In this document: positions 1 through 64,000 of the stretch, piece by piece
Layout of the letters: every line of letters begins with the position of its first letter
How positions within the stretch are numbered: position 1 is the stretch's first letter
Assembly (NCBI GenBank): GCA_015065975.1
Contig: SVPG01000001.1
Coordinates: 66,115-130,114 of the forward strand
Length of the DNA: 64,000 nt
Direction: 5' to 3'
DNA from: Oscillospiraceae bacterium
Lineage (GTDB): Bacteria > Bacillota > Clostridia > Oscillospirales > Acutalibacteraceae
Notes under the pieces: model-generated
The model's input: the letters and a program-made list of their open reading frames with translations, nothing else
Database searches by the model: none
Told to the model about the DNA's origin: nothing
Made by a program: the position numbers and the translations under genes

Positions 1-677
1 AGCGCACCCGTCCCCGCCGCACCGTAAAGACCCTTGTGCGCGGGAACGCAGATATAATCGACCTTCTGCCCTGCAAGCGACAGCGGAAGAACTCCCGCCG
101 ACTGAGCCGCATCGACTCCGAACGGTATCCCGAGCCGTGCGCACATATCTCCGATATCTTCTATCGGAAGCCTTATACCGCTCACGTTCGATGCGTGCGT
201 ACAGAACACGAGTCTCGTATTGCGCCTGACCGCGCGGCAGAAATTTCTCACCGTCTGTTCGGGATCATTTTCGCACACGTGCGCTCGTGTCACTGTCACT
301 CCGTATTTCTCAAGTGTATGCAGAGGTCTGACTACGGCGTTGTGTTCCAGATCGGATATGACAACGTGGTCTCCCGTGCGCAGTATCCCCTTGAGCACGA
401 AATTGATGCTGTATGTGCACCCGGGCGTAAAAATCACCTTCTCGGGCTCATCGGCGCCGAAAAAGCACGCTGCCGTCTTTCTCGCTTCGTACAGCTCGCG
501 GGCACTTGACTGCGAAAGCGCGTGCGCTCCTCTGCCGGGATTTGCCGCAAAACACTCCACCGCTCTTTTCACGGCATTTGCCACACCTGTCGGTTTCGGA
601 AGAGTGGTTGCGGCATTGTCGAGATAAATTATTCGGCGCGCATTTTTTGCTCTGCGCGAGCACGATCTATTTTCCAA
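1..677 (-). CDS. Cysteine desulfurase-family class-V aminotransferase (PLP-dependent). Partial: the C-terminus lies beyond the window start.
   Basis: Minus-strand translation gives IYLDNAATTLPKPTGVANAVKRAVE...VIFTPGCTYSINFVLKGIL...GIRLPIEDIGDMCARLGIPFGVDAAQSAG...ICVPAHKGLYGAAGTGAL, a typical class-V aminotransferase N-terminus. No in-frame ATG; a candidate TTG start at 677 sits behind a GGAGG box. Confidence 0.7.
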   Translation of the reverse strand, partial: MENRSCSRRAKNARRIIYLDNAATTLPKPTGVANAVKRAVECFAANPGRGAHALSQSSARELYEARKTAACFFGADEPEKVIFTPGCTYSINFVLKGILRTGDHVVISDLEHNAVVRPLHTLEKYGVTVTRAHVCENDPEQTVRNFCRAVRRNTRLVFCTHASNVSGIRLPIEDIGDMCARLGIPFGVDAAQSAGVLPLSLAGQKVDYICVPAHKGLYGAAGTGA

Positions 678-906
678 GCCGCACCTCCGAAACACTCTTT
701 ATATTTATTCCCGCATCGGCAAGCACCGATTTTGCCCTCGCCATATCGCTGCCCGAAACGACCACTCCTTCGGCACAGCCGTCATCATCCGTGACCTTTC
801 TTATCGATGTCTTTATAGAATTCTTCAAAAGCAGCTCCGCAGCACGTCTCGTGCGCGTCTGCGAGCCTATTTTCAAAAGCAGCATTGCAATATCATTTCC
901 TTTCAA
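667..906 (-). CDS. DUF3343-like small protein (putative Se/S carrier-like), partner of the cysteine desulfurase
   Basis: 79-aa ORF with an A/L-rich N-terminus, a conserved CG dipeptide, and tight linkage or overlap with the desulfurase start. Confidence 0.45.
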   Translation of the reverse strand: MKGNDIAMLLLKIGSQTRTRRAAELLLKNSIKTSIRKVTDDDGCAEGVVVSGSDMARAKSVLADAGINIKSVSEVRLGK

Positions 907-1008
907 CTTTGTGAAAAACGCTCACTGCATTTCTCTCACAACATAATATGCCGTCTGTCATAAAGATGCTCAGAGCGGCATACCATTTGGCGAAAGGCGG
1001 TAGGTAAA

Positions 1009-1593
1009 ATGTTTGTATGGTCACTTAAACTATCAAAGAGAGAAATCATCATTTTCGCTGTCGGAATAGCGGCATTTATCCTTCTTGTGTTCCTTCTGCT
1101 CACACCGGGCGGGGCATCGGCCACATCACTCGAAGATTCGGGATATACACTGACCGCCGACAGCGCAGATTCACGGGCACGGTTTCTCTCACAGTTCGGC
1201 TGGGAGACCGAGAGCGATCCGACCGAGGTCAGAGAGATAGTCATTCCCGCACAGTTCGGCGACGTTTATAACGAGTACAACGAGCTCCAGAAAAAGCAGG
1301 GTTTTGATCTCGAAAAACTCCGCGGAGAGCGTGTCAAAAAATGGACCTATGTAATCACCAACTATCCCAACGTCTCGGGCGCGGTTGTCGCAAACCTGCT
1401 CATCAAGGACGGCAAGGTTGTCGGCGGCGACATAAGCTCTGCCGAATTCGGCGGATTCATGCACGGTTTTGAGCCTTCAGCCTCCGCCGAGGTCACATCT
1501 CAGGCGCAGGCCTCCGCGAGCTTTATTGACCGCTCTGTACCGGCTTCGATCCCAAGCGCGAGCGACACTCCGCCCGAGCCCGAAGATCTCTGA
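1009..1593 (+). CDS. DUF4830 domain-containing membrane-anchored protein
   Basis: N-terminal TM helix and motif SRARFLSQFGWETESDPTEVREIVIPAQFGDVYNEYNELQKKQGFDLEKLRGERVKKWTY, typical of DUF4830. Confidence 0.7.
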   Translation: MFVWSLKLSKREIIIFAVGIAAFILLVFLLLTPGGASATSLEDSGYTLTADSADSRARFLSQFGWETESDPTEVREIVIPAQFGDVYNEYNELQKKQGFDLEKLRGERVKKWTYVITNYPNVSGAVVANLLIKDGKVVGGDISSAEFGGFMHGFEPSASAEVTSQAQASASFIDRSVPASIPSASDTPPEPEDL

Positions 1594-1721
1594 TTTTTTA
1601 TAAATTGTAAAATTATTCAATTACACGACAAAAGCGGCAAATATTCTTGAAATGTTCATATCCTCCCGTTATAATTGTAAATTGAATCAATTATTTACAA
1701 GAAAAGGGAGGGACGCTGGAC

Positions 1722-3494
1722 ATGGACTTTTATGATACCGATTATCCTGTGCGCAGGAACAATCGTCCGCGCCGCCGTCCGTCAAATCATATGATGAACG
1801 CACCGAGGCCCGATGACCGCGGATATGAATACAATAAGAAACAGAAAATGATGACCGTAGTCTTTTCGGCAGGTCTCATAGCTCTGATTTCTCTGAATAT
1901 AATATGCCTGATACTTTTTTCAAATCCGACCTCCTCGGGTGAGGTTCTGCAGCTTCCGACGGCTATGGCGATGACCGACGATATCATGTACGATTCTGTT
2001 CTCAAACCGTATATCGACGAGCGGCTCGACGGCATGACCGTCACCGTCACGGCAGGCGGACAGACAAAACAGTGTAAGCTTTCTGATTTTGATTTCGAAT
2101 ACAATCACGGTGCCAACGGACAGCGCGAGCTTGTCGCCGTCTCCTCAACCGACGCAGGAGGCGAGTCCTATCTTTACTGCACCCACGGCTCGCTCAGATA
2201 CAATCACACAAAGCTTCGCCAGTTCCTCGATCTGCTCGCGGGAGAGAACTGCATACCCGTTGTCGATTCCTACTACACGATAGATTACAAGGCTTCCACA
2301 ATGACCGTCCACGCAGGCACCGACGGTTACGGCATAAACGCATCAGATTTCATGAACAAACTCATTGCTCTTGCTTCATCGGGCGCAGATTCGGGAACGG
2401 TCAACTGCGAGATAGGCGCTGTCACAGCTTCGTCCATCACGGCAGATGAACTTTATCTCTGGGCTCACAAGCTGCCCAAGGACGCCTATTCTATAAACAA
2501 CCCCGACGGCACCGTAACTTATTATGCCGAGATAATCGGAATAGATTTTGATAAATCGACCGCAGCCTCTGCCCTGTCTTCAAGCGCCGACGGCTGCACC
2601 ATTCCCGTAAAAGTAACATATCCGAAGATCGACCTCAAGGAGCTCAAAAAGTACACCTTCCCCGATCTTCTCGCAACATACTACACCTATTTTTCAACCT
2701 CCAACAAGCAGAGAGCTCACAACCTCACCCTCGCCGCATCGAAGATAAACGGAAAGGTGCTCGAGCCGGGCGAACAGCTCTCCTTCAACGAAACAGTCGG
2801 TGAGCGTACTCCCGAAAACGGGTTCCAGCAGGCGACCGTCTACACAAGCGAAGGAACAGACGAGGGTTACGGCGGCGGTATCTGCCAGACCTCCTCCACC
2901 CTTTATTACACCTGTATTCTTTCAAATCTCCAGATAGACGAGCGAAAGAATCACCGCTATACCGTCACCTATATGCGCGACGACAAGAGCGGCTACAACG
3001 TATACGGCAACGACGCGACGGTCAACTGGGGTACTATCGACTATAAATTCACAAACAGCAAGGAATACCCGATAAAGCTTGAAATGTACGCCGACGGCGG
3101 CAAGCTGATATGCAATATCCGCGGAACAGCCGACGGAAGCACCGCCAGATTCGTCTACGAAAACAGCGATTTCAAGCCTTACGGAGTTGTCTACAAGAAG
3201 CCCGCTGCAGGCAAGACCGATCAGGGCGGACATTCGGGAAGAACGGTAAAATCCTACCGTGTTGTATATCAGGACGGAAAAGAGGTATCCCGCAAGCTCG
3301 AGCACACCAGTGTGTACAGCATGCTCAATCAGATGTATTATACCTCCACTCCCCCGCAGGGCGTGCAGTATGATGTCGAGTACACTCAGGATTACATCAA
3401 ATCGCTGACGACTCCGACAACTACAACCACAGCACCGACAACTACCACAACGGCTGCTCCGACAACTACCACAACTACAACCGCAGCAGCATAG
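1722..3494 (+). CDS. VanW family protein with N-terminal TM segment and C-terminal Thr/Pro/Ala-rich tail
   Basis: GGGICQTSSTLY VanW core motif; GGGAGGG RBS before the ATG; C-terminus TPTTTTTAPTTTTTAAPTTTTTTTAAA. Confidence 0.8.
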   Translation: MDFYDTDYPVRRNNRPRRRPSNHMMNAPRPDDRGYEYNKKQKMMTVVFSAGLIALISLNIICLILFSNPTSSGEVLQLPTAMAMTDDIMYDSVLKPYIDERLDGMTVTVTAGGQTKQCKLSDFDFEYNHGANGQRELVAVSSTDAGGESYLYCTHGSLRYNHTKLRQFLDLLAGENCIPVVDSYYTIDYKASTMTVHAGTDGYGINASDFMNKLIALASSGADSGTVNCEIGAVTASSITADELYLWAHKLPKDAYSINNPDGTVTYYAEIIGIDFDKSTAASALSSSADGCTIPVKVTYPKIDLKELKKYTFPDLLATYYTYFSTSNKQRAHNLTLAASKINGKVLEPGEQLSFNETVGERTPENGFQQATVYTSEGTDEGYGGGICQTSSTLYYTCILSNLQIDERKNHRYTVTYMRDDKSGYNVYGNDATVNWGTIDYKFTNSKEYPIKLEMYADGGKLICNIRGTADGSTARFVYENSDFKPYGVVYKKPAAGKTDQGGHSGRTVKSYRVVYQDGKEVSRKLEHTSVYSMLNQMYYTSTPPQGVQYDVEYTQDYIKSLTTPTTTTTAPTTTTTAAPTTTTTTTAAA

Positions 3495-3509
3495 ACCGAA
3501 TTTTCAAAG

Positions 3510-3550
3510 CAGCTTTTGACACCCCAAAAGCTGCTTTGCATTTTTATTTT
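3510..3550 (+). terminator. Rho-independent terminator after the VanW gene
   Basis: caaagcagctttt..aaaagctgctttg stem followed by a T-run. Confidence 0.6.
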
Positions 3551-3561
3551 GGAGGACAGAT

Positions 3562-4119
3562 ATGGAATCGAGAAAATTACTCGAAGCGCTGAGCGTTGCC
3601 GAAAGGCTCAAGGACGCAACCCGTCACTGCTACACAAAAGACGGTCGGCACGAAAGCGTCGCGGAGCACAGCTGGATGATGACACTTATGGCATTTTTCA
3701 TAAAGGACGAGTTCCCCGAAGCCGATATGGACAAGGTTATCAGAATGTGTATCATTCACGATCTCGGCGAAGCTTTCACGGGCGATATCCCCACGTTCGA
3801 AAAGACTTCGGCAAACGAAAAGACCGAAGAGGAGCTCCTTTCCTCATGGGTAGACACGCTGCCCGAAAATCTAAGAGCCGAAATGACTCAGCTGTACGGC
3901 GAAATGGCAAAACGCGAAACACCCGAAGCGAAAATCTACAAAGCCATAGATTCGCTCGAGGCTCTTATCCAGCACAACATTTCCGATCTGTCAACCTGGA
4001 TTGAAAAGGAATACGAGCTCAACAGGACATATGCTGACGACAAGGTCGCCTTTTCCGAATATCTCAAAGATTTGCGCGAAGAAATACGCAGGGATACTCT
4101 CAGAAAGCTCGGAGAATAA
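3562..4119 (+). CDS. HD domain phosphohydrolase (YfbR-like 5'-deoxynucleotidase family)
   Basis: HSWMM...IIHDLGEAFTGDIPT HD motif; GGAGG RBS. Confidence 0.75.
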   Translation: MESRKLLEALSVAERLKDATRHCYTKDGRHESVAEHSWMMTLMAFFIKDEFPEADMDKVIRMCIIHDLGEAFTGDIPTFEKTSANEKTEEELLSSWVDTLPENLRAEMTQLYGEMAKRETPEAKIYKAIDSLEALIQHNISDLSTWIEKEYELNRTYADDKVAFSEYLKDLREEIRRDTLRKLGE

Positions 4120-4130
4120 AGAGGTAAACT

Positions 4131-4907
4131 ATGATAGGTATATATTTCAGCGGAACAGGTAATTCCGCATACGCGGCAGAGGTTTTCATGAAAGCATACG
4201 ACGGCTCCTCTGACGTGTTTCCAATCGAAGACAAAAAGCTTCCGCAGCTTCTCAAAGAACACGACGAGCTTGTAATAAGTTACCCCGTGCAGTACAGCGA
4301 TGTTCCAAAGTTTCTCAGAGATTTCGTGCACGACAACCGCGACGTATGGCGCGGAAAAAGAATCTTCATCATTGCCACAATGGCGTTGTTCAGCGGAGAC
4401 GGTGCAGGCGTTCTCGGACGTCTGCTCAAGCAGTACGGCGCAGAGATAACGGGCGGTCTGCATCTGCAGATGCCCGACAGCATCGCTGACGAAAAGGTGC
4501 TGAAACGCTCGCTTCGCGCAAACATTCAGCTCGTGGAAAAAGCCGCCGAAAAAACAGCAAAAGCCGCTCAAAGTATAAAGAGCGGGCGATATCCGCAGGA
4601 AGGTCTTGGGCTTCTGTCCCGTCTTGCGGGATTTCTGACTCAGAGACTGTGGTTCGGTTACAGGACTCGGAAGTACAGCAGCCGATTAAATATCAATACG
4701 GAAAAATGCGTCGGCTGTTCAAAGTGCGCAAAAGCCTGCCCGACACAGAACATCGTGATGAATGGCAACAGAGCCGAAGGACTCGACAGATGCACGCTGT
4801 GTTACCGATGTGTGAATCTCTGCCCGAAACAGGCTATCACACTTCTCGGAAAAAGAGTTGTCGAGCAGACCTGCATCGAAAAATATTCAGGGAGAAAAGA
4901 CATATGA
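4131..4907 (+). CDS. EFR1-family ferredoxin (flavodoxin-like domain plus 2x[4Fe-4S] ferredoxin domain)
   Basis: N-terminal GIYFSGTGNS flavodoxin-like motif; C-terminal CVGCSKCAKACP and CTLCYRCVNLCP cysteine clusters. Confidence 0.8.
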   Translation: MIGIYFSGTGNSAYAAEVFMKAYDGSSDVFPIEDKKLPQLLKEHDELVISYPVQYSDVPKFLRDFVHDNRDVWRGKRIFIIATMALFSGDGAGVLGRLLKQYGAEITGGLHLQMPDSIADEKVLKRSLRANIQLVEKAAEKTAKAAQSIKSGRYPQEGLGLLSRLAGFLTQRLWFGYRTRKYSSRLNINTEKCVGCSKCAKACPTQNIVMNGNRAEGLDRCTLCYRCVNLCPKQAITLLGKRVVEQTCIEKYSGRKDI

Positions 4908-5479
4908 GCGAAAGACCGCAATTGAGCAAAGAGCTTGACGCAAATACCTTTCTGAGCTTCTATTATCTCAAAGAGGAGCTGGTAGATTTCTGCCGTGAAA
5001 ACGGATTGCCCTCTTCGGGTGGAAAGGCTGAGCTCACCGACAGAATTGCCGTTTTCCTCGAAACAGGAAAAATCCTGAAGGCTTCCTCAAAAAGAAAAAC
5101 AGCGTCAACCGTCGGCATTATCACCGAGGACACGATAATAGAACCCGATATCGTCTGCTCCGAAAAGCATCGCGCATTCTTTACCGAAAAGATAGGCAAA
5201 GGCTTTTCTTTCAATGTCCTCTTTCAGAAATGGCTGAAAAGCAACGCGGGAAAGACCTATAAAGACGCTGTAGATGCATATTACCGAATCCTCGAAGAAA
5301 AGAAAAAGGGGAAAGCCACAATAGACAAGCAGTTTGAGTACAATACATACATTCGCGATTTCTTCGAGGCAAATCCCGGAAGGAGTCTTGAAGAAGCCAT
5401 CGTCTGCTGGAAATACAAAAAGAGCGTGCAGGGACATAACCGATATGAACGGTCGGACCTTGCCGCATTGGAGAGATAA
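4904..5479 (+). CDS. SAP domain-containing protein
   Basis: LPSSGGKAELTDRIAVFLETGK SAP motif; the ATG overlaps the upstream stop (ATGA), so translation is coupled. The six-frame ORF starting at 4649 is an in-frame upstream extension inside the ferredoxin gene. Confidence 0.6.
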   Translation: MSERPQLSKELDANTFLSFYYLKEELVDFCRENGLPSSGGKAELTDRIAVFLETGKILKASSKRKTASTVGIITEDTIIEPDIVCSEKHRAFFTEKIGKGFSFNVLFQKWLKSNAGKTYKDAVDAYYRILEEKKKGKATIDKQFEYNTYIRDFFEANPGRSLEEAIVCWKYKKSVQGHNRYERSDLAALER

Positions 5480-5486
5480 AAAAACA

Positions 5487-5522
5487 AAGCCGTGAAGAAA
5501 AAATCTTCACGGCTTCTTTTTT
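5487..5522. terminator. Bidirectional terminator between the convergent SAP gene and rfbD
   Basis: aaagccgtgaag..cttcacggcttc hairpin flanked by A- and T-runs. Confidence 0.6.
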
Positions 5523-6373
5523 CAGTTTGCTTTAAGCTCGTTGTTTATATATCTTCTGAGGGCATCGCGCCACTCGGGAAGTCTCTCAAAACCGCTCAGT
5601 TCAAGCTTATCCTTTGACATTCTTGAGTTGAGAGGACGCTTCGCCCTTGCAGGATACTGATCGGAGGTTATGGGGTTGACCTTGCAGTCAAGTCCCGCCT
5701 CCTCCATTATAGCCTGCGCAAATTCGCACCACGAGCAGATACCCTCGTTGGTTGCGTGATAGATTCCGTATTTCTCGGTTACGACCATATCACAAAGCAG
5801 ACGCGCAAGGTCGAGCGTATATGTCGGCGAACCGATCTGATCGGCAACGACATTGAGGCTCTCTCTTTCTGCGCCGAGTCTCATCATCGTCTTTACAAAG
5901 TTCGCTCCGTTGAGACCGAACACCCACGATATTCTGACGATGAAATACTTCGACAGAAGCGCTGTCACTTCATCCTCGCCCTGCGATTTCGTAAGTCCGT
6001 AGACACTCTGCGGAGCCTTTGCATCGTCGGGCTCATAGAATCTCTCACCGCTGCCTTCAAAGACATAGTCGGTGCTGATATAGATCATCTTTGCGTCGAT
6101 ATCACGGCACGCATTGGCGACGTTTCTTGTGCCGAAACGGTTGACCGCCTCACACACCTCGGCGTTGTCCTCCGCCTTGTCAACTGCGGTATATGCAGCA
6201 CAGTGAACGACCGCATCGGGAGCGTAATTCTTTATATATGCCGAAACAGCCTCGCTGTCGGTAAGGTCAAAATCCTCGATGTCGACACCTTTGTTCTCAA
6301 TGCCGAGCTCATCGAGTCTTTTTACGACGTCATAGCCAAGCTGACCTTTTACTCCGGTTACAAGAATTTTCAT
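5522..6373 (-). CDS. rfbD: dTDP-4-dehydrorhamnose reductase
   Basis: MKILVTGVKGQLGYDV Rossmann N-terminus; synteny with rfbABC. Confidence 0.9.
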   Translation of the reverse strand: MKILVTGVKGQLGYDVVKRLDELGIENKGVDIEDFDLTDSEAVSAYIKNYAPDAVVHCAAYTAVDKAEDNAEVCEAVNRFGTRNVANACRDIDAKMIYISTDYVFEGSGERFYEPDDAKAPQSVYGLTKSQGEDEVTALLSKYFIVRISWVFGLNGANFVKTMMRLGAERESLNVVADQIGSPTYTLDLARLLCDMVVTEKYGIYHATNEGICSWCEFAQAIMEEAGLDCKVNPITSDQYPARAKRPLNSRMSKDKLELSGFERLPEWRDALRRYINNELKAN

Positions 6374-6375
6374 GA

Positions 6376-7395
6376 TTATCTGTCCTTATACATCTTTTCG
6401 TAGTAGCTCTGATAATCGCCTGCAAGGATATTCTGCCACCAGTCCTCATTATCGAGATACCACTTGATCGTCTTCTTTATACCGTCATCAAACTTTGTCT
6501 GCGGCAGCCAGCCAAGCTCGCCGTGAATCTTTGTCGGGTCGATAGCATAACGCATATCGTGTCCCGGACGGTCGGTTACATAGCTGATAAGCTCTTCGGG
6601 CTTGTCGAGCTCGCGGAGAATGGTCTTGACAACCTCGAGATTTGTTCTCTCGTTATGACCGCCGATATTGTAGACCTCACCCTCACGACCCTGTCTGATA
6701 ACAAGGTCGATAGCCGAGCAATGATCCTCAACATAAAGCCAGTCGCGGACATTCTCGCCCTTGCCGTATACGGGAAGAGACTGGTCTGCAAGCGCACGGG
6801 AGATCATGAGCGGAATGAGCTTCTCGGGGAAATGATAGGGACCGTAGTTATTGGAGCAGCGTGTTATGCTGACGGGAAGCTTGTATGTTCTGTGGTATGC
6901 GAGAACGATAAGGTCAGCAGCCGCCTTCGATGCGGAATAGGGGCTGGAGGTATGGATGGGGGTATCCTCTGTAAAGAAGAGGTCGGGACGGTCGAGCGGA
7001 AGATCGCCGTAGACTTCGTCAGTGGATACCTGATGATATCTCTTTATGCCGTACTTGCGGCAGGCGTCCATAAGCACCTGTGTGCCGAGAATATTTGTAC
7101 GAAGGAATATCTCGGGGTTTTCGATTGAACGGTCAACGTGGCTCTCTGCCGCAAAATTGACGATGATGTCGGGCTTTTCTTCCTCAAAGAGCTTATTGAC
7201 ACAATCTCTGTCTGCAATGTCGCCCTTTACAAAACGGAAGTTCTCATTCTTCATCGCTTCCTCAAGGGTTGCGAGATTGCCCGCATAGGTAAGCGCATCG
7301 AGACATACTATTCTGTCCTCAGGGTGATTCTCGAGCTCGTAATAAACGAAGTTGCTGCCGATAAATCCGGCGCCGCCTGTTACAATAATAGTCAT
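6376..7395 (-). CDS. rfbB: dTDP-glucose 4,6-dehydratase
   Basis: MTIIVTGGAGFIGSNFV...YxxxK SDR-type dehydratase; rfb synteny. Confidence 0.9.
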   Translation of the reverse strand: MTIIVTGGAGFIGSNFVYYELENHPEDRIVCLDALTYAGNLATLEEAMKNENFRFVKGDIADRDCVNKLFEEEKPDIIVNFAAESHVDRSIENPEIFLRTNILGTQVLMDACRKYGIKRYHQVSTDEVYGDLPLDRPDLFFTEDTPIHTSSPYSASKAAADLIVLAYHRTYKLPVSITRCSNNYGPYHFPEKLIPLMISRALADQSLPVYGKGENVRDWLYVEDHCSAIDLVIRQGREGEVYNIGGHNERTNLEVVKTILRELDKPEELISYVTDRPGHDMRYAIDPTKIHGELGWLPQTKFDDGIKKTIKWYLDNEDWWQNILAGDYQSYYEKMYKDR

Positions 7396-7436
7396 ATTCC
7401 TACTCCTTATTGTTATAATTTATGCCTTAATCACTT

Positions 7437-7988
7437 TTAGTATTCAAAATTACAGTCGCTGTCGTTCAGCACGGGAGCGTTGAGGTCTTTATCCGAAAGG
7501 ATCGGATCGCTGATGCCCCAATCGACACCTATGGTCTCGTCGTCAAAGCGAATGGAACGGTCGTGTTCCTTCGAATATGGATTGTCGACCTTGTAGCAGA
7601 ACTCGACATTATCGGTTACGGTAAGGAATCCGTGACCAAATCCGCGCGGGATATAAAGCTGACGCTTGTTCTCTGCCGAAAGCTCAACCGACACCCATTT
7701 GAGATATGTGGGTGAGCCGCGGCGAAGGTCGACTGCGGTATCGATGACCGTACCTGCAGAAACGGATACAAGCTTTGCCTGAGCCATGGGAGCGTTCTGG
7801 AAATGGATTCCGCGAAGGGTTCCCTTTTTTGCTGTAAAGCTCTTGTTATCCTGAACAAAATCGTTGTCTATGCCGATATTTGCATACTTTTCACGTGACC
7901 ACGTCTCCATGAACCAGCCGCGGTGATCGCCGAAAACATCGGGCTCAATGATAAATACACCGGGGATTTCAGTTTCGATCTTTTTCAC
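7437..7988 (-). CDS. rfbC: dTDP-4-dehydrorhamnose 3,5-epimerase
   Basis: IPGVFIIEPDVFGDHRGWFMETW cupin motif. Confidence 0.9.
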   Translation of the reverse strand: MKKIETEIPGVFIIEPDVFGDHRGWFMETWSREKYANIGIDNDFVQDNKSFTAKKGTLRGIHFQNAPMAQAKLVSVSAGTVIDTAVDLRRGSPTYLKWVSVELSAENKRQLYIPRGFGHGFLTVTDNVEFCYKVDNPYSKEHDRSIRFDDETIGVDWGISDPILSDKDLNAPVLNDSDCNFEY

Positions 7989-8006
7989 ATCAACACGTCC
8001 TTAAAC

Positions 8007-8891
8007 TCAGTAATGTATTTTTCCGTCAGCGACCGCGAGGAGATGCTGACCGTAGGGGGATTTTCCGTATCTCTTTGCCGATTCGAGAAGCTTCTCCTTG
8101 TCTATCCAGCCGTTCTTGTACGCAATTTCCTCGATAGCGGAAATCTTTATACTCTGACGCTTTTCGATCATCTGGACAAATGTGGAAGCTTCGATGAGGC
8201 TGTCCATTGTTCCTGTATCAAGCCATGCAAAGCCTCTGCCGAGAAGCTTGACGTCAAGCTTGCCCTCGTCGAGATAGAGCTGATTGAGACTTGTTATCTC
8301 AAGCTCCCCTCTGTCGCTGGGTTTGACCTGCTTTGCAAGAGCCGCCGCACGGTTGTCGTAGAAATACAGACCCGTTATGCAGTAATTCGATTTGGGATTC
8401 TTCGGTTTTTCCTCAACGGAAAGAACCTTGCCGTCCTCGTCAAATTCAACGATTCCGAAACGCTCGGGGTCGTTGACGTAATAACCGAAGATCGTTGCTC
8501 TGCCCTTTTCGGAATTTTCGGCAGCTTCACGCAATATCTTCTTGAATCCGTTGCCGTAATAGATATTGTCGCCGAGGATCATCGCACAGCAATCGTCGCC
8601 GATAAACTCCTCACCGATGATGAATGCCTGTGCAAGTCCGTCGGGTGAGGGCTGCTCAGCGTAGGAAAGGGAAATTCCGTAGCTGCTGCCGTCGCCGAGA
8701 AGGCGCTTGAAATTGGGCAGGTCGGCAGGTGTCGAGATTATGAGTATATCACGGATACCTGCGAGCATGAGTGTCGACAGCGGATAGTAAACCATCGGCT
8801 TGTCGTAAACGGGAAGGAGCTGTTTGCTTGTCACCATCGTAAGCGGATAAAGTCTTGTTCCGGAGCCTCCTGCCAATATGATTCCTTTCAT
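8007..8891 (-). CDS. rfbA: Glucose-1-phosphate thymidylyltransferase
   Basis: [18 protein letters not shown]. The second in-frame ATG at 8891 has an AAGGAAGGA RBS; the ORF track's upstream ATG at 8912 lacks proper spacing. Confidence 0.9.
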
Positions 8892-8920
8892 ATGTCTGTT
8901 CCTTCCTTTCAATAAAGTCT

Positions 8921-10426
8921 TTATTTATCGGTCTTTTCCATATCTCCCGATACCATATTCATAACGGTCATTGCCAGCATATAGCACGATATACCGACAG
9001 TTGTGTTCATACACGGATTGAAATAAGCAATAACGAAGAAATAGCTTATCGAACCGAACGCCGCGATCGAAACCATCAGGTGTTTGCTCTTTCCGGCGCG
9101 AAGCGTCGTTACCGCCATCCAGATATACGGTGCGAGATAAAGCGCAAGACCGATTATTCCGAGCTTGTTGATTATATCGTGATAGAAATACTCGACGTAA
9201 CCGCTCCTGAGACTCTTCTCGATCGCTGCGGCATTGGCGCTTGCAGCAGCCGCTGCGCCGCTTGCATCGCCGCTCGCATCCTCTTCCTCTTTTTCAAACT
9301 CGATTCTGTCGAGAATCTCGGGGTGATATTTTATCGCCGCACCGAGACCGTTTCCGATCACGGGGCTTTTTACTATCGATTCGCTGAGGAGAATCTTCTT
9401 CGCCTGTCTTATTTCGCTTCCGAGCTGTACGTCCTCGCTTATCTTATCCATCTCGCCGTCACTCGTGTCGATAAGACCTCCGTCATCACCCACCATGCTC
9501 GAGGGCAGATCGGTGGAGAGAAGTATGCGGTAAAATGCGACCTTGATGAGATTCTGTCCCTTCTGCACACCTCCGAGAAGTATGATGAAGAGGACTGCAC
9601 ACGCTGCCGCAAAGCCAAACGCCTTGAGGATTCTTTTCCAGAGTCCCTTTTTGCTCACAGCAGCAAAAACAAACGCTGCCACCGCAACAACAAAGCATGC
9701 AGCATAAATGGCTCTCGTATAAGAAAGGAAAATTCCGACTATGTAAAGAGACATCAGGCCGCACCAGTGCAGGGATCTTTTTCTGTCTCCCTTCTCGGTG
9801 AGCAGGAAATAGAAAGCTATGAGAAGACCTGCGAACATATAACGGCTTCCCGTGTGGAAGAAAACTCTGACCGCAACCGAAGTCATTCCGCTCAGAGCGC
9901 ACAGACCGACATCGGTCAGCCAGTGACGCAGGGGATCTCTGAAGGGCATGAGGTTTGTGAAGCTGAGCAATATCGCTCCGACACTGACCGCTCCGCACGA
10001 ATACGCAATTGCCTTGAAGAGGGTGTTGAGCCGCTCTTTGCTGTTGATTATAACAAGCATCGTCGGCAAAAGAAGCAGATTCATGTAACCCATGAAATCG
10101 CTCTTTATAATGTCGGTGCGATTGCCCTTGACAAATCCGATCACACCGCCTATCACCATCCACACAAAGAAAGCCGCGGAGAACAGAACAACAGGTGTTT
10201 TTATGAGCTTCTTTATGTTTCTGAACAGTATCGGCAGCGAAAGAAGTCCCGCGATGCCGAAGAAAAGTATTCTCGTGGAAAGGGGACCGATCTTTGTGAG
10301 TCCGCCCGTTCCAAGAAGGATTATATCAACAAAATAGAGCAGCAGCGCGTAAAATGCATATTTCGAGCATTTTTCCTCAAACGCCGACCCTGTTTTATAA
10401 AGCGTGTTTTCCAAGTCTGCTTTCAT
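8921..10426 (-). CDS. O-antigen ligase/polymerase (Wzy-like) family polytopic membrane protein
   Basis: About 10-12 hydrophobic segments, a large loop, and a low-complexity acidic/Ala insert ([22 protein letters not shown]). Confidence 0.65.
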
Positions 10427-10436
10427 TCCTTTCAGG

Positions 10437-11210
10437 CTATCTGCAATTTTTTTCTATCTTCAGTCTTCTTCTGAGAAGCTGCAGTTCGGTCACGATAAAA
10501 CTCTTGCCGGTCTTTTTGCCGAAAACTCTGAAATCCTTTGCAAATATCTTCTCACGCGAAAGAGCTGCTTTTTTCGATTTGTTGGTATCGCCGAAGAAGG
10601 TCTGCTCGAGCGGCTCACCTTCGATAATCGCCCACGCTATACCGCGAGCGGCACAGTCCTTCATAAACTTATGATCGACAAGGTCAAGGAAGAGGTCTTC
10701 GTCGTACCTGTACCCGTCATAAACGCTTCTTCTTGCTGCAAGACCCGAATTTATAGCCGTTATCTCACCGCAAAGCTCAGAAAGATCCTTCACTCTTATG
10801 ACCCTTGCTCCCCGCACGGTACTCGGCGAGATGATATCGTCGCCGCTCTTTACCACGGGAAGACAGAGTCCCGCTTCGGGATTTTCCTGCGCCGTTTTTG
10901 CAAGGCGGACGAAATAATCGGCAGGCAACGCCGTATCGTCGTCCAGCCAGACAAAAATATCGGTATCGGGCGAGGTATCTATCGCACGGTTGTATGCCTT
11001 CGAAAGGCCTGCATTGCCGTTCATCGAACAGTATCTCCAGCCCATATTGTTACAAAATTCGACATTATTGAAGTCGGAAGTGCTGTTGTCAACAATCAGC
11101 ACCTCGGGCATCTGCTCGGAAACCTTCTCGAGGCTTTCGCAGGTAAGCGAATCGGAACAGTTCTTGTTGTAGACAACCACAACGGCTGTTATTCTAAGAC
11201 TCATTTTCAC
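10437..11210 (-). CDS. Family 2 glycosyltransferase
   Basis: VVVYNKN...LIVDNSTSD...WLDDD GT2 DxD-type motifs. Confidence 0.8.
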   Translation of the reverse strand: MKMSLRITAVVVVYNKNCSDSLTCESLEKVSEQMPEVLIVDNSTSDFNNVEFCNNMGWRYCSMNGNAGLSKAYNRAIDTSPDTDIFVWLDDDTALPADYFVRLAKTAQENPEAGLCLPVVKSGDDIISPSTVRGARVIRVKDLSELCGEITAINSGLAARRSVYDGYRYDEDLFLDLVDHKFMKDCAARGIAWAIIEGEPLEQTFFGDTNKSKKAALSREKIFAKDFRVFGKKTGKSFIVTELQLLRRRLKIEKNCR

Positions 11211-11968
11211 AGCCCCTTTCCGATAAGTCTGATCCTGCGAGAGATTATATAGCCGAGCAGAGCAAGACGGTGCCCGATAACCTGATACATCGGACGGCGC
11301 TTTTCGGCCGACTCGTTGTCGCCGTGAATTCTGTGAAGGATAAACTTGCCGTCACAGCGCACTATCTTGCCGTACTTTGCACCGAACACGCCTATCCAGA
11401 GATCGTGACCGACCTTATGCTTGTTGGGGAACGGGCAGAGCAGCGGCACCAGCCGTGCATCGAAAGCCATACAGCAGCCCCAGTAGGTGCACTTTACGAA
11501 ATTGCGAAACGCACCGTTATATGTGCCGTAGGTCTCAAAGATGGTCTTGTCGTAAGGATTGAGCTCCTTATCGGTAAAATAGCCGTCGTGCATTGCGATA
11601 ATCGCATTCTCGTCACGCATCAGCTTTACCATGGTGTTTATCTTGTCGCCTGTCCAGACGTCGTCCTGATCGGCGAGGAAAATATATTCTCCGCGGCAGT
11701 TTGTGACGGCGTTTGTAAAGTTGTTCTGTACGCCGGGTGCGGAGTTTTCGACCACACGCACGCGCCCGTCGGCGGCTTCATATTCTTTTATTATATCCCA
11801 CGTCGAATCGCTCGACCTATCGTACGATATGACAATCTCATCCTCATCAGAGAGCATGGGCAGTATCGAATCGATCTGCTGACGGATATATTCTTCACCG
11901 CAATAGACCGCCATTGCAACCGACGCTCTTACCTTTCTGTTTTCCAAATCCGTAAACAATCCTTTCAA
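11207..11968 (-). CDS. Family 2 glycosyltransferase
   Basis: VISYDRSSDSTWDII...FLADQDDVW GT2 motifs; 4-bp overlap with the downstream GT. Confidence 0.8.
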   Translation of the reverse strand: MKGLFTDLENRKVRASVAMAVYCGEEYIRQQIDSILPMLSDEDEIVISYDRSSDSTWDIIKEYEAADGRVRVVENSAPGVQNNFTNAVTNCRGEYIFLADQDDVWTGDKINTMVKLMRDENAIIAMHDGYFTDKELNPYDKTIFETYGTYNGAFRNFVKCTYWGCCMAFDARLVPLLCPFPNKHKVGHDLWIGVFGAKYGKIVRCDGKFILHRIHGDNESAEKRRPMYQVIGHRLALLGYIISRRIRLIGKGL

Positions 11969-13213
11969 TTACGAATTCCTCTTTACCTTTTCGGTCTTTT
12001 TCTTCGACTCTATGCGGCTCCAGAAATCGCCGACATCCTTCGCCGTTATCTCGTATTTTCCCGCCTGACCTATATAGTCAAGCACCTGTTTCGTCCTGTC
12101 GGCATAGCTTTCCGCATATTCTTCGGGACTGTCGACAGCCTTTTTGAGAGATTCGAAAAGAGCCTGAATATCCTCAGCCTTGTCGCCGGGGGTGAACTTC
12201 TCATAATCGAGGTTGAATCCGCGGTCGCTGTTTTCGTAATAATCCCTGTCGAAACAGTAGAAAACGATCGGCCTTCCGAGGAACATGAAATCAAACACGA
12301 CCGAGGAATAGTCCGAGATAAGCACATCCGCGCCATCGAGGAAATTGTACACATCACCCTGCGACGGTATATTTACGAGCAGCTCGCTGTCCGAATCGAT
12401 TTTCCCCGTTGACGCATGATGCATCTTCGTTATGATGAAGGCGTTGTTTTCCTTCGCCCAATCGGTAAGCTGTTTTACCGCATCCACCGTGACCTCGTTC
12501 ATACTGCTGCTGTCACGGAATGTCGGCAGGTAGCAGACCGCTCTCTTTCCGCTCGCTCTGAGTCGGGAAAGCTTTTCGGCGCACTGCGTCTCCTCATCAA
12601 GCAGATAATGCTTTATATCACCTCTGAGATACGCCATGCGCGGATAGGGTCCCGGTACGCAATGACCCTCATCCACTCCGAAAGCCTGCTGATTTGTCGC
12701 ACCAAGCTCCCCGGACGTTGTGAGAATGTAGAAATAGTTCCAGTGTCCGAGCTCAGCCTGTTTCAGATTGTCTATTATCGCGCCCGCAATATCGCCGTCT
12801 TCATATCCGCAGAGACGACCGAAGCGCTTGAGCGGTATGCCGTGCCAGAGATTGACTCTGACAGCGCCGCCCGAAAATATTCTCTGTATATCTCCGCCGC
12901 AGACGTCGACGATATGATATTTCGACCGTGCGGAAGCAAGCACGGCGGGAAGGCTGTTGACCATCTGCACGTCAAAGCCGTCTCTTTTAAGCTGTCTGTA
13001 CAGGTCGCCGTTTCTCGTCTGCCACGTTACCCTTTCGATGCCGAGACTCTCCTTATTCTCATTGAGATAGAGAAACATCGCTTTGGAATTGTCGCAGAAA
13101 CGGTCGCCCGACCAGCCGCCGCAGATAACTCTTTTTTTGCTTCGCGGTATAAAAAACGACACTGTGTCCGCAGCCGCATTTATTATATTTTTAATAAAGT
13201 GTTTTCCAGCCAA
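11969..13213 (-). CDS. CDP-glycerol glycerophosphotransferase (TagB/TagF family)
   Basis: YLPTFRD...LISDYSSVVFDFMFLGRPIVFY motifs typical of TagF-like enzymes. Confidence 0.75.
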   Translation of the reverse strand: MAGKHFIKNIINAAADTVSFFIPRSKKRVICGGWSGDRFCDNSKAMFLYLNENKESLGIERVTWQTRNGDLYRQLKRDGFDVQMVNSLPAVLASARSKYHIVDVCGGDIQRIFSGGAVRVNLWHGIPLKRFGRLCGYEDGDIAGAIIDNLKQAELGHWNYFYILTTSGELGATNQQAFGVDEGHCVPGPYPRMAYLRGDIKHYLLDEETQCAEKLSRLRASGKRAVCYLPTFRDSSSMNEVTVDAVKQLTDWAKENNAFIITKMHHASTGKIDSDSELLVNIPSQGDVYNFLDGADVLISDYSSVVFDFMFLGRPIVFYCFDRDYYENSDRGFNLDYEKFTPGDKAEDIQALFESLKKAVDSPEEYAESYADRTKQVLDYIGQAGKYEITAKDVGDFWSRIESKKKTEKVKRNS

Positions 13214-13238
13214 CGATCTCAGCCTCCGCCAATAAAAG

Positions 13239-14669
13239 CTATGCGCTCTTCTTTTTCAGAATTCCGAGCAGCTCATCCTTCTGCTTTACGACAAACAGGA
13301 CAAGGGCCGCTATGATTCCGACCAGCAGAACCGCTCTGACGAGCATATATTCCACAAGTGCAAGACATATAAATCCGAACGCCAGAACAAAAGCGCTTGT
13401 TCCGACCATTATACCGACATTGAAAAGCTGACGCTTTGCTATCCTTCTTGCAAGTATCATATGGAAGAGATAGTAAAGGAAATGTGTGATCACGGTCGTG
13501 TAAGCCGCAGCAACATAGCTGCCCGTCAGCTTTATGAATACATAGTTGAGAACTATATTTACGACAGCCGAAGCGGTCGTTCCCGCGGCGATATAACCCG
13601 TCTTCTTGTAGTAGTATTCCACGCCGACGGGAAGTGTATAAAGGAACGAGAAGAACATCGACATGACGATGGGAATGACGACATATTTGCTCGGCTGATA
13701 TTCATCGGCACCCATTATAAGGACAAGCTCGGGTGAGATGACCATAAGTCCTGCCGAAAGAACCGTCACGAGCAGAATATAAAGATTCGAGCTCTTCCTG
13801 ATCTGATCGTAATTCTTCGATTCCATCTGTTCAAAAAACCATGGCGACCACGCGGTATCGGTGGAATTTGTCACGACATGGAGAAGCATTCCTATGTTGT
13901 ACGCAAAGCTGTACAGACCTGCAGCCCAGTCGCCGACCATGGAATTTATCATTATTCTGTCGAACTGCGAAAGGATGATCTGGGAAAGCTGGTGCGGAAC
14001 GAGCGGCAGAGATATTTTCAGACCGTATTTCCAGTATTCCTTCGACATTCTCGGCTTTGCCTCGCGGAATATCCTCCACAGCATATAAACCGACAGGCAG
14101 AGCAGCGGGATAACGCTTCCGAGAACTCTTCCCATATATTCCGCTCCCCTGAAGCAGAACAGTATGAGTACCACCGAAAGCACCACGCTCGAAAGTGAAT
14201 AGATGAAGGAAATCACCAGATATTCCTTGAACTTGTAATGCACCGACAGTATCGCGTTGTAGAAGTAGAGGATACAGTTTGCAAACGCCTCCACCATTAT
14301 CAGGACGACCAGCCACGGCGTGACCATCTTCATGACACCCGAAAGCGGCGAAGCAAAACAGCAAACGACTCCCGATATCACAAGGCTGTTGACGATGGTC
14401 AGCAGCGCAAGAGAGGAACAGAAATCGGAAAGCTTGTCGGGGAAATCGAAACGCGCATTCTTGATCGACGCCTGAAGCGCAAGTCCGAGAATTATCGTGA
14501 CGATGCTTACATATGAGGCGAAGGTGTTGTAAATACCGTAATCACCCGTTGAGAGCAGCCTCGAAAATACAGGTATCGTCAGAAACGAAATACCGCGTAT
14601 GAAAATATTGCCTATCGTATAACCGATGCCGGCTTTCAGAGCCTTGCCGCCCGAACCGTTGTTCTGCAT
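13239..14669 (-). CDS. Polysaccharide/oligosaccharide flippase (Wzx, MOP superfamily)
   Basis: 12-14 TM profile and an N-terminal GIGYTIGNIFIRGISFLTIPVFSRLL motif. The likely start is the ATG at 14669 (MQNNGSGG); the ORF track's upstream extension to 14804 is probably not translated. Confidence 0.75.
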   Translation of the reverse strand: MQNNGSGGKALKAGIGYTIGNIFIRGISFLTIPVFSRLLSTGDYGIYNTFASYVSIVTIILGLALQASIKNARFDFPDKLSDFCSSLALLTIVNSLVISGVVCCFASPLSGVMKMVTPWLVVLIMVEAFANCILYFYNAILSVHYKFKEYLVISFIYSLSSVVLSVVLILFCFRGAEYMGRVLGSVIPLLCLSVYMLWRIFREAKPRMSKEYWKYGLKISLPLVPHQLSQIILSQFDRIMINSMVGDWAAGLYSFAYNIGMLLHVVTNSTDTAWSPWFFEQMESKNYDQIRKSSNLYILLVTVLSAGLMVISPELVLIMGADEYQPSKYVVIPIVMSMFFSFLYTLPVGVEYYYKKTGYIAAGTTASAVVNIVLNYVFIKLTGSYVAAAYTTVITHFLYYLFHMILARRIAKRQLFNVGIMVGTSAFVLAFGFICLALVEYMLVRAVLLVGIIAALVLFVVKQKDELLGILKKKSA

Positions 14670-14901
14670 TACTGAACGATCATCTCTTTCCTTGATTGCG
14701 GATATATCACGAATTATCCGAATCCACATATTCTTCCCAAACGACACAAATAATCGTCTATATATTGTACCATATAATATTACTATTTGCAATTCCAATT
14801 TCAATACTATAAATATGTAAATAACACTTTACTATATATTGCGCGATGTGTTATAATTATTTAGCAATATTTTTATCTGTTTTTGACTTTGGAGGTTCAG
14901 A

Positions 14902-15808
14902 TTTGGAATATAATACAAAATCGGCATTCGTTGCCATAGTCGGACGTCCCAACGTCGGCAAGTCTTCTCTTCTCAACGCTCTTCTCGGGCAGAAGATTGC
15001 CATCGTTTCACCCCGTCCGCAGACCACGCGCACACGCATCATGGGCGTGCTCACCGAGGATAACGTTCAGCTCGTCTTTACCGACACCCCCGGTCTGCAC
15101 AAGCCCAGGACAAAGCTGGGCGAGGCCATGGTCAAAGCCGTTGACGACGGTATTTCGGGCGGCGATATGTGCGTTCTCGTAACCGAGGAAAAGGGCGAGA
15201 TATCCCCCGCCGAGATGCAGCTTATCGAGCAGTTTGCCCGTATGCATCTGCCCGCGATACTTGTAATAAACAAAACCGACCGTCTGAAAAACAAGGAGAT
15301 CATCGCCGAGCGCATCGCCGCTTTCAGCGCTCTCTACGATTTTTCGGCGATCGTTCCCATAAGCGCCCTGACGGGCGACGGTCTCGACGAGCTCAAGAAG
15401 GAGCTTTTTGAGGCCGCTGAGGAAGGACCTCATTTCTTCCCCGACGACACTCTCACGGATCAGCCCGAAAGGGTCATCGTTTCCGAGCTCATAAGAGAAA
15501 GCGCTCTTTCCTTCCTCTCCGACGAGGTTCCTCACGGAATAGCCGTCGACATCGAATCGATGAAGGACAGACCCTCGGGCGAGATCATCGATATCACCGC
15601 CACGATTTACTGCGAGCGTGATTCACACAAGGGAATCATCATCGGCAAAAAGGGCGCAATGCTCAAGAAGATCGGTTCCTCCGCCCGCAACTCGGCTCAG
15701 AATTTCCTCGGCTGTCAGGTCAACCTGCAGCTGTGGGTCAAGGTTCGCGAGGACTGGCGAAACAAGGCGGGCAGTCTGAGAATGTTCGGTCTCGACAGCG
15801 CCGAATAA
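14902..15808 (+). CDS. era: GTPase Era
   Basis: GRPNVGKSSLLN G1 motif, DTPG, NKTD, and a C-terminal KH domain. TTG start at 14902 follows GGAGG with a 6-nt spacer; the upstream in-frame codons look non-coding. Confidence 0.9.
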
Positions 15809-15818
15809 CACTCATTTT

Positions 15819-16595
15819 ATGAATATCACAACAGAAGGTGTTGTCCTTAAGGTCGGACGGCTCAACGGCACCGACAGGGTATGCACCATCATGACCGAAA
15901 AACTGGGCGTCATACGTGCTTTCGCCAAGGGCGCACAGAATCCGAAAAACAAAAACTCAAGCTCGACCGCACAGTTTTCGAGCGGACAGTTCACTCTTTA
16001 TTCCGGACACGACCGTTTTCTTATCGACGAGGCGGCGTGCGGGCAGCCGTTTTTCTCGCTCAGGGACAACATCTCGTCCCTCGCGCTGGCTCAGTATATC
16101 TGCGAGCTTTTTTCGGAGGTTGCACGCACCGAAGAAAACGCCCACGAGGAGCTGCGTCTGCTGCGCGGTGCACTTCACTATCTTTCAAGCCGCACCCGTC
16201 CCGAGCTCCTTGTAAAGGCGGCCGTTGAAATGAGGCTTCTCGCATGGGAAGGCTACGCTCCCGACCTCACGATGTGCCGCGATTGCGGTGCATTCGAAAG
16301 CGACACAATGTTTTTTCTCACAAAATCGGGACAGCTCGTGTGCAGTGAATGTGCATCGTCATTTTCCGAAATCGCATTCCCGCTCGGCAAAGGAGCCCTG
16401 ATGGCTCTCAGGCACACGGTTTATGCTCAGCTTGACAAGCTGTTTTCATTCTCTCTCCCCGAATCGACTCTGGAAATTCTCGCAAAGGCCTGCGAACAGT
16501 ACACCGTCACGCAGCTCGACCGCGAATTTTCCACTCTGTCATTTTTCCACACCGTAACGGACGAACCTATGCCCGTTACGCCAACAGACATTTAA
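15819..16595 (+). CDS. recO: DNA repair protein RecO
   Basis: N-terminal OB-fold sequence plus a CRDCG...CSEC zinc motif; conserved era-recO linkage. Confidence 0.85.
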   Translation: MNITTEGVVLKVGRLNGTDRVCTIMTEKLGVIRAFAKGAQNPKNKNSSSTAQFSSGQFTLYSGHDRFLIDEAACGQPFFSLRDNISSLALAQYICELFSEVARTEENAHEELRLLRGALHYLSSRTRPELLVKAAVEMRLLAWEGYAPDLTMCRDCGAFESDTMFFLTKSGQLVCSECASSFSEIAFPLGKGALMALRHTVYAQLDKLFSFSLPESTLEILAKACEQYTVTQLDREFSTLSFFHTVTDEPMPVTPTDI

Positions 16596-16612
16596 GGAGA
16601 AACCGCTAAATA

Positions 16613-19000
16613 ATGGCACATAACAGACATCATAAAATACTCGAGCTCGATAAAGTCCTCGCCATGCTCGCGCAGGAATGCTCCTGCTCCGAAACGGCAG
16701 AGCGTGCCGCCGAGCTCACGCCTTCGTCCGACCTCGGTACGGTCCGTCAGCTTCTCGCGGAAAGCTGGGACGCTTACGGGCTCATAGGACGGTACGGCTC
16801 GCCCAATTTCGGCGGCGTAAAAAACGTATCCAATTCACTGCGCCGTGCACAGGCGGGCGGTTCGCTTTCCATGCTCGAACTGCTTCGCATAGCCGAGGTT
16901 CTTCGCATAATCCGCTCGCTCAGAGAATGGCGCGGCAACTGTGAAGGAACGGTCACCTCTTTTGATTCGCTTTTCATGTCCCTCATTCCGAACAAATTCC
17001 TCGAGGAAAAGATCACCTCCGCCATCATAAGCGAGGACGAGATGAGCGACAATGCATCGCACGAGCTTGCCGATATAAGAAAACGCAAGGGACGCGCTCA
17101 GACAAAGGTCCGCGACCTTCTCGACAAGATGGTGCATTCCGCAACATATCAGAAATTCCTGCAGGATCCCATCGTAACAATACGTTCGGGACGTTTCGTC
17201 GTTCCCGTCAAGGCGGAATGCCGCTCGAGCGTACCCGGTCTCGTTCACGACACATCGTCATCGGGCGCTACCGTATTCGTCGAGCCGATGGGCGCGGTTG
17301 AGGCAAACAACGAGATAAAGGTTCTCGAAAGCCGCGAGGCTGCCGAGATTGAGCGCATACTCTTTGAGCTTTCCTCGCAGGCGGGCGAATTTGCCGATTC
17401 GATATGCGCAGGCTATGAGGTTCTTCTCAGCCTCGACCTGATTTTCGCAAAGGGACGTCTCGCGTACAATATGCGCGCCTCTCTTCCCGATGTCAACGAC
17501 AACGGAGTTATCCGCTTCAACAAGGCACGCCACCCGCTCATTGACAAAAACCGCGTTGTGGCAACAGATATCCGTCTCGGAGGCACCTTTGACACGCTCG
17601 TTATAACAGGTCCCAACACGGGCGGTAAAACGGTCACGCTCAAGACAATCGGTCTGCTCACGCTCATGGCTGGCTGCGGTCTGCTGCTCCCCGTTTCGGA
17701 CGAAAGCTGTGTTTCGGTATTTGACCGTATCCTCGCCGACATCGGCGACGAGCAGTCGATCGAGCAGTCCCTTTCCACATTCTCATCGCATATGAGAAAT
17801 ATAATTTCAATAATTGACGAGTCGGACAGCAGCACCCTCATACTGCTCGATGAGCTGGGTGCAGGCACCGACCCCGTCGAAGGTGCAGCTCTTGCCACAT
17901 CGATTCTCGAGCGGCTCCGTTCATCGGGCGCAAGAATAGCCGCCACCACCCATTACGCCGAGCTCAAGAGCTTTGCTCTCAACACCCCCGGTGTTGAAAA
18001 CGGCTCGTGCGAATTTGACGTTGCCACACTCAAGCCGACATACAGGCTGCTCATCGGTGTCCCCGGACGCTCGAATGCCTTTGCAATCAGCGAACGGCTC
18101 GGTATTCCCGCCGATGTCGTCGAACGCGCAAAACAGCTCGTTTCAAGCGACAGCGTAAGATTCGAGGACGTCATCGAATCCCTCGAGCAGAGCCGTCAGG
18201 AGATGGAATCCCGTTCCGAAGAGGCTCAGAGACTCAAGTCCGACGCCCAGAAAGCAAAGGACGCTGCCGACCTTCTCAAATCGACCGTCGAGCGTGACCG
18301 CGAAAAGATACTCGAGCAGGCTCGCGGCGACGCAATGAGGATAGTTTCTCAGGCGAGAGCTCAGGCTCAGCAGCTTACCGATGAAATCGACCGTATGCGC
18401 AAGGATCTGAAAAACAACGCTTCAAACGACGCCGCAAGCAAAGCAAAGAGCCAGCTTCGTTCAAAGCTTAAGAATCTCGAAGACCTTGCCGACCCGATAG
18501 TCGAGCGGCACGACGACGAGGACTATGTCCTCCCCCGTCCGCTCAGAAAGGGCGATCCCGTTATCATCGCCGACATCGGCAAGAAGGGCGTTGTTACAAA
18601 GGATCCCGACTCCTCGGGCAATGTCGAGGTTCAGGCGGGCGCAATAAAGACCCGTGTAAAAATCAAGAATCTGCGTCTCGTCGAGGGAAGCACAGTAACC
18701 TTCGGCGGTGCTCCCAAGCCTCAGCAGCGGACAAGCGAGCGAAAGATCGTCAGCGAAGCCGTCACCGAGGTGGACGTGCGAGGACTCAACGTCGATGAGG
18801 CTTCAATCGAGATCGACAAGGTCATCGACAGCGCCGTCCTCCGAAATCTCGGCGAGCTGCGCATCATTCACGGCAAGGGCACAGGCGCTCTTCGCGCAGG
18901 ACTCCATCAGCATTTCAGACGCCATCCCAACATAAAAAGCTTCCGTCTCGGAGTTTACGGTGAAGGCGAGGCGGGCGTTACAATAATCGAACTCAAATAA
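16613..19000 (+). CDS. mutS2: Endonuclease MutS2 (with C-terminal Smr domain)
   Basis: GPNTGGKTV Walker A, a coiled-coil linker, and a C-terminal Smr (LRIIHGKGTGALR). Confidence 0.9.
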   Translation: MAHNRHHKILELDKVLAMLAQECSCSETAERAAELTPSSDLGTVRQLLAESWDAYGLIGRYGSPNFGGVKNVSNSLRRAQAGGSLSMLELLRIAEVLRIIRSLREWRGNCEGTVTSFDSLFMSLIPNKFLEEKITSAIISEDEMSDNASHELADIRKRKGRAQTKVRDLLDKMVHSATYQKFLQDPIVTIRSGRFVVPVKAECRSSVPGLVHDTSSSGATVFVEPMGAVEANNEIKVLESREAAEIERILFELSSQAGEFADSICAGYEVLLSLDLIFAKGRLAYNMRASLPDVNDNGVIRFNKARHPLIDKNRVVATDIRLGGTFDTLVITGPNTGGKTVTLKTIGLLTLMAGCGLLLPVSDESCVSVFDRILADIGDEQSIEQSLSTFSSHMRNIISIIDESDSSTLILLDELGAGTDPVEGAALATSILERLRSSGARIAATTHYAELKSFALNTPGVENGSCEFDVATLKPTYRLLIGVPGRSNAFAISERLGIPADVVERAKQLVSSDSVRFEDVIESLEQSRQEMESRSEEAQRLKSDAQKAKDAADLLKSTVERDREKILEQARGDAMRIVSQARAQAQQLTDEIDRMRKDLKNNASNDAASKAKSQLRSKLKNLEDLADPIVERHDDEDYVLPRPLRKGDPVIIADIGKKGVVTKDPDSSGNVEVQAGAIKTRVKIKNLRLVEGSTVTFGGAPKPQQRTSERKIVSEAVTEVDVRGLNVDEASIEIDKVIDSAVLRNLGELRIIHGKGTGALRAGLHQHFRRHPNIKSFRLGVYGEGEAGVTIIELK

Positions 19001-19024
19001 CCATAAAGAAAGGAATGACCTCAA

Positions 19025-19927
19025 ATGAACAACGAAGAAAAGAACATCAGCACCACTGAAGAAGCCATCCCTCTCGGAGGAGAAATCGTCGAAGCCGAAC
19101 CGACAGCAGAAGAGCTCGCTGAAGTCCCCGAAAAGAACGAAGACACCGAGCTCGAGATCAAAACCGACAACCTCGTGATGCTCTCGTCCGATGATGACGA
19201 GCCCACAAAGCTTTCAAAGAAGAAAAAGAACAAGGACAAGAAAAAGAACAGCGTCGGACGCGTTTTCGGAAAGATAATCGCAATCATTCTCGTAATTGTT
19301 CTCATCATCGCCGCACTCGCAGGCGGTCTTGTCTACACAGCAACACGTGACAACATCCCCGAATCTCCCAAGAGCAATCCCGACAAGTTCGAATTCTCAA
19401 TGGATATGCTTGACATTCACCTCTTCGAGCTTGCCGCAACACTTTCTCTCGGCGAGAAGGATATCGATTCCATTATCGGAATGTTCAAGGAAAGCTTCAA
19501 CGCACAGAACGACATGATAAACTTCGACGACCTTTTCACTGATATCGTCGATGACAACCTCAACGTCTACGCAAGAGTAAGCATTGCTTACAAGGGCATC
19601 AATCTCACCCTTCCCGTTCACGTCGTCCTTCAGGTTGAGTACAGCGATCCCTATGTTGTATGCTACATTCAGTCGATCAAGTGCGGAAGCCTTCCCATCT
19701 TCCCCAACCTCATTGACCTGTTCGTAAAAAATGCCGCTCTTCCGGAATATCTTTCCATCAGAAACGGCAACATTTATTATGACGCAACCTCACTCAACGT
19801 GATGGTCGATGATATCATCAAGGAAAAACTCGCTATCGGCGGTGAGCTTGTAAGCACAATCGTCAACCCCGAGATCGAGGAGATCGTCATCAGCGAGGAA
19901 CAGCTCCACATCAAGGTGGGTCTCTAA
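19025..19927 (+). CDS. Hypothetical membrane-anchored protein (acidic N-terminal region, Lys-rich stretch, single TM)
   Basis: ORF with an AAAGGAA RBS and an IIAIILVIVLIIAALAGGLVY TM helix. No family recognised. Confidence 0.5.
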   Translation: MNNEEKNISTTEEAIPLGGEIVEAEPTAEELAEVPEKNEDTELEIKTDNLVMLSSDDDEPTKLSKKKKNKDKKKNSVGRVFGKIIAIILVIVLIIAALAGGLVYTATRDNIPESPKSNPDKFEFSMDMLDIHLFELAATLSLGEKDIDSIIGMFKESFNAQNDMINFDDLFTDIVDDNLNVYARVSIAYKGINLTLPVHVVLQVEYSDPYVVCYIQSIKCGSLPIFPNLIDLFVKNAALPEYLSIRNGNIYYDATSLNVMVDDIIKEKLAIGGELVSTIVNPEIEEIVISEEQLHIKVGL

Positions 19928-20373
19928 TCGGTCCGTTCCCTGATGTACTGCAGGTACTCAAGCTGTTCAAACCCCATATTCCTGTAAAGCTTTATCGCGC
20001 GTTCGTTATCGGGTTCCACCTCGAGGCGGACGCGCGATATGTTTTCGAGCGAGAAAATGTAGTCAAAGAATTCTTTTCCGAGTCCTTTTGAGCGATATTC
20101 GGGCAGGACATAAAGCTCCTCTATCCATATGACCATACCGCCCGATTCCTGCGAGAAGGTCTTGCTCAGCAGGGCATATCCCGCAGTTTTTCCTTCGTAT
20201 TCGAGGATAAAGCACTGTGCATAATCCTCAGACCGCATAAGCTCATTCCACGTGTTTATGTGATTCTGTTCGGGAACGGGGTGCACGACCGCATCGGAGT
20301 GATAGAACTCGCGCACAAGCTCCAGAAATATTTCCCTGTCATTTTCTCTTATCTTTCTGAACATTGTCATCAC
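19924..20373 (-). CDS. GNAT family N-acetyltransferase
   Basis: IEELYVLPEYRSKGLGKEFF acetyl-CoA binding motif. Confidence 0.8.
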   Translation of the reverse strand: MMTMFRKIRENDREIFLELVREFYHSDAVVHPVPEQNHINTWNELMRSEDYAQCFILEYEGKTAGYALLSKTFSQESGGMVIWIEELYVLPEYRSKGLGKEFFDYIFSLENISRVRLEVEPDNERAIKLYRNMGFEQLEYLQYIRERTD

Positions 20374-20386
20374 CTTCGGATTTTAC

Positions 20387-20425
20387 TGCAAATGCCCTTC
20401 CCGACGATCAGCCGTGAAGGGCATT
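20387..20425 (-). terminator. Terminator after the CapD-like gene
   Basis: aaatgcccttc...gaagggcattt hairpin. Confidence 0.5.
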
Positions 20426-20438
20426 TGTTTTGTCGATA

Positions 20439-22307
20439 TTACTCCTGTACCATGGTCTTTTCGATATCAGCTATCGCTGTGAACACCATTCTTCTAAGGA
20501 GAAGATCGTTATCGCCGTGCTCGACGGCATTGATTATATCTGCGAGCTGACCGAACACAACTTCCTTGCTCGGCGGGGTCGTTCCCTTTGCGACAAAGAT
20601 CTTTTCGTGCGAGGTTGTATCAACAGCCTCATTCTCCTGGACAAGCTCCTCATAGAGCTTTTCGCCCGGACGCAGACCCGTGACCTTGACCTCGATATCC
20701 TTGCCCGGCTCGAGACCGGAAAGTCTTATAAGGTCGCAGGCAAGGTCGTAAATCTTTATGGGTCTGCCCATATCGAGAATAAAGACCTCGCCGCCCTTGG
20801 CTATCGTTCCCGCAGTGAGAACAAGGGAAACCGCCTCGGGAATGGTCATGAAATAACGGGTTATGTCCCTGTGTGTTACGGTGACGGGGCCTCCCTCGGC
20901 TATCTGGCGCTTGAAGGTGGGGATAACGCTGCCGTTGGAGCCGAGTACGTTGCCGAATCTTACAGCCGCCATCTCGCAGCCGTTGCCGTTCATTGTCTGT
21001 ACGAGAAGCTCCGCCATACGCTTGGTTGCACCCATGATGTTGGTGGAGCGGACAGCCTTATCGGTCGAAATGAGAAGGAATCTCTTTGTATGATGCTTGA
21101 TACAGGTCTCGATAACATTGCGTGTACCGACGACATTGTTCTTTATCGCCTCGATCGGGTTGAGCTCCATCATCGGAACGTGCTTGTGAGCAGCCGCGTG
21201 AAGAACAAGATCGGGAGAGAACTTTTCGAAAACAGTATCAAGACGCTTGACATCTCTTACCGAACCGACAACCAGTTCATAATGACGGGTGTCGTATTTC
21301 TCCTTGAGCTCGGCATCAATTTCAAACAGTCCGTTCTCGTGGATATCGAATATGATGAGCTTGCCGCAGCCGTGGGCAAGAACCTGACGGCAGATCTCAC
21401 TTCCGATCGAGCCTGCACCGCCCGTTACAAGAACGGTTTTGCCTTCAAGCAGGTCGTAAACCTTTGTCATATCGGGCTGGATACTGTCTCTGAAGAGAAG
21501 GTCTTCAATTGAGACGTCCTTGAGAGCAGCTCTGTTGCCGACGAGGAAGCTGTCAACGTCAACCGAATCGCGGAAAATTCTCAGCTTGAGGTTTGCCTTG
21601 CTGCAGTTTTCATATATATCGGGAATAGCCGACTGGTTTATGGAAGGGATAGCAACAATTGCCTCGGTTGCTCTGTATTTCTTTGCTATCTGAGGGATAT
21701 CCTCAACGCTGCCCGCAACGGGAATTCCCGCAACTCTCATGCCGCGCTTGCGCTTGTCACTGTCGACCGCAACAACGGGATATATACCGTCCTCGCCGAG
21801 GGTTTCGCGCAGACGCTTGATGATCATTGCACCCGTTTTGCCCGCGCCGATGATTACCGTTCTCGACTGAGACTTGCTCTTTACATATCCGACAACAAGC
21901 CAGCGCTTGAGTCTCGGCACAAGTCTTATACCCATCGTCAGCATAAGAACGAATATGCAGTATATTATGGTTATCGAGCCTGAAATGTGGAACTCGGTTT
22001 TCGTCATACCGTCGAGAAGATGTGTGTATTTAATTACGAGGAAAACCGCACCCGAGAACATCGCACAGAATCCCTGACGCAGAATCTCTTCGACCGAGAT
22101 GTACGCCCAGATGCTCACATAGCTGCCGATAAGTATTCCCGAAAGGATTATCGTAGCGGCGGCAATAAGGAAATGAATGCCCATATTATTGAGATAATAC
22201 GCGGGGATATATCCCTCGAATCGCAGCCACACGGCGGCGAAAATCGCAGCCATACTCAGCACCGCATCACAGATAACATAGACAAACTGATGTCTTCTAA
22301 TACCCAT
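20439..22307 (-). CDS. Membrane-anchored nucleotide-sugar 4,6-dehydratase/epimerase (CapD/PglF/WbpM family)
   Basis: Four N-terminal TM helices, then two Rossmann domains (VIIGAGKTGAMI and LVTGGAGSIGSEICRQV). Confidence 0.8.
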   Translation of the reverse strand: MGIRRHQFVYVICDAVLSMAAIFAAVWLRFEGYIPAYYLNNMGIHFLIAAATIILSGILIGSYVSIWAYISVEEILRQGFCAMFSGAVFLVIKYTHLLDGMTKTEFHISGSITIIYCIFVLMLTMGIRLVPRLKRWLVVGYVKSKSQSRTVIIGAGKTGAMIIKRLRETLGEDGIYPVVAVDSDKRKRGMRVAGIPVAGSVEDIPQIAKKYRATEAIVAIPSINQSAIPDIYENCSKANLKLRIFRDSVDVDSFLVGNRAALKDVSIEDLLFRDSIQPDMTKVYDLLEGKTVLVTGGAGSIGSEICRQVLAHGCGKLIIFDIHENGLFEIDAELKEKYDTRHYELVVGSVRDVKRLDTVFEKFSPDLVLHAAAHKHVPMMELNPIEAIKNNVVGTRNVIETCIKHHTKRFLLISTDKAVRSTNIMGATKRMAELLVQTMNGNGCEMAAVRFGNVLGSNGSVIPTFKRQIAEGGPVTVTHRDITRYFMTIPEAVSLVLTAGTIAKGGEVFILDMGRPIKIYDLACDLIRLSGLEPGKDIEVKVTGLRPGEKLYEELVQENEAVDTTSHEKIFVAKGTTPPSKEVVFGQLADIINAVEHGDNDLLLRRMVFTAIADIEKTMVQE

Positions 22308-22312
22308 TTTAC

Positions 22313-22945
22313 TTATTCACCTTCATTGTCATTTTTATCATCTTCCGATTTATCTTCCTTATGCTGAGCTCCCTCGACTATACCGTCACTCCTGAGTACA
22401 GCACCGATAGTACCGAAGAAGCATTTTACATCAAAGCCAAAACTGATCTTCTGTGCATATTCGCCGTCGTAGCCTGCCTTTATCTCATCGGGCAGTTCAT
22501 CGCGGCCGTTGATCTGAGCCCATCCCGTAAGACCGGGACGGAGTGCTGCAGAACCGTTTTCCTCACGCAGTCTGAGAAGCTCGGTCTGATTTGCAAGAGC
22601 GGGACGCGGACCGATAACGGACATCTGACCCGCAAGTATGTTGAAGAGCTGGGGAAGCTCATCGATACTTGTCTTTCTGATAAAGCGTCCGACTGGGGTT
22701 ATGAATGTCTCGGGATTTTCAAGCATATGCGTCGGCATATCCTTCGGTGTATCCGTTCTCATCGAACGGAACTTCCATATTTTGAAAAGCTTTCCGTTTT
22801 TTCCGACCCTCTGCTGTTTGAAAAGAACCGGACCCTTTGATGTCAGTTTGATAAGCACTGCTACAATAATCATGACCGGAGACAGAATTATAATACCCAG
22901 AAAGGACATGACAATATCAAGCAGTCTTTTGAAAAATCCGTACAC
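22313..22945 (-). CDS. Small bacterial sugar transferase (PglC/WbaP C-terminal-domain-like phosphoglycosyl transferase)
   Basis: KRLLDIVMS...GPVLFKQQRVGKNGKLFKIWKFRSM...IGPRP motifs; acidic C-terminal tail. Confidence 0.8.
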   Translation of the reverse strand: MYGFFKRLLDIVMSFLGIIILSPVMIIVAVLIKLTSKGPVLFKQQRVGKNGKLFKIWKFRSMRTDTPKDMPTHMLENPETFITPVGRFIRKTSIDELPQLFNILAGQMSVIGPRPALANQTELLRLREENGSAALRPGLTGWAQINGRDELPDEIKAGYDGEYAQKISFGFDVKCFFGTIGAVLRSDGIVEGAQHKEDKSEDDKNDNEGE

Positions 22946-22974
22946 GAGAAATCACTCCACGATATATTTTTTGT

Positions 22975-23790
22975 TTATGCCTGCTGCTCTTCGCTTTGTG
23001 CAGCTTTTTTCGACTCGCTTCTTTTTGACATGATGCTGTAAACTATGTAGCCTATAACCGCTGCCACACCCGTAATCGCAAAGATGATGACGGTCAGCTT
23101 GTAATCCTTGTCGCGCAGGGCATCGCCCGCAAGTGTCGACGTCAGGATCGAAGGCGTTCTTGCGAGAAGTGAAAGCGCAAGAAATGTTCCAAGCTTCATT
23201 CTTGTCAGCCCTATAAGATATGTCATAAGATCCTTCGGCGTTCCGGGAATGAAGAATATCATAAACACAAGTCCGTTGAGACGGCGGTTGTTCTTTATGA
23301 TCTTCATGTTGTTTATCTTCTCACTGTCGACAAACAGCTCGACAAATCTTATTCCGAGCAGCTTTGTGAACATGAAGACGATCGACGAACCGACCGCAAC
23401 GCCTATGAGCGAATAGACAAGACCCATCCACGGGCCGAAGAGTATGCCCGCCGAAACCTCGACGACCTCTCCCGGAATGAGCGCGATGAAGACCTGAAGA
23501 ATCTGTATTCCGATATAGATCAGAACCGTCTTTACGGGCGAGCTTCTGTACATATCGCTCAGATATGTGAGGTCGAGATTGTCGGGGTCGATCCCCGAGG
23601 TGAGTCTCTCCCACAGCGATGCATCGGGATCAACAGTCTGAGCACCGCCGAAAAGCTGATCTATGAGCGGCTGAACTATATACACATGAGCAAAAAACAT
23701 CAGACCGACAAATATCACAACCGATACTATCGCGATTATCCTCTTTACAACGAGTTTTCTGCCTGCTGCAGGCTTCTTTTCTTTTTCCAT
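22975..23790 (-). CDS. TVP38/TMEM64 (DedA-like) family membrane protein
   Basis: DedA-type membrane profile; GILFGPWMG motif. Confidence 0.7.
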   Translation of the reverse strand: MEKEKKPAAGRKLVVKRIIAIVSVVIFVGLMFFAHVYIVQPLIDQLFGGAQTVDPDASLWERLTSGIDPDNLDLTYLSDMYRSSPVKTVLIYIGIQILQVFIALIPGEVVEVSAGILFGPWMGLVYSLIGVAVGSSIVFMFTKLLGIRFVELFVDSEKINNMKIIKNNRRLNGLVFMIFFIPGTPKDLMTYLIGLTRMKLGTFLALSLLARTPSILTSTLAGDALRDKDYKLTVIIFAITGVAAVIGYIVYSIMSKRSESKKAAQSEEQQA

Positions 23791-24098
23791 TATCGGACAT
23801 TCCTTTCGAGACTATCCCATATTAAAAATTCCGATATATTATACCATATGTTTACAGAAAAGTACAGTCAAATTTGACATCACCAACCTTTTACGGACAG
23901 ATTCAATGAAATTATCTCTTTTATCGGATTTGGCGATTTATTTTTGGCAATTTTCATCATATAAATTACTGCGAGTATACGAATTGCCGTCCGAAAAGCG
24001 CTATTGATTTTTATTACCCCGTATGATATTATTTTTAGTATATAGCCATTTTACGATCATATTCGGTCTGCCTGTGCAGGCTTTAGGAGGATTTACCC

Positions 24099-25445
24099 TT
24101 GGAAATCTGTGATAAATACACCGACCCTACAATTCAGGACATACGCGACGCCGACAATTCGTCCACCATGCCCTCCTTCATGTGCCGCTGGAATGTTGAA
24201 TCCATGCTCGGCAGGGGAAGCTTCGGCGCAGTCTATGAGATATCGAAGCTTGCCGCAACAGCAAGCAAGCCCTCTGCGCTCAAGGTCATCTGCGTTGACG
24301 GCGGAAACAACAACGATTTCGAAAAGGAAGTTCAGATTCTCCAGTCGCTTGACAGCAGATATCTGACCCGTATCGAGGATTTTGACGAGGTTACAACCGC
24401 TGACGGAAAACGCAGCTATCTCCTCATTCGCATGGAGCTTCTCCACAAGCTTCCGCGCGAAACCATGAGCGTCCCCGAGGTCATACGCATGGGCAAGCAG
24501 ATATGCGCCGCTCTGACCGAGTGCCACAACTCCAACCCCGTTATAATCCACCGCGACATCAAGCCCGACAACATAATGGTCGCCGATTCGGGAATATACA
24601 AGCTGGGCGATTTCGGCTCATCGAGAGTTGTCGACAAGAATCAGGCAATGACCTCCATCGGCACTCCCTACTATATGCCGCCCGAGATTGCCGCATATCA
24701 GCCTTATGACCACAGGGCGGACATATATTCTCTCGGAATTACTATGTACGTTCTTCTCAACAAGGGAAAGCAGCCCTTCTCCGAAGGCGGAGACCGCGAC
24801 CAGGCAATAAGACGCCGACTTTCGGGTGAGCTTCTTCCCGAGATACCGGGCTGTCCTCCTCTGCTTATAAACCTCCTGCGCAGAGCAACGGCAAAGGATC
24901 CGAAATACCGTTTCGAAAGCGCTGCCGAATTCTCCCGCGCACTTGACAGTGTTCTGATAGCACCGTCCGCAGCCTCTCTTCCCGTACAGCCTGTTACAAG
25001 AGCTGTTCCCTCACCCTCACCCGCACCCGCACCTGCACCCGTTGTCACACAGCAGCCCGTGCGCACAAATTACAGCGCACCCGTAACCCCGCCCGCAGGC
25101 GGCGCAAACTACAGCAACACCACAAACCCGTACAACACAACGGGCTATCCCAATATGACAGGTCAGCAGCCCGCAAATCAGTTCAATCTCCAGAACTACA
25201 TTCCGCTCGAAAAGTTCCCCGTACTGTCCGCCGCTCTGAGCGGGGCAGGTCTCTTCTTCGTTCTTATCTCACTTATAACCCTGAGCGCGGGATTATCCGT
25301 TTTCGGACTTATCCTCGCCGTTCCTGGATTGATATTCGCACTCAACGCAAAGAAGAACGGGCTTCTCTCAACAGCGACAAAATCGGCCATGATTATGGCA
25401 GGCATAACATTTTTCCTGTTTTTCATTTCGATTATAGTTATATAA
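24099..25445 (+). CDS. Serine/threonine protein kinase with Pro/Thr/Ala-rich linker and C-terminal TM helices
   Basis: GRGSFGAVY...HRDIKPDNIM...DFGSS...YYMPPE Hanks motifs; AGGAGG RBS with a TTG start; C-terminal hydrophobic segments. Confidence 0.8.
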   Translation: MEICDKYTDPTIQDIRDADNSSTMPSFMCRWNVESMLGRGSFGAVYEISKLAATASKPSALKVICVDGGNNNDFEKEVQILQSLDSRYLTRIEDFDEVTTADGKRSYLLIRMELLHKLPRETMSVPEVIRMGKQICAALTECHNSNPVIIHRDIKPDNIMVADSGIYKLGDFGSSRVVDKNQAMTSIGTPYYMPPEIAAYQPYDHRADIYSLGITMYVLLNKGKQPFSEGGDRDQAIRRRLSGELLPEIPGCPPLLINLLRRATAKDPKYRFESAAEFSRALDSVLIAPSAASLPVQPVTRAVPSPSPAPAPAPVVTQQPVRTNYSAPVTPPAGGANYSNTTNPYNTTGYPNMTGQQPANQFNLQNYIPLEKFPVLSAALSGAGLFFVLISLITLSAGLSVFGLILAVPGLIFALNAKKNGLLSTATKSAMIMAGITFFLFFISIIVI

Positions 25446-25449
25446 AGAA

Positions 25450-25480
25450 AAAGGACGGTCGATTCGACCGTCCTTTTTTG
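25450..25480. terminator. Bidirectional terminator between the kinase and the GH5 gene
   Basis: aaggacggtcgattcgaccgtcctttttt. Confidence 0.6.
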
Positions 25481-25483
25481 ATT

Positions 25484-26533
25484 TTACTGATATCTGTCCA
25501 TGATCTCTCTGAAATAGAGACCCGACTCACGATACTCCTCTTCGGGCCAGTCTCCTTCCATATTTGCATAGGAAGCGAGAACGTTGGTGCCCTCATTTAC
25601 GTTGGAGCCGTACTGCCACATGCACCAGCTGAGAGAATTTTCGTCCATGAACTCGATCCATTCCTCGGTCTCCTCACGGAAAACCTTGCCTGCACCCGAA
25701 GAATCGGTCATACCCCACTCTGTTACGAAAACTGCCATTCCAGCATCGAGAGCAACCTTGGTCTTTGCTCTGAGCTCATCGCCGTGAGAGCCGGAATAGA
25801 AATGCATTGTGTACATGAGGTTGTCGCCGACGATGGGATTCTTTGCGGTGATATCGAGATCCTGGCTGTATGTGCTGGAACCGATGATGATGATATTATC
25901 GGGGTCATTTTCACGGATAGCCTCGATGACTTCCACAGCGTACGGGCGGATATTATCCTCCCATGTTACCTCGTAACCGGTCTTCTCGGTGTTGGGCTCG
26001 TTGCAGATTTCATAGATAAGTCTCGGGTCGTCGCCGTAGGTTTCGCTTATATAGCTGAAGAATTCAACAGCCTCATCCTTGTACATAAGGGGATCGCCGT
26101 CGTAAAGAATGTGCCAGTCAACGATATAATAGAGGTTGTTGTCCTGACAGACCTTGATAGCCGGCTCAAGGATTCCCATTACCTCTTCCTTGTGGGTGGG
26201 ATAGCCTGTATGACCCTCATATGTATACATAGCAAGTCTGAAAATATCGATACCCCAATCGTCTGCAAGAGTGCCGATGCAGCCGTCGTTGAGTCTGAAC
26301 TGGGAATAAACAAGATTGGAGGTGCTCAGTCCGCGAAGCTGTACGGGTTTGCCGTCCTCACCGCAAAGCTTGCCATCCTTGACCTGAAGCTGTCCGTACT
26401 TGGGTTCAGCCGTTTCGACAACGTCGGTCTCCGACACATTCGTATCGGGAGTGTTTGCTGCACTTTCGGTACAGCCTGCCATGACTGACATAACCATCAT
26501 CACAGCAAGGATAAGTGCGATAAATTTCTTCAT
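25484..26533 (-). CDS. Glycoside hydrolase family 5 endoglucanase (cellulase), lipoprotein
   Basis: Signal peptide plus lipobox (MAGCTES); catalytic motifs IYEICNEPN and VFVTEWG. Confidence 0.85.
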   Translation of the reverse strand: MKKFIALILAVMMVMSVMAGCTESAANTPDTNVSETDVVETAEPKYGQLQVKDGKLCGEDGKPVQLRGLSTSNLVYSQFRLNDGCIGTLADDWGIDIFRLAMYTYEGHTGYPTHKEEVMGILEPAIKVCQDNNLYYIVDWHILYDGDPLMYKDEAVEFFSYISETYGDDPRLIYEICNEPNTEKTGYEVTWEDNIRPYAVEVIEAIRENDPDNIIIIGSSTYSQDLDITAKNPIVGDNLMYTMHFYSGSHGDELRAKTKVALDAGMAVFVTEWGMTDSSGAGKVFREETEEWIEFMDENSLSWCMWQYGSNVNEGTNVLASYANMEGDWPEEEYRESGLYFREIMDRYQ

Positions 26534-26598
26534 TTGAGATATCTTCCTTTCGTTGCTTTATGTCAGCGGTGCAAGCCGCACACCGCCAAAGTCCGTCA

Positions 26599-27231
26599 TC
26601 AGTTATTCTTTACGTCCTTTATCTTGTGGGTATAGGGCATAAGCAGAGCATAAACAAAATCGAGCACGCCTTCGACCGTCAGAACGATTCCGCCCGTGCG
26701 GAATTTCTCGACAGCGGCACCGCCGCCCATACTCACCATAAGGAAAACTCCGATTATTGCGGTTGCGATGGAGATCGCCAGCAGGACTCCGCCTCTGCTG
26801 CCTCCGAATTTTATGACCTTGAGGGCTGCGGTAAGCGCAAAAAAGCTCTTTATGAGAACTACTCCGCCGATCACCGTTCCGACAATCGCACTCGTCGCGC
26901 CTTCGCTCAGGAAAACGATAACAGCAAAAACTGCCGCCGCTGCGCCGCACACAAACTTCAGATTTGCGATCCTGTCGGCCTTGTCGTTGTTTCCGCTGCG
27001 TGACTTGTAGCCCGTAAATGCAACTATCGAGCCGACCGCGAGCAGGAGCGCTCCGAGCACAAACTGAATGATGTCGGTCACCTGCTCGGGCATTATCGCC
27101 ATAAACAGACCCACCGCGCACAGCAGAACAGCAATCACTATATAAGCCGCTCTTCTTCCCGCAGTTGCATTCTCAAGCGGATTCTGCTTGCTTCTGACCT
27201 TCTCGATCGTGTCCTTGAAACCGTTATTCAT
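26599..27231 (-). CDS. HdeD/DUF308 family membrane protein
   Basis: Six-helix profile with paired GxxxG-rich segments typical of HdeD/DUF308. Confidence 0.6.
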   Translation of the reverse strand: MNNGFKDTIEKVRSKQNPLENATAGRRAAYIVIAVLLCAVGLFMAIMPEQVTDIIQFVLGALLLAVGSIVAFTGYKSRSGNNDKADRIANLKFVCGAAAAVFAVIVFLSEGATSAIVGTVIGGVVLIKSFFALTAALKVIKFGGSRGGVLLAISIATAIIGVFLMVSMGGGAAVEKFRTGGIVLTVEGVLDFVYALLMPYTHKIKDVKNN

Positions 27232-27446
27232 TTTTGTACCCGCCTTTCACGGTTTTATCGTAAACGTTTACCAACTTACTGATACCAATTTAATTATTCG
27301 TATTATAACATCACACAACTTTACTGTCAATAAATCTCAGCCGCCACTTGCCGTTTTTACACATATTTAACGCAGATAAATATTGCGGCACACGCTCCGA
27401 TTCTGTATAATGAATCTGTACACTATGATTTTCGAGGTTATGATAT

Positions 27447-28130
27447 ATGATTTATCTTGTAGAAGATGACGGCAGCATAAGAGATCTTGTCATTTATGCC
27501 CTCAACGGAACAGGGCTTCCCGCAAAAGGTTTCGACCGCCCCTCCCGCTTCTGGACCGCGATCGAGAGTGAGCTTCCCGACCTTATTCTTCTGGACATAA
27601 TGCTTCCCGAAGAGGACGGTCTGACCCTGCTCAAAAAGCTGCGTTCACGTGTCTCGACCGCTCACATACCTGTAATCATGCTCACCGCAAAGGGCAGCGA
27701 ATTCGACAAGGTGCTCGGTCTTGACAGCGGCGCCGACGACTATATTCCGAAGCCCTTCGGCATGATGGAGCTCATATCGCGCATCAAGGCTCTCCTGCGG
27801 CGCACAGCGAAGAATTCTCCTCCCGCCGAATATACTCTGCAGAATCTCAGCGTATGCCCCGACAAGCACATCGTCACCGTTGACGGGCAGTCTGTCTCGC
27901 TTACGTTAAAGGAGTTTGAGCTTCTCTGTCTGCTGCTTGAAAACTGCGGAATAGTTCTCACCCGTGACACCATTCACGACCGCATATGGGGCTACGGTTT
28001 CGACGGCGAAAGCCGCACCGTTGACGTGCATATCCGAACTCTGCGTCAGAAGCTCGGGACTGCGGGCGAGCTTATAAAGACCGTTCGCGGTATCGGTTAC
28101 AAAATCGGAGGAAACGACATTGAGGTATAA
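27447..28130 (+). CDS. OmpR-family response regulator
   Basis: Receiver domain (LILLDIMLPEEDG) plus winged-helix domain (RTVDVHIRTLRQKL). Confidence 0.85.
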   Translation: MIYLVEDDGSIRDLVIYALNGTGLPAKGFDRPSRFWTAIESELPDLILLDIMLPEEDGLTLLKKLRSRVSTAHIPVIMLTAKGSEFDKVLGLDSGADDYIPKPFGMMELISRIKALLRRTAKNSPPAEYTLQNLSVCPDKHIVTVDGQSVSLTLKEFELLCLLLENCGIVLTRDTIHDRIWGYGFDGESRTVDVHIRTLRQKLGTAGELIKTVRGIGYKIGGNDIEV

Positions 28131-29487
28131 AATATTCAAAAACATATTTTTTACTGCCATGACATCGTTTCTGCTGTGTCTTACTCTGGTGGTCGGAGTG
28201 CTCTATCGGCATTTTTCCGATCAGCAGTGGGACGATCTGAAAAACGAGTCGTCATATCTCGTATCGGCGGTCGAGCACGGCGGCACCGATGTCCTCGGAG
28301 AAATGACTTCGGGCACCTCCTCGAGAATAACCCTTATCGACACCGACGGCACCGTACTTTTCGACAACGTCTCACAGGCAGAAAAAATGGAATCGCACAG
28401 CGGACGCGAGGAATTTCTTCAGGCGCTCGACAGCGGTATCGGAAAGAGCTCCCGTTTTTCAACCACCCTTTCCGAAAAGACGGACAACTACGCCGTCAGA
28501 CTTGCCGACGGCAAGGTGTTGAGAGTTTCGTCCATACGCAACACCACTCTCACACTCGTTGCCGATATGCTTTTCCCGAGCGTGCTGATAATCGCGGTCG
28601 CCATAATTCTCTCGGTATTCTTTGCAGCCCGACTCTCGGGCAGTATAACCGAGCCGATCAACCGAATAGACCTCGACAACCCCGACGGCAGGGATATATA
28701 CGATGAGCTCAAACCGCTTGTCGACAGAATCAACACCCAGAACAAGCAGATTCAGCTTCAGATAAACGAAATGAAGGAAACCCACGAGCAGCAGGATTCG
28801 ATGCGTCGGGAGTTCACCTCCAACGTGTCGCACGAGCTGAAAACACCGCTTACCTCCATTTCGGGAACCGCCGAAATGATGTGCAGCGGTCTTATAAAAC
28901 AGGAGGATATTCCTCATTTTGCCGAGAATATCTATAAGGAATCGCAGAGGCTTATCGTGCTTGTCGGCGACCTTATGAAGCTTTCGCAGATGGACGAGGG
29001 CGCCGTCGCCTTCTCCCCCGAGCCCGTCGACCTGTACGACATATGCGCCGATGTTATTTCGGGACTTTCGGGACAGGCTCAGAAAAAGAATATCACCTTC
29101 ACCCTCGACGGCAGCCGCGCCCGTGTCAGCGGCTCGGAAAAAATCATTGACGAGATGGTATACAATCTTTGCGACAACGCTATCAAGTACAACCGAGAAA
29201 ACGGCGAAATCACCGTCAGGCTCGCAAAAGATGACGACCGAGTTATCCTTACCGTTGCCGATACGGGTATCGGTATCCCGCGCGACGCTCTCGACCGTAT
29301 ATTCGAGCGTTTTTATCGGGTCGACAAGAGTCACTCGAGAGCGGTCAACGGCACAGGTCTCGGTCTTGCAATCGTAAAACACGGAGCTCTTCTCCACGAC
29401 GCCGAAATTTCGGTCGACAGCGAGCTCGGCAAAGGCACCTCCATAAGCATAGGCTTCAAGGCTGCCGACGCCCCCGATTTTACATAG
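28120..29487 (+). CDS. Sensor histidine kinase (PhoR-like)
   Basis: Two TM helices, an H-box (SHELKTPLTSI), and N/G1/G2 boxes (DTGIGIP, GTGLGLAIV). Confidence 0.85.
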   Translation: MRYKIFKNIFFTAMTSFLLCLTLVVGVLYRHFSDQQWDDLKNESSYLVSAVEHGGTDVLGEMTSGTSSRITLIDTDGTVLFDNVSQAEKMESHSGREEFLQALDSGIGKSSRFSTTLSEKTDNYAVRLADGKVLRVSSIRNTTLTLVADMLFPSVLIIAVAIILSVFFAARLSGSITEPINRIDLDNPDGRDIYDELKPLVDRINTQNKQIQLQINEMKETHEQQDSMRREFTSNVSHELKTPLTSISGTAEMMCSGLIKQEDIPHFAENIYKESQRLIVLVGDLMKLSQMDEGAVAFSPEPVDLYDICADVISGLSGQAQKKNITFTLDGSRARVSGSEKIIDEMVYNLCDNAIKYNRENGEITVRLAKDDDRVILTVADTGIGIPRDALDRIFERFYRVDKSHSRAVNGTGLGLAIVKHGALLHDAEISVDSELGKGTSISIGFKAADAPDFT

Positions 29488-29576
29488 ATTTAACAAAACC
29501 GAGGTTAAACATTTTACATTGCGCAATTATATTTATTGTGTCGAATTTTGTTTGTAAAACGGAAAGGAAAAGAGAA

Positions 29577-31325
29577 ATGGATATTTTTTCTGTAATCACC
29601 CTTATGGGCGGTCTCGCCTTCTTCCTCTACGGCATGACCGTAATGTCAAGCGGACTCGAAAGAATGTCGGGCGGAAAGCTTGAGCGCTCGCTCAAGAAGA
29701 TGACCTCAAATCCGTTCACCAGTCTTCTTCTCGGCGCAGGCATCACGATCGCCATTCAGTCCTCCTCCGCAATGACCGTTATGCTCGTCGGTCTTGTAAA
29801 CTCGGGCATCATGGATATCAGCCAGACCGTCGGCGTCATAATGGGTTCCAACATCGGTACCACACTTACCGCATGGCTGCTTTCTCTCGTCGGTCTTGAG
29901 ACTGACAACGTCTGGATAAAAATGCTCAAGCCCGAAAACTTCTCGCTCCTGTTTGCGTTTATCGGCATACTTCTCATCATGATATCCAAGAGCGCAAAGA
30001 AAAAGGACATCGGCGCGATTTTCGTTGGATTTGCAGTTCTGATGTTCGGTATGGAGCTTATGGGCAACGCCGTAAGTCCTCTCGCCGATATGCCTGAATT
30101 CTCGAGTCTTCTCACAGCATTCGAAAACCCGCTGCTCGGCGTGCTCGTCGGTGCAATATTCACGGGTGTAATCCAGAGCTCTGCCGCATCGGTCGCAATT
30201 CTCCAGGCTCTCGCTCTGACCGGAAAGATTTCCTACGGTATGGCAATCCCCGTTATTATGGGTCAGAACATCGGCACCTGTGTCACAGCTATTATTTCCA
30301 GTATCGGCGTCAACAGAAATGCAAAGAAGGTCGCCGTCATACACATCTCCTTCAACGTAATCGGAACGGGAATCTTCCTCGCAATTTATTACGGCCTGAG
30401 ACAGTTCATCGATTTCTCGTTCGAAAGCCTGCCCATCGGCTCGGTCGGTATCGCAGCCGCACACAGTATCTTCAACATTGCAACAACGCTCATGCTTCTC
30501 CCCTTCTCCAAGCTTCTTGTCAAAATCGCAAACTTTTTCCTTCGCGACAGCAAGAAGTCTGCCGACGACCGCACAGAGCTTGTTGACGACCGTCTCCTCA
30601 ACACCCCGACCGTCGCTATCGCAGAGTGCGATTCTCTCACCGCAAAAATGGCAATCATCGCAAAGGATACTCTGCTCGCCGCAATAGATATGGTGGGCAA
30701 TTACAGTGAAGATAAAGCAAAAAGCATTTATGAAAACGAAAATACCCTTGACCTCTATGAGGACAGGCTCAGCACATATCTCGTAAAGATTTCTTCAAAG
30801 ACCCTTTCCGAGTCCGATTCCCACAAGGTTTCAAAGATTCTTCATGCCATCGGCGATTTCGAGAGACTGGGCGACCATGCCGTAAATATTCTCAAAACCG
30901 CAAAAGAGCTTTACGACAAGGACATTTCCTTCTCGGACAAGGCTCAGAATGAAATTCAGGTTCTGACCGAGGCTCTCAAAGAGATTCTCACCATCACAAC
31001 AAGCGCGTACGAGAATAACGATCTTGAGCTCGCAACTCAGATCGAACCGCTCGAGCAGGTCATCGACAATCTCGTATACACTATCCGCAACAACCACATC
31101 GCCCGTCTCCAGGCAGGCAACTGCACCATCGAAATGGGCTTCATACTCTCCGATCTGCTTACAAACTACGAGCGTGTTTCCGACCACTGCTCCAACCTTG
31201 CAGCTTCGATGATCGAGCTCTCCCACAACACCTTCGATACTCACAAGTATCTCAACACCATCAAGTACGGCAACCGCAAGTTCAACGAATCGTACGAGCA
31301 GTACCGTTCACGCTACTTTGTATAA
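29577..31325 (+). CDS. Na/Pi cotransporter family protein with C-terminal PhoU-like domains
   Basis: NptA-type membrane repeats (QSSSA...) and two PhoU-like helical repeats. Start at the ATG at 29577 behind GGAAAGGAAAAGAGAA. Confidence 0.8.
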   Translation: MDIFSVITLMGGLAFFLYGMTVMSSGLERMSGGKLERSLKKMTSNPFTSLLLGAGITIAIQSSSAMTVMLVGLVNSGIMDISQTVGVIMGSNIGTTLTAWLLSLVGLETDNVWIKMLKPENFSLLFAFIGILLIMISKSAKKKDIGAIFVGFAVLMFGMELMGNAVSPLADMPEFSSLLTAFENPLLGVLVGAIFTGVIQSSAASVAILQALALTGKISYGMAIPVIMGQNIGTCVTAIISSIGVNRNAKKVAVIHISFNVIGTGIFLAIYYGLRQFIDFSFESLPIGSVGIAAAHSIFNIATTLMLLPFSKLLVKIANFFLRDSKKSADDRTELVDDRLLNTPTVAIAECDSLTAKMAIIAKDTLLAAIDMVGNYSEDKAKSIYENENTLDLYEDRLSTYLVKISSKTLSESDSHKVSKILHAIGDFERLGDHAVNILKTAKELYDKDISFSDKAQNEIQVLTEALKEILTITTSAYENNDLELATQIEPLEQVIDNLVYTIRNNHIARLQAGNCTIEMGFILSDLLTNYERVSDHCSNLAASMIELSHNTFDTHKYLNTIKYGNRKFNESYEQYRSRYFV

Positions 31326-31397
31326 TCACTGAAATACGGCAGCGGGCGATATACAGATCGTATATCGCCCGCTGTTTATTGTTATCAGTATTATAAT

Positions 31398-32243
31398 TTA
31401 TCCGTTTTTCTGTATTTTTTCGGCAATAGCCTTTGCGCACTGCTGTGCATCGAGTACACCGTCGCCGATATCCATACCCTCTTTTTTCAGCAGGAACGCA
31501 AGCTCGCACGCCTGCGGCACGTCAAGTCTGCGGTCACGCAGCAGCTCAACCTGCGAGAAGATTTCAGGAGCGGTTCCCTGCGTGAGAACCTTTCCGTCAT
31601 CAACCACAACAACACGGTCGGCCTGTGCCGCCTCGTCCATATAATGCGTGATGAGAACTATCGTGATTCCCTTTTCGTCGCACAGTCTGCGAATTGTTGT
31701 CATTACCTCGTTTCTGCCCTTCGGGTCGAGCATTGCGGTCGGCTCGTCAAGCACGATACATTCGGGCTGCATCGCAATTATGCCCGCGATGGCTATGCGC
31801 TGCTTCTGTCCGCCCGAAAGCTTGTGCGGCGCGTGTCTTCTGTAATCGTACATACCGACGGCCTTCAGCGCTTCGTCCACTCTGTTTCTCAGCTCGGGAT
31901 TGGGTACGCCGAGATTTTCGGGACCGAAAGCCACGTCCTCCTCGACTATCGATGCAACAAGCTGATTGTCGGGATTCTGAAAAACTATACCGACGGTGGT
32001 TCTTATCGCTGTGAGAAGCTCCTCGTCGGCGGTATCCATACCCTTTACGAGCACCTTTCCTCCCGAAGGAAGTAAAATTGCGTTCATCTGACGCGCGAGG
32101 GTGGATTTTCCCGAACCGTTATGACCGACGACGGCGACAAACTCACCCTTGCCTATCTCAAGATCGATCCCTCTGAGGACTGCATCAGCACCCTCATCGT
32201 ATGAAAAGCTGAGTCCTTCGACTCTGATAATATTCTCCATCAT
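31398..32243 (-). CDS. Energy-coupling-factor-type ABC ATPase (EcfA/CbiO-like)
   Basis: Walker A (GHNGSGKST), [12 protein letters not shown] signature, Walker B (ILDEPT). Confidence 0.85.
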
Positions 32244-33029
32244 TCAACTCCCGTAAGCACCTTTCTGTTCGGATGATACTATTCTGCACGCGAGGCAGGC
32301 GTGAGAAAACTTTACTCCGTCCGGATAACTGTTGCGCCATTTTTCTCCGCACTGCGGGCAGATATCAGGCACACGCTCGAACTTGTAATATATAGGATAA
32401 TAAACGGGCACGCCCGTCGCCTGCTCCACCTGACCTGCGAGCGCTCTTCCCGCGAGGGAGAGCGTCGACACACATTCGTGCAGCATCTGATACGACTCTC
32501 TGCCGTCTATTTCATCAATTCCGATAAGGCATTGGTTGAGATACGACCTGTAAAGCCTGCGCCATCTGAGCACATCGTCAAACTCCATCTCGCCGCCGTA
32601 ACGCGCAAGACGGTAGAGCGGTATGCTCTTCATACAGTCACCGCACTGAATCGGGGTACCCTCCCACTCGGGGCAGGGATTCATGACAAGATGACTCGGG
32701 CTCTTGCACTTGCAGTGTCCGTGCAGCGGGTCATCTCCCATACCAGAAAACTGCGGAAGACCTTCCGACTGCTCAATTATTCTTTTGAGCACCTTCTTTG
32801 TGTCATAGGCAAAATTCTCTTCGGTTATGGCGTAAGGGTCGGCGGCGATGACTCTGCACACATAAACTCCGTTTTCAAAAGCTATCTGCGCACCCGACTC
32901 CAGTATGAGTCCGTTTCTCGCAAGCTCGGAGAAGAATCGCTCGAGCGTGTCAAGATACTGTGCGAGGAATCTGTCCCGAATCTCGGGCGCTATCTTCGCC
33001 GGCGTGAATCTGAATTCCGTTATCTCCAC
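32244..33029 (-). CDS. Cys-rich hypothetical protein with zinc-ribbon-like motifs
   Basis: CKCKS...CPEW...CGDC and CPQCGEK...CLAC cysteine clusters; abuts the EcfA start. Confidence 0.5.
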   Translation of the reverse strand: MEITEFRFTPAKIAPEIRDRFLAQYLDTLERFFSELARNGLILESGAQIAFENGVYVCRVIAADPYAITEENFAYDTKKVLKRIIEQSEGLPQFSGMGDDPLHGHCKCKSPSHLVMNPCPEWEGTPIQCGDCMKSIPLYRLARYGGEMEFDDVLRWRRLYRSYLNQCLIGIDEIDGRESYQMLHECVSTLSLAGRALAGQVEQATGVPVYYPIYYKFERVPDICPQCGEKWRNSYPDGVKFSHACLACRIVSSEQKGAYGS

Positions 33030-33222
33030 AGGTCATCCCCCCTTTTTTCAGGCCTTTAACAATAATTTTATCAAATGCGAAATATATTGTCAATCGGCGC
33101 CCCTGTAAATTTTACTTTTCTTCATTCCCATGCATAAAGCCGCCTCGTTTTCCGAATCATTTATTTACAGATAAACCGAACCGCCGTCTTTTTATGCCCC
33201 GTTTCATAATTTTTCCTCGGCT

Positions 33223-33260
33223 CTTGACAGATGAAATTCTATGGTCTATAATACAAGCGA
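33223..33260 (+). promoter_or_regulatory. Sigma-70-type promoter upstream of the TPP riboswitch
   Basis: TTGACA, 17-bp spacer, TATAAT. Confidence 0.5.
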
Positions 33261-33267
33261 AAAATAT

Positions 33268-33380
33268 AATGGGGTGCTGACTTAAAGTCGGCTGAGATTC
33301 CGAATGGAAAACCCGGGAACCTGATCCGGATAATGCCGGCGTAGGAATTTGTATTTACTTGTCACACGTCAGGGTTTCTC
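33268..33380 (+). ncRNA. TPP (THI-box) riboswitch with terminator-type expression platform
   Basis: ggggtgc...gctgaga...aacctgatccggataatgccggcgtaggaa matches the THI-element consensus. Followed by a CACGUC/GGCGUG hairpin with a U-run, upstream of thiT. Confidence 0.85.
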
Positions 33381-33475
33381 CGGGCGTGCTTTTTTATAAA
33401 GTGCGCCGGGTTTCTTTCGGTTTTTCGGGTACGGTTTTCTGTCCGCTCTCCAAAAATCGAAAGGATTGTCAAAAC

Positions 33476-34081
33476 ATGAAAAAGAACACCAAAACCACAA
33501 AGCTTGTCGTCTCCGCACTCATGATCGCGCTGGGCACCGTTCTGAGCCTGCTCTCGATCGGACTTCCCTTCGGCGGTTCGGTCACAATGGGCGCTATGGT
33601 TCCGCTCGTTGTGCTCAGTCAGACCTACGGCACCGCATGGGGACTCTTTGCCTGCTCCGTTTACGGACTTCTCCAGCTCGTTCTCGGACTTGACAACTTT
33701 GCGTATGCCACCACTCTGACCGCTGTGCTTGTCCTCTTTGTCTTTGACTATGTAGTTGCCTACGGTATGGTCGGCTTCTCCGGTCTGACAAGAAATATGA
33801 AAAACAAGGCTGCCGCAGGCGCACTGGGCGCTGTCATCGGCTGTGCCATTCGTTTTGTGATGCACTGTGTCAGCGGTGCGGTCGTCTGGGGACAGTGGGC
33901 TGATGTAACCGCCATTCCCTCCTTCCTGCACAACACCTTCCTCACAAGCGAGGATTTCCTTATCTATTCATATTCGTTCTTCTATAATCTTTCATATATG
34001 CTTCCCGAAACCGTGCTGACAGCCATCGCGGCGGCAATCATCTGCCCGATCCTCAGAAAAAGCAACGTTCTCGGAGAATAA
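33476..34081 (+). CDS. thiT: ECF-transporter S component for thiamine
   Basis: Six-TM small protein directly downstream of the TPP riboswitch. The start is the ATG at 33476; the ORF track's 33359 start would run through the riboswitch. Confidence 0.8.
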   Translation: MKKNTKTTKLVVSALMIALGTVLSLLSIGLPFGGSVTMGAMVPLVVLSQTYGTAWGLFACSVYGLLQLVLGLDNFAYATTLTAVLVLFVFDYVVAYGMVGFSGLTRNMKNKAAAGALGAVIGCAIRFVMHCVSGAVVWGQWADVTAIPSFLHNTFLTSEDFLIYSYSFFYNLSYMLPETVLTAIAAAIICPILRKSNVLGE

Positions 34082-34106
34082 TAATATTTTTCGGAGGTCT
34101 CTCATC

Positions 34107-34358
34107 ATGACATACACATACAGAACAAGCGGCACCTGCTCCTCCTCAATCAGCTTCGACTATGAGGACGGACGGGTCAGCAATGTACGTTTTTCCGGCG
34201 GCTGCAACGGCAACCTCAAGGGTATCGCAGCGCTTGTCGATGGTATGTCTGCAGATGAAATCATAGCCAAATGCTCTGGCATAAAGTGCGGATTCAAGAA
34301 CACTTCCTGCCCCGACCAGCTCGCAAAGGCTGTCGCTGCGGCAAAGGCTGAGGTCTGA
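34107..34358 (+). CDS. TSCPD domain-containing small protein (TIGR03905-like)
   Basis: Contains the literal TSCPDQLAKAV motif and a GGCNGNLKG region. Confidence 0.75.
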   Translation: MTYTYRTSGTCSSSISFDYEDGRVSNVRFSGGCNGNLKGIAALVDGMSADEIIAKCSGIKCGFKNTSCPDQLAKAVAAAKAEV

Positions 34359-34961
34359 TTATATCAAAAAACCGCTGTCGGGAGGCTCAACGCCTCCTAT
34401 GAGAAGCGCGGCGGTCAGCAGCATGACCGTATCGGCATCACACGGCTGACCTATATCCACGCCTATCTCTCTCTCATCAAGCTCCGTCCCCGGAAGCTCT
34501 ATCGACCGTCTGACACACACAAGGGCTCTGTCGCCCGTTATGCTCGACAGGGTGAGCGTGTCTCGCTGTGACATTCCGCAGCACACGGTCGGGTTTTCAC
34601 AGTCTCTGAGCAATCTTCGCGAGCGTCGGCTGTCGGATACTATGAGAGGAACTATCCCGCGGGACAGTTTCAGACGCTTTGCCGTCGGCGGAGGGTCATG
34701 AATCACGAGCACGCCGAAGGGTGCGTTGTAGCTTTCGAGCTGCCCTGTTCCGATTATCGCAAATTTTGCACTGTCATCGGGCAGAGCAACATAACCGGGA
34801 GAAAACACCGTGGTTTTTTCATAACGCGAAAGCGTCTCGTAAAACCTTTTTGCTAATCTATCCGGATTCTGTGACAGCAGGACAACCGGCACCATTCGCG
34901 TTATTTCTCTCCCTTCGCTTTGCTTAAACGTATTATGCGAGTCTCGGGCGAAAATATTCAA
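34359..34961 (-). CDS. Hypothetical protein
   Basis: 200-aa ORF with coding-like composition. Weak resemblance to a Mur-ligase C-terminal domain (ESYNAP). No confident family. Confidence 0.35.
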   Translation of the reverse strand: MNIFARDSHNTFKQSEGREITRMVPVVLLSQNPDRLAKRFYETLSRYEKTTVFSPGYVALPDDSAKFAIIGTGQLESYNAPFGVLVIHDPPPTAKRLKLSRGIVPLIVSDSRRSRRLLRDCENPTVCCGMSQRDTLTLSSITGDRALVCVRRSIELPGTELDEREIGVDIGQPCDADTVMLLTAALLIGGVEPPDSGFLI

Positions 34962-35009
34962 CCCGACACTTTTGCTTGATATTATTTGGTTTAGAAAGGA
35001 CTGACCTCT

Positions 35010-35642
35010 TTGAAAAAACGGCTTACAATCATTCTGACCGTACTTCTTCTCATTGTATCGCTCCTGTTTTCACCGGGCTGCAGTGAGATGGTCGAAGAAT
35101 CGTTCTACGTACCGTCCGAACGAGTTTCCGAAACCAATGTAACCCTCCCGACCATCGCTCCGGAATCGACCGAGAGTCAGGCTGTAACACCTCCCTCGAC
35201 CGCTCCTCCGACAACGACAACAACCACCACTACTACCGCCGCACCCACAACAACCACTACTACCACAACCACTACAACCGCGGCAACAACCACAGCACCC
35301 GCCATTGATATCAACGGCACCTACACCACCAAGGATGATGTTGCGCTGTATATTCACACCTACGGAAAGCTGCCCTCAAACTTCATAACAAAAAGTGAAG
35401 CGAGAAACCTCGGCTGGCCGGGCGGCGGACTTGACGATTACGCTTACGGCAAATGCATCGGCGGCGACCGTTTCGGAAACTATGAGAGAATTCTTCCCAC
35501 AGCTTCCGGACGTTTCTACACCGAATGCGACATCAACACTCTGCATGCAAGAAGCCGCGGAGCTGAACGTATAGTCTTCTCTAACGACGGTCTTATCTTC
35601 TACACAAACGACCATTACGAGAGCTTCACTCAGCTTTATTAA
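35010..35642 (+). CDS. Secreted barnase-like guanyl-specific ribonuclease (N1/T1/Sa family), lipoprotein with Thr-rich linker
   Basis: Lipobox LFSPGCSE, a poly-Thr/Ala/Pro linker, and a C-terminal nuclease domain (KSEARNLGW...GGDRFGNYERILP...YTECDI...RGAERIVFSNDGLIFYTNDHYESF). Confidence 0.8.
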   Translation: MKKRLTIILTVLLLIVSLLFSPGCSEMVEESFYVPSERVSETNVTLPTIAPESTESQAVTPPSTAPPTTTTTTTTTAAPTTTTTTTTTTTAATTTAPAIDINGTYTTKDDVALYIHTYGKLPSNFITKSEARNLGWPGGGLDDYAYGKCIGGDRFGNYERILPTASGRFYTECDINTLHARSRGAERIVFSNDGLIFYTNDHYESFTQLY

Positions 35643-35654
35643 GGAGGGTCTGCA

Positions 35655-35930
35655 ATGAAAACAGTAGTTATCGACTGCCGCGAGATGACCGACCGCAGAG
35701 CGGCACACGAATATCTCGCACGCAAGCTGTCCTTCCCCGAGTATTACGGACACAATCTCGACGCTCTTCACGACTGTCTCGGTGATATCAGCGAGGAGGT
35801 CTGCATCGTGGTCTACCGTCCGCACGAGATGTACGAATCTCTCGGTCAGTATGCTGAGATTATGGCCGACGTGCTCAGAATGTCGGGCGAGGAAAATCCT
35901 TACATATCGGTCATGTTTGAATCGGAATAA
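35655..35930 (+). CDS. Barstar-family ribonuclease inhibitor (immunity protein)
   Basis: FPEYYGHNLDALHDCL matches the barstar signature (PEYYGENLDALWDCL); AAGGAGGG RBS; 12 bp downstream of the RNase gene. Confidence 0.85.
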   Translation: MKTVVIDCREMTDRRAAHEYLARKLSFPEYYGHNLDALHDCLGDISEEVCIVVYRPHEMYESLGQYAEIMADVLRMSGEENPYISVMFESE

Positions 35931-35939
35931 ATATCAGAA

Positions 35940-35978
35940 GGTGCGAAAGCTCGGCTTTCGCACCTTTTTCTTTTTGTT
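35940..35978 (+). terminator. Terminator after barstar
   Basis: ggtgcgaaagctcggctttcgcaccttttt. Confidence 0.65.
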
Positions 35979-36040
35979 CTCATTGACGGTAAGTGTCAAA
36001 TGTTGTATGCTGATAATAATCAACGAGGAGGTTTTATACA

Positions 36041-36994
36041 ATGAATACAGAACAGGTAAGACAGCTCGGCAAAAAGCTTATCGACAGCATCGGCAGTGTA
36101 ATCATGGGCAAGAACGATGTCGTCACTCTGACCGTCACCGCCATGCTCGCGGGAGGACACGTGCTTCTCGAGGACGTACCGGGCACGGGCAAAACCATGC
36201 TCGCAAAGGCTATCGCAAAATCGGTCGACGCTGATTTTTCCCGCGTTCAGTTCACCCCCGACCTGCTTCCCGGCGACATAACAGGCGTGAGCGTATATGA
36301 CAGAAACACGGGCTCATTCTCTTTCCATAAAGGACCCCTCTTCACAAATATTCTTCTCGCCGACGAGATCAACCGAGCCACACCGAGAACACAGTCGGCT
36401 CTTCTCGAAGCTATGGAGGAAAAACAGATAACCGCCGACGGCGAGACCCGTAAACTTGACGGATTCTTCTTCGTAATCGCAACCCAGAACCCCGTCGAAA
36501 CCTACGGAACCTTCCCCCTGCCCGAGGCTCAGCTCGACCGTTTCATGATGGAGCTCACTCTCGGCTATCCCACCGCGCAGGAGACAAAACGCATACTGTC
36601 GGCTCATCTTGCAAGCGACAGACTGGACGATGTTTCACCCGTATGCAGCATCTCCGATATCGCCGAGGCTCAGAAGGTATGCCGCTCGGTATTTGTCCAC
36701 GACTGCATACTCGATTATGTTCGCAGGATACTTGAAGCAACACGCGAAAGCGACGGAATCGCACTTGGCGCAAGCACTCGTGCGGGCATCGTTCTCCTTC
36801 GCGCCGCTCAGAGCAAAGCCGCTCTCGACGGAAGAAACTATGTCTCTCCCGAGGATATAAAGGAGCTTGCCGTTCCCGTTCTCTCACACCGCATCATCCT
36901 TCGCGCAGGCGAGCGCCGCGAGGCTCTTTCAGCCTCCGCCGCAATCGAGCGCATAACCGCAGGCGTTCCCGTGCCGACCGAGAAGTGGAACTGA
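36041..36994 (+). CDS. MoxR-family AAA+ ATPase
   Basis: GHVLLEDVPGTGKT Walker A, LADEINRA Walker B, sensor region. Confidence 0.9.
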   Translation: MNTEQVRQLGKKLIDSIGSVIMGKNDVVTLTVTAMLAGGHVLLEDVPGTGKTMLAKAIAKSVDADFSRVQFTPDLLPGDITGVSVYDRNTGSFSFHKGPLFTNILLADEINRATPRTQSALLEAMEEKQITADGETRKLDGFFFVIATQNPVETYGTFPLPEAQLDRFMMELTLGYPTAQETKRILSAHLASDRLDDVSPVCSISDIAEAQKVCRSVFVHDCILDYVRRILEATRESDGIALGASTRAGIVLLRAAQSKAALDGRNYVSPEDIKELAVPVLSHRIILRAGERREALSASAAIERITAGVPVPTEKWN

Positions 36995-36998
36995 CGGC

Positions 36999-38126
36999 AT
37001 GAATATCATATACATACTTCTTGCCCTCATCGCTATTCTTGCGATAGAAGGCATCATATATAAAAAATACTGGCCGAGAGGAATAAAGGCTCATATCCGA
37101 TTCGGTCAGGACCGCGCGGTCGAAGGCGACACCGTCGAGCTTTGTCAGACCCTCGAGTATACAGGTCTGCTGCCGCTGCCGTGGGTTCGCATGAAATTCC
37201 GCATCTCGCGCGATATCGGTATGCCCGACACTCCCAACTCCATCATAACCGACTATTATAACTGCGAAGAGGTCTTTTCCATCGGACGAATGGAAAAGGT
37301 CACCCGCCGCATTCCCGTGAGCTGTTTCAGAAGAGGTCAGCACCGCGTATTCGACGTCGACACCGTCAGCAGCGACCTCTTTATGACGCGCAAGCTTATT
37401 GCAAGCTTCGGCGGAAACTCGGGAATCACGGTATATCCGCGCCGAACTGAGATACCCCAGCTTATTGACGCCGCACGTCAGATGATCGGCGAGCATATCG
37501 TGCGCCGATCGAGAGTGGAGGACCCGTTCATATTCCGCGGTGTAAGAGACTACATCGAGGGAGATCAGCTTTCGCACATAAACTGGCGTGCCACCGCCAG
37601 AACCGATCATCTCTCGGTAAACCAGTACGAATACACTTCCGAGCTGAGCGTCAGCATATGGCTGTTCATCGAAGAGCGTCTCGATATGCGCGATCTGACC
37701 CTCACCGAAGAATGTATCCGAATCGCAGCTACCATGCTCGGTACACTGATAGACGACGGTATTCCCGTCGCTCTGTGCTGCAACGCGGGAGACAGCGGCG
37801 CCGACAGCTCGACCCTCATCGGTCACGGCTGCTCTCCCGAACACAAGGACAGCTGCCTCACCGCACTCGCAAGACTCGATACTCAGAAGGAGGCTATGTC
37901 TCCCTTTGAGTTTGCCGATCGCGTACCGAAGCTTTCGGGCGACAACGAGCTTATCATTCTGATATCCTCCCAGACGGGCGAAAAGCTGTGCCGTCATATA
38001 AAAAATCTCTCGTCCGACCGCGAGCTTTTCTGGATAGCACCGCTTCGTTCGGACGATGAGCAGGAGCCCGTCGGACTTGAATACATCAAAAATCACCGTG
38101 TCTGGAGGGTTGTATGTGAAAGATAA
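36999..38126 (+). CDS. DUF58 domain protein (vWA-like MoxR partner)
   Basis: Conserved VRDYIEGDQLSHINWRATARTDHLSVNQYE DUF58 core. Confidence 0.8.
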   Translation: MNIIYILLALIAILAIEGIIYKKYWPRGIKAHIRFGQDRAVEGDTVELCQTLEYTGLLPLPWVRMKFRISRDIGMPDTPNSIITDYYNCEEVFSIGRMEKVTRRIPVSCFRRGQHRVFDVDTVSSDLFMTRKLIASFGGNSGITVYPRRTEIPQLIDAARQMIGEHIVRRSRVEDPFIFRGVRDYIEGDQLSHINWRATARTDHLSVNQYEYTSELSVSIWLFIEERLDMRDLTLTEECIRIAATMLGTLIDDGIPVALCCNAGDSGADSSTLIGHGCSPEHKDSCLTALARLDTQKEAMSPFEFADRVPKLSGDNELIILISSQTGEKLCRHIKNLSSDRELFWIAPLRSDDEQEPVGLEYIKNHRVWRVVCER

Positions 38127-39333
38127 TCGCTCTCCCATAATCGCGGACGTTCTTTACAGTCTGCAGTGGTTTCTCGTCGCCCTCGCAGTATGCGTCACAT
38201 TTTCCGAAAGAATAAGCAGCGACCCGTTTTCGCTTTGTTCACGGCTTATCACGACCTCTGCCGCATACGCCGTTGTCGCTCTGACCGTGCGGCTGACCGA
38301 CATTATACCCATACGCATAATTATCCCACTCGCCGCTGTCGCAGGCTGTACGCTTATGGGACAGACGACCGCCGAGCGCATCGTCTTCTGCGGCATGGGA
38401 ATCATCGCCTGTGTGTGCGGATTTGTCATTCATCTGCGCACCCGCCGCGAGGAGATGCAGTACAGCGATATGTTTGTATTCACAGCGCTTCTCGCCCTCT
38501 TCTCGGTCGTATCGTGGCGCACGGGCGATACCTTCGTCAACCGCTGGGTCAATGTCATTTCGGCAGTATTCCTTCCTTTATGCGTTGCCGTATGGTATAT
38601 CGGACGTCTGTCGAAATCGCTCAGCCTCTTCAGCCGCCGCACCGACCAGCCTGTCGGACGCATACGCAGCCGTATGCGCGGCACGATATTCACCGTTTTC
38701 ATGCTCGTGCTGCTTGTATCGCTCCTGCTTCCGCAGTCAAACGGCAGCAGTATTTTTACCGTGATTTTCAAGGCAGCCACAGCTATCATCGTGTGGCTTG
38801 TGTGGTCTGTGCTCAGCAGGCTTCCCACCTGCAGCACGTCCATGAGCGTCCCTTCAGGAGGCTATTCCGATTCCGCGCCTCCCGCTGCCGATTACGGTGC
38901 GGGCTGGGAAATATACATTCTCTATCTGGGTGCTGCTGTTCTCTTTATCGTATTCGTCGTCTGGTCGGTCAAATGCGTCGTTCGTTTCATAAGAAATATC
39001 ATAAGCGAATTTCTATCCCCGCACGACAGACTTTCAAAGACCCGCACCTCGGGATACGATACCGTCGAAAAGCTCGAGCGAGAACGAAGGGAACGTCCGA
39101 AACCCTTCTCTCCCCAGAGCAACGCTCAGAAGGTCCGCCGTATTTACAAAAAGCGCATAGCTTCAATACTCGGGGATTCGGTCGGCAATATCGCCGCTCT
39201 CACCCCCGACGAAATCGCCGACAAATGCCGCGAGAAAAACGAGGATATTTCCGCGCTGACCGCACTCTACAAAAAGGCGCGCTACACCAAAAGCTGCAGC
39301 GCACAGGACGTCGAGTCCGCCCGCCGTGCATAA
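38116..39333 (+). CDS. Polytopic membrane protein, probable DUF4129/transglutaminase-like third partner of MoxR-DUF58
   Basis: 8-10 TM helices; the cytoplasmic C-terminal domain ends ...KKARYTKSCSAQDVE. GTG start at 38116 follows GGAGGG and overlaps the DUF58 stop. The ORF track's earlier start at 38056 lies inside the DUF58 gene. Confidence 0.5.
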   Translation: MKDNRSPIIADVLYSLQWFLVALAVCVTFSERISSDPFSLCSRLITTSAAYAVVALTVRLTDIIPIRIIIPLAAVAGCTLMGQTTAERIVFCGMGIIACVCGFVIHLRTRREEMQYSDMFVFTALLALFSVVSWRTGDTFVNRWVNVISAVFLPLCVAVWYIGRLSKSLSLFSRRTDQPVGRIRSRMRGTIFTVFMLVLLVSLLLPQSNGSSIFTVIFKAATAIIVWLVWSVLSRLPTCSTSMSVPSGGYSDSAPPAADYGAGWEIYILYLGAAVLFIVFVVWSVKCVVRFIRNIISEFLSPHDRLSKTRTSGYDTVEKLERERRERPKPFSPQSNAQKVRRIYKKRIASILGDSVGNIAALTPDEIADKCREKNEDISALTALYKKARYTKSCSAQDVESARRA

Positions 39334-39380
39334 CAAAAAGAGTTCAAAGCAACAAATGCTTTGAACTCTTTTTTATCTCT

Positions 39381-40139
39381 TTATTCTTCCGTCTTTCTTT
39401 TGAACAGGCGGGAAAGCAGACTGCAAATACCGTAACACATAAGAACAAACAGCACATTGAGAGCCGATACGATAAGTACATAGAGTATCTGGGTCGGTAC
39501 CGCGCCTATGACGCCCTGCAGAGATACTCTGACCTCTTCAAGCGGCGGAATGTTGCAGGAATAGTAGTTTGCATAGTTTGTTTTCAGCACCTGAGCCATG
39601 GTTGCCGACACAACGCAGAAGCAGGATATGAAAACAAGAATAGCTTTTATGTCCCGTTTTTTATCGGGAGTATACAGATTAAGGAATATGATGAGAACGA
39701 ACTCAAGCATCGCCACATTGTGGAACGCAACCGTGTGGAAATCGAGATAGTCGCCAAAGAAATTGCGGATATTCCACGCGGAATAGATAAGATTCGGATA
39801 TATGAGCATCAGCAGAAAGAGCGACGCGCTTATCGATGCCGTAATCGCCGTCACCGCACCCCTATGCTTTCCTTTGTAGAAAGCCATAACGGGCAGCATA
39901 AAAATGAAGAGCGAACAAAAATGGAACGGGAGATGATAGAGGTCATATCCTCTCGACAGGGAAACGACCTGTTTGCCTATCTCAAGCAGAAAGGCAATGA
40001 CCGCAAGTATCTGAAACGGAATCATGCGGATTCTGAGAGGCTTGTCCCCTATTGTTATGCGAAGAATTATTCCGATCGCAAGCATAACAGCTATCGCAGG
40101 TATAAGCGTGATTGCGTGTTCGGGTGTCCAGAGTCCCAT
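39381..40139 (-). CDS. Integral membrane protein (YwaF/TMEM164-like, family assignment tentative)
   Basis: Seven or eight hydrophobic helices with no soluble domain. Confidence 0.45.
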   Translation of the reverse strand: MGLWTPEHAITLIPAIAVMLAIGIILRITIGDKPLRIRMIPFQILAVIAFLLEIGKQVVSLSRGYDLYHLPFHFCSLFIFMLPVMAFYKGKHRGAVTAITASISASLFLLMLIYPNLIYSAWNIRNFFGDYLDFHTVAFHNVAMLEFVLIIFLNLYTPDKKRDIKAILVFISCFCVVSATMAQVLKTNYANYYSCNIPPLEEVRVSLQGVIGAVPTQILYVLIVSALNVLFVLMCYGICSLLSRLFKRKTEE

Positions 40140-40220
40140 AAATATTCCCTCACTTTATTTACAGTTTTCGACAAAAACATTATATCAGACGATTGACGTT
40201 TCCGCAATACCCGAGCCGTT

Positions 40221-40931
40221 TTACCCTTCAAGCTTCCACCCTTCATCGCCGTGGTATATCATGAGTCTCGTCATACCGCCGTCGATGCAGATATTTTCTC
40301 CCGTTATGAATCCCGCCTTGTCGGAACAGAGATAGAGCACCATATTGGCTATATCGAGCGGGTCTCCGACCCTTCCCGCAGGATGCTGGGACGCGTCGGC
40401 TCCGCCGTAATCATTGCGCTCATTATCGATCCATCCCGGGGATATCGAGTTTACTCTGACCTTTCCCGCAAGGCTCACCGCGAGCGCGTGGGTCAGAGCA
40501 TGTATCGCGCCCTTTGCCGCAGTATAGCTTTCAGACTGAGCCTGACTCATTCTGTCACGGCTCGAGGAGATGTTTACTATGCACGCTCCCGGGGCAAAAT
40601 ACGGCACAAAGAGCTTCGCAAGATAAAACGGTGCTGTAACCCCCACGGCAAGCGCGTTCGAAAACTCTTCATAGGAGCAGGACGAAATGCCCTTGAAGAG
40701 GGGAGCTGCGTTGTTTATAAGATAGTCGACGTGACCGTGGTCGGCGATGACCTTATCGGCAAATCTGTGCAGAGTTTCCTTGTCGGAAATATCCCCTTTG
40801 AAATACGGGTTGTCCTGAATATCGATAATACAGACCTCGACGCCGAGCTTTTCAAACTCCTGCGCTATACATTTTCCTATACCCTGCGCCGCACCTGTTA
40901 TTACCGCTACTTTTTTGCTGTTTTCGCTCAT
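40221..40931 (-). CDS. SDR-family oxidoreductase
   Basis: VAVITGAAQGIGK cofactor motif, NNAA, and YxxxK (YTAAKGA). Start at the ATG at 40931 behind GGGAGG; the ORF track adds 19 codons upstream. Confidence 0.8.
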   Translation of the reverse strand: MSENSKKVAVITGAAQGIGKCIAQEFEKLGVEVCIIDIQDNPYFKGDISDKETLHRFADKVIADHGHVDYLINNAAPLFKGISSCSYEEFSNALAVGVTAPFYLAKLFVPYFAPGACIVNISSSRDRMSQAQSESYTAAKGAIHALTHALAVSLAGKVRVNSISPGWIDNERNDYGGADASQHPAGRVGDPLDIANMVLYLCSDKAGFITGENICIDGGMTRLMIYHGDEGWKLEG

Positions 40932-41132
40932 TTTGTCAGCCTCCCGACCAAAGTCTTCAACCCGATTATACCCTTTTGCAGCTGCCACTTCAATAGGTCG
41001 GCTGCGCCACGGTTATTATTTTAGTGACAATGTGCGATATTTTAATTTTTATTTAGCAAAAAATATAATGGAACATCGCCTGATATTATGCTATAATCCA
41101 AACAGACAAAAACACATTGGAGATATGCTGCT

Positions 41133-42488
41133 ATGAAAATAGTCATTATCGGACTTGGAACGATAGGAAAAACCATACTCAAAAGTCTTTCGGGCGAAAA
41201 CCACACCGTAACCATAATCGACGAGGACAAGAACAAGGTGGAAACTCTGATCGAGCAGTACGACGTTTTCGGCATCGTCGGAAACGGTGCCTGCATGGAG
41301 ATTCAGAACGAGGCCGACGTAAAGGACGCCGATCTTGTCATAGCCGTCACGGGAAGCGACGAACTCAACATTCTCGCCTGCCTTGTCGCCAAAAGATTAG
41401 GCGCGCAGAACACAGCGGTAAGAGTCAGAAATCCCGATTACAGACGTCAGATAATCGAGATGAAGGATTCGCTCGGCATATCAATGATAATCAACCCCGA
41501 AAGGGAGACCGCCGCCGAAATATTCAGCATAATAAACCTTCCTTCCGTCGCTCAGATAGAGCATTTCGCAAAGGGCAAGGTCACTCTCGTCGAGATCGTT
41601 GCGGAGAAGGGCTGTCTTCTCATCGGCGAAACCCTCATATCCCTCGGCAAGAAGCTCAACACAAAGGTGCTCATCTGCGCCGTGCAGCGAGGCTCGCAGG
41701 TCATAATACCTTCAGGTAATTTCAAGATCAAAGAGGGCGACAGAATACATTTCACCTCCGACGCAAAGACGCTCGGTGATTTCCTGTCGGAGGTCAATCT
41801 CGTAAAATCGCCCTTCAAGAATATCATGATAGTCGGCGGCAGCAGGATCGCCTACTACCTTGCAAGCACCCTTTCAAAAAAGAAATACAATGTCAAGCTC
41901 ATTGAAAACGACTATTCCAGAGCTGAGGAGCTTGCAGAACTTCTGCCGCGTGCGACGGTCATCTGCGGAAACGGAACACAGCACGATCTTCTCCTTGAGG
42001 AAGGAATCGAGGCGATGGACGTATTCATCGCTCTTACCGATATCGACGAGGAGAATATGATCGTATCGATGTTCGCCAACAAGATGAAGGTCAAAAAATC
42101 CATCACAAAAATAAAGAGCGACGATCTTTTCGGTATGCTCGGAGAGCTCGGAATCAACAACACCGTCTCCACAAAGCACATTGTTGCAAGCCGTGTCATA
42201 AGCTATATCCGTGCTCTTGCAAACTCGATAGGCAGTAACGTCCTGACCCTTTATCAGCTGGTCAACAATCAGGTCGAGGCTCTTGAATTTGCCGCAAAGA
42301 AATACGAATATTTCTATGACAAGCCTCTCAAGGAGCTCAACATCAAGAAAAACTGCCTTATCGCCTGCATCATCAGAGAGAGTCAGGTCATCATCCCCGA
42401 CGGTAATTCTCAGATACAGCTCGGCGACAATGTCGTTGTCGTCACGACACACAAGAACTTCGACGACCTCAACGATGTGTTTGAATAA
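41133..42488 (+). CDS. trkA: Trk potassium uptake system NAD-binding subunit
   Basis: Two tandem RCK/TrkA-N domains (IVIIGLGTIGK..., IMIVGGSRIAYY...). Confidence 0.85.
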   Translation: MKIVIIGLGTIGKTILKSLSGENHTVTIIDEDKNKVETLIEQYDVFGIVGNGACMEIQNEADVKDADLVIAVTGSDELNILACLVAKRLGAQNTAVRVRNPDYRRQIIEMKDSLGISMIINPERETAAEIFSIINLPSVAQIEHFAKGKVTLVEIVAEKGCLLIGETLISLGKKLNTKVLICAVQRGSQVIIPSGNFKIKEGDRIHFTSDAKTLGDFLSEVNLVKSPFKNIMIVGGSRIAYYLASTLSKKKYNVKLIENDYSRAEELAELLPRATVICGNGTQHDLLLEEGIEAMDVFIALTDIDEENMIVSMFANKMKVKKSITKIKSDDLFGMLGELGINNTVSTKHIVASRVISYIRALANSIGSNVLTLYQLVNNQVEALEFAAKKYEYFYDKPLKELNIKKNCLIACIIRESQVIIPDGNSQIQLGDNVVVVTTHKNFDDLNDVFE

Positions 42489-42497
42489 GGTGGCGCT

Positions 42498-44039
42498 ATG
42501 AATTATAAAAAACTTGGCAAAATTCTCGGCAAGATCATGATTCTTGAAGGAATCCTGATGATAGCTCCCCTCATGGTCAGCCTTATATACAGAGAGCCGC
42601 CGAAAAACGTGTTTGCTTTTCTCGTTCCGATCGCACTTCTCGTTTCGATAGGTTTTCTTCTTCAGCTTCCGAAGCCGAAAAGGAATATTCTCTATCAAAA
42701 GGAAGGCTTTGCTCTGACGGCTATGGTATGGCTTGTTATGACCCTTTTCGGTGCTATTCCTTTTGTCATAAACGGAGATATTCCAAATTACGTCAACGCC
42801 TTTTTTGAGATAATGTCAGGGTTTACGACAACGGGAGCAAGCATCCTCACGGATGTCACGGCACTTTCCCACTCGTCTCTTTTCTGGCGCAGCTTTTCCC
42901 ACTGGATCGGCGGCATGGGAATCCTCGTTTTCGTTCTGATATTCATTCCCGAAAGCAACGAGGGCTCTTCGATGCATCTCCTGCGTGCGGAAAGCCCCGG
43001 TCCGCAGGTCGGCAAGCTCGTCTCGAAAATGAAGATGACCACAAGAATCCTCTATCTCATTTATCTCGGACTGACCGTCCTCGAGGTAATCGTGCTCATG
43101 CTTGACAAGCCCGTCCCCGGTTATGAAAGCGAGCAATTCTTTTTCAGCCTGCTAACAGCCTTCGGATGCGCAGGAACGGGCGGATTTGGTTTTCTTCAGG
43201 GCAGCATGGAGATGCTTCACCCGTTTTCACAATATGTAATTTCAATATTCCTCATACTTTTCGGCTGCAACTTCAGCCTTTACTATCTGCTGCTGATCGG
43301 CAAGATCAGGGATTTCTTCCGCAGCGAGGAGCTGCGCACTTATCTTATCATCCTTGCCGCCGCCGTCGGAATCGTATTTTTCAGTCTCGTGTGGAGAGTC
43401 GAGGACTTCCCTCAGGTGTACACGACCGAGGAATCCTTCAGACATTCCCTCTTCCAGGTGGTCTCGCTGATAACCACCGCAGGCTTCACCACGACCGATT
43501 ATCACACCTGGCCCATGCTCGCTACGACTTCTTTGGTCGTTGTGATGTTCATGGGTGCGATGGCCGGCTCCACCGCGGGCGGTATAAAGCTTTCGAGAAT
43601 AGTCATCGCAATGAAGGGCGCATATATCAATGTCCGCAAGATGATAAACCCCCGCTACGTCCCGAAGGTAAAGTTCGAGGGCAAGACGCTCGAACCGAAA
43701 ATAATAAACGACATCTTTGCCTTTATAACGCTTTATTTCTTTATTCTGATCGGATCCATGTTCCTGCTCGCCTTCGACCCGATAAACGGTCAGATGGTAA
43801 CGATAGCTTCCGATGCCGGAACATACAGCGTGGAGCACGGCTTTTTCAGCAACTTCTCCGCAACCCTCGCCTGCATCTCAAACGTCGGACCTGCATTCGA
43901 GGCTGTCGGTCCCTATTCGTGCTATCTCGGATACAGTGACTTTTCAAAGATCCTGTTGTCCTTCATAATGCTTCTCGGCAGACTCGAGATACTCCCCGTA
44001 CTCATTATGTTCAACCGAAAAGCATGGGCTAAAATATGA
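42498..44039 (+). CDS. trkH: TrkH-family potassium uptake membrane protein
   Basis: Polytopic membrane protein with repeated GFTTTGAS-type selectivity motifs; AAGGTGG RBS. Confidence 0.85.
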   Translation: MNYKKLGKILGKIMILEGILMIAPLMVSLIYREPPKNVFAFLVPIALLVSIGFLLQLPKPKRNILYQKEGFALTAMVWLVMTLFGAIPFVINGDIPNYVNAFFEIMSGFTTTGASILTDVTALSHSSLFWRSFSHWIGGMGILVFVLIFIPESNEGSSMHLLRAESPGPQVGKLVSKMKMTTRILYLIYLGLTVLEVIVLMLDKPVPGYESEQFFFSLLTAFGCAGTGGFGFLQGSMEMLHPFSQYVISIFLILFGCNFSLYYLLLIGKIRDFFRSEELRTYLIILAAAVGIVFFSLVWRVEDFPQVYTTEESFRHSLFQVVSLITTAGFTTTDYHTWPMLATTSLVVVMFMGAMAGSTAGGIKLSRIVIAMKGAYINVRKMINPRYVPKVKFEGKTLEPKIINDIFAFITLYFFILIGSMFLLAFDPINGQMVTIASDAGTYSVEHGFFSNFSATLACISNVGPAFEAVGPYSCYLGYSDFSKILLSFIMLLGRLEILPVLIMFNRKAWAKI

Positions 44040-44042
44040 CAA

Positions 44043-44082
44043 AAATATCCCACGGCAAACGCCGTGGGATATTTTTATTTCA
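44043..44082 (+). terminator. Terminator after trkH
   Basis: aaatatcccacggcaaacgccgtgggatattttt. Confidence 0.65.
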
Positions 44083-44145
44083 TGCTTTCAGTTTTCTTCG
44101 GTATGTGATATAATTTTCAAAAATGCATCGGAAGGAGGCGGACAT

Positions 44146-45393
44146 ATGTCATCATACAGTGAACTTGTCAAGAATTTTGAGAAGGTTCGCACCTATATGC
44201 GCGACTTTTATGTCTACGGACTGAAAAGCCGCAGCGAATACGACAAAAAGAGCGCACGCTCATACGACGACGAGCGCAGACGCATTGAGAGCTGGCTTGG
44301 CGAGCATATGGGATATACAAGAACGACCGACGGCAAGAATATGTTCATCTCCATCGACAGCCGTATCTGTGCTCACAATCCCCTGTACAGGTCTCTCAAA
44401 GCAAGAAGCTTTACCGACAAGGATATCACGCTGCATTTTATACTCTTTGACATTCTCTCCTCCCCCGACATCTCGCTCACTCTGAGCGAGATACTGTGCC
44501 GTATGGACGACTATCTCGGCTGTTTTGAAAGCCCCATGATGTTCGATGAATCGACTGTGCGAAAGAAGCTCGGCGAATACATCCGCGAGGGTATAATCGT
44601 CGGCACAAAGCAGGGACGCACCATGCTTTACAGCCGCAGCGAGACGGTCGACATCTCCTGCGACACCGACGCTGTCCACTTTTTCTCCGAAACTGCGCCC
44701 TGCGGAGTTGTCGGGTCGTTTCTGCTCGACAAGCTTCCCCTCCACAGCGACAATATCTTTTTCAAGCACCACTATATAACCTCCGCGCTTGACAGCGATG
44801 TCCTCGCCTCGCTCTTTGACGCAATGCATCGAAAGTGCGAGATTGCCGCGGTCAACACAGCGCGTCACACGTCGGGAACAAAAACTCTCAATCTCGTTCC
44901 CCTTCGCATTTTCATAAGTGTGCAGAGCGGACGCCAGCACCTTCTCGCCTATCAACCGCACAGCAAAAATTTCGGATCGTTCCGCCTCGATTATCTCTCC
45001 GATGTAAAAATCGGTCAGTGCTGTGCCGAGTTTGACCATCTGCGCTCACAGCTCGACCACTGTATGCAGTATATGTGGGGAGTCAACTGCCGCAATAACG
45101 AATCCCGCCTCGAACACGTGGAATTCACCATTCGGGTCGAGGACGGCGAGGAGCACATCGTCCACCGTCTCGAGCGCGAAAAACGCATCGGCACGGTTGA
45201 AAAGATCGACGATAAGCATTACAGATTTTTAGCCGATGTTTATGATACGAGCGAACTTATTCCCTGGATACGCACCTTTATATGCCGCATCACAAAGCTT
45301 GACTTCTCCGACCGCACAACCGAAAACCGTCTCAGGCGGGACATCGGCGAGATGTATAAAATGTACGGTATTGACGGAGGTGATACGGCTTGA
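44146..45393 (+). CDS. WYL domain-like regulatory protein (first of a tandem pair, PafB/PafC-like arrangement)
   Basis: Central motif RIFISVQSGRQHLLAYQPHSKNFGSFRLDYLSDVKI resembles the WYL core (WYLvaY...FRLDRI); C-terminus ELIPWIRTF...L resembles WCX; GGAGG RBS. Confidence 0.5.
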   Translation: MSSYSELVKNFEKVRTYMRDFYVYGLKSRSEYDKKSARSYDDERRRIESWLGEHMGYTRTTDGKNMFISIDSRICAHNPLYRSLKARSFTDKDITLHFILFDILSSPDISLTLSEILCRMDDYLGCFESPMMFDESTVRKKLGEYIREGIIVGTKQGRTMLYSRSETVDISCDTDAVHFFSETAPCGVVGSFLLDKLPLHSDNIFFKHHYITSALDSDVLASLFDAMHRKCEIAAVNTARHTSGTKTLNLVPLRIFISVQSGRQHLLAYQPHSKNFGSFRLDYLSDVKIGQCCAEFDHLRSQLDHCMQYMWGVNCRNNESRLEHVEFTIRVEDGEEHIVHRLEREKRIGTVEKIDDKHYRFLADVYDTSELIPWIRTFICRITKLDFSDRTTENRLRRDIGEMYKMYGIDGGDTA

Positions 45394-46301
45394 TCTTCAG
45401 CGAACTCTACTCGGTCTATTACAACGCCGTCGCAAAGATACTCTCCCTTGCCGTAAAGGGCGAGGCTGACGAAAAAGCTTTGCATCATATTATCTCGCAG
45501 TACGCCTTCTCGGAAAGTATGCTCACCATTCTCCCCTCGCTCAGAGAGGAAAAATGGCAGCTTCTCAAAAGCGATATGACCACTCCTCTCAGGCACGAGC
45601 CCACCATGCCGCTCACAACGCTCGAAAAACGCTGGCTCAAATCGCTGTCTCTCGATGAACGCATAAGGCTTTTTGACCTTCCTTTTGAGGGACTCGACGA
45701 CGTTGAACCTCTGTTCACCCCCGACGACTATGTCATATACGACAGGTACTGCGACGGTGACCCGTACGACAGCGACGAATATATAAAGATATTTCGCACG
45801 GTGCTTGAAGCCGTCCGTCAAAAACACCCTTTGAAAATATGCGCTTACAACCGCCGCGGAAATGTTATGGTTCTCAACGTCCTTCCGTCACGGCTTGAGT
45901 ATTCAGAAAAGGACGACAAGTTCCGACTCATTTTCACGGGATGCCGCCACGCAGACACGATCAATCTGTCGCGCATAATCTCCTGCCGCATACCCGATGA
46001 AGAAATCCGCCTTTCCTGCGAGCCGGTACCCCGTGAGAAAAGAACTCTCACACTTCGCGTACGGGACGAAAGAAACGCTCTCGAACGCGCAATGCTTCAT
46101 TTCGCGCACTTTGAAAAACAGGCCGAACGCCTCGACGAAAAGCATTATACAATGCGGATAAACTACGACCGTGCCGACGAGACCGAGATGGTCATACGGG
46201 TGCTCGGTTTCGGCCCTCTCGTCGAAGTAATCGAGCCGCAATCCTTCCGTGAGCTTATAATCGAACGACTCAAAAAGCAAAAAAGCTGTGGACTCAAATG
46301 A
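45390..46301 (+). CDS. WYL/WCX domain-like regulatory protein (second of tandem pair)
   Basis: KFRLIFTGCRHADTINLSRIISCRI is WYL-like; C-terminal MVIRVLGFGPLVEVIEPQSFRELIIERL matches WCX; 4-bp overlap (ATGA) with the upstream paralog. Confidence 0.5.
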   Translation: MIFSELYSVYYNAVAKILSLAVKGEADEKALHHIISQYAFSESMLTILPSLREEKWQLLKSDMTTPLRHEPTMPLTTLEKRWLKSLSLDERIRLFDLPFEGLDDVEPLFTPDDYVIYDRYCDGDPYDSDEYIKIFRTVLEAVRQKHPLKICAYNRRGNVMVLNVLPSRLEYSEKDDKFRLIFTGCRHADTINLSRIISCRIPDEEIRLSCEPVPREKRTLTLRVRDERNALERAMLHFAHFEKQAERLDEKHYTMRINYDRADETEMVIRVLGFGPLVEVIEPQSFRELIIERLKKQKSCGLK

Positions 46302-46312
46302 GTTCGCAGCTT
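46270..46312 (+). terminator. Terminator overlapping the end of the second WYL gene
   Basis: caaaaaagctgtgg...cgcagcttttttt. Confidence 0.6.
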
Positions 46313-46472
46313 TTTTTCCGTGTTTTTCCTGCCTGCCGATGATAGAATTCATATCGCAAGGAACACAAGGTGTTTGAATACAGCTTTCACCGCGGTGCGC
46401 AAGGCTGTGCCGACGCGTATGCCGAAACCTTCCCTGCACTCTTGGCAGCTCATTGACCGTCTGCGGTCATAG

Positions 46473-46524
46473 GAGCGGGGTTCAACTCCCCATTATTTTG
46501 CGGGTTCGATTCCCGCCGTATGCA
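46473..46524 (+). ncRNA. tRNA-like element: two T-arm-like hairpins without a complete tRNA (tRNA-mimic RNA or tRNA 3'-half relic)
   Basis: GGGGTTCAACTCCCC and GCGGGTTCGATTCCCGC(CGTATGC A). The second has a perfect T-stem, a TTCGATT loop and an acceptor-like 3' strand. No complementary 5' acceptor or anticodon arm found upstream. Confidence 0.4.
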
Positions 46525-46774
46525 AACTGCATATGCCCCGGTTGGTATAAGACAGAACACAACAAAAAAAACGCAGCTGCCCCGCAGAGCGCATCGGAGA
46601 CAGCTCTCCCCCGCGCCGAGCAATGCACTGTCTGCCCTGCCCGAAAACGGATACCGCGTATCTGCCGTCTGCACCAAGCTTTTTTCGTGCAGACCTGTGA
46701 ACGCTCAAGCTTTCGGCCGCCGATACTGCATGGGCTGCTGCAAACGAATTTTATCTCATGGAGGATTACATATT

Positions 46775-47878
46775 ATGAAAAAGATCATTGTCAGCGAAAA
46801 AGAAAGAGGATTCCTTTTCAGAAACGGAAAGTATATCAAGATGCTCGGCGCGGGAAAATACTATCTTTTCGGCGACAGCGAGATCGAAAAGGTCGAGCTT
46901 TCCCGTCCCGTCGTCTGCTCGAAATGCGAGCTTGAGACCCTTCTTGCCGACAGCGCCGTTGCAGACTGCGTATCGGTAATCGAAATCGGTGACGAGCAGA
47001 TCGCTCTTCACTATATAAACGGAAAGTTCGACAACATTCTCAGACGCGGCAAGCACGCTTTCTGGTCGGTCAACGATGTCCACGAGTACAGACTTGTCGA
47101 CATATCATCGCCCGAAGTCGACCCGTCCGTCCCCGAATACATATTCGACAGCATCTCTCCCCTTTATTATATAAAGGTCGAGGTTGCCGACTATCAGAAG
47201 GCCAGACTCTGCTTTAACAGAAAATTTGTCAGACTTCTTGATGCGGGAACATATTATTTCTGGCGAAACAGTGTTAAAATAGATGTGGACTTTGTCGATA
47301 CAAGGCTCACACAGATGAATATCACGGGTCAGGAAATGCTGACCGCCGATAAGGTATCGCTGCGCATAAACTTCGTGTGCAACTACCGCATAACCGACCC
47401 CGTCAGAATAAACAGCGAGATCGACGATTTTTCCGAGCAGATACACGTTGCGGCTCAGCTTGCACTGCGCGAGTATGTCGGCAGATACAAGCTCGACGAG
47501 ATCCTTGAAAACAAGGATCAGATGTCCGAGTTCGTCTATAAGAAGCTCAAGGAAAAAGAGGAAAGCCTCTTTGTTGAGATATGCGACGCCGGTGTCAAGG
47601 ATATTATCCTTCCCGGAGAAATACGCGAGATAATGAACACCGTCCTTGTCGCCGAAAAGCGCGCACAGGCGAATGTCATCACCCGCCGTGAGGAGGTCGC
47701 CTCCACAAGATCGCTGCTCAACACCGCAAAGCTCATGGATGAAAACAAGACCCTCTACAAGCTCAAGGAGCTTGAGTTCGTCGAGCGCATCTGTGAGAAC
47801 GTCGGAAGCATAAACCTCGGCACCGATTCGGATATCCTCTCTCAGCTCACGGGCATTCTGAGAGGACACGCCGTATAA
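46775..47878 (+). CDS. SPFH (band-7/stomatin-prohibitin-like) domain protein without a TM anchor
   Basis: ADKVSLRINFVCNYRITDPVR and a following coiled-coil, typical of SPFH; GGAGGA RBS 9 nt upstream of the ATG at 46775. The ORF track's 46520 start would read through the tRNA-like region. Confidence 0.7.
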   Translation: MKKIIVSEKERGFLFRNGKYIKMLGAGKYYLFGDSEIEKVELSRPVVCSKCELETLLADSAVADCVSVIEIGDEQIALHYINGKFDNILRRGKHAFWSVNDVHEYRLVDISSPEVDPSVPEYIFDSISPLYYIKVEVADYQKARLCFNRKFVRLLDAGTYYFWRNSVKIDVDFVDTRLTQMNITGQEMLTADKVSLRINFVCNYRITDPVRINSEIDDFSEQIHVAAQLALREYVGRYKLDEILENKDQMSEFVYKKLKEKEESLFVEICDAGVKDIILPGEIREIMNTVLVAEKRAQANVITRREEVASTRSLLNTAKLMDENKTLYKLKELEFVERICENVGSINLGTDSDILSQLTGILRGHAV

Positions 47879-47894
47879 CGAAAGGAAAGTCACA

Positions 47895-49097
47895 ATGATT
47901 GAAATAATCGGAAAACATAACCGCGCCGTCTGCTACACGGACGACCTCGAAACAAATGCATACGAGCAGATTCTCGCCGTGTGCGACGAAAAGGCGTTCG
48001 CCGGCTCAAAAATACGCATCATGCCCGATGTTCACGCGGGAATGGGCTGCACCATCGGCACCACCATGACCATTCACGACAAGATCGTTCCGGGAATGGT
48101 GGGCGTCGATATCGGCTGCGGAATGGAGACCGTGCTTATCTCCGAGAAGGATATCGACTTCGAAAAGCTCGACAGCGTGATACGCCAAAAGATTCCCTGC
48201 GGCAGAGATGTGCGGCAAATTCCCCACCCTTTCAGCCGCGAGATAAACCTCGATGACCTGCGCTGTGCATATCATGTCAACCTCGTTCGCGCACGACAGA
48301 GCATTGGCACGCTCGGCGGCGGCAATCATTTCATCGAGCTCGACCGTGACAGCGACGGAAACATATATCTTGTCGTTCATTCGGGCAGCCGTCATCTGGG
48401 ACGCGAGGTGGCAGAGTACTACCAGAAACAGGGACGTCTCGCTATGTGGGGCGGCGCAAACCACCAGATAGAGCAGACGATAGCCGCTCTCAAAGCTGAG
48501 GGTCGTTTCTCCGAAATAAACTCTACCGTCAAGGCGCTCAAAAAGGAGCGGGAAATACCTATCGCCCGCGATCTTGCATACGTTGAAGGCAAGCTTTTCG
48601 ATGACTATATTCACGATATGAAGATCGTGCAGACCTTCGCCGCTCTCAACAGAAAGGCCATGACACGGGTAATACTCGACAATATGGGATTCACCGAAAT
48701 CGAGCGGTTCACCACCATTCACAACTACATCGACACCGACGCAATGATCCTGAGAAAGGGCTCTGTCTCCGCAAAGCTCGGAGAAAAGCTTCTCATTCCC
48801 ATAAACATGCGTGACGGCAGCCTCATCTGCATCGGCAAAGGCAGCGAGGACTGGAACTGCTCGGCTCCTCACGGTGCGGGCAGACTCATGTCCCGTTCGG
48901 CAGCGCTTCGGAATCTTTCGATGGACGAATACAAAGAGCAGATGTCGGGAATATATTCCACCTGCGTTCTGCCCGACACGCTCGACGAATCGCCGATGGC
49001 TTACAAGAGCATGGACGAGATCATAAAACAGATAACTCCCACTGCACAGATAATCAACCGCATTACACCGATATACAACTTCAAAGCAGCCGAATAA
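47895..49097 (+). CDS. rtcB: RtcB-family RNA 3'-phosphate ligase
   Basis: IMPDVHAGMGCTIGTT, GVDIGCGM, GGGNHFIELD and HSGSRHLG metal/GTP-binding motifs. Confidence 0.9.
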   Translation: MIEIIGKHNRAVCYTDDLETNAYEQILAVCDEKAFAGSKIRIMPDVHAGMGCTIGTTMTIHDKIVPGMVGVDIGCGMETVLISEKDIDFEKLDSVIRQKIPCGRDVRQIPHPFSREINLDDLRCAYHVNLVRARQSIGTLGGGNHFIELDRDSDGNIYLVVHSGSRHLGREVAEYYQKQGRLAMWGGANHQIEQTIAALKAEGRFSEINSTVKALKKEREIPIARDLAYVEGKLFDDYIHDMKIVQTFAALNRKAMTRVILDNMGFTEIERFTTIHNYIDTDAMILRKGSVSAKLGEKLLIPINMRDGSLICIGKGSEDWNCSAPHGAGRLMSRSAALRNLSMDEYKEQMSGIYSTCVLPDTLDESPMAYKSMDEIIKQITPTAQIINRITPIYNFKAAE

Positions 49098-49099
49098 AA

Positions 49100-49142
49100 C
49101 AGCGCAATGTCATCTTTCGAAGGTGGCATTGCGCTGTTTTTA
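49100..49142 (+). terminator. Terminator after rtcB
   Basis: aaacagcgcaatg...cattgcgctgttttt. Confidence 0.7.
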
Positions 49143-49289
49143 CATGTCGCAGGTAAAACGATCTATTGCTAAAAACATCAATTTTCCTCTCGTTTATCGA
49201 ATTTTTTTATACATCTTGATATATTTGTATAAATGGTGTATAATGTTATACGATACTATTATAAACAGATCGGCGGTGATGAATCTGTC

Positions 49290-50690
49290 ATGAAAAAGAT
49301 ACGCAAGGAAAGCCTTATCACTGTGATTTTCGGCACTGCGCTCGTTGTCACTCTGCTTCTTCTTGTCTCATATTATATGTGGATCAGATACGACAATCAG
49401 AAGCTCCACAAAGTTTCGCTTTCCGAAACCACTTTCAGCGACGGGGTTTATACTCTTGACGATTTCACCGTAAAAATCGCTCCCCGCGGCGGCGATTCGG
49501 GTGCGTGGAACAAGGACCCGATCCTCGACGAAACGGGCAGCGTTCTTCACAATCAGATGGTCGGTACGATATACGAGCTCACTCTGACAAACACATCGGG
49601 CGCAAGGATAACCGACTGGACAATGGAGCTTTTCATACCGGAGCATCTGTGGCTCAACAACGCCTGGTGCGGAACGCTCGAATTCCAACAGACCACAAGC
49701 GGCGAGCTTCTTGTGCAGGAGCTCGACCTGCGCGAGTTCACAACCAAGGAGATAACCCTCGACCACTATATCGACCATACGGGACCGATGATCCCCATGA
49801 ATCCCGGTGACAGCTTCATCTACCACCCGAGCAAGGCCGATAACGAGATGCCGCTCGACACAAAGAAGCAAAACGTTGAGACGAACTATTTTGCTCTCGT
49901 CGGATTCATTGTGTATGTTGAGGGGCAGCCGCTCGATTACTGCATCGATTTCGGTACCGCCTCGTTCAGCTATCATCTCGAGCGCAACCCTCTGACATCG
50001 CCGATTTTTATAATCCTTATAGTTTTTTCCGCTATATGGCTCATACTGCTCACGGCGATGATAATTTCACAGATTCGCATAAAGACCCTGCTCAGACAGC
50101 AGCAGCACGACGCAAAGATCATCGAGCAGTCGATCAACACATTCATTAACTTCATCGAAGCAAAGGACCCCAACACAAAGGGTCATTCCGAACGCGTTGC
50201 AAAGATATCCTACGCTATGGCAAACGATATGGGATACTCTCCGCGTGAATGCAACCGCATCTATTACATAGCTCTTATGCACGACTGCGGCAAGATTTCC
50301 ATACCGGCGACCATTCTTCGCAAGCCCGGCAAGCTGACCGACGAGGAGTATGAAATCATCAAGAGTCACACGACCTACGGCGAAAAGATGCTTCGCGATT
50401 TCACCTCCATCAACGGTATCGATCTCGGCGTTCTGTATCATCACGAGCGTTACGACGGCGGCGGATATCCACGCGGACTGTCGGGCGAGGATATTCCGAA
50501 GATTGCGAGAATCATATGCGTTGCCGATTCTCTCGACGCGATGAACAGCTGCAGATGCTACCGACCGAAAATGACACCCGAGGAAATAATCGAAGAGCTC
50601 GTGGCAAACAAAGGAAAGCAATTCGACCCCGATGTTGTCGACTGTGTGCTCAAGCTGATAAATCAGAATATAATAACTCTCGGTGAATAA
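49290..50690 (+). CDS. HD-GYP domain phosphodiesterase with N-terminal TM-flanked extracytoplasmic sensor domain
   Basis: HSERVAKIS...ALMHDCGKISIP...HHERYDGGGYP HD-GYP motifs and two TM helices. The start choice (49290 versus 49233) is uncertain. Confidence 0.8.
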   Translation: MKKIRKESLITVIFGTALVVTLLLLVSYYMWIRYDNQKLHKVSLSETTFSDGVYTLDDFTVKIAPRGGDSGAWNKDPILDETGSVLHNQMVGTIYELTLTNTSGARITDWTMELFIPEHLWLNNAWCGTLEFQQTTSGELLVQELDLREFTTKEITLDHYIDHTGPMIPMNPGDSFIYHPSKADNEMPLDTKKQNVETNYFALVGFIVYVEGQPLDYCIDFGTASFSYHLERNPLTSPIFIILIVFSAIWLILLTAMIISQIRIKTLLRQQQHDAKIIEQSINTFINFIEAKDPNTKGHSERVAKISYAMANDMGYSPRECNRIYYIALMHDCGKISIPATILRKPGKLTDEEYEIIKSHTTYGEKMLRDFTSINGIDLGVLYHHERYDGGGYPRGLSGEDIPKIARIICVADSLDAMNSCRCYRPKMTPEEIIEELVANKGKQFDPDVVDCVLKLINQNIITLGE

Positions 50691-50693
50691 AAA

Positions 50694-50746
50694 CAGAGAG
50701 CTTTGCGAAAGGGGAAATTTCCGTTTTGCAAAGCTCTTTTTATTAT
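50694..50746. terminator. Bidirectional terminator between the HD-GYP gene and the PNPOx-like gene
   Basis: agagctttgcgaaaggggaaatttccgttttgcaaagctcttttt. Confidence 0.6.
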
Positions 50747-51228
50747 CTTCTTTTTGTCAGTTCAATTGCTTCCTTGCCCGTCATATGTTCGATCTGTATT
50801 TCGACTATGCTCATACCGCCGAATTCACGGTCGACAGCCGCCGCTCTTTCCTCTTCGTGACCCGGTCTGTATTTCTCCGCAAGTGTACAAATCGCGGCTC
50901 TTTTCTCTCCGTCATCTTCCACGATGCGAGCTCTTCCGAACACGATAACGCTCGCAAAATAAGTGGTATATTCCTGTGCTTTCACGTCATCGCGGTCGAC
51001 CACGCAGAAGGACACCTTGTCGTTGTTCCTTATCGCGTCAAGCTTATGTCCCTGCTTAGCGCAATGGAATATTATTTTTCCGTCAGCGAAAACATAGCTG
51101 AGCGGCACTGCATAGGGGTAACCGTCATCGCCCGAAACGGCAAGCACTCCGGACGACCCTCTCTCGAGAATCGCGACAGTTTCCTCCTGCGAAAGCTCCT
51201 GTCGGAATCTTCTCATTTTTCTGAACAT
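50743..51228 (-). CDS. Pyridoxamine 5'-phosphate oxidase-like FMN-binding protein
   Basis: Split-barrel PNPOx-like pattern (VLAVSGDDGYPYAVPLSYV...). Confidence 0.7.
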   Translation of the reverse strand: MFRKMRRFRQELSQEETVAILERGSSGVLAVSGDDGYPYAVPLSYVFADGKIIFHCAKQGHKLDAIRNNDKVSFCVVDRDDVKAQEYTTYFASVIVFGRARIVEDDGEKRAAICTLAEKYRPGHEEERAAAVDREFGGMSIVEIQIEHMTGKEAIELTKRR

Positions 51229-51242
51229 AAAACCCGCTCCTG

Positions 51243-52520
51243 TCAGTTCTTTCGCTCTCTCGAGAGCTTGTACATCTCTTCCGCCGCAAGACGGGTCTTT
51301 GCAACAACGTCACGCTCGCATTTCGGGAAACAGTAATAGAGCACATCATTGTCTCCGATACAGATAACGTCGCCTATCTCATACCAGTAGTAATCGGCAT
51401 AGAGTCCGTACGATGCCGACGGCTTCTGGGAGTATTCAAGCTTGCCGTCGCAGCCTGTCAGGCGGAATCCCTCAGGGGTATGAGTGAGTCGTCCGCTGCC
51501 GACCTTATAGATACATTTTGTGTCTACCATCATGCAGATATCAACGTCAGTATCGAGGCGGTACGTTCCGTCGATTATCTCTTTTCTTACACATTCACGC
51601 TCCCACGCATACCAGTCGGGAATGTGAGAATATTCGGTTTCTCCTTCCGTCGCCTCAAGGAATCCGTACTCGGTCAGCTCGTATTCCTTGCCGCATTTTC
51701 CGCATCTGAGCTTTGTTCCCTTTCCTGTCATGCTGCTCTCATCGCCGCAGACGGGGCATTTGTAGAGAACTCTGTTGAGTCCGTCCGCTCTGAACGGCTC
51801 ATCGATCTTTATTTTGTTATCCTGCTGCCATTTGAAGTTATCGAACGTGAACGCTTCCTTGAGTATTTCATTGAGCTCGTCTGCACTCTTCTGCTTTATC
51901 TCTTCGGGAGAGAGCAGATAGGTGACATCTGCCGAAACCTTCACCTTTCGAAGCTGGAGATTGTTGTAAAGCGGGTCGCGCGAAAAGGCGCCGTAGGTCT
52001 TTATCATAACAACGGGAGCCTTGAGCAGCTTGAGGCATTTGCCGAGACTTTCGGGCAGCGGAGTCGCCGTGCCGTCAAAGGAATAGCTCGCCTCGGGATA
52101 CATCAGCACAGAGCACTTGAGGTCCCTTATCGCATAGACCATATCCTTTACAAGGCGCACATCGGTGACGAACTTGTTCGTCGGTATACAGCCGAGATTT
52201 CTCATCAGCCAGTTCTTTCCGATAAAGCCGTCGGACGTGCAGACAATATTCATCGGACGTGATTTCATTATCGTTTCCGCTATCTTGAGATCGATAAAAC
52301 TGGAATGATTCATAAGAATAAGACAGGGCTCTTTTTTGCCGAGCTTTTCCATACCGTAGGTCTTATATGAAAATTTTGTCGCCTTGAGATCAAACCAGCT
52401 CAGCGTCTGCAGAAGTTTTCTGAATATCCAGCCGGGCTTCTGCGGCTTGCGTGCCTTCTCCTTCGGCATTGCGGCGACCTTATCGTATGACTTCTTTTTG
52501 GTCTTTATCTTCATTTGCAA
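51243..52520 (-). CDS. 1-acyl-sn-glycerol-3-phosphate acyltransferase-family protein with C-terminal zinc-ribbon
   Basis: NHSSFIDL acyltransferase H(X)4D motif; C-terminal CPVCGD...CGKCGKEY. Confidence 0.7.
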   Translation of the reverse strand: MQMKIKTKKKSYDKVAAMPKEKARKPQKPGWIFRKLLQTLSWFDLKATKFSYKTYGMEKLGKKEPCLILMNHSSFIDLKIAETIMKSRPMNIVCTSDGFIGKNWLMRNLGCIPTNKFVTDVRLVKDMVYAIRDLKCSVLMYPEASYSFDGTATPLPESLGKCLKLLKAPVVMIKTYGAFSRDPLYNNLQLRKVKVSADVTYLLSPEEIKQKSADELNEILKEAFTFDNFKWQQDNKIKIDEPFRADGLNRVLYKCPVCGDESSMTGKGTKLRCGKCGKEYELTEYGFLEATEGETEYSHIPDWYAWERECVRKEIIDGTYRLDTDVDICMMVDTKCIYKVGSGRLTHTPEGFRLTGCDGKLEYSQKPSASYGLYADYYWYEIGDVICIGDNDVLYYCFPKCERDVVAKTRLAAEEMYKLSRERKN

Positions 52521-52615
52521 TCATATCCCTTCAAAATACTCTGTCTGTATTTTACCACATCCGAGTTCTCTTTCATAGTGTATTTTTCAAGATAATAAAT
52601 TGCCTGAATATGTAT

Positions 52616-53866
52616 TTACAGCCAGTTTATCCGACCTTCAAACCGCACCTTCTCGTCCCCTCTCACAACAGTTCCTATCTCATAGCAATCGCCAAATTGC
52701 TTTATGTGATCGATAACCGCGCCTTTATCCCTCTGCGATGTGACAAGCACGAGTCCCACGCCGCAATTGAAGGTTCTGAGCATTTCGTCGTCGTTGATGT
52801 TTCCCGCGCTGCGTATGAAGCCGAAAAGCTGCGGCACTCTCAGCGCCGACAGATCGATATGCGCGCTCAGTCCGTCGGGAACAACTCTGCACAGATTGCC
52901 CTCGATGCCTCCGCCCGTTATATGCGCCATACCGTGAACAGCGTCTCTGCCAAACAGACCCTTTATCGCTCTGTAATAAGGTGTGTGCGGTTTCATTATC
53001 TGTTCTATGAAGGTCAGACCTTCTATCTTTTCGAGCTTTATCTGCGGCATTCTGTCCATCAGCAGCCGCACCAGCGAATACCCGTTTGTGTGCAGACCGT
53101 TCGATGCCGCCGCAATAACCGCATCACCCTCTTCTATCGAAGAGCCGTCGATTATCTGCGACCGCTCGACTATACCCGCGATGCTCGATGTCAGAACATA
53201 AACGCCGTGATCCACCACAAGCGGCTGAATTGAGGTTTCTCCTCCCACAAGCGAACACTCATTCTCTCTGCACGCATCGGAAATTCCGCGCACAAGGCTG
53301 CTTATCGTGTCCTTCTCCGCATTGCCGCAGACAATGGTGTCAAGCACTGCAAGAGGCTTTGCGCCCATCACGGCAATATCGTTGACAAGATGATTTATCA
53401 TATCATGACAGATGGATTCTGTATAACCGTACTCCATCGCAAGCTTCTGCTTTGAGCCGGGCTCCTCCGATTTGAGCACAAGAACGGGTTCCTTTATTTC
53501 GGGAAAGGATATATCGTAAAGGGATGCAAATGGACCAAGTCCGTTAAGCACGCGCCTGTCACCCGTTTCGAGATGCTTTGACATCTCCTTCTTTATCGAA
53601 TCGGTGTATGTTATGTCTATTCCCGCTTTGCTGTAGGAAAGACCGTCCGACTCCTTCCTGCTTCCCGACAGCAGCTCATCCACCGTAACTCCGAGCACCG
53701 CCGAAAGATCGCCGAGTATTTCAATATTCGGATAGGTCGTTCCGTTTTCCCATTTGGAAACAGCCTGAAACGATATACTGAGCCTGTCTGCAAGCTGCTG
53801 CTGAGTCAGCCCCAGCTCCTTGCGCTTGCTCATGATAAAATTACCCATTCTTTCACCGCTTAGCAT
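52616..53866 (-). CDS. XRE-type HTH domain fused to a PurM-like (AIR synthase-related) domain
   Basis: N-terminus LGLTQQQLADRLSISFQAVSKWENG is Cro/C1 HTH. The remainder is a PurM-family fold (DIAVMGAKPLAVLDTIVCG...SLVGGETS...HITGGGI). GGAGG RBS 9 nt before the ATG at 53866. Confidence 0.7.
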   Translation of the reverse strand: MLSGERMGNFIMSKRKELGLTQQQLADRLSISFQAVSKWENGTTYPNIEILGDLSAVLGVTVDELLSGSRKESDGLSYSKAGIDITYTDSIKKEMSKHLETGDRRVLNGLGPFASLYDISFPEIKEPVLVLKSEEPGSKQKLAMEYGYTESICHDMINHLVNDIAVMGAKPLAVLDTIVCGNAEKDTISSLVRGISDACRENECSLVGGETSIQPLVVDHGVYVLTSSIAGIVERSQIIDGSSIEEGDAVIAAASNGLHTNGYSLVRLLMDRMPQIKLEKIEGLTFIEQIMKPHTPYYRAIKGLFGRDAVHGMAHITGGGIEGNLCRVVPDGLSAHIDLSALRVPQLFGFIRSAGNINDDEMLRTFNCGVGLVLVTSQRDKGAVIDHIKQFGDCYEIGTVVRGDEKVRFEGRINWL

Positions 53867-54008
53867 AACAGATTACCTCCCTTTCAGTTCTATAATACTC
53901 CCCGAAAAGCGTTCGGGCAATAACCGCGCAGGGGAACAAATCGCGATAATTCAACCTTTGGTTGAATCAAAAGCACCTGCGGCGTTGCCGCAGGTGCTTT
54001 ATCGCTTG

Positions 54009-54698
54009 TTATTCTTCTTCGGAAACCTCCATAAGTCTCATACCCGCGGTATCCGTAACGGGAAGAGAAAATACAACCGCACCGATTTCGGAATCGGAAC
54101 CCGCCTCATCCATAATCGAACGCATTATATCGTTCTTGCGGTCTTTTCTTACAACGATGAACACCATCTCTTTTTCGGGAACAAGCGTGACGCCGAGGAA
54201 CTTTTCCGCAGCTTCACTTCCCGTACCCTTTGCGTGGATAACCGTACCTCCCGAGGCTTTGGCTTTACGTGCGGCGTCCATGACGACCTCGGTGTATCCC
54301 TGATTTGCTATTACTACAAGCAGCTCATACTTTGTATCTTTCAACGAGGTTTCCTCCTCTTTTATATAGGTCTGACCGCTGGTCAGAAAATTCAGCGACT
54401 TCTTTCCGCCGATACTGCTCAGCGGAACAGTGAAAGCAATTCCCGTACCCGGAATTTCTATCTTCATCTGTGTCTGAAGTGCTTTTTTGAGCGACTTCCA
54501 GGTTTCATCGGTCACGAAATTCATCATAACCATCTTCTCGTTGCTTTCAAGACCGAAGTAATCGAGTATCTCGCTCGCAGCGGTACCATGTCCCACCGTA
54601 TTGAACGAAACGTCCAGACCGTTTTCGCTGTAGAATGATCTGAACCATTTTGCCTGTTTTCGGTCTGTTATGGTCAACATCATAAACAACTGACTCAT
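54009..54698 (-). CDS. Tandem P-II (GlnB)-like domain protein
   Basis: Two ~110-aa repeats with a P-II-like fold signature, including an ...GTG... T-loop-like region; encoded immediately downstream of the DUF1538 gene. Confidence 0.55.
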   Translation of the reverse strand: MSQLFMMLTITDRKQAKWFRSFYSENGLDVSFNTVGHGTAASEILDYFGLESNEKMVMMNFVTDETWKSLKKALQTQMKIEIPGTGIAFTVPLSSIGGKKSLNFLTSGQTYIKEEETSLKDTKYELLVVIANQGYTEVVMDAARKAKASGGTVIHAKGTGSEAAEKFLGVTLVPEKEMVFIVVRKDRKNDIMRSIMDEAGSDSEIGAVVFSLPVTDTAGMRLMEVSEEE

Positions 54699-54709
54699 AT
54701 TTTACTCCT

Positions 54710-56227
54710 TTACAGCTCGATGATATCATCTTCCTCAAACTGAGCAAGAGCAATATCTGCCGGCGTTCCCTTTCTCTGTTTGATCCTGTGGACAAGACCC
54801 AATATCTGAATGGTGATAAGCGGGGTCATTGCAACCATGGCAACCACTCCGAAAGCATCGCTTACCATATCGCCGCCCAAAGCTGAGCAGGCGCCCTGAG
54901 CAAGCGGCAGCAGGAAGGTTGCTGTCATCGGTCCCGAGGCAACTCCGCCCGAGTCAAAGGCTATTGCCGTGAAAATTTTCGGTGTAAAGAACGACAGTCC
55001 AAGCGCGATTGCATAACCGGGAATCAGGAAACAGAGAATCGGTATTCCCGTCAGCACTCTTATCATCGCAAGAGCCACCGAAACAGCAACACCTACCGAC
55101 AGGCTCATTCCCATTGCGTTTGCGGAAATTCCTCCGTCGGTTATCTCCTCAACCTGCTGATTGAGAACATATACCGCAGGCTCCGCTTTTACGATAAAGA
55201 ATCCTATCAGCGCTCCTATCGGGATAAGAATGAACTTATACGACCCGCCAAGAACGTTTCCGAGATAACTGCCCGCAGGCATAAATCCCACATTTGCGCC
55301 TGTCATGAACAGGGTAAGACCTATATAGGTGTACACAAGACCTATTATTATCTTTTTAAGACTGCGTCCGCGAAGTCTTAGCGCAAATATCTGAAACAGG
55401 CCGAAAAATACAATTATCGGCAGAAGAGACATCGCTATCTCAAGCATATACGTCGGCAGCTCACCCGAAAACATTTTCCGTAGCTCAACCGAATCGGCCG
55501 CATTGTGTGCCGCTGCCACGTCCACCTGACCCGAATCGGGCATATAGACCATTCCCAAAATCAGGACTGCAAGTATGGGGCCAATGGAGCAAAGCGCGAC
55601 CAGACCGAAGCTGTCGTCCGCTGCATTCTTATCGTCACGTATTGCGCAAACACCTATACCGAGCGCCATAATAAACGGCACGGTCATCGGTCCCGTGGTA
55701 ACACCGCCCGAGTCGAAGGCTATCGCACGAAATTCCTGCGGCACAAAAAACACAAGCGAAAAAGCTATTATGTACAGCACTATGAGCAGCGGTGCCAACG
55801 AAATATTGAGCAGCATTCGCAGTATCGCCACCACAAGAAATACGCCGACACCGATCGCAACCGCCAGAATTATTGTCGAATTCGGTATGGACGGAACAAG
55901 ATGCGCAAGCACCTGCAGATCGGGCTCCGAAATCGTGACGATCACTCCGAGCACAAATGCAAGAAAAACAATAAGGATCAGATTTCGGCTCTGTGTCATC
56001 TTTGCGCCGACCTTTTCGCCCATAGGCGTCATTGCCATCTCTGCGCCCAGAGTGAAAAACATCATACCAATCATAACAAGTGCCGCACCCACAAGAAAGC
56101 TCATCACAACACCTGTAGGTATCGGAGCCACAGTAAAGCTTAATATCAAAAGAATAGCCACGACCGGCATAACTGCAACCAAAGCTTCTTTAAGCTTCAT
56201 TGTCAGCTTCTGACTCAAACGTGTCAA
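54710..56227 (-). CDS. DUF1538 domain membrane protein (two DUF1538 repeats)
   Basis: An internally duplicated polytopic protein; FDSGGVTTGPMTVPF and FDSGGVASGPMTATF recur in the two halves. Confidence 0.65.
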   Translation of the reverse strand: MTRLSQKLTMKLKEALVAVMPVVAILLILSFTVAPIPTGVVMSFLVGAALVMIGMMFFTLGAEMAMTPMGEKVGAKMTQSRNLILIVFLAFVLGVIVTISEPDLQVLAHLVPSIPNSTIILAVAIGVGVFLVVAILRMLLNISLAPLLIVLYIIAFSLVFFVPQEFRAIAFDSGGVTTGPMTVPFIMALGIGVCAIRDDKNAADDSFGLVALCSIGPILAVLILGMVYMPDSGQVDVAAAHNAADSVELRKMFSGELPTYMLEIAMSLLPIIVFFGLFQIFALRLRGRSLKKIIIGLVYTYIGLTLFMTGANVGFMPAGSYLGNVLGGSYKFILIPIGALIGFFIVKAEPAVYVLNQQVEEITDGGISANAMGMSLSVGVAVSVALAMIRVLTGIPILCFLIPGYAIALGLSFFTPKIFTAIAFDSGGVASGPMTATFLLPLAQGACSALGGDMVSDAFGVVAMVAMTPLITIQILGLVHRIKQRKGTPADIALAQFEEDDIIEL

Positions 56228-56344
56228 ACCATCACCTCTACGCTGAAAATACTGTCAGTTTATTATATCGTATGCCGGACCGATTGTCAAAACTCCGCAA
56301 AACAATATTGTACTTGTCTTTCCGGAAAATTTTTTCAGACCCTC

Positions 56345-56393
56345 TTGACAGCTAATCACAATTAGCTTATAATTTAGCTAATCCAAATTAGCC
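56345..56393 (+). promoter_or_regulatory. Promoter with two palindromic TetR-type operators
   Basis: TTGACA, 17 bp, TATAAT. Inverted repeats AGCTAATcacaATTAGCT (56350-56367) and AGCTAATccaaATTAGC (56376-56393) lie over and downstream of the -10. Confidence 0.55.
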
Positions 56394-56403
56394 AAAAGGC
56401 GGA

Positions 56404-57027
56404 ATGATAATGAATACCAAACAGAAAATAATCGACGCTGCTCTGACGCTGTTTTCCGAAAAGGGCTATGCCAACGTCTTTGTCGGTCAGATCGCCGAAG
56501 CGGTCGGCATAAAGGCGCCGTCACTGTACAAGCATTTCAAAAGCAAGCAGGATATATTTGACTCTATCCTTGACGAGATGAAAAAAAGCTACGAAAAGCA
56601 GGCAGGCAGCCTGAATTTCAGCGGCATCAACCCCAATTCGGATGCTCAGTTTTTTTCAGATATCGGCGAGGACGGACTTGTAAAGGCGGGAATCGGACTT
56701 TTTATGTATTTTCTCCACGATGAATACACTCGGAAGTTCCGCAAAATGCTGACCCTTGAACAGTATCAGAACGGCGAGCTTGCTCAGCTTTTTACAAAAC
56801 AATATTTCGACGACCCTCTTGCTTATCAGGGCGCGATGATGTCCATACTCTGCGGCACAGGTGTACTTTGCGGCACAGAGCCCGACATTATGGCGCTGCA
56901 ATTCTACGCCCCCATCAGCACACTTCTGACACTGTGCGACCGTCACCCCGAAAGAGAAGCGGAAGCTCTCTCTCTTCTGGAGCGGCATATACGTCAGTTT
57001 TCAAAACTTTACGGAAAGGATGAATAA
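56404..57027 (+). CDS. TetR/AcrR-family transcriptional regulator
   Basis: N-terminal HTH (IIDAALTLFSEKGYANVFVGQIAEAVGIKAPSLYKHF). Confidence 0.85.
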   Translation: MIMNTKQKIIDAALTLFSEKGYANVFVGQIAEAVGIKAPSLYKHFKSKQDIFDSILDEMKKSYEKQAGSLNFSGINPNSDAQFFSDIGEDGLVKAGIGLFMYFLHDEYTRKFRKMLTLEQYQNGELAQLFTKQYFDDPLAYQGAMMSILCGTGVLCGTEPDIMALQFYAPISTLLTLCDRHPEREAEALSLLERHIRQFSKLYGKDE

Positions 57028-57028
57028 A

Positions 57029-57727
57029 ATGAAAATCGTACTCATTCACGGACAAAATCACAAGGGAAGCTCATACAACATCGGACGCCTGATAGCGGAG
57101 AAAACAGACGGCGAAAAAGAAATTAAGGAATTTTTCCTACCGAGAGACCTCAATCACTTCTGTCTCGGCTGCTGCAAATGCCTTGAGGGCGACGAAAACT
57201 GTCCCTTCTTCGACGAAAAGCGAGTCATTATGGAAGCGGTTGAAAATGCCGATCTTCTCATTTTCACCACTCCCACTTATTGTATGAGAGCCTCTGCACC
57301 GATGAAATCATTTATCGATCTGACCTTTACATACTGGATGGTTCACAGACCGAGAGCCTGTATGTTCTCGAAAAAAGCGGTTGTTGTCTCCACAGCCGCA
57401 GGTCAGGGCACAGACTCGGCTATAAAAGATATTTCGAACGCTCTGTTTTTCTGGGGTGTTCCTCAGATCGAAACCTACGGAATCGCTGTGCAGGCAATGA
57501 ACTGGGAAAGCATAAAGGCGGGCAAAAAGAGAAAAATTGAAAAGGACACCGCCAGGATTGCAAAAAAGCTTTCAAGTTCAAAAAAGCCCTCTGTCGGCTT
57601 CAAAACACGCTTTATGTTCGGAGTTATGGCATCGATGCAGAAATCGGGCATGGGCTCTTCCCCGAGCGAGAAGGAATACTGGAAAGAGAAAGGCTGGCTC
57701 GGCAGAAAAAGACCATGGAAAGAATGA
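57029..57727 (+). CDS. Flavodoxin-like fold NAD(P)H-dependent FMN reductase-family protein
   Basis: MKIVLIHGQNHKGSS...TPTY flavodoxin-like motifs. The ATG at 57029 has the better-spaced RBS; the alternative ATG at 57020 overlaps the TetR stop. Confidence 0.65.
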   Translation: MKIVLIHGQNHKGSSYNIGRLIAEKTDGEKEIKEFFLPRDLNHFCLGCCKCLEGDENCPFFDEKRVIMEAVENADLLIFTTPTYCMRASAPMKSFIDLTFTYWMVHRPRACMFSKKAVVVSTAAGQGTDSAIKDISNALFFWGVPQIETYGIAVQAMNWESIKAGKKRKIEKDTARIAKKLSSSKKPSVGFKTRFMFGVMASMQKSGMGSSPSEKEYWKEKGWLGRKRPWKE

Positions 57728-57790
57728 TAATTTTCTATACAAAAACGCCGTCGGAAAACATCCCGACGGCGTTTGCTTTCGCAATAAGTT

Positions 57791-58825
57791 TTACTGAGCC
57801 TTCTTTTTTGAATCTTCTTTTATGAAGGAATATCCAACGAGTCCTATCAGCGATACCGATTTTGCCATGTAGAGCAAAGTGACCCATACCGAGGTCGTTC
57901 CTACCATATCAAAGCCGAATCGATTGATGTTAGCAAGAGGATTTGCAATCTCCCCGGCTATAAGGGCAGCACGCTCGAACCCGCCAACATATTTCTCGTT
58001 TGGCACGAGCTGAGCATCATAAACATCTTCACCGATAATCAGCTTATGCGTCTGAGGATCATAATAGGAGATTCCTTCGTAGCTTTCGTCGTTATATCTG
58101 TCATCAATCTCACTCACGTAATCAAAGGACTCCACTGTTTTGGGATAAGAAAGAGGGATCTCCGAAAGAATACCTCCGAAATAAAACACAACAGACAAAG
58201 CAATAAGCAGCAAAGCCGCGACCATTTTGAATCTGACACGGCGTATGATCCACGCATACACAGCCAAAGCAGACAGCATAACAAGAAGCTGACCTATAAG
58301 CATAAGAATTATCGCAGGGGTTCTGAGGCTCATAACAAAGCCTTTTGCCAGCAGAACGGCAAAAACGATGCCGATATATACTGCCCAGCAGATCACACCG
58401 CCAAGCAGCACATCGCGGTAGTGTTTCCTTGCACAGGACTCATTCTTTTTCACCAGAAAATACTGACCGAAAAGAAGCGCAATAAACGTATATATAATCG
58501 AGCTGCTGATAAAAAATCCGGTGTATCTTTCTCTGATCGCAGGAATGCTTTCGTTGAAGTATTCGGTCGCATCAGCCTCGTTCATCCCTTCCATTTCCAC
58601 ACGGAACATATCCTGACAGAGTATGTCGTCATAAACAAAATACGCGTTACTGTCGGCATAGGACGGCAGATTTACAGCTTCATCATAGGTTCTTGCAAAA
58701 TCAATGATGTTACTCAGATTCATTGCCATCAGAAGAATAAACACCACGACAAATATCAGCACAGACACCGCTGCAGACTTATTATTTTTTGCAAATTCAG
58801 CAATTCTTTTTGTATTCACGGTCAT
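57791..58825 (-). CDS. Hypothetical polytopic membrane protein
   Basis: 344-aa ORF with about 7 hydrophobic helices; no recognised family. Confidence 0.5.
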   Translation of the reverse strand: MTVNTKRIAEFAKNNKSAAVSVLIFVVVFILLMAMNLSNIIDFARTYDEAVNLPSYADSNAYFVYDDILCQDMFRVEMEGMNEADATEYFNESIPAIRERYTGFFISSSIIYTFIALLFGQYFLVKKNESCARKHYRDVLLGGVICWAVYIGIVFAVLLAKGFVMSLRTPAIILMLIGQLLVMLSALAVYAWIIRRVRFKMVAALLLIALSVVFYFGGILSEIPLSYPKTVESFDYVSEIDDRYNDESYEGISYYDPQTHKLIIGEDVYDAQLVPNEKYVGGFERAALIAGEIANPLANINRFGFDMVGTTSVWVTLLYMAKSVSLIGLVGYSFIKEDSKKKAQ

Positions 58826-58888
58826 TCTCCTCCAACCTCTTATTTATTCAAGCCTGTGAATTATAACACAAATACAGATGTCTTGCAA

Positions 58889-58911
58889 TCGATAAGAATG
58901 TAATTATCTCT
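58889..58911. repeat. Core repeat cgataaGaatgtaattatctctt (copy 1)
   Basis: The 16-bp exact match aatgtaattatctctt also occurs at 61925-61940, with shared cgataa flanks. Confidence 0.6.
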
Positions 58912-58977
58912 TAGAGAACATCCATTAACGTTTACGAACTAAATGTTTTGATTAAAAATAACATTTTTAGTTCAACG

Positions 58978-59346
58978 TCAAGTCATATCAAAAGTATTAA
59001 CTTTCGCAACATTGTACAATACCGCCAACAATTCTCTTTGTAATTTAGGGAGCTTGTTAAACACAGCAGGTTTCATTTCTATTTTTATTTTCACATCACT
59101 ATACAATAGTATGTATGGTGGTTTTGCAATCATATTACGTTCTCCAATACACCTTGACTGTTCAAATGTAATTTTTACAGTATTACCTTGCCAATCTTTA
59201 AATCCACTTTTATTAACATGTTCGACCCAGTTTTTCCTACACTCATCGAATAGGACTTTTTCTATGGTACCTTCACCATCGTTATATATAATACCATCCA
59301 CAGTTACATCAATTATATCTTCTATACTTATTATTTTCTCTAACAT
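58978..59346 (-). CDS. Hypothetical small protein in a low-GC cassette (possible immunity-type protein)
   Basis: 122-aa ORF; local GC about 33% versus about 53% elsewhere. Confidence 0.4.
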   Translation of the reverse strand: MLEKIISIEDIIDVTVDGIIYNDGEGTIEKVLFDECRKNWVEHVNKSGFKDWQGNTVKITFEQSRCIGERNMIAKPPYILLYSDVKIKIEMKPAVFNKLPKLQRELLAVLYNVAKVNTFDMT

Positions 59347-59672
59347 TTATTTTCTCCTATTAGCTTTTAAATTCAGTATTTTTTATTTTACCACTTTTCT
59401 ACTCTAAATTCTATATCTTCTACGCATATCACCAATACTCTTTTGATCAAATATACCTTTTGGCAACCACGCCAGAATACAATAAAAACTATCACCAATG
59501 TTACCGCCGCTGTCGGAAGGCCATTATCCATAATTACTCTTGCAGCAATCAAAGCTATAACTGCCACGGCAGATAATATGCTGTTCCATCAACAACAAAC
59601 GCGCCGTCAAGATACTTGGCGGCGCTGAACTAAAACCTTCCGAATTTTTCTTAGAGCTGCTTATCAATTAAT

Positions 59673-60173
59673 TTACATACCTGCAACAAACAAATACACT
59701 GGCAAGCCGAACCCATAAAAGACCAATCTTGACGCATTGGATTCACTTTTATGCTCTAACTGATCTTTATAAGTACGATAAAAGCGCTTTGCAGTTTTTC
59801 GCACTTTCTTAACACATCGTTTGTAATTACCCTTTATGTCCGATGTCATATTTATTTTATGTTCTTTATCTCGTGCAAATACATTATCCGATGCAATGGT
59901 CATAGCTATATTAAACAGACAATACTCTGCCCACTCAATATCCTTCGCTTCTATTTTTCGATCAAGCAGATCTGTCAAATAAGGTAACACTATATATGCC
60001 GCGGGATAAAATGACATCTGGTGATTGATCCCTTGGTATACTTTCTCTGTAGCATCCTTGTCATCAGGGTCATTAATTAATGCTTTTATGTCCTCAGACA
60101 TATTACCATATGCGCCATAATATTTATCCCAGTTTTCAGACCCAATTGCTTCAGTTGTGATCTTCTTTGCCAT
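59673..60173 (-). CDS. Hypothetical protein in a low-GC cassette
   Basis: 166-aa ORF with a Lys-rich C-terminal half; no family recognised. Confidence 0.4.
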   Translation of the reverse strand: MAKKITTEAIGSENWDKYYGAYGNMSEDIKALINDPDDKDATEKVYQGINHQMSFYPAAYIVLPYLTDLLDRKIEAKDIEWAEYCLFNIAMTIASDNVFARDKEHKINMTSDIKGNYKRCVKKVRKTAKRFYRTYKDQLEHKSESNASRLVFYGFGLPVYLFVAGM

Positions 60174-60336
60174 TACATCTCACGCTTTCATATTAATATT
60201 TGATAGTAGATTTGATTTTTTTCTGTAAAAGCAATCAACTTCACAAATCAGTAAGTTCGTTGTATATAAAAAGCCAAAACACCTTTCTTTGTTTGATTAT
60301 ATATTTTTCTTCCTGTTTGTCAAGGCACGAATACAC

Positions 60337-60369
60337 AAAAATCCCGCAGCCGTACGGCTGCGGGATTTT
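60337..60369. repeat. Hairpin repeat aaaaatcccgcagccgtacggctgcgggatttt (copy 1, terminator-like)
   Basis: Perfect 9-bp stem CCCGCAGCC/GGCTGCGGG. Near-identical copy at 61884-61914. Confidence 0.7.
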
Positions 60370-60402
60370 CAATCGACAATAAGATTGAAAGACATAAGAC
60401 TG

Positions 60403-60858
60403 TCAGACCCAAGTCTTTCTGTCACACAACAATCTCACTCCCAAAACAAAAACAAAGGCTCCAAGAGCAATGAAAAATCCCCAGATATAATTCCAGTACA
60501 CCGACTGAACATCAAACATCATCAGCGGTAATGAGTTCCAGATTTTCAGGTTAGTTGCTATTGCGAACAAATCAAACAACACATAACAGCCACCGAATAT
60601 GTATATCCATCGCCACCGGAAGTTGCTTTTTATGTTTCTGCAGAATGTCGCAATTCCAAGCACACAAAGTGATGCCAGAACTCCCATCAGTATAAAATAG
60701 AAAGCTCCTCTGCTTTCCAATATTCCAAGCCAAAAATCAGCATATGAGTTTCTGTCAATCAATGCCCATAGTCTATGCAAGTGAAAAACTCCGAAAAAAA
60801 TGAAAAACCAAGGTTCCCACGCATATATTTTCTTCACATATCTCACCGCCAAATTCAA
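60403..60858 (-). CDS. Small hydrophobic membrane protein (LytTR cassette partner)
   Basis: 151-aa, four-helix profile, Trp/Phe-rich. Confidence 0.5.
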   Translation of the reverse strand: MNLAVRYVKKIYAWEPWFFIFFGVFHLHRLWALIDRNSYADFWLGILESRGAFYFILMGVLASLCVLGIATFCRNIKSNFRWRWIYIFGGCYVLFDLFAIATNLKIWNSLPLMMFDVQSVYWNYIWGFFIALGAFVFVLGVRLLCDRKTWV

Positions 60859-60889
60859 AAATCACTTTACAGCTATACAATAAAAGCTG

Positions 60890-61327
60890 TCAGTTATTCT
60901 GGAGTTTTTTTAATTTGCAATTCAGACGCTGATCATCATGCTTGTTTTTCAGCCACAGAACATACCACATTGCGAACAGACCGCACTCCATAATGGCGAT
61001 AAAAAGAATACCGTACAGAGTGGAAATCCCCGGAAACCATCCGAAAACGATTGCCCCGCCGATATAGAGAACATTGGCAAGCACCGCCCACACTGCTACT
61101 CTCCAGCCTGTAACACCCCACTCCTTACCCTGAGGGAACAGAATACTTTCTGCGCAGGCAAAAACCAGACTGACCAACAGCATCTGGAACATAGACAGGG
61201 TTTCTACGAAAGACTTTCCTACGATAAGATTAAATATCGATTTTACAAAAACAGCGGCTACTGTATATATTGCCATATGATACTTCATATCCGCCGCCCA
61301 CAGATATGCTTTATTAAATGCTTTCAT
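60890..61327 (-). CDS. DUF3021 family membrane protein
   Basis: 145-aa four-TM protein immediately downstream of a LytTR regulator, the canonical DUF3021 context. Confidence 0.6.
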   Translation of the reverse strand: MKAFNKAYLWAADMKYHMAIYTVAAVFVKSIFNLIVGKSFVETLSMFQMLLVSLVFACAESILFPQGKEWGVTGWRVAVWAVLANVLYIGGAIVFGWFPGISTLYGILFIAIMECGLFAMWYVLWLKNKHDDQRLNCKLKKLQNN

Positions 61328-61345
61328 AATATTTGCACCTTTCCT

Positions 61346-61783
61346 TTACATGCCAAGTTTTTCCCGAAGCATGGGAGCATAGTGACGGGAAATAATCAGC
61401 CGTTCTCCTGTAGAGAGACGGGCTTCAATACGCCCGGCGCCACAATTTTTCAGCTTCCTTATCTCTTGCAGATTGACAACAGAGGATTTTCCGGCTCGGA
61501 ACAACCCCAAATCTCCCCAGTAATCTTCCAGTTCCGCAAGAGAAAGAGCGGTCTGAAACATACCCTCCCGTGCATAGACAAAAGTCTTTTCTTCTACTGT
61601 TTCACAATATATCACTTCCGAAATCGCAAGCAGAACTGTCTCGCGGTTTTCGTCCCAAGCAAGCAGCTTCTGCATCCCGCTTCGCAGTAACGATAAAACC
61701 CGCAACATCTCATCGTCCAATTCAGGACACCTTAACACGACCTCATTTTCCTCCAAAGGTACATGCTCTACAATGATCTTCAT
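61346..61783 (-). CDS. LytTR-family DNA-binding regulator (no receiver domain)
   Basis: C-terminal SSVVNLQEIRKLKNCGAGRIEARLSTGERLIISRHYAPMLREKLG is LytTR-like. Confidence 0.7.
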   Translation of the reverse strand: MKIIVEHVPLEENEVVLRCPELDDEMLRVLSLLRSGMQKLLAWDENRETVLLAISEVIYCETVEEKTFVYAREGMFQTALSLAELEDYWGDLGLFRAGKSSVVNLQEIRKLKNCGAGRIEARLSTGERLIISRHYAPMLREKLGM

Positions 61784-61883
61784 GAAATCCTCCTTTCTGT
61801 CATCAGGCCCTTTGACGCAATTATCATATCATCAGTTTTGCCCCCTGACAAGGTCAGTTCCGCTAAGTGGTAGAAATATCGGG

Positions 61884-61914
61884 GGAAGATACAAAAATCC
61901 CGCAGCCATACGGC
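61884..61914. repeat. Hairpin repeat aaaaatcccgcagccatacggctgcgggattt (copy 2)
   Basis: One loop substitution (g to a) relative to copy 1; followed at 61921-61940 by the core repeat cgataatgtaattatctctt. Confidence 0.7.
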
Positions 61915-62305
61915 TGCGGGATTTGGTAAGCGATAATGTAATTATCTCTTGGAGCTGCAAGGAGTACTTGAGGGCTTCTTTGATTATTTCAAGTGCCTTT
62001 TGAAAAATCACGATGCTGCTGCGCTTTTCTGCGCAAAGCAGACCGATACACTTTGAGCAGCCTGCAATCGTATATTGTAATCTGAAGTAATTAATCGAAT
62101 GTTTTTTCGAGGTATAAAGACCAAATAAAGACCAAAAAGTAAGGTGTACCTGCTGCAATATATCAATCAGAATCCGGTTTTGAGAGCAACGGCGAAGGCG
62201 AATACTACATCTACATTTTTGTCGGATAAATACGAAGGCATAACATAAGCGCCGCTGGGGAATTAACCCGGGCGGTGCTTGGTCATTTGGTTCGGAAAAC
62301 TGAAG

Positions 62306-63124
62306 TTATCTTATATAACCTTTTTTCTTTGCATAATCACCAATGATAAATGCGACAGCTATAATAAGCAGAATAAATACAGATAATATATCCCAAATAT
62401 CAACTACAGGCTCGCCAATCATTTTTGACAATGTACTATTTATCACAAATGTAAATGGAATCGCAAACAAGAATGTAATTCCTGTTGCCAAAAGTTTTCG
62501 TTCCTTAAGTCGATGATACAGAATATAAATTATCCACAGAAATACAAGTGAAATAATTGACATAATCGCACCAATGTTGAATACCTCATTGACTTTTATC
62601 AAAATACTTAATATGTACATAAATGGTACAATGAGAATACTAATGGCAACCATCGCTACCAAAACACCTTTTTTCCCCAACAATATAACAGGAAAAGATG
62701 CTATCCATGTAATCAAAACGGAACCAAGTACAATAAGTGACCATGTCAGTGTTCCCGAAATAGCAATATCACATATTCCACATACCAGAATACCAATAAC
62801 CATAGTAATTGTATAGATTATTGAGATTACGGCATTTTTGTTCATATTATTCTCATCTTTTCGTTTTAATTCAATAAGATTTTCATTGACTTTTTCTTGG
62901 TAATTATTCATTTCTATCCTCTCCCCACTTAATAGTTCGTTGACCGTAACACCTAAAATATTGCAAAGCTCCAACATAATAGATGAATCGGGCATACATT
63001 TTCCTGTCTCCCATTTGGAAACAGCTCTGTCAGTGATGTTTAACTTTTCTGCCAATTGCGCTTGTGTCAGACCTTTTTCTTTTCTGCAACTAGCGATAAA
63101 CTTTCCTGTATCAATTTGATTCAT
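62306..63124 (-). CDS. Membrane-anchored XRE-family HTH regulator
   Basis: N-terminal LTQAQLAEKLNITDRAVSKWETG HTH; the C-terminal half has 5-6 hydrophobic helices. Confidence 0.7.
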   Translation of the reverse strand: MNQIDTGKFIASCRKEKGLTQAQLAEKLNITDRAVSKWETGKCMPDSSIMLELCNILGVTVNELLSGERIEMNNYQEKVNENLIELKRKDENNMNKNAVISIIYTITMVIGILVCGICDIAISGTLTWSLIVLGSVLITWIASFPVILLGKKGVLVAMVAISILIVPFMYILSILIKVNEVFNIGAIMSIISLVFLWIIYILYHRLKERKLLATGITFLFAIPFTFVINSTLSKMIGEPVVDIWDILSVFILLIIAVAFIIGDYAKKKGYIR

Positions 63125-63230
63125 TTCAATATGCCTCCTTTCACGCTACACTTTACAATTTTTATCAGTTTTTGTACACGAACTGTAGGTAGAATTATCA
63201 AATTCAACCATTGGTTGGGAGAGGTATTCA

Positions 63231-63827
63231 TCAACTTAATAAAAAAATCATAATCCGTTCCCGCAAGTCATTTTCTCCAAACAAATCACTGCAAGCTATC
63301 TCATCATAAAATTCCAACTCGTCCACTGTCATAAGGTAGGAAATATACTCCTCCGAGGGATAATAAAAAAACAGAAACATTTCCCTCGGTTTCTCATAAT
63401 AAGATTCTATAATTCTTGCCATCACTTTCCGAAGTATCTCCACCGAAAAAGGATTAAAAAAATAGCACCGATTGACTGCCCCCGGCACTTCGTACTCTTC
63501 TGCTCTCATCAGTACAAATTCCGATTTTGCTCTCGAAACCACAGTCTTCAGATTTTCCAGCGCACTCTGATAAATTCGTTCATCATATTCAATACCTATG
63601 GTATTTGCTTTCGTTTGGTAGGACAGGAAAAAATCCACACGTCCCTTCCCACAACCATAGTCCAAAACCACATCCTTTTTACAAATCAAGCTACTATTAC
63701 TCAAGCGCTCCAAAACACTATATGGCGTGGGCTCATATGGGTAACGATATTGGTCAGCGTTCGAAGCATCCCGCCCGGTTGTTTTTATTTGCAAAAGCTT
63801 ATCCCATGTATTTTCGTTATCTATCAT
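63231..63827 (-). CDS. Class I SAM-dependent methyltransferase
   Basis: VLDYGCGKGRVDFFL motif I; low-GC context. Confidence 0.65.
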   Translation of the reverse strand: MIDNENTWDKLLQIKTTGRDASNADQYRYPYEPTPYSVLERLSNSSLICKKDVVLDYGCGKGRVDFFLSYQTKANTIGIEYDERIYQSALENLKTVVSRAKSEFVLMRAEEYEVPGAVNRCYFFNPFSVEILRKVMARIIESYYEKPREMFLFFYYPSEEYISYLMTVDELEFYDEIACSDLFGENDLRERIMIFLLS

Positions 63828-63871
63828 TTTCCGCCTCTATCAATCATACAAATTTGCATCCTATTTGGTAA

Positions 63872-64000
63872 TTATCCCAACAGTAACTTTGCCATTTGTT
63901 CCAATGCATTACGCTCTTCCGTATCATCATAGGCAGTTTGCTTATCGTCAATTCCTTTCACAACATTGATGGAAAACAAACCATCTCTGTTACAATAAAA
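63872..64000 (-). CDS. Partial CDS (C-terminal end only), hypothetical
   Basis: Open minus-strand frame ...DGLFSINVVKGIDDKQTAYDDTEERNALEQMAKLLLG* running off the window edge. Confidence 0.3.
   Translation of the reverse strand, partial: FYCNRDGLFSINVVKGIDDKQTAYDDTEERNALEQMAKLLLG

Follow-up and report, generated by a model that had tools for sequence, protein, structure and literature searches.

RtcB operons are widespread, and RtcR, a CARF regulator of enterobacteria, is to our knowledge the one case in which damage sensing by such operons is understood. In the RtcR-RtcBA systems of E. coli and Salmonella, the RtcB operon has a dedicated regulator with a sensor domain predicted or shown to bind nucleic-acid fragments, and the Salmonella operon carries Ro and Y RNAs as well. 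Regulators with an HTH-WYL-WCX fold include PafBC of actinobacteria, encoded by adjacent or fused genes, and DriD of Caulobacter; these bind near the -35 region of -10-dependent promoters, and single-stranded nucleic acid activates them. Known WYL regulators bind ssDNA, and the sole RNA-binding WYL precedent that we know of is WYL1, an accessory protein of Cas13d. According to bioRxiv 10.1101/312249, Burroughs and Aravind (NAR 2016) used comparative genomics to predict a core of Band-7 protein, b7a-tRNA and RtcB, and later papers of the Burroughs/Aravind group cite the 2016 work for WYL regulators that sense cyclic-ended RNA and control RNA repair. The b7a-tRNA was without experimental validation as of 2018, according to the same report (bioRxiv 10.1101/312249).

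We analysed the locus at 44146-49097 of a 64,000-nt stretch of DNA from an Oscillospiraceae bacterium (hereafter the window); the parts of the locus mapped below all lie on its + strand. Two WYL-type genes are followed in order by a motif and promoter, a structured RNA, an SPFH gene and rtcB. As far as the 2016 prediction is represented in the work that cites it, this locus is a Clostridial version of the RNA-repair system whose core was predicted there. Both place RtcB by a Band-7/SPFH protein and a tRNA-like ncRNA that can be swapped with Ro/Y-RNA-type partners, and RlaP is present in sister loci. In contrast to the Band-7/b7a-tRNA/RtcB systems as reported, the tRNA-like part in the window is cut down to a T-arm and variable arms and is fused to extra conserved helices and a 3' domain of ~170 nt, and a tandem WYL pair and a defined motif stand in front of the unit. 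A preliminary description of this DNA held that the arrangement was not a described module. This stands for the tandem WYL pair as a regulator, for its operator and for the large two-domain RNA, none of which is described in the literature that we found, but not for the core or for the link between WYL proteins and RNA repair; the 2016 paper is represented here by citing work. Compared with RtcR, the regulator consists of two WYL-WCX proteins without CARF, AAA+ or sigma-54 parts, its proposed target promoter is of the sigma-70 type with an extended -10, and there is no RtcA in the locus. Neither RtcR (CARF-AAA+-HTH) nor RtcA was found among the ORFs flanking the unit or in the related loci examined.

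We propose that 44146-49097 is a single RNA-repair unit split into two transcription units. From the first, ORF1 and ORF2 would be produced together under their own promoter, and they most likely act as a complex in which ORF1 supplies a winged HTH and both proteins supply WYL-WCX sensor modules. This complex would bind a 22-nt motif that covers the -35 region of a promoter with an extended -10, right behind the terminator of the first unit, and would thereby control transcription of the second, comprising a structured RNA of ~390 nt, the SPFH gene and rtcB. The ligand of the WYL modules may be a nucleic acid produced by RNA damage, for instance fragments ending in a 2',3'-cyclic phosphate or 5'-OH, and it would turn the operon on; activation, as in DriD and PafBC, is slightly favoured over repressor release. 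The RNA and the SPFH protein would assemble into a particle and offer broken RNAs to RtcB, as proposed for Ro and Y RNA, and RtcB would reseal the breaks. The WYL pair would then be a functional stand-in for the CARF regulator RtcR in Clostridia, and a candidate for a second sensor-regulator of RtcB operons, unrelated to RtcR. We put the probability of this reading as a whole at about two in three. More tentatively, it is possible that the ~390-nt RNA represents a new class of large structured ncRNA, with a tRNA-like module and a 3' domain, acting in a repair particle with a soluble SPFH cage and RtcB, and that, jointly with this, ORF1-ORF2 is the first WYL regulator with a damaged-RNA ligand and the Gram-positive counterpart of RtcR.

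The gap between ORF2 and the SPFH gene (46302-46774) was initially described as a 470-nt gene-free region with tRNA-like hairpins. It measures 473 nt and does hold two T-arm-like hairpins, but it is not empty: it contains the ~390-nt RNA and, fused to each other, the conserved 22-nt motif and a promoter with an extended -10. We delimited the 5' domain of this RNA (46355-46572) by nhmmer and covariation, with the 5' end placed from the promoter. It comprises a conserved hairpin (GGTGC..GG...CC..GTATGCC), a variable anticodon-like arm, a T-arm and hairpins after the T-arm; it scores 90 bits in nhmmer over 46357-46525, and the 25 pairs counted show 95.5% in-register pairing, against 30-55% when one strand is slid. 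The tRNA-like T-arm, GCGGGTTCGATTCCCGC (GCGGG-TTCGATT-CCCGC, 46500-46516), is retained in almost every SPFH locus, and its stem shows compensatory changes. The other hairpin, GGGGTTCAACTCCCC (GGGG-TTCAACT-CCCC, 46477-46491), has a T-loop-like loop and is limited to a subfamily made up of the window and three related loci (L001, L025 and L059). We also considered closing the 5' domain with a terminal helix (GCAAG/CTTGC), which was dropped as it had no covariation support. The 3' domain (46573-46743) is a long fold of many helices, in which the invariant loop blocks include GGATACCG (46649-46656), CTCAA and GCCG. It scores 91 bits in nhmmer, and its 46 pairs show 91% in-register pairing against 38-43% when slid, with compensatory changes in 34 pairs and the observed value reached by none of 500 shuffles. 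Covariation in the RNA is far above controls and, together with its conservation in relatives, bears out the intergenic ncRNA first suggested here, including its tRNA-like element.

ARAGORN found no tRNA in the window, and Rfam, at gathering and at permissive thresholds, offered no family for the RNA, the sole matches being 17-nt fragments (tmRNA) at the T-arm of 46500-46516. The homologous element in four relatives (L010, L011, L036 and L075) is scored as a tRNA by ARAGORN, and that of L075 is matched as a tRNA by Rfam as well (40 bits); in the window, where just the T-arm is left, the element is recognized by neither the ARAGORN nor the Rfam tRNA model. Both RNA domains lie immediately upstream of SPFH in every genome locus with enough sequence, including loci on the opposite strand, and among 49 metagenome loci with the RNA, 46 have SPFH directly downstream and the other three have no detected SPFH gene.

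The position of the RNA raises the alternative that it is a cis-acting leader, either a riboswitch or a protein- or tRNA-sensing attenuator, which sets SPFH-rtcB expression and has no partner in trans. The 3' domain ends 30-36 nt ahead of the SPFH start codon in most loci, no terminator separates the RNA from SPFH, conservation extends to the RBS, and the invariant internal-loop blocks resemble a binding pocket. We nonetheless regard a leader as rather doubtful. The RNA is conserved even where 200-1100 nt or an extra ORF separates it from SPFH (L002, L025, L042, L036 and L010), we found neither an alternative terminator/anti-terminator pairing nor a pairing that would hide the RBS, and sister systems have free-standing tRNA-like genes at the same position. 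A T-box, suggested by the likeness of GGATACCG to the T-box core, was rejected in the absence of an Rfam match and of a terminator/anti-terminator; Rfam gave neither a T-box nor a Y-RNA match in the gap.

The genes downstream of the RNA are as first described, a soluble SPFH protein and an RtcB ligase. The SPFH/Band-7 protein (367 aa, 46775-47878; Band_7, 6e-28) has no hydrophobic segment, is preceded by an RBS (GGAGG, 46760-46764) and begins at the same ATG (46775) as its relatives. The gene for RtcB, an RNA 3'-phosphate ligase (400 aa, 47895-49097; Pfam RtcB, 5e-60), starts 16 nt past the SPFH gene, an adjacency conserved in relatives. Every RtcB motif searched for was present (DIGCG, GGGNHF, HSGSR, HNY and PHGAGR), and these we take to provide the metal ligands and the nucleophile.

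Upstream of the regulator pair, we read from the sequence an extended -10, TGTGATATAAT (44104-44114), and an RBS, GGAAGGAGG (44130-44138). The former probably drives the pair; its role is inferred, because loci show no conservation ahead of ORF1, and no motif in that region is common to all of them. The regulator operon ends in an intrinsic terminator (46279-46316), a 17-bp stem followed by a T run, whose 5' arm encodes the conserved C-terminus of ORF2 and whose 3' arm is part of the 22-nt motif, GTTCGCAGCTTTTTTTCCGTGT (46302-46323; consensus ...CCGTGA). This motif, a candidate operator of the WYL pair on the basis of its conservation, spans the -35 region of the cargo promoter, of which the extended -10, TGATAGAAT (46340-46348; consensus TGGTAAAAT), has a fixed spacing to the motif. 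The 10-nt core of the motif is present in 69 of 82 loci, almost always right after ORF2 and independently of the cargo, and the distance from motif to TGGTAAAAT is fixed whatever the cargo. The window has one copy and shuffled sequence has none. Further copies precede second cargo units or ORF1 itself; the motif is ahead of ORF1 in five loci, as expected under autoregulation. Where the genes are arranged divergently, the motif stays with RtcB and faces it. A -35-like hexamer is fair in the consensus (GTGAAA) and poor in the window (GTGTTT).

ORF1 (415 aa, 44146-45393) and ORF2 (303 aa, 45390-46301) have the sizes and the 4-nt overlap given in the preliminary description, and all peptide strings quoted there are found in the translations. 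The TTG start of ORF2 lies within cTTGA, which holds the stop of ORF1, and an RBS (GGAGGTG) is read at 45377-45383. Profile and structure searches bore out the WYL-like cores proposed for both proteins and the WCX-like segment proposed for ORF2, and showed both to be WYL-WCX proteins. Pfam WYL scores 21.2 bits with ORF1, slightly below the 21.8 cut-off, and does not match ORF2; Pfam WCX scores 30 bits with ORF2, above the 23.9 cut-off, and a weak 14 bits with ORF1. The PADLOC WYL profile matches both (ORF1, 4.5e-9; ORF2, 1.5e-11); this profile derives from CRISPR-associated proteins. With both AlphaFold models, Foldseek retrieved DriD, PafBC, CapW and BrxR (E from 1e-10 to 1e-7), the top match of ORF1 being DriD 8tp8 (1.6e-10). 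ORF1 has a conserved N-terminal region ahead of the modelled part (1-91), a winged HTH (~92-164) that is confident in the model and has weak ArsR/SmtB-type matches, a WYL domain (~217-292) and a WCX domain (~323-406), and its residues 323-406 are confidently modelled and align with the C-terminal domain of DriD. ORF2 has an N-terminal helical region, a WYL-like barrel (~148-200) and a WCX domain (~217-298); its N-terminus is modelled as helices (3-93), partly at low confidence, and had no HTH match. More than 6500 relatives of ORF1 were found, and a phage collection gave no match to it.

The two ORFs had been called paralogous, and the relationship is visible in the fold only: direct BLAST between them is not significant, and profile-profile comparison (hhalign) is marginal (E 0.014). 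Likewise, the suggested resemblance to PafB/PafC extends to the WYL-WCX fold, with a winged HTH in ORF1, as shared also with DriD, and to the gene pair, but not to sequence orthology. Identity to PafBC and DriD is 10-18% in structural alignments, the regulon is RNA repair and not DNA damage, the motif differs and the HTH of ORF2 is not established. PDB sequence searches with ORF1, ORF2 and their profiles found no relatives, and neither these searches, the structural alignments, the cargo nor the motif pointed to PafB/PafC orthology or to a RecA-NDp promoter motif for ORF1/ORF2.

These results bear on a further alternative, that the motif is a mere promoter, UP or terminator element not bound by the pair, which might instead be an RNA-binding accessory of repair, as WYL1 is for Cas13d. 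The motif does have a T7 run and a -35-like hexamer, it supplies the 3' arm of the terminator beside ORF2, the HTH of ORF2 is doubtful, and among the Foldseek matches is 6oaw, deposited as a CRISPR Cas-related protein, which we take to be WYL1. This alternative is unlikely, however, as the GTTCGCAGC and CCGTG blocks are invariant even without a preceding terminator arm and in second copies, the winged HTH of ORF1 is confident with DNA-bound regulators as its best matches, and the five loci with the motif ahead of ORF1 are what autoregulation would predict.

In agreement with a conserved, translationally coupled pair, ORF1 and ORF2 occur together in 80 of 82 loci that carry ORF1, with the identical 4-nt overlap in 66 of the 80. 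Co-location with rtcB, which had been proposed as a check across genomes, is frequent: among loci with at least 4 kb of sequence (n = 44), RtcB is downstream of the pair in 36 and absent within 5 kb in eight. The cargo families were RtcB (43 loci), SPFH (25), DUF2828-vWA (18) and RlaP (5), arranged as RNA-SPFH-RtcB, as tRNA-like genes with DUF2828-vWA and RtcB, as RtcB-RlaP or, in Enterococcus, as Hen1-Pnkp-RlaP; this last adjoins a relative of the pair with 35% identity in Enterococcus raffinosus. Given that the cargo next to the pair is interchangeable, the pair is most likely a dedicated regulator of RNA-repair operons. As the same regulator family stands beside four different repair cassettes, the question of the RNA-damage signal is directly testable; the pair comes with a precisely placed candidate operator and promoter, and it is very common among Clostridia of the gut. 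The locus likewise offers a concrete RNA-protein system for testing the 2016 prediction, given that b7a-tRNA was reported as unvalidated in 2018. The link is not universal. In Treponema, a relative of the pair lacks repair genes in its vicinity, and five metagenome loci have RNA-SPFH(-RtcB-RlaP) without the pair nearby; the association of pair, RNA and SPFH is therefore frequent, not obligatory.

The analogy with Y RNAs drawn at the outset is apt, in that sister loci replace the RNA and SPFH by tRNA-like genes and a DUF2828-vWA protein. As in Ro60 (Rsr)/YrlA systems, a tRNA-mimicking RNA stands next to rtcB with a putative scaffold protein; unlike them, the window has no TROVE protein among the four proteins scanned and no Rfam Y-RNA match. 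The domain order and the DxSxS vWA motif suggest that DUF2828 may be Ro-like, a link to Ro60 that we did not find through PDB sequences or in the literature.

The fold of the pair and its position directly upstream of the controlled unit are shared with the BrxR and CapW repressors, which are single-gene homodimers with palindromic operators and phage-defence cargo. The preliminary description had pointed to BrxR and CapW as regulators that gate defence islands. On a corresponding rival reading, the pair regulates a phage-defence island and its adjacency to rtcB is incidental, and the Foldseek matches to BrxR and CapW and the CRISPR-associated origin of the PADLOC profile fit this reading. The conserved neighbourhood already largely refutes it, making it very improbable: of more than 120 loci examined, nearly all had repair genes as neighbours, whereas the outer flanks differed; PADLOC recognized none of the SPFH and RtcB genes as encoding a defence protein; and the outer flanks in the window are housekeeping genes. 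Finally, that the two neighbouring T-arm-like hairpins, with no intact tRNA, are remnants of tRNA genes or integration (att) sites of a mobile element is ruled out by covariation and fixed synteny, since more than 80 loci have an element with compensatory changes in a constant position ahead of SPFH, the hairpins lie inside a larger conserved fold, and the ORF list of 40-53 kb showed neither an integrase nor a repeat boundary. The ORFs flanking the unit are TrkA/TrkH upstream and an HD-GYP protein downstream.

ORF1 (44146-45393, + strand, 415 aa) and ORF2 (45390-46301, + strand, 303 aa) lie exactly where the preliminary description had placed them, and every peptide string that it quoted is present in their translations. 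The ORF1 stop (cTTGA) contains the TTG start of ORF2, with a GGAGGTG ribosome-binding site 6 nt upstream, and a strong intrinsic terminator (46279-46316) lies at the end of ORF2. A gap of 473 nt separates ORF2 from an SPFH/Band-7 gene (46775-47878, Pfam 6e-28), which is followed after 16 nt by rtcB (47895-49097, Pfam 5e-60). The SPFH protein lacks hydrophobic segments; RtcB retains all of the motifs DIGCG, GGGNHF, HSGSR, HNY and PHGAGR. The downstream neighbour, an HD-GYP-type protein of 485 aa (HD_5, 6e-37; 49233-50690, + strand), has a near-consensus promoter of its own at 49216-49244 and is not conserved beside the unit in other loci.

Sequence evidence that ORF1 and ORF2 are WYL/WCX proteins is moderate. 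Against the Pfam WYL profile (cut-off 21.8 bits) ORF1 scored 21.2 bits and ORF2 gave no match, and against Pfam WCX (cut-off 23.9 bits) they scored 14 and 30 bits, respectively; the PADLOC WYL profile matched both (4.5e-9 and 1.5e-11). AlphaFold models, built from alignments of 31 sequences, place a WYL barrel and a WCX domain in both proteins (residues 217-292 and 323-406 of ORF1, 148-200 and 217-298 of ORF2) and a confident winged helix-turn-helix in ORF1 (residues ~92-164); a helix-turn-helix could not be demonstrated in the N-terminal helices of ORF2. The top Foldseek matches of both models in the PDB are all WYL regulators (DriD, CapW, PafBC and BrxR; best E-values 1.6e-10 for ORF1 and 1e-7 for ORF2). 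Profiles and folds thus agree with the WYL/WCX identity first proposed from motifs. The two ORFs had also been called paralogous; they do share a fold, but BLAST detected no significant similarity between them and hhalign gave only E = 0.014 across the WYL region, so that the likeness is at fold level only. Residues 1-91 of ORF1 (44146-44418), which have a pLDDT below 50 and match no family, are among the best conserved of the family and include numerous invariant Arg, Tyr and Phe.

Relatives of ORF1 and of ORF2 number thousands each in gut and rumen Clostridia; carrier strains include Faecalimonas umbilicata DSM 103426 and a Blautia isolate. We compared 80 loci, each from a different species genome, and found the two genes adjacent in all of them, overlapping by the same 4 nt in 66 and by 14 nt in six, with variable outer flanks. 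The pair and RtcB, joined in one arrangement by the preliminary description, occur together in 36 of the 44 loci whose downstream sequence reaches 4 kb or more. Downstream families comprise RtcB (43 loci), SPFH (25), DUF2828 with a vWA domain bearing a DGSGSM motif (18), RlaP nucleotidyltransferase (five) and AAA ATPase (four). Operons of the DUF2828 type include one or two tRNA-like genes, called 'tRNA-Phe GAA' by ARAGORN and scored at 41-66 bits by the Rfam tRNA model; behind the same motif, the order of this alternative cargo is AAA ATPase, one or two tRNA-like genes, DUF2828-vWA and RtcB (L027, 8223-11449; L018, 9006-10708; L007, L046, L021, L033 and others). The domain order of the DUF2828-vWA protein is reminiscent of Ro60; a link to TROVE was sought and could not be demonstrated. 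On the Enterococcus raffinosus megaplasmid pCX012922 (L136, 1312-8146), a relative of the pair with 35% identity is divergent from a Hen1-Pnkp-RlaP cassette (Hen1_N 1e-62, PNKP_ligase 6e-32, RlaP 5e-91). The Clostridial motif is absent from its intergenic region, where a GAACTA-N7-TAGTTC palindrome flanks an A/T-rich spacer. RNA repair is what the pair loci share, with ligase and scaffold modules exchanged between loci, a 'syntax' that Burroughs and Aravind have reportedly described. On Treponema saccharophilum pTS1 (L135, 5446-10516), a 42%-identical pair has no RNA-repair gene annotated nearby, so that the link to RNA repair may not cover the whole family; this pair adjoins a NUDIX gene and a GGDEF protein and is followed by a 560-nt gap.

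Alignment of the loci revealed a conserved 22-nt block after ORF2, GTTCGCAGCTTTTTTTCCGTGA, followed at fixed spacing by an extended -10 element, TGGTAAAAT; the blocks GTTCGCAGC and CCGTG fall within 46290-46350. The 10-nt core, TTTTTCCGTG, is present in 69 of 82 loci irrespective of cargo, almost always immediately behind ORF2 and on the + strand. At a tolerance of up to three mismatches, the window holds one copy (46302-46323) and shuffled sequence none. Three loci (L016, L027, L051) have a second copy ahead of the tRNA-like/DUF2828 unit, and five (L024, L056, L061, L068, L069) have one ahead of ORF1 itself. Scanning viral contigs with the motif found two, both with the pair and RtcB; in one of these the motif points towards an rtcB gene of divergent orientation. 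We infer that the motif is a putative operator of the pair, lying over the -35 region. Six loci (L002, L010, L025, L042, L043, L045) have an additional ORF with a DUF4275 domain behind the motif and promoter, in some between the RNA and SPFH and in others directly after the promoter.

Conservation spans the whole gap between the promoter and the ribosome-binding site of SPFH. RNAalifold predicted 82 pairs from 15 sequences, 54 of them with compensatory changes; on separate 26-sequence alignments, the 3' domain (46573-46743) has 46 pairs (34 with compensatory changes) and the 5' domain 25 (10 with compensatory changes). Pairing in register is 91% for the 3' domain (38-43% when slid; 0/500 shuffles reached the observed value) and 95.5% for the 5' domain (30-55% when slid; 0/500 shuffles on four of five measures). 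Unpaired blocks that do not vary, among them GGATACCG, CTCAA, GCCG and GTATGCC, point to contacts within the tertiary structure or with proteins. The tRNA-like hairpins noted previously were located as two T-arm-like hairpins (46477-46491 and 46500-46516); ARAGORN found no tRNA in the gap and Rfam no family. Across members the tRNA-like part comprises a T-arm and, in many, a hairpin with a 7-nt anticodon-like loop; L075 and L078 have a full cloverleaf, and the subfamily of the window has extra arms inserted. In about 10 of the 26 aligned RNAs (L010, L011, L012, L020, L034, L038, L040, L058, L075, L078) this loop, just 5' of the T-arm, is CUGUNAA or near it, reading as 'anticodons' GUC, GUG, GUA and GUU, the same four as in queuosine tRNAs, the targets of colicin E5. 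Because other members have different loops, these may reflect shared ancestry rather than a decoy or sensor function.

By nhmmer, every SPFH locus with enough sequence has both RNA domains immediately upstream of SPFH, including two with SPFH on the other strand; neither domain was found with any other cargo. Of 50 metagenome hits to a degenerate 3'-domain pattern, 49 were real; 46 of these have a detected SPFH gene downstream, the other three having little downstream sequence left, and the pair lies upstream in most. Five loci (L090, L096, L102, L105, L110) carry RNA-SPFH(-RtcB-RlaP) behind unrelated genes with no adjacent pair, and thus the cassette can be unlinked from its regulator; L096 keeps the motif, so that its regulator may be encoded at another site in the genome. 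The genes preceding these cassettes are ABC permeases, AcrB/TetR, a type I restriction subunit or DUF4417.

Folds, coupling of the pair, conserved neighbourhood, motif with promoter and RNA structure were all established computationally. In the mechanism that we propose, the two regulators would form a complex acting at the motif, their WYL modules would sense a product of RNA damage, and sensing would switch on the RNA-SPFH-RtcB unit, in which RNA and SPFH would form a scaffold for RtcB. Activation is slightly favoured, because the candidate site lies over the -35 region of a -10-dependent promoter, the motif is asymmetric, and PafBC, the sole characterised two-gene WYL regulator, is an activator; release of a repressor instead would serve equally well. 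The main alternative to an operator is that the motif is purely promoter, UP element or terminator arm. Terminator and motif do overlap where, as in the window, nothing separates the motif from ORF2, and the motif is retained where another terminator precedes. In the window, the same bases (46279-46323) encode the conserved ORF2 C-terminus (..KSCGLK), form the intrinsic terminator that closes the regulator operon and hold the motif for the promoter that follows.

The unit is a well-defined Clostridial variant of a predicted, experimentally untouched RNA-repair class and not a new kind of system. Passages of Wang et al. (bioRxiv 10.1101/312249) credit Burroughs and Aravind (2016) with RtcB beside a Band-7 protein and a predicted 'band 7-associated tRNA', an arrangement interchangeable with Rsr/YrlA, and describe the prediction as lacking experimental validation. 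Passages of later Aravind-group papers, citing the 2016 paper, state that WYL regulators sense RNA with cyclic ends and that some of these control RNA-repair pathways; a 2026 paper noted an SPFH gene within the Pseudomonas rtc locus. The earlier view that this was not a described module therefore fails for the Band-7/tRNA-like RNA/RtcB core, which according to these passages was predicted in 2016, and stands for the tandem WYL regulator, its candidate operator and the large two-domain RNA, which appear undescribed, full-text literature searches having found no description of them. The suggestion of an RNA-damage-responsive repair unit was largely right, and the finding is real and coherent.

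A group II intron fragment (domains D1-D4; Rfam RF02001, 34.7 bits) lies just 3' of rtcB in one related locus (L011, 7011-7235, - strand). The window also holds a TPP riboswitch (33260-33365, + strand; Rfam RF00059, 70.3 bits against a cut-off of 54.3), unrelated to the RNA-repair unit.

Follow-up and report, generated by a model that had tools for sequence, protein, structure and literature searches.

The window, as we call the whole 64-kb stretch of DNA that was analysed, contains a run of + strand genes that is interrupted by a long non-coding gap. Two regulator genes come first: WYLa (44146–45393; 415 aa), recognised by the Pfam WYL domain and the PADLOC WYL model (E = 4.5e-9), and WYLb (45390–46301; 303 aa), a WYL/WCX-domain gene identified by Pfam WCX and by the PADLOC WYL model at E = 1.5e-11. 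They are followed by a slipin (SPFH/Band-7) gene of 367 aa (46775–47878; Pfam Band_7, E = 6e-28) and a gene for a 400-aa RtcB RNA ligase (47895–49097; Pfam RtcB, E = 5e-60). The original prediction had pointed to a long intergenic region, and this is what we observed: about 470 nt separate the WYLb stop (46301) from the slipin ATG (46775), and they are non-coding, with an in-frame stop at a median of 45 nt upstream of the slipin ATG in 73 related loci. Since in-frame stops precede the ATG in relatives, a 452-aa open reading frame of the window (46520–47878) is a chance extension. The protein itself has more than 7000 homologues, which carry the NCBI name 'slipin family protein' and align from residue 1. 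Its AlphaFold model, together with fold matches, shows an SPFH domain preceded by three beta repeats at the N terminus and followed by C-terminal helices.

We compared this arrangement with 80 related loci by tblastn. A WYLa homologue is found at the equivalent place in 56 of the 80, and the intergenic element, an RNA as described below, is directly preceded by a WYLb homologue in 61; rtcB follows slipin in 61 as well. About 14 untruncated loci have no rtcB beside slipin, and there the RNA still accompanies slipin and the WYL pair. Some loci contain an extra open reading frame (ORF X) before slipin, and in these the RNA keeps its fixed distance from the first start codon. The Trk genes and the HD gene outside the cassette are not conserved in the 80 loci. 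The order WYLa-WYLb-RNA-slipin-(usually) RtcB is common to more than 70 Clostridia genomes or species, and the RNA lies directly upstream of slipin, and hence of a Band-7 gene, in the window and in ~70 loci. The intergenic region encodes one large conserved structured RNA that is part of a five-part cassette. The RNA is widespread in gut and rumen Clostridia; cultured carriers include Oscillibacter valericigenes Sjm18-20 and Robinsoniella peoriensis, and one of the related loci (L045) is from the O. valericigenes record AP012044.1.

The RNA extends over ~390 nt of the + strand (~46355–46741) and has three parts, each backed by compensatory changes. Its predicted start lies at a fixed distance 3' of a conserved box with an extended -10 element, and its predicted end is ~30 nt short of the Shine-Dalgarno sequence of slipin; across loci the end is ~25–45 nt before the first start codon. 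The 5' domain (46355–46438) is Y-shaped and was captured in a covariance model, R2. It is formed by P1 (46356–46363 with 46430–46437), the P2 core (GTG 46370–46372 with CAC 46388–46390) and P3 (46394–46400 with 46415–46423), which encloses a hairpin (46403–46405/46409–46411). R2 scores 50.2 bits on the window (E = 1.6e-12) and matches 74 of 81 sources, once each and on the + strand only; 744 kb of tRNA-rich viral DNA gave no R2 match. In the alignment fitted to the model, 95% of the cells are paired, and both partners have changed in 22 of 25 pairs.

Next to this domain lie the two T-arm-like hairpins that had been recognised from the sequence alone, both of which are present. T-arm 1 (GGGG/TTCAACT/CCCC, 46477–46491, + strand) is abutted by stem S (46448–46476), in which GCTC at 46448–46451 pairs with GAGC at 46473–46476 around an inner hairpin (GACCG 46455–46459/CGGTC 46464–46468). 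T-arm 1 is an optional peripheral element with a T-loop-type hairpin, found in ~20 loci; its stem varies (GGGG/CCCC, AGGG/CCCT, GAGG/CCTC, CGGG/CCCG) while the T at loop position 1 and the A at position 5 stay constant. A stem directly 5' of it is likewise seen in ~20 loci with differing sequences (ATCGA/TCGAT, ATCTG/CAGAT, ATCGC/GCGAT, GTCACT/AGTGAT and others). T-arm 2 (GCGGG/TTCGATT/CCCGC, 46500–46516, followed by CGTATGCA) is the universal core T-arm, with a 5-bp stem and a 7-nt UUCRANY loop, and is matched by the core model R1 in ~70 loci. It is 100% paired in 41 sequences, and three of its five pairs change on both sides (GC/UA, CG/UA, GC/AU). In ~60 of the 80 loci the core T-arm stands ~260–430 nt upstream of slipin, with compensatory changes. 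The motif GGTTCRANYCC occurs twice in the whole window, in T-arms 1 and 2, 24 nt apart on the + strand; the chance expectation is 0.46, and two matches were reached in 4 of 100 shuffles.

The strand CGTATGC(A) that follows T-arm 2 was said to have no matching acceptor partner. We found the partner immediately downstream: 46517–46524 pairs with 46528–46535 to form P6, an acceptor-like closed stem (CGTATGCA aac TGCATATG, 46517–46535) directly after the T stem. All seven P6 pairs change on both sides in relatives, and the window forms six of the seven aligned pairs, or 8 bp by eye. The gcatatgc palindrome, originally listed as a further structured element, is the 3' strand of this closed hairpin. 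An alternative pairing of the 'acceptor' strand with an upstream GYGTATG (seven pairs in the window, two of them G-U) was rejected, because that upstream strand covaries with GGTGCRY (P3) and P6 covaries independently. After P6 comes the P7 region (46536–46549), a D-loop-like hairpin whose family consensus is GCCA GUGGNU UGG, with the loop GG invariant or nearly so. Its stem covaries in relatives (CCA/UGG, CCG/CGG, CCU/AGG, CCAA/UUGG); in the window it is degenerate (CC CCGGTT GG) and the aligned columns are unpaired. P8, a GNRA/UUCG hairpin in relatives, is absent from the window, where an A-rich linker (46550–46572) takes its place. The window also lacks the anticodon-like arm that many relatives carry 5–7 nt upstream of the core T-arm; ~17 relatives have an anticodon-like 7-nt loop CUGUNAA in it (GUC, GUA, GUU, GUG), and minimal forms have no such arm. 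Both partners change in 16 of the 19 core-helix pairs, with a covariation of 0.36 vs 0.18 for shuffles in a plain MAFFT alignment. R1 gives one match per locus, on the + strand, and a single match in the window. A second R1 match in one related locus (L011, 5039–5127, minus strand) resembles the 3' end of a tmRNA or tRNA and is not a second copy.

The multi-helix 3' domain (46573–46741), defined by covariation in 64 sequences, is closed by P9, in which GCAGCTGCCC (46573–46582) pairs long-range with GGGCTGCTGC (46732–46741). P9 forms in 64 of 64 loci from unrelated sequences, and the local hairpin originally proposed for gcagctgccccgcagagcgc gives way to this pairing. Inside it are a hairpin (GCGC 46589–46592/46613–46616; GGAGA 46596–46600/TCTCC 46605–46609) and the helices H1 (46623–46632 with 46722–46731; 9/10 pairs in the window), H2 (46641–46648 with 46709–46716; 7/8), H3 (46656–46658 with 46702–46704; 3/3) and H4 (46667–46674 with 46687–46694; 6/6). 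An invariant GGATACCG (46649–46656) is present in 72 of 73 loci. In the plain MAFFT alignment of the 64 sequences, 86.5% of the cells pair and 34 of 35 pairs change on both sides; the covariation is 0.64 vs 0.24 for shuffles vs at most 0.17 for slid partners. For the core, 5' and 3' domains alike, the observed values were reached by 0 of 500 shuffles, and slid-partner controls were 4–10 times lower. E-INS-i alignment with RNAalifold over the full length recovered the structure in part only.

Upstream of the RNA, a terminator scan places a terminator-like hairpin of WYLb (17 pairs, then a T run) at 46279–46316 (+ strand). Its 3' half overlaps the conserved box TTCGCAGCTTTTTTTCCGTG (46303–46322, + strand), which is present in 69 of 74 loci, is kept even where the upstream half of the hairpin is not, and is unique in the window when up to three mismatches are allowed. 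In the 69 loci with the box, its end is 31 nt from the RNA start in 55 and 30–34 nt in the others. The box is a candidate WYL-regulator operator, occupying the -35 position. It is followed by an extended -10 element, TGaTAGAAT (46340–46348, + strand), of the form TGnTAnnnT, which 52 of 74 loci share at equal spacing to the RNA; a scan of the window for consensus -35/-10 pairs called no promoter. Transcription is predicted to start near 46355. At the other end, the Shine-Dalgarno sequence GGAGG (46760–46764) and the slipin ATG (46775–46777) lie on the + strand in an A/U-rich linker (46760–46777) with no apparent structure, and ribosome-binding sites are in A/U-rich linkers in all loci inspected by eye. 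No helix hiding the Shine-Dalgarno site was seen by eye in the leader sequences inspected. From 46520 to 46775 the terminator scan reported nothing on the + strand, a spurious call on T-arm 1 aside.

The predicted core copies the elbow of a tRNA, with its T-arm, acceptor-like closed stem and D-loop-like hairpin, in an order that is a circular permutation of tRNA; these elements make up about a fifth of the ~390-nt RNA. The original view of a tRNA mimic linked to RtcB, as opposed to an ordinary tRNA, is upheld in general terms: ARAGORN found 0 tRNA genes in the window, and rtcB usually belongs to the cassette. At the element itself ARAGORN called odd tRNAs in 2 of 60 related loci. Searching the whole window with Rfam 15 at the gathering threshold gave no family match, and only local T-arm matches of 15–17 nt in the tRNA/tmRNA clan were seen (tmRNA, 17 and 12.5 bits). 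Given permuted constructs, ARAGORN called a tRNA in 25 of 41 cases; in native order it called 0 of 41, and with the heads shuffled 24% at the relaxed threshold. The D-arm it drew was not exactly P7, and the anticodon fell in the P4 loop. Because of the high shuffled background (24%), this test is only suggestive.

A related element, combining a T-arm with a closed stem, precedes proteobacterial slipin genes under RtcR/sigma-54-type control. This simpler relative is found in 30% of complete E. coli genomes; it lies upstream of slipin genes in E. coli and Citrobacter, with rtcR adjacent in Citrobacter, and the one RefSeq E. coli record inspected has no RNA feature annotated at that site. ARAGORN was essentially negative on the proteobacterial loci. 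R2 gave no match on the proteobacterial leaders, and the 5' domain is therefore Clostridia-specific or too diverged. A search for the RNA first, by the DNA pattern GGTTCGAATCCNNCN{15,40}CCAGTGG, was too unspecific and returned mostly ordinary tRNA neighbourhoods; its true members are L207 and L259 only. Both carry the RNA: L259 has the full cassette, and the L207 contig holds only the start of slipin. A more specific 5'-domain pattern gave 12 matches on viral contigs, none of them real, and blastn of the leader against plasmids and phages found no match. We found no curated, annotated or experimentally tested record of the RNA in Rfam 15 or the literature, and neither Weinberg 2017 nor the other RNA discovery papers surveyed mention a motif upstream of SPFH or RtcB genes.

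What might such an RNA do? Burroughs and Aravind reportedly predicted, in Nucleic Acids Res in 2016, a band-7-associated tRNA-like RNA (b7a-tRNA). We give about an even chance to a joint reading in which the RNA is a form of b7a-tRNA, is activated by WYL regulators, acts as a partner of slipin and, through slipin, of RtcB, and is unlikely to be a classical riboswitch. The WYL regulator pair would activate the promoter, and the transcribed RNA, still on the mRNA or after processing, would partner a slipin oligomer and through it RtcB. Its role would resemble that of the tRNA-like Y RNA for Ro60 in rsr-rtcB operons, and a tRNA-shaped scaffold or decoy would recruit to the repair module factors that recognise tRNA, or damaged substrates resembling it. 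By analogy with Y RNA and Ro60, a function as RNA partner of slipin and RtcB is probable. This reading is supported by the persistence of the RNA with slipin and the WYL pair in the ~14 loci without adjacent rtcB, and by the related element before proteobacterial slipin genes. Against it, the window has a degenerate D-like hairpin and lacks both P8 and the anticodon-like arm. A classical riboswitch is unlikely because there is no terminator and no Shine-Dalgarno-sequestering helix.

Alternatively, the RNA could be a cis-regulatory leader that controls slipin-rtcB expression from within the mRNA, which we consider possible, if on the unlikely side. It could bind slipin or RtcB in an autoregulatory manner, or a tRNA or small ligand; it could also be a sentinel shaped like a tRNA, which anticodon or tRNA nucleases would cut and RtcB would reseal, with a change in mRNA stability or translation. 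The RNA is always in the 5' leader, on the + strand and at a constant spacing from the first start codon (~25–45 nt), even in loci with the extra open reading frame, a placement expected of a cis-acting element; no terminator separates it from the coding region. The ~17 relatives with the CUGUNAA loop would also suit this reading. GUN anticodons are those of queuosine tRNAs, which are cut by colicin-E5-type nucleases. A precedent comes from Salmonella, where damaged tRNA switches on the rtc operon (PMC7790460). However, nothing resembling an expression platform can be seen: the linker around the ribosome-binding site is A/U-rich and without apparent structure, and an intrinsic terminator is lacking. 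In size and elaboration the RNA far exceeds comparable known leaders, the anticodon-like arm is an optional element that neither the window nor the minimal forms possess, and transcription would already be controlled by two WYL regulators and the candidate operator-like box.

A further and rather doubtful reading, drawn by analogy, is that the RNA and slipin form a bacterial vault-like or Ro-like RNP. Here an oligomeric SPFH ring or cage, with a subunit resembling a miniature major vault protein, would carry the ornate RNA; the permuted-tRNA module of the RNA would bait nucleases that target tRNA, or stand sentinel for them, and give RtcB a place to dock, and cutting and resealing of the RNA would report RNA damage, perhaps to the WYL regulators. 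Damaged-tRNA fragments have been reported to act on RtcR, which offers a parallel for such WYL signalling.

The remaining identities fare far worse. A YrlA-class Y RNA binding Ro60 (Rsr), as originally proposed, would fit a tRNA-like T-arm module that adjoins rtcB, as in rsr-yrlBA-rtcBA operons, but we consider it very improbable. Up to E = 10, Rfam gave only local T-arm matches to tmRNA and chance matches in the window region and L001, and none to the tRNA, Y RNA or YrlA models; Pfam found no TROVE/Ro60 domain in eight flanking genes, the conserved cassette has none, and the partner is slipin. No terminal stem joining the 5' and 3' ends was seen, and the ~390-nt architecture is a different one. 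A decayed tRNA gene, or a duplicated tRNA 3' half serving as the att site of an integrating element, had been suggested by the perfect T-arm and the 7-nt acceptor-like strand behind it, yet conservation and covariation in the sequences compared refute this to near certainty: the window holds no second copy, with a single R1 match and a single box, and has no tRNA, the adjacent genes include no integrase by Pfam, phage and plasmid collections gave no match, and the element keeps its cassette position in more than 70 species with pairing-preserving substitutions, inside a covarying structure of ~390 nt. A genuine but unusual tRNA gene, permuted or split and then processed, that the finders missed is just as remote: ARAGORN often accepts the artificially permuted constructs, with an anticodon in the P4 loop, and makes its odd calls at 2 of 60 loci, but the shuffled background is high, structured sequence of hundreds of nucleotides flanks the D-to-anticodon junction on either side, the optional anticodon arm has an 'anticodon' that varies between close relatives, and there is neither a CCA end nor a free acceptor end.

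The RNA bears on the substrates of bacterial RtcB ligases and on their targeting. To our knowledge, Ro60 with Y RNA is the only RNA cofactor of bacterial RtcB that has been studied. The RNA described here is a second tRNA mimic in RtcB operons, unrelated to Y RNA and with a secondary structure that is strongly supported comparatively. The E. coli relative places the system where genetics is easy. A curated model would permit annotation and define a testable set of components: RNA, slipin, RtcB, and WYL or RtcR regulators. It would also supply a new case from nature of a tRNA-like fold that is circularly permuted within a large RNA.

Among known systems, T-box and other large leaders share with this RNA a long structured 5' leader, T-loop motifs and a relation to tRNA. 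Unlike them, it has no T-box family match, specifier, antiterminator or terminator, and as far as the sequence tells it imitates a tRNA rather than binding one. The vault particle combines the major vault protein with vault RNA and the TROVE-domain protein TEP1; slipin has only three repeats, the structural resemblance is of moderate score, and a cage and RNA binding are hypothetical. The likeness to tmRNA lies in the T-arm, whose sequence comes very close to the tmRNA consensus and accounts for the sole Rfam matches; T-arm 2 matches the tmRNA T-arm locally. In E. coli, RtcB often acts on tmRNA (PMC9650030). In contrast to tmRNA, the present RNA has no mRNA-like domain, pseudoknot series, end-formed acceptor or CCA end.

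Bacterial Y RNAs occur with Ro60 (Rsr) in rsr-yrlBA-rtcBA operons (Chen et al. 2014, PMC4201824). In both cases a tRNA mimic with a T-arm and D-loop elbow resides in an RtcB operon together with a ring-forming or oligomeric scaffold protein, the pairing of our RNA with slipin being a proposal by analogy. YrlA is co-transcribed with the RtcB operon, and the same is predicted for the RNA. They differ in that the RNA has no sequence or covariance-model similarity to YrlA, goes with slipin and not with Ro60/TROVE, lies at the mRNA 5' end and not between genes, is much larger and has no terminal Ro-binding stem.

The closest counterpart is b7a-tRNA. In the 2018 preprint by Wang et al. (10.1101/312249), it is described as predicted and not yet validated, next to Band-7 and RtcB genes, as 'strongly resembl[ing] an authentic tRNA' and as proposed to be functionally redundant with YrlA; we found no report of its experimental validation in the literature. 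It is described as tRNA-like, whereas ARAGORN and the Rfam tRNA model reject the window element in its native order, and here permuted elements sit within a three-domain mRNA-leader RNA. An RNA of this kind was, as quoted there, already predicted in 2016; what is described here is probably a Clostridia family of it, and has no Rfam 15 match. In both cases a non-coding tRNA-like element lies beside Band-7/SPFH and RtcB genes and, in the quoted account, is the proposed cognate RNA of a repair scaffold protein. On the strength of this secondary quotation, the RNA is most likely the Clostridia form of the b7a-tRNA of Burroughs and Aravind.

Upstream of the slipin-rtcB genes lies a conserved, highly structured RNA of ~390 nt (46355-46741, + strand), which is co-oriented and contiguous with these genes and is preceded by a conserved regulator-type promoter. 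It is flanked upstream by two genes for WYL-domain proteins, WYLa (44146-45393) and WYLb (45390-46301, with a strong terminator-like hairpin at its end), and downstream by a slipin (SPFH/Band-7) gene (46775-47878), rtcB (47895-49097) and an HD-domain gene. A 452-aa ORF in frame with slipin (46520-47878, + strand) begins at an ATG inside the RNA; we rejected it as the true slipin start and regard it as a chance in-frame extension, since the 365-367-aa homologues align from residue 1. Across 73 related loci, an in-frame stop is found at a median of 45 nt upstream of the slipin ATG. The sole Rfam 15 family found elsewhere in the window was a TPP riboswitch (RF00059; 33260-33365, + strand; 70.3 bits), which is unrelated to the RNA.

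Slipin has thousands of close homologues, and 80 related loci were taken from GTDB genomes, including Oscillospiraceae, Acutalibacteraceae, Ruminococcus, Lachnospiraceae (Robinsoniella), Christensenellaceae, Oscillibacter valericigenes and others. By tblastn, these 80 loci keep the order WYLa, WYLb, RNA, slipin, RtcB, with WYL genes in 56-61 and rtcB in 61 of them; contig ends make up many of the absences. The outer neighbours in the window (Trk genes, HD gene) were conserved in none of the related loci by the same search. We observed ~14 loci with the WYL pair, the RNA and slipin and no rtcB within 4 kb downstream (L004, L005, L009, L020, L047, L058, L060, L062, L065, L067, L068, L070, L073 and L078), and the RNA has a closer link with slipin and the WYL pair than with rtcB. 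In L005 and L065, the genes that follow are encoded on the other strand. An additional ORF of ~212 aa, which matched no NCBIfam or PADLOC family, separates the RNA from slipin in seven loci (L016 3330-3983; L079 3351-3989; also L003, L024, L027, L061 and L075); here, the RNA remains at the 5' end of the operon. Two close slipin homologues, P0002 (638 aa) and P0003 (637 aa), are almost twice the 365-367-aa norm and may be fusions or duplications.

The two tRNA T-arm-like hairpins of the original prediction have the sequence it gave, with T-arm 1 at 46477-46491 (GGGG-TTCAACT-CCCC) and T-arm 2 at 46500-46516 (GCGGG-TTCGATT-CCCGC, then CGTATGCA). The motif GGTTCRANYCC occurs twice in the 64-kb window compared to 0.46 times by chance, and the two copies are these hairpins, 24 nt apart on the + strand. 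The view that this is not an ordinary tRNA gene was borne out: ARAGORN found no tRNA or tmRNA gene in the window, and Rfam 15 gave no tRNA match in the region up to E = 10. Its suggestion of a Y RNA of the YrlA class found no such backing, as the Y RNA and YrlA models were equally without a match in the region up to E = 10. T-box models had no match there either; both hairpins gave local 15-17-nt matches to the tmRNA T-arm. The finding is more substantial than first thought, namely a large structured RNA with strong covariation that is tied to RNA repair. In ~60 of the 80 loci, a T-arm hairpin precedes the slipin start by ~260-430 nt, and its stems show compensatory changes (GCGGG/CCCGC, GTGGG/CCCAC, GCAGG/CCTGC, GCCGG/CCGGC, ATAGG/CCTAT).

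Directly after T-arm 2 comes P6, a loop-capped stem of 7 bp (46517-46535), and the tRNA-like core further comprises P7 (consensus GCCA-GUGGNU-UGG, the loop GG being invariant or nearly so) and, after it, the GNRA/UUCG hairpin P8. In the window, P7 is degenerate and an A-rich linker takes the place of P8. A covariance model of the core, R1, has a single match in the window (46494-46573; 46.7 bits, E 3.7e-14) and also matches ~70 loci. When 41 sequences are aligned with plain MAFFT, 89.5% of cells are paired and both sides change in 16 of 19 pairs, with a covariation score of 0.36 compared to 0.18 for shuffles and <=0.09 for slid partners. One locus (L011) has a second, weak R1 match downstream of rtcB (5039-5127, - strand), which reads GTGGGTTCGAATCCCAC-CATCTCCGCCA and then a terminator, and resembles the 3' end of a tmRNA or tRNA gene uncalled by ARAGORN.

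The 5' domain (46355-46438) consists of P1, in which the extreme 5' end GCAAGG pairs with a CCUUGC-like sequence, and, inside it, hairpin P2 and helix P3 (GGUGCRY ... RYGUAUGCC, enclosing a small hairpin). Covariation in P3 (CAC/GUG, CGC/GCG, CAU/AUG, CGU/ACG) is plain in the raw sequence already. R2, a model of this domain made from 13 sequences, matches 74 of 81 sources, once per source and on the + strand only, scores the window at 50.2 bits (E 1.6e-12) and has no match in 744 kb of tRNA-rich viral DNA; in its model-fitted alignment, 95% of cells are paired and both sides change in 22 of 25 pairs. The middle that follows is variable and just 5-10 nt long in minimal forms. Since ~20 loci including the window have a stem abutting T-arm 1 (here GCTC 46448-46451 with GAGC 46473-46476), with stem and T-arm 1 both covarying, and others are without them, the first predicted hairpin is real but only an optional peripheral element of the RNA. 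In many relatives (L001, L004, L013, L017, L038 and others), an anticodon-like arm comes shortly before the core T-arm; this arm is optional and absent from the window. Its loop of 7 nt is mostly CUGUNAA, with GUC in 7 loci, GUA in 4, GUU in 3 and GUG in 1; GUN anticodons are carried by the queuosine tRNAs for Asp, Tyr, Asn and His.

The 3' domain (46573-46741) is closed by the long-range helix P9 (46573-46582 with 46732-46741), which is found in 64/64 loci with quite different sequences and encloses a junction of one hairpin and helices H1-H4, which are grouped around the invariant motifs GGAUACCG, GCCUUGYC/GCCGC and GCCAAAAG...CUUUCCGC. A plain MAFFT alignment of 64 sequences has 86.5% of cells paired, both-side changes in 34 of 35 pairs and a covariation score of 0.64, compared to 0.24 for shuffles and <=0.17 for slid partners. 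The RNA is a single unit, because in 72 of 73 loci, among them the ones with the additional ORF, the T-arm is followed by GGATACCG. Conservation spans the whole leader, not the hairpins alone. Its final ~30 nt are A/U-rich with a strong GGAGG, and no terminator or Shine-Dalgarno-sequestering helix was seen at the leader end.

Ahead of the RNA, 69 of 74 loci have a box TTCGCAGCTTTTTTTCCGTG (46303-46322), which occurs only once in the window; in 55 of them, its end is 31 nt away from the RNA start. It is kept even in loci that do not conserve the upstream half of the terminator hairpin and so cannot form this hairpin; for this reason, we read the box as a candidate operator of the WYL pair, probably standing in for a -35 element. 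An extended -10 element (TGaTAGAAT, 46340-46348) lies downstream.

The elements are ordered as anticodon-like arm, 5-7-nt linker, T-arm, closed acceptor-like stem and D-like hairpin. This is the order of a circularly permuted tRNA that is opened between its D and anticodon arms and sealed at its acceptor end, and the remainder of the RNA exits through the opening. ARAGORN called tRNAs in 25 of 41 permuted constructs at a relaxed threshold (6 of 41 at default), compared to 0 of 41 in native order, 4 of 41 with reversed heads and 49 of 205 with shuffled heads (5 of 205 at default). Given this high background, and an ARAGORN D-arm that does not coincide exactly with P7, the test favours the permuted-tRNA reading weakly. 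Firmer are three features, namely a T-loop of canonical type, a stem that stacks immediately behind it and the invariant GG. In tRNA, a G18/G19-type contact is made with the T-loop, and by analogy the P7 GG could make one here.

Proteobacteria have full-length slipin homologues (~33% identity); the gene is divergent from rtcR with a nucleotidyltransferase gene next in Citrobacter freundii (L334), and lies between yjbD and lysC in E. coli. These slipin-nucleotidyltransferase operons have a leader of ~280 nt (L333 4712-4997 in E. coli STEC639; L334; L335), where R1 found UGGGUUCGAUUCCCA, a closed stem and CUGGUU ~125 nt upstream of slipin genes (23.3 bits, E 3.7e-7; 14.6 bits, E 5e-4), downstream of a sigma-54-like TGGCAC-N5-TCGCA. 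R2 did not find the Clostridial 5' domain in these leaders. The E. coli leader occurs in 1632 of 5426 complete genomes and bears no RNA annotation in the one region inspected; in STEC309, the next gene belongs to the zeta-toxin family and has the opposite orientation. IMG/VR viral contigs, phage records and plasmids yielded no family members.

Rfam 15 has no family for the RNA, and no motif of this kind is mentioned in the RNA motif discovery papers checked. A band-7-associated tRNA-like RNA (b7a-tRNA) of Burroughs and Aravind 2016 is cited in a preprint by Wang et al. (10.1101/312249); this preprint was the only full-text hit for the term, and broader searching added no paper. On the strength of this citation and the lack of another paper or Rfam 15 family, we regard the window element as the Clostridial form of the predicted b7a-tRNA class, so that, going by the preprint's citation, the concept of such an RNA was predicted in 2016 already. 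However, the statement in the preprint that b7a-tRNA 'strongly resembles an authentic tRNA' is unlike the tool results obtained here.

We favour the RNA as an RNA partner of slipin/RtcB, a reading that we hold at about even odds. Its main rival is a cis-acting leader, which might serve autoregulation by slipin or RtcB or be a sentinel that tRNA nucleases would cut and RtcB would reseal. This rival would suit the strict confinement of the RNA to the 5' leader and the GUN anticodon-like loops that are frequent in relatives; we consider it less likely, as no expression platform can be seen and the anticodon arm, an optional element, is missing in the window. YrlA, a true tRNA and a tRNA relic or att site are effectively excluded. 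As a partner of slipin/RtcB, the RNA would be made whenever the WYL pair turns on the operon and might serve these proteins as a tRNA-shaped scaffold or decoy, in a proposed likeness to YrlA with Ro60.

Follow-up and report, generated by a model that had tools for sequence, protein, structure and literature searches.

The gene rpsI encodes ribosomal protein S9. Its 3' end is an established target of tyrosine-integrase IMEs/ICEs in streptococci, where tandem accretion as well as decayed elements at these sites are known (PMC5357655, PMC4701971, PMC5090054). Furthermore, an rpsI-integrated ICE has been reported for the gut clostridium Roseburia hominis (PMC12904643). In the window studied here, i.e., the whole stretch of 64 kb that was analyzed, a composite islet of accessory genes occupies the interval from 58.9 to 64 kb and extends beyond it. 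It is built of small, self-contained, co-oriented transcription units, each with its own promoter, and it contains three sites (A, B, and C) resembling the rpsI 3' end. The features of the region are as follows:

57791-58825, minus strand: 344-aa membrane gene
58860-58888, minus strand: promoter-like site of the 344-aa membrane gene, TTGCAA-17-TGnTATAAT (consensus scan), directly downstream of site C
58886-58919, minus strand: site C, rpsI relic with the last 16 nt gttctctaagagataa (..F S K R stop) and the 3' UTR variant ttacattcttatcgattg
58935-58975, minus strand: AT-rich stem-loop aactaaaaatgtt...aacatttagtt 3' of the 122-aa gene (sequence, MFE fold), likely a weak terminator
58978-60173, minus strand: module E3, orphan genes (the following three)
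58978-59346, minus strand: E3 122-aa gene (ORF)
59388-59567, minus strand: E3 possible 59-aa TM ORF (ORF)
59673-60173, minus strand: E3 166-aa gene (ORF)
60296-60323, minus strand: promoter-like site with perfect consensus, TTGACA-16-TATAAT, right after hairpin B and 5' of the 166-aa gene
60329-60390, minus strand: site B, rpsI-3'UTR-like tttcaatcttattgtcgattg, hairpin 60338-60369 (loop GTAC), T tail
60403-60858, minus strand: 151-aa three-TM protein (ORF, TM segments)
60877-61896, minus strand: LytTR regulatory unit (promoter region, LytTR regulator, 145-aa membrane protein)
60890-61327, minus strand: 145-aa protein with roughly four TM segments
61346-61783, minus strand: LytTR regulator (Pfam LytTR, E=9e-18)
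61823-61896, minus strand: LytTR-unit promoter region GTATCTTCC-12-ACCACTTAG-11-TTGTCA-17-TATGAT (alignment; conserved)
61885-61954, minus strand: site A, last 13 nt of rpsI (ctccaagagataa), 3' UTR (ttacattatcgcttacc), rpsI terminator hairpin 61895-61924, T tail
61955-62305, no strand: 351-nt spacer between site A and the XRE gene coordinates
62306-63124, minus strand: XRE-family HTH regulator, C-terminal half multi-TM (Pfam HTH_3, TM segments)
63231-63827, minus strand: 198-aa SAM-methyltransferase-like protein (weak match, below Pfam thresholds)
63872-64000, minus strand: C-terminal 42 codons of a small protein of roughly 65 aa (homologue comparison)

The hairpin-bearing repeat GAAKAYACAAAAATCCCGCAGCCRTACGGCTGCGGGATTT is 40 nt long and present in two copies with 93% identity (60329-60368 and 61885-61924), each including a perfect hairpin of 13-16 bp. 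The 30-nt hairpin pattern was detected at only two places in 64 kb, compared to zero expected from shuffled sequences. The core repeat AATGTAATTATCTCTTrGAG (20 nt) also occurs in two copies, being 95% identical (58897-58916 and 61935-61954), its exact 16-mer was found twice versus 0.07 expected, and a degenerate relative, caatcgacaataagattg, is located at 60370-60387. A third core match with one mismatch, at position 23905, is probably due to chance. Near-identical boundary hairpins, a shared 16-bp core, and its degenerate relative at 60370 had already been reported in a first-pass annotation of this DNA and were recovered here; its start positions 61884 and 61921 were approximately 10 nt off, since 61893/61895 is the start of the hairpin and 61931 that of the core string. 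The hairpins qualify as terminators, with T tails (TTTTTGT) read on the minus strand, and, since every gene between 57.8 and 64 kb lies on this strand, they represent minus-strand intrinsic terminators. Folding of the 81-nt stretches 61880-61960 (site A) and 60325-60405 (site B) yielded -29.0 and -33.7 kcal/mol, respectively, and site B acts as the terminator of the 151-aa gene.

By sequence comparison, the repeats correspond to the 3' end of rpsI and its terminator: the core is composed of the last 13-16 nt of rpsI (…FSKR-stop) followed by the rpsI 3' UTR, the hairpin is the rpsI intrinsic terminator, and sites A, B, and C are three rpsI relics, and not, as previously annotated, a hairpin and core forming a dedicated cassette-boundary pair. 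Intact rpsI followed by matching core and hairpin was found in three Clostridia genomes (L020, L024, and L032). In L032, the order is rplM, rpsI, core, hairpin, and, directly after, the LytTR unit (92.5% identity to window positions 60955-61954); L020 and L024 harbor different cargo behind rpsI, core, and hairpin, the cargo 3' of rpsI being different in all three genomes. Site A matches the true rpsI 3' ends of these genomes over 63-76 nt with 88-94% identity. Site C, at which an intact hairpin is absent, shares a 22-nt match (one mismatch) with the true rpsI end of L020, and the UTR-like stretch of site B resembles the UTR of site C. Sites A and C are each nearer to true rpsI ends than to one another. 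Their left starts lie within about 3-5 nt of one point, 13-16 nt ahead of the rpsI stop, and rpsI homology further upstream of either start was not found, which argues for a defined crossover point and against random breakpoints. The left edges nevertheless differ (A at -13, C at -16, B from the UTR only) and a partial hairpin copy in L020 begins inside the stem, so that no single clean att core can be written. All three sites are direct repeats, oriented as expected with rpsI upstream on the minus strand, and each is followed by a promoter-like element. Neither rplM nor rpsI was found anywhere in the 64-kb window, and the intact rpsI presumably resides upstream, beyond 64 kb.

The GC content averages about 50% over the window, amounts to 43-48% at 56-58.5 kb, and drops to 31-46% after 58.75 kb. 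This step coincides with site C, the distal boundary of the low-GC islet. GC3 is 0.25-0.48 for the islet genes (0.25-0.34 for module E3), compared to 0.52-0.66 for neighboring genes. The first-pass annotation was right about a GC drop (~53% to ~33-45%), its upper GC value being above the window average. For module E3, no matches were obtained in Pfam, NCBIfam, PADLOC, PHROG, plasmid, and PDB searches. Of the functions assigned before, Pfam confirmed the LytTR and XRE HTH domains, the methyltransferase signal being weak; the DUF3021 label for the roughly 4-TM membrane protein at 60890-61327 received no Pfam support, even at E<=10. Moreover, the proposed LytTR 'triad' turned out to consist of a LytTR unit of two genes and a third gene unrelated to it, with a breakpoint between genes two and three: the 151-aa gene is outside the conserved LytTR unit, and its 3' end is swapped at 60472 in the variant contig L005. 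The spacer at 61955-62305 showed no Rfam, Pfam, or rpsI homology and no match in other loci, and a 108-aa ORF overlapping the hairpin (61832-62158) is probably spurious. Homologues of the small protein at 63872-64000 are usually positioned after a 144-aa XRE gene; since the gene runs to the window end, the islet extends past the window.

Comparison with other loci showed the low-GC end of the window to be a patchwork of small, self-contained modules that varies between strains. The methyltransferase and XRE pair is present in L011, which diverges completely at window position 62303 into GNAT and SpoU genes; its identity is 100% over 63903-62619, with about 15% divergence over 62618-62305. As deduced from difference maps against L011 and L001/L002, the XRE allele is a recombinant with a crossover near 62618. 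The LytTR and membrane-protein pair (60877-61896) occurs in at least three other context groups with 72-78% nucleotide identity, and the homology block shared with L151-L163 runs exactly from 61896 to 60877/60915. The related strain L164 differs from the window at one position in about 900 nt (about 0.1%) across the 166-aa/122-aa module, and its divergence rises to about 3% from site C onward, the first difference (58896) lying inside site C. Gene-conversion-like patches were detected at 61004-61097 and 61198-61235. Homologues of the 344-aa gene (63% identity) do not adjoin rpsI, and no island-free relative providing an empty attB was found. These results bear out the earlier suggestion of separable modules, which are independently present in L011 and L151-L163, in a region that is not syntenic in relatives. 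Cassette-wise acquisition or recombination, as suggested before, holds with respect to a mosaic of independent modules, but only some breakpoints sit at repeats (61896, 61954, and about 58897), others being located within genes (about 62618 and 60472) or between 'triad' genes two and three (about 60877-60915).

The reading preferred here, in which we place about even confidence, is that decayed integrated elements accreted at rpsI-type attachment sites and were later reshaped by homologous recombination. The rpsI-end repeats would represent attachment-site scars (attL/attR-type direct repeats) left by successive site-specific insertions at an rpsI-3'-end target. Elements accreted in tandem would since have decayed to integrase-less CIME-like remnants or, alternatively, their integrase may reside beyond the window. 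Today, the hairpin copies serve as Rho-independent terminators insulating the modules, and homologous recombination between co-resident strains has since rearranged the islet, inside genes too. Accretion is suggested by the start of A and C near the same rpsI point, the GC and divergence steps at site C, the rpsI contexts in L032, L020, and L024, the direct-repeat orientation, the independent modules, the promoter-like elements and terminators, and the literature on elements integrated in rpsI. Small modules, ragged edges, off-repeat breakpoints, and the lack of an empty attB and of rpsI in the window argue against it. In agreement with the first-pass annotation, no integrase or transposase, and likewise no relaxase, is present at 45-64 kb, and the 7-8 kb that follow the true rpsI in L020 and L024 likewise contain no integrase. 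Since no integrase is visible, we infer the accretion mechanism, including the site-specific recombinase that would have made the junctions.

A possible but less likely alternative requires no dedicated recombinase: recombination of the homologous, homology-facilitated, or illegitimate type would have brought in the modules from donor genomes in which they were located just downstream of rpsI. This region would then be a hot spot where accessory genes generally collect, short rpsI-end/terminator fragments would be passengers, and hairpin B would go back to gene conversion or a local duplication. There is clear activity of ordinary homologous recombination (XRE crossover, conversion-like patches, and L005 switch), and both the unlike cargo in all three hairpin-bearing genomes and the integrase-free surroundings are compatible with this explanation; the independently derived relics A and C starting a few nt apart in rpsI, and a strain-identity step within about 25 nt of site C instead of in flanking homologous DNA, are unlikely with random breakpoints.

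We consider it improbable that the islet represents a dedicated system of hairpin-delimited cassettes, integron-like or IS200/IS605-PATE-like, in which a trans-acting recombinase recognizes terminator-like hairpins and moves promoter-bearing mini-cassettes in and out behind highly expressed genes such as rpsI and tRNA genes. Hairpin direct repeats do surround small units in three unrelated places: in the window, the LytTR unit and one further gene lie between the 40-nt repeats; a different 43-nt hairpin (81% identity) flanks the LytTR unit in L154; and in L020 a hydrolase gene is enclosed by the rpsI hairpin and a 30-nt copy, followed by three copies of a related hairpin, an array that is partly explained by tandem duplication of a gene and its terminator. 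Likewise, a 1.29-kb LytTR unit (>99.4% identical) occurs in five flanks, once abutting a tRNA 3' end, but is not hairpin-flanked. Furthermore, the hairpin has a perfect GC stem and a T tail, but no R/L boxes, GTTRRRY motif, or extrahelical bases; elsewhere it is the native, single-copy rpsI or tRNA terminator; the modules carry their own promoters; and no IntI, Y1-HUH, or other recombinase was seen. Nor is the hairpin dispersed: nearly all of the 24 genome loci (species genomes) and 107/107 metagenome contigs contain a single copy, often located behind tRNA genes, so that the check for a ubiquitous genome-wide family proposed earlier was negative. It is very improbable, and largely refuted, that the terminators are alike by chance or convergence, that they belong to a dispersed REP/MITE-like family, or that the palindrome caused an assembly artefact. 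Although the stem ATCCCGCAGCC-N4-GGCTGCGGGAT is also found in terminators of unrelated contexts, even in unrelated phyla, as fits convergence of GC-rich stems, and metagenome contig L003 shows a fold-back chimera at hairpin B, the identity reaches past the stem, covering 40 nt with the tail and, in addition, rpsI-UTR-like flanks, the copy numbers are low, and independent metagenome contigs from several samples bridge A and B (L001) and B and C (L012).

Among known systems, REP/BIME, MITEs, and IS200/IS605 PATEs share a short GC-rich palindrome with more than one intergenic copy; here, in contrast, the repeat occurs only twice in 64 kb and essentially once per genome elsewhere, it is tied to the 3' ends of specific genes, and no RAYT or TnpA was seen. 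Integron cassette arrays and CALINs resemble the islet in having co-oriented small low-GC genes, mostly of unknown function, between repeated hairpin-forming sequences and, for CALINs, in lacking a nearby integrase, whereas the islet hairpins show perfect stems of the terminator type and none of the attC architecture (R''/L''/L'/R' boxes), correspond to the native rpsI terminator, and separate units with promoters. Similar to MICs, i.e., transposase-less, passenger-carrying IS derivatives, the 1.29-kb LytTR unit of L159-L163 carries passenger genes without a transposase and is bounded by imperfect inverted termini. Its outermost 13-20 nt, however, vary between copies, the interior being nearly identical, and these ends, which the window copy lacks, resemble half-sites that derive from the target of a site-specific recombinase more than they resemble genuine terminal inverted repeats. 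The LytTR unit itself is reminiscent of HdrRM/BrsRM of Streptococcus mutans (PMC6193735): its 145-aa LytTR regulator stands alone and precedes a small membrane protein of the multi-pass type, and two conserved 9-nt elements with a spacing of 12 nt are located about 11 nt upstream of the -35 box; the element ACCACTTAG almost matches the HdrR/BrsR repeats ACCACTTAA and ACCACTTAT (PMC6193735), although the membrane partner has no Pfam family and the two 9-mers share only 4/9 positions. The rpsI IMEs/ICEs (IMESag-rpsI, the streptococcal Tyr_4/5/7 integrase families, ICE_RhoA2-183_rpsI, and accretions with CIME-type remnants) differ from the islet, in which no integrase, excisionase, relaxase, or oriT is visible, in their size (about 9-40 kb, far above the 1.4-1.6 kb of the islet modules), in the intact rpsI missing from the window, in the ragged repeat edges of the islet, and in the host (a streptococcus versus a ruminant-gut Clostridia MAG). 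They share with the islet rpsI-3'-end direct repeats bounding acquired, compositionally foreign DNA (PMC5357655, PMC5090054, PMC4701971, PMC12904643), several tandem repeat copies as in accretion, Cro/CI-type (XRE) regulators, and a ribosomal-protein-gene 3' end as target, and the islet is regarded as a tidy case of a known process rather than a new kind of system.

Every gene between 57.8 and 64 kb is carried on the minus strand, and the GC content, being approximately 50% over most of the window, falls to 43-48% at 56-58.5 kb and to 31-46% beyond 58.75 kb. The fall described in the first-pass annotation was reproduced, with a baseline of about 50% in place of the 53% given there, and the codon-usage deviation that it had proposed to check was found as well, GC3 being 0.25-0.48 in the genes of the low-GC islet (58.9-64 kb and beyond) versus 0.52-0.66 in their neighbours. 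Promoter-like sites come after each of the sites A, B, and C, which are relics of the rpsI 3' end at the module junctions.

Features of the islet in the order of the coding (minus) strand, from 64 kb downward.
63872-64000, minus strand: C-terminus of a ~65-aa protein
63231-63827, minus strand: SAM-methyltransferase-like gene (weak signal)
62306-63124, minus strand: XRE HTH regulator with a multi-TM tail
Between the XRE gene and site A: spacer of 351 nt without recognisable content
61885-61954, minus strand: site A
61346-61783, minus strand: stand-alone LytTR regulator, preceded by a conserved promoter
60890-61327, minus strand: 145-aa protein with ~4 TM segments
60403-60858, minus strand: 151-aa protein with three TM segments
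60329-60390, minus strand: site B
60296-60323, minus strand: promoter of perfect consensus, preceding orphan genes that code for 166 aa, 59 aa (possible gene), and 122 aa
After the 122-aa gene and before site C, minus strand: AT-rich stem-loop
58886-58919, minus strand: site C
Beyond site C, minus strand: gene for a membrane protein of 344 aa, preceded by its promoter
Past the 344-aa gene: ordinary chromosomal genes (TetR regulator, FMN reductase, DUF1538, AIR-synthase-related protein, RtcB)

No DNA matches indicating a plasmid or phage origin were obtained for 58860-64000, the 166-aa and 122-aa proteins had no plasmid matches, and PHROG, PADLOC, and PDB gave no informative matches. Scanned against Rfam, neither the 56-64 kb stretch (E<=1) nor the window as a whole yielded a relevant RNA family; the sole hit above the gathering score was a TPP riboswitch (RF00059; 33260-33365, plus strand; 70.3 bits) upstream of the gene at 33359-34081. 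The ~65-aa protein at the window edge has approximately 28 homologues, mostly 65 aa long and located on short contigs, with no family assignment; they were used in an attempt to extend the analysis past 64 kb and sit in unrelated contexts. In one locus (L040:4336-5007), a 144-aa XRE HTH gene precedes such a homologue, which suggests another small two-gene module.

Both repeats claimed for the junctions in the first-pass annotation are present, two of the start coordinates quoted there being about 10 nt off. A 40-nt direct repeat (93% identical) at 60329-60368 and 61885-61924 includes a perfect palindrome with arms of 13-16 bp (the hairpin), and a second repeat, AATGTAATTATCTCTTrGAG (the core), was located at 58897-58916 and 61935-61954. 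Beyond these two copies, the 30-nt hairpin pattern has no further copy in the 64-kb window (0 expected from shuffles). The exact core 16-mer occurs twice (0.07 expected), and a third match with one mismatch at position 23905 is probably due to chance. Since independent ruminant-gut metagenome contigs span hairpins A and B (L001) and hairpin B together with site C (L012), the arrangement is not an assembly artefact. Another contig (L003:1718-1785) folds back at hairpin B (window 60338-60405 inverted) and was regarded as an assembly chimera, because hairpin B is a perfect palindrome.

The origin of both repeats was deduced from three other loci. In L020 (Oscillospiraceae), the core and then the hairpin come after the rpsI 3' end (..R R A P Q F S K R-stop); the identical arrangement was found in L024 (Acutalibacteraceae) behind an rpsI ORF truncated by the contig end, and core and hairpin also follow a complete rplM-rpsI pair in L032 (Clostridia RGIG9077). 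Judging from these sequences, the core corresponds to the final rpsI codons plus 3'UTR, and the hairpin to the rpsI terminator. As each of them is a natural part of the rpsI 3' region, their 'pairing' represents the natural arrangement, and the dedicated boundary element previously proposed gives way to an rpsI 3' end with its terminator. Of 22 positions compared between site C and the true rpsI end of L020, 21 agree, for which we calculated a chance expectation of ~5e-7 in 64 kb. Site A retains 13 nt of the coding end, the UTR, and the hairpin; site C retains 16 nt of the coding end and a UTR variant, with the intact hairpin absent; site B retains the hairpin and a UTR stretch similar to the variant of site C. 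All three share one direct orientation. Upstream of the 13-16 nt at A or C, no rpsI homology was detectable, and tblastn found neither rplM nor rpsI in the 64-kb window, which holds the three relics only. An intact rpsI could lie beyond the 64 kb; the islet runs off the window end. The spacer at 61955-62305 was rejected as a decayed rpsI, tblastn, blastn, and shuffle-controlled local alignment all being negative.

On the minus strand, both hairpins display a 13-bp stem (8 GC pairs) and a TTTTTGT tail, the 81-nt stretches holding them are predicted to fold at -29.0 and -33.7 kcal/mol, and they are located downstream of a same-strand gene; by these properties, they are predicted Rho-independent terminators. 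Furthermore, a short, imperfectly palindromic sequence is made up of the rpsI stop codon and UTR at 61926-61948 (GATAAT-TAC-ATTATC, site A) and 58891-58913 (GATAA-N8-TTATC, site C), for which a second small stem-loop is predicted just upstream of the terminator. A co-oriented array was observed downstream of the true rpsI in L020 (380-6777; Oscillospiraceae SIG598), consisting of the rpsI hairpin, an alpha/beta hydrolase, a 30-nt hairpin copy, and a CAAX protease with XRE, and ending with a related hairpin (AACGTCCCGCACCC-ACAA-GGGTGCGGGACGTT) that is present three times between TIR-LRR and BspA-like LRR genes. Part of this array is a 730-nt tandem duplication.

A scan for the stem with any 4-nt loop, carried out on one genome per species (185,579 species), returned 24 loci, mostly single copies in unrelated contexts; one locus (L018) has two exact copies, and L020 has one exact and one partial copy. 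The stem lies directly behind tRNA genes at six loci and behind one conserved Lachnospiraceae gene at five, and a few loci belong to unrelated phyla. The metagenome scan added 107 contigs, every one with a single copy, mostly as the terminator of one gene in a single common human-gut species, and no stem was found in viral contigs. A metagenome scan with the rpsI-end pattern gave no hits, in a collection from which the contigs known to carry site C are themselves absent. A dispersed palindromic family (REP, MITE, or PATE) was rejected in view of two copies in 64 kb, single copies at nearly all genome loci and in all metagenome contigs, and none in viral contigs; likewise, the ubiquitous genome-wide hairpin family considered beforehand as a counter-explanation did not appear in these three scans. 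By a rough estimate, the presence of the hairpin in unrelated contexts would be consistent with strong GC-rich terminator stems having arisen convergently. In L018, two identical stems (loop GAAG; 5651-5676 and 5801-5826) are 150 nt apart, the second directly adjoining a tRNA-Leu gene (5829-5913, minus strand). The same 11-bp stem with differing loops (L019, L033, L034, L036, L038, L073, and similar loci) comes immediately after tRNA genes (Ser, Cys, Gly), as their terminator, in several Clostridia MAGs; many human-gut contigs have it as the terminator of a single conserved gene. The stem sequence is either re-used or convergent in unrelated places.

The LytTR label of the 145-aa regulator was borne out by a Pfam LytTR match over residues 48-143, and the protein is receiver-less. 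The downstream 145-aa protein (60890-61327) has approximately four hydrophobic segments; its previous label, DUF3021, found no Pfam match even at E<=10. The stretch comprising promoter, regulator, and membrane protein (the LytTR unit, 60877-61896) has counterparts of 72-78% nucleotide identity in L151-L153, L154-L158, and L159-L163, with differing neighbours on both sides, the LytTR and membrane pair being kept in all of them. In L032, the unit (92.5% identity) is located directly behind the true rpsI terminator. The T tail of hairpin A is the exact starting point of the homology block, which stops just past the stop of the 145-aa gene; therefore, the 151-aa gene is not part of the unit, and only a pair remains of the LytTR-DUF3021-membrane 'triad' described before. 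The unit edge abuts the terminator T tail, because the homology block starts at the first promoter element. The unit behaves as a portable module.

Five homologous promoters in the alignment share the order GTATCTTCC-12 nt-ACCACTTAG-11 nt-TTGTCA, with the consensus GYATCTTCC-12 nt-RCCRCTTRG-11 nt-TTGTCA-17 nt-TATGAT. GTATCTTCC and ACCACTTAG, a candidate repeat pair, are weakly similar to each other (4/9 positions shared), and the second element very nearly matches the HdrR/BrsR repeats. LytTR regulatory systems consist of a receiver-less LytTR regulator and a small membrane protein, with a 9-bp direct-repeat pair, 11-13 bp apart, located ~10 bp upstream of the operon -35 (PMC6193735). The module in the window fits the gene arrangement of this architecture, a receiver-less LytTR regulator being followed by a transmembrane protein gene.

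A 1.29-kb unit composed of an upstream hairpin, the LytTR regulator, and the 145-aa membrane protein was observed in five contigs (L159:438-1736 and equivalents in L160-L163) with >99.4% identity and entirely different flanks. Its outermost 13-20 nt are loosely conserved and feature imperfect inverted termini (ATCWRTTMRAC...GTCKAAYWGAT), which are absent from the window; it looks like a transposase-less mobile cassette, or the termini look like target-derived half-sites. In L162, the end of the unit adjoins the 3' end of a tRNA-Glu gene. The L160 copy stops matching the other four at …AAATTCCAAT, near L160:1760, and has lost terminal sequence kept in them; an IS110-family transposase (DEDD_Tnp_IS110 + Transposase_20; L160:1999-3192) is located ~240 nt downstream of this divergence point, which suggests that other sequence, possibly an IS110 element, was inserted in the cassette end. 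In L154 (also in L155), direct repeats of 43 nt (4312-4354 and 5417-5459; 81% identical) enclose the LytTR unit and represent a different terminator-like hairpin, CAGCGGCACCG...CGGTGCCG, a parallel to the hairpin pair of the window.

Comparison between strains showed that the region is truly mosaic and that some breakpoints lie away from the repeats. The methyltransferase-XRE pair of L011 is identical to the window at 63903-62619 and ~15% diverged at 62618-62305, past which unrelated GNAT and SpoU genes follow. L001 and L002 are 10% diverged at 62812-62617 and then nearly identical to the window down to 60309. Because these patterns mirror each other, the XRE gene is recombinant with a crossover near 62618, its mosaic allele (62305-62812) diverging by 10-15% on each non-matching side. 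The related strain L164, the only close relative recovered, differs from the window at one position in ~900 nt over the module of the 166-aa and 122-aa genes and by ~3% from 58896 onward; the first difference falls inside site C, and the GC step is at the same place. A homologue of the 344-aa gene at 95% identity (L164) is arranged as in the window, those at 63% identity lie in other contexts, and no island-free relative was found via these homologues. In the variant L005, the 3' end of the 151-aa gene is replaced at 60472, and site A exists in a different version. This strain variant has other sequence in place of the final ~70 nt of the gene and of all that follows, and three contigs (L005, L006, and L007) end or diverge within 15 nt of 60472. 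In the 145-aa membrane gene, differences grouped in small clusters at 61004-61097 and 61198-61235 look like gene-conversion patches. The cassette-wise acquisition suggested initially is upheld as regards mosaicism and independent modules (L011, the LytTR unit), but not all breakpoints coincide with the repeats.

The best-supported reading, which in our judgement is about as likely as not, is that insertions aimed at the rpsI 3' end left sites A, B, and C behind as scars of the attachment-site type. In its favour, the relics all face the same way as direct repeats and come from the 3' end of a conserved gene; two relics of independent derivation begin within a few nt of the same rpsI position; and the distal relic (site C) marks the island edge by composition and strain divergence. 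Insertions at the rpsI 3'-end target would leave sites A, B, and C as scars, and ongoing homologous recombination between strains would then account for the intragenic crossovers. In streptococci, IMEs and ICEs with tyrosine integrases target rpsI, and tandem accretion and decayed elements have been described for this site (PMC5357655, PMC4701971, PMC5090054); an rpsI-integrated ICE was also reported in Roseburia hominis (PMC12904643). Substantial points against such scars are the unusually small units, the ragged repeat edges, the lack of an rpsI in the window, the failure to find an empty site, and the absence of any visible integrase or mobilisation gene at 45-64 kb. In the part of the window scanned with Pfam (45.4-63.8 kb), no ORF carries a recombinase domain, and for this part the previous statement that no integrase or transposase is visible holds. 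The 7-8 kb that follow the true rpsI in L020 and L024 revealed no integrase, and the island proteins include no relaxase/oriT, coupling protein, or mobilisation function.

The main rival, to be considered possible though doubtful, is passive carry-over, by which rpsI-end and terminator fragments would have been taken along with the cargo from donors having cargo behind rpsI. A dedicated mechanism for hairpin-delimited cassettes, to which the direct repeats of a different hairpin around the LytTR unit in L154 and of the hairpin around the hydrolase gene in L020 would lend themselves, is improbable, given that the hairpins are native terminators without attC architecture or a co-occurring recombinase. 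A similarly long shot is that, in ruminant-gut Clostridia, terminators of highly expressed genes (rpsI, tRNAs) are landing pads for promoter-bearing mini-cassettes, inserted by a trans-acting recombinase that duplicates or re-uses the hairpin; these mini-cassettes may be LytTR regulatory units and single accessory genes. If true, this would be an integron-like gene-capture platform in which terminator hairpins take the place of attC; to our knowledge, classical integrons are not known in this phylum.

Returning to the proposed scars of rpsI-targeted insertion, the islet would stand as a clean, probably decayed case of an uncultured gut clostridium in which accretion took place at a site of the rpsI type. 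The novelty claim for the repeats dissolves, these being an rpsI 3' end and terminator and no new boundary element, and there is a small chance that the islet points to something new. The junction repeats have turned from an unexplained pattern into a readable history, which suggests that, in uncultured gut Clostridia as in streptococci, the region downstream of rpsI is a hot spot of gene acquisition. The junction sequences A, B, and C are concrete queries for complete genomes and long reads.

Compared with known systems, REP, MITE, and PATE elements occur in many copies per genome, whereas the hairpin of the window has two copies in 64 kb and is near single-copy elsewhere. Integron and CALIN attC sites feature boxes (R''-L''...L'-R'), a GTTRRRY core, and extrahelical bases; in contrast, the hairpins of the window lack the GTTRRRY motif and have perfect GC stems of 13-16 bp, a 4-nt loop, and a T tail. 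Integron cassettes are mostly promoterless and Pc-driven, whereas the sites of the window are each followed by a promoter-like site, and no IntI-like protein was found. Unlike IMEs and ICEs, the islet as far as it lies in the window revealed no integrase or mobilisation genes; CIMEs are devoid of an integrase by definition. With IMEs, ICEs, and CIMEs at the rpsI 3' end, the islet shares the direct repeats derived from this gene end at A and C (13-16 nt plus UTR) and the terminator at A and B.
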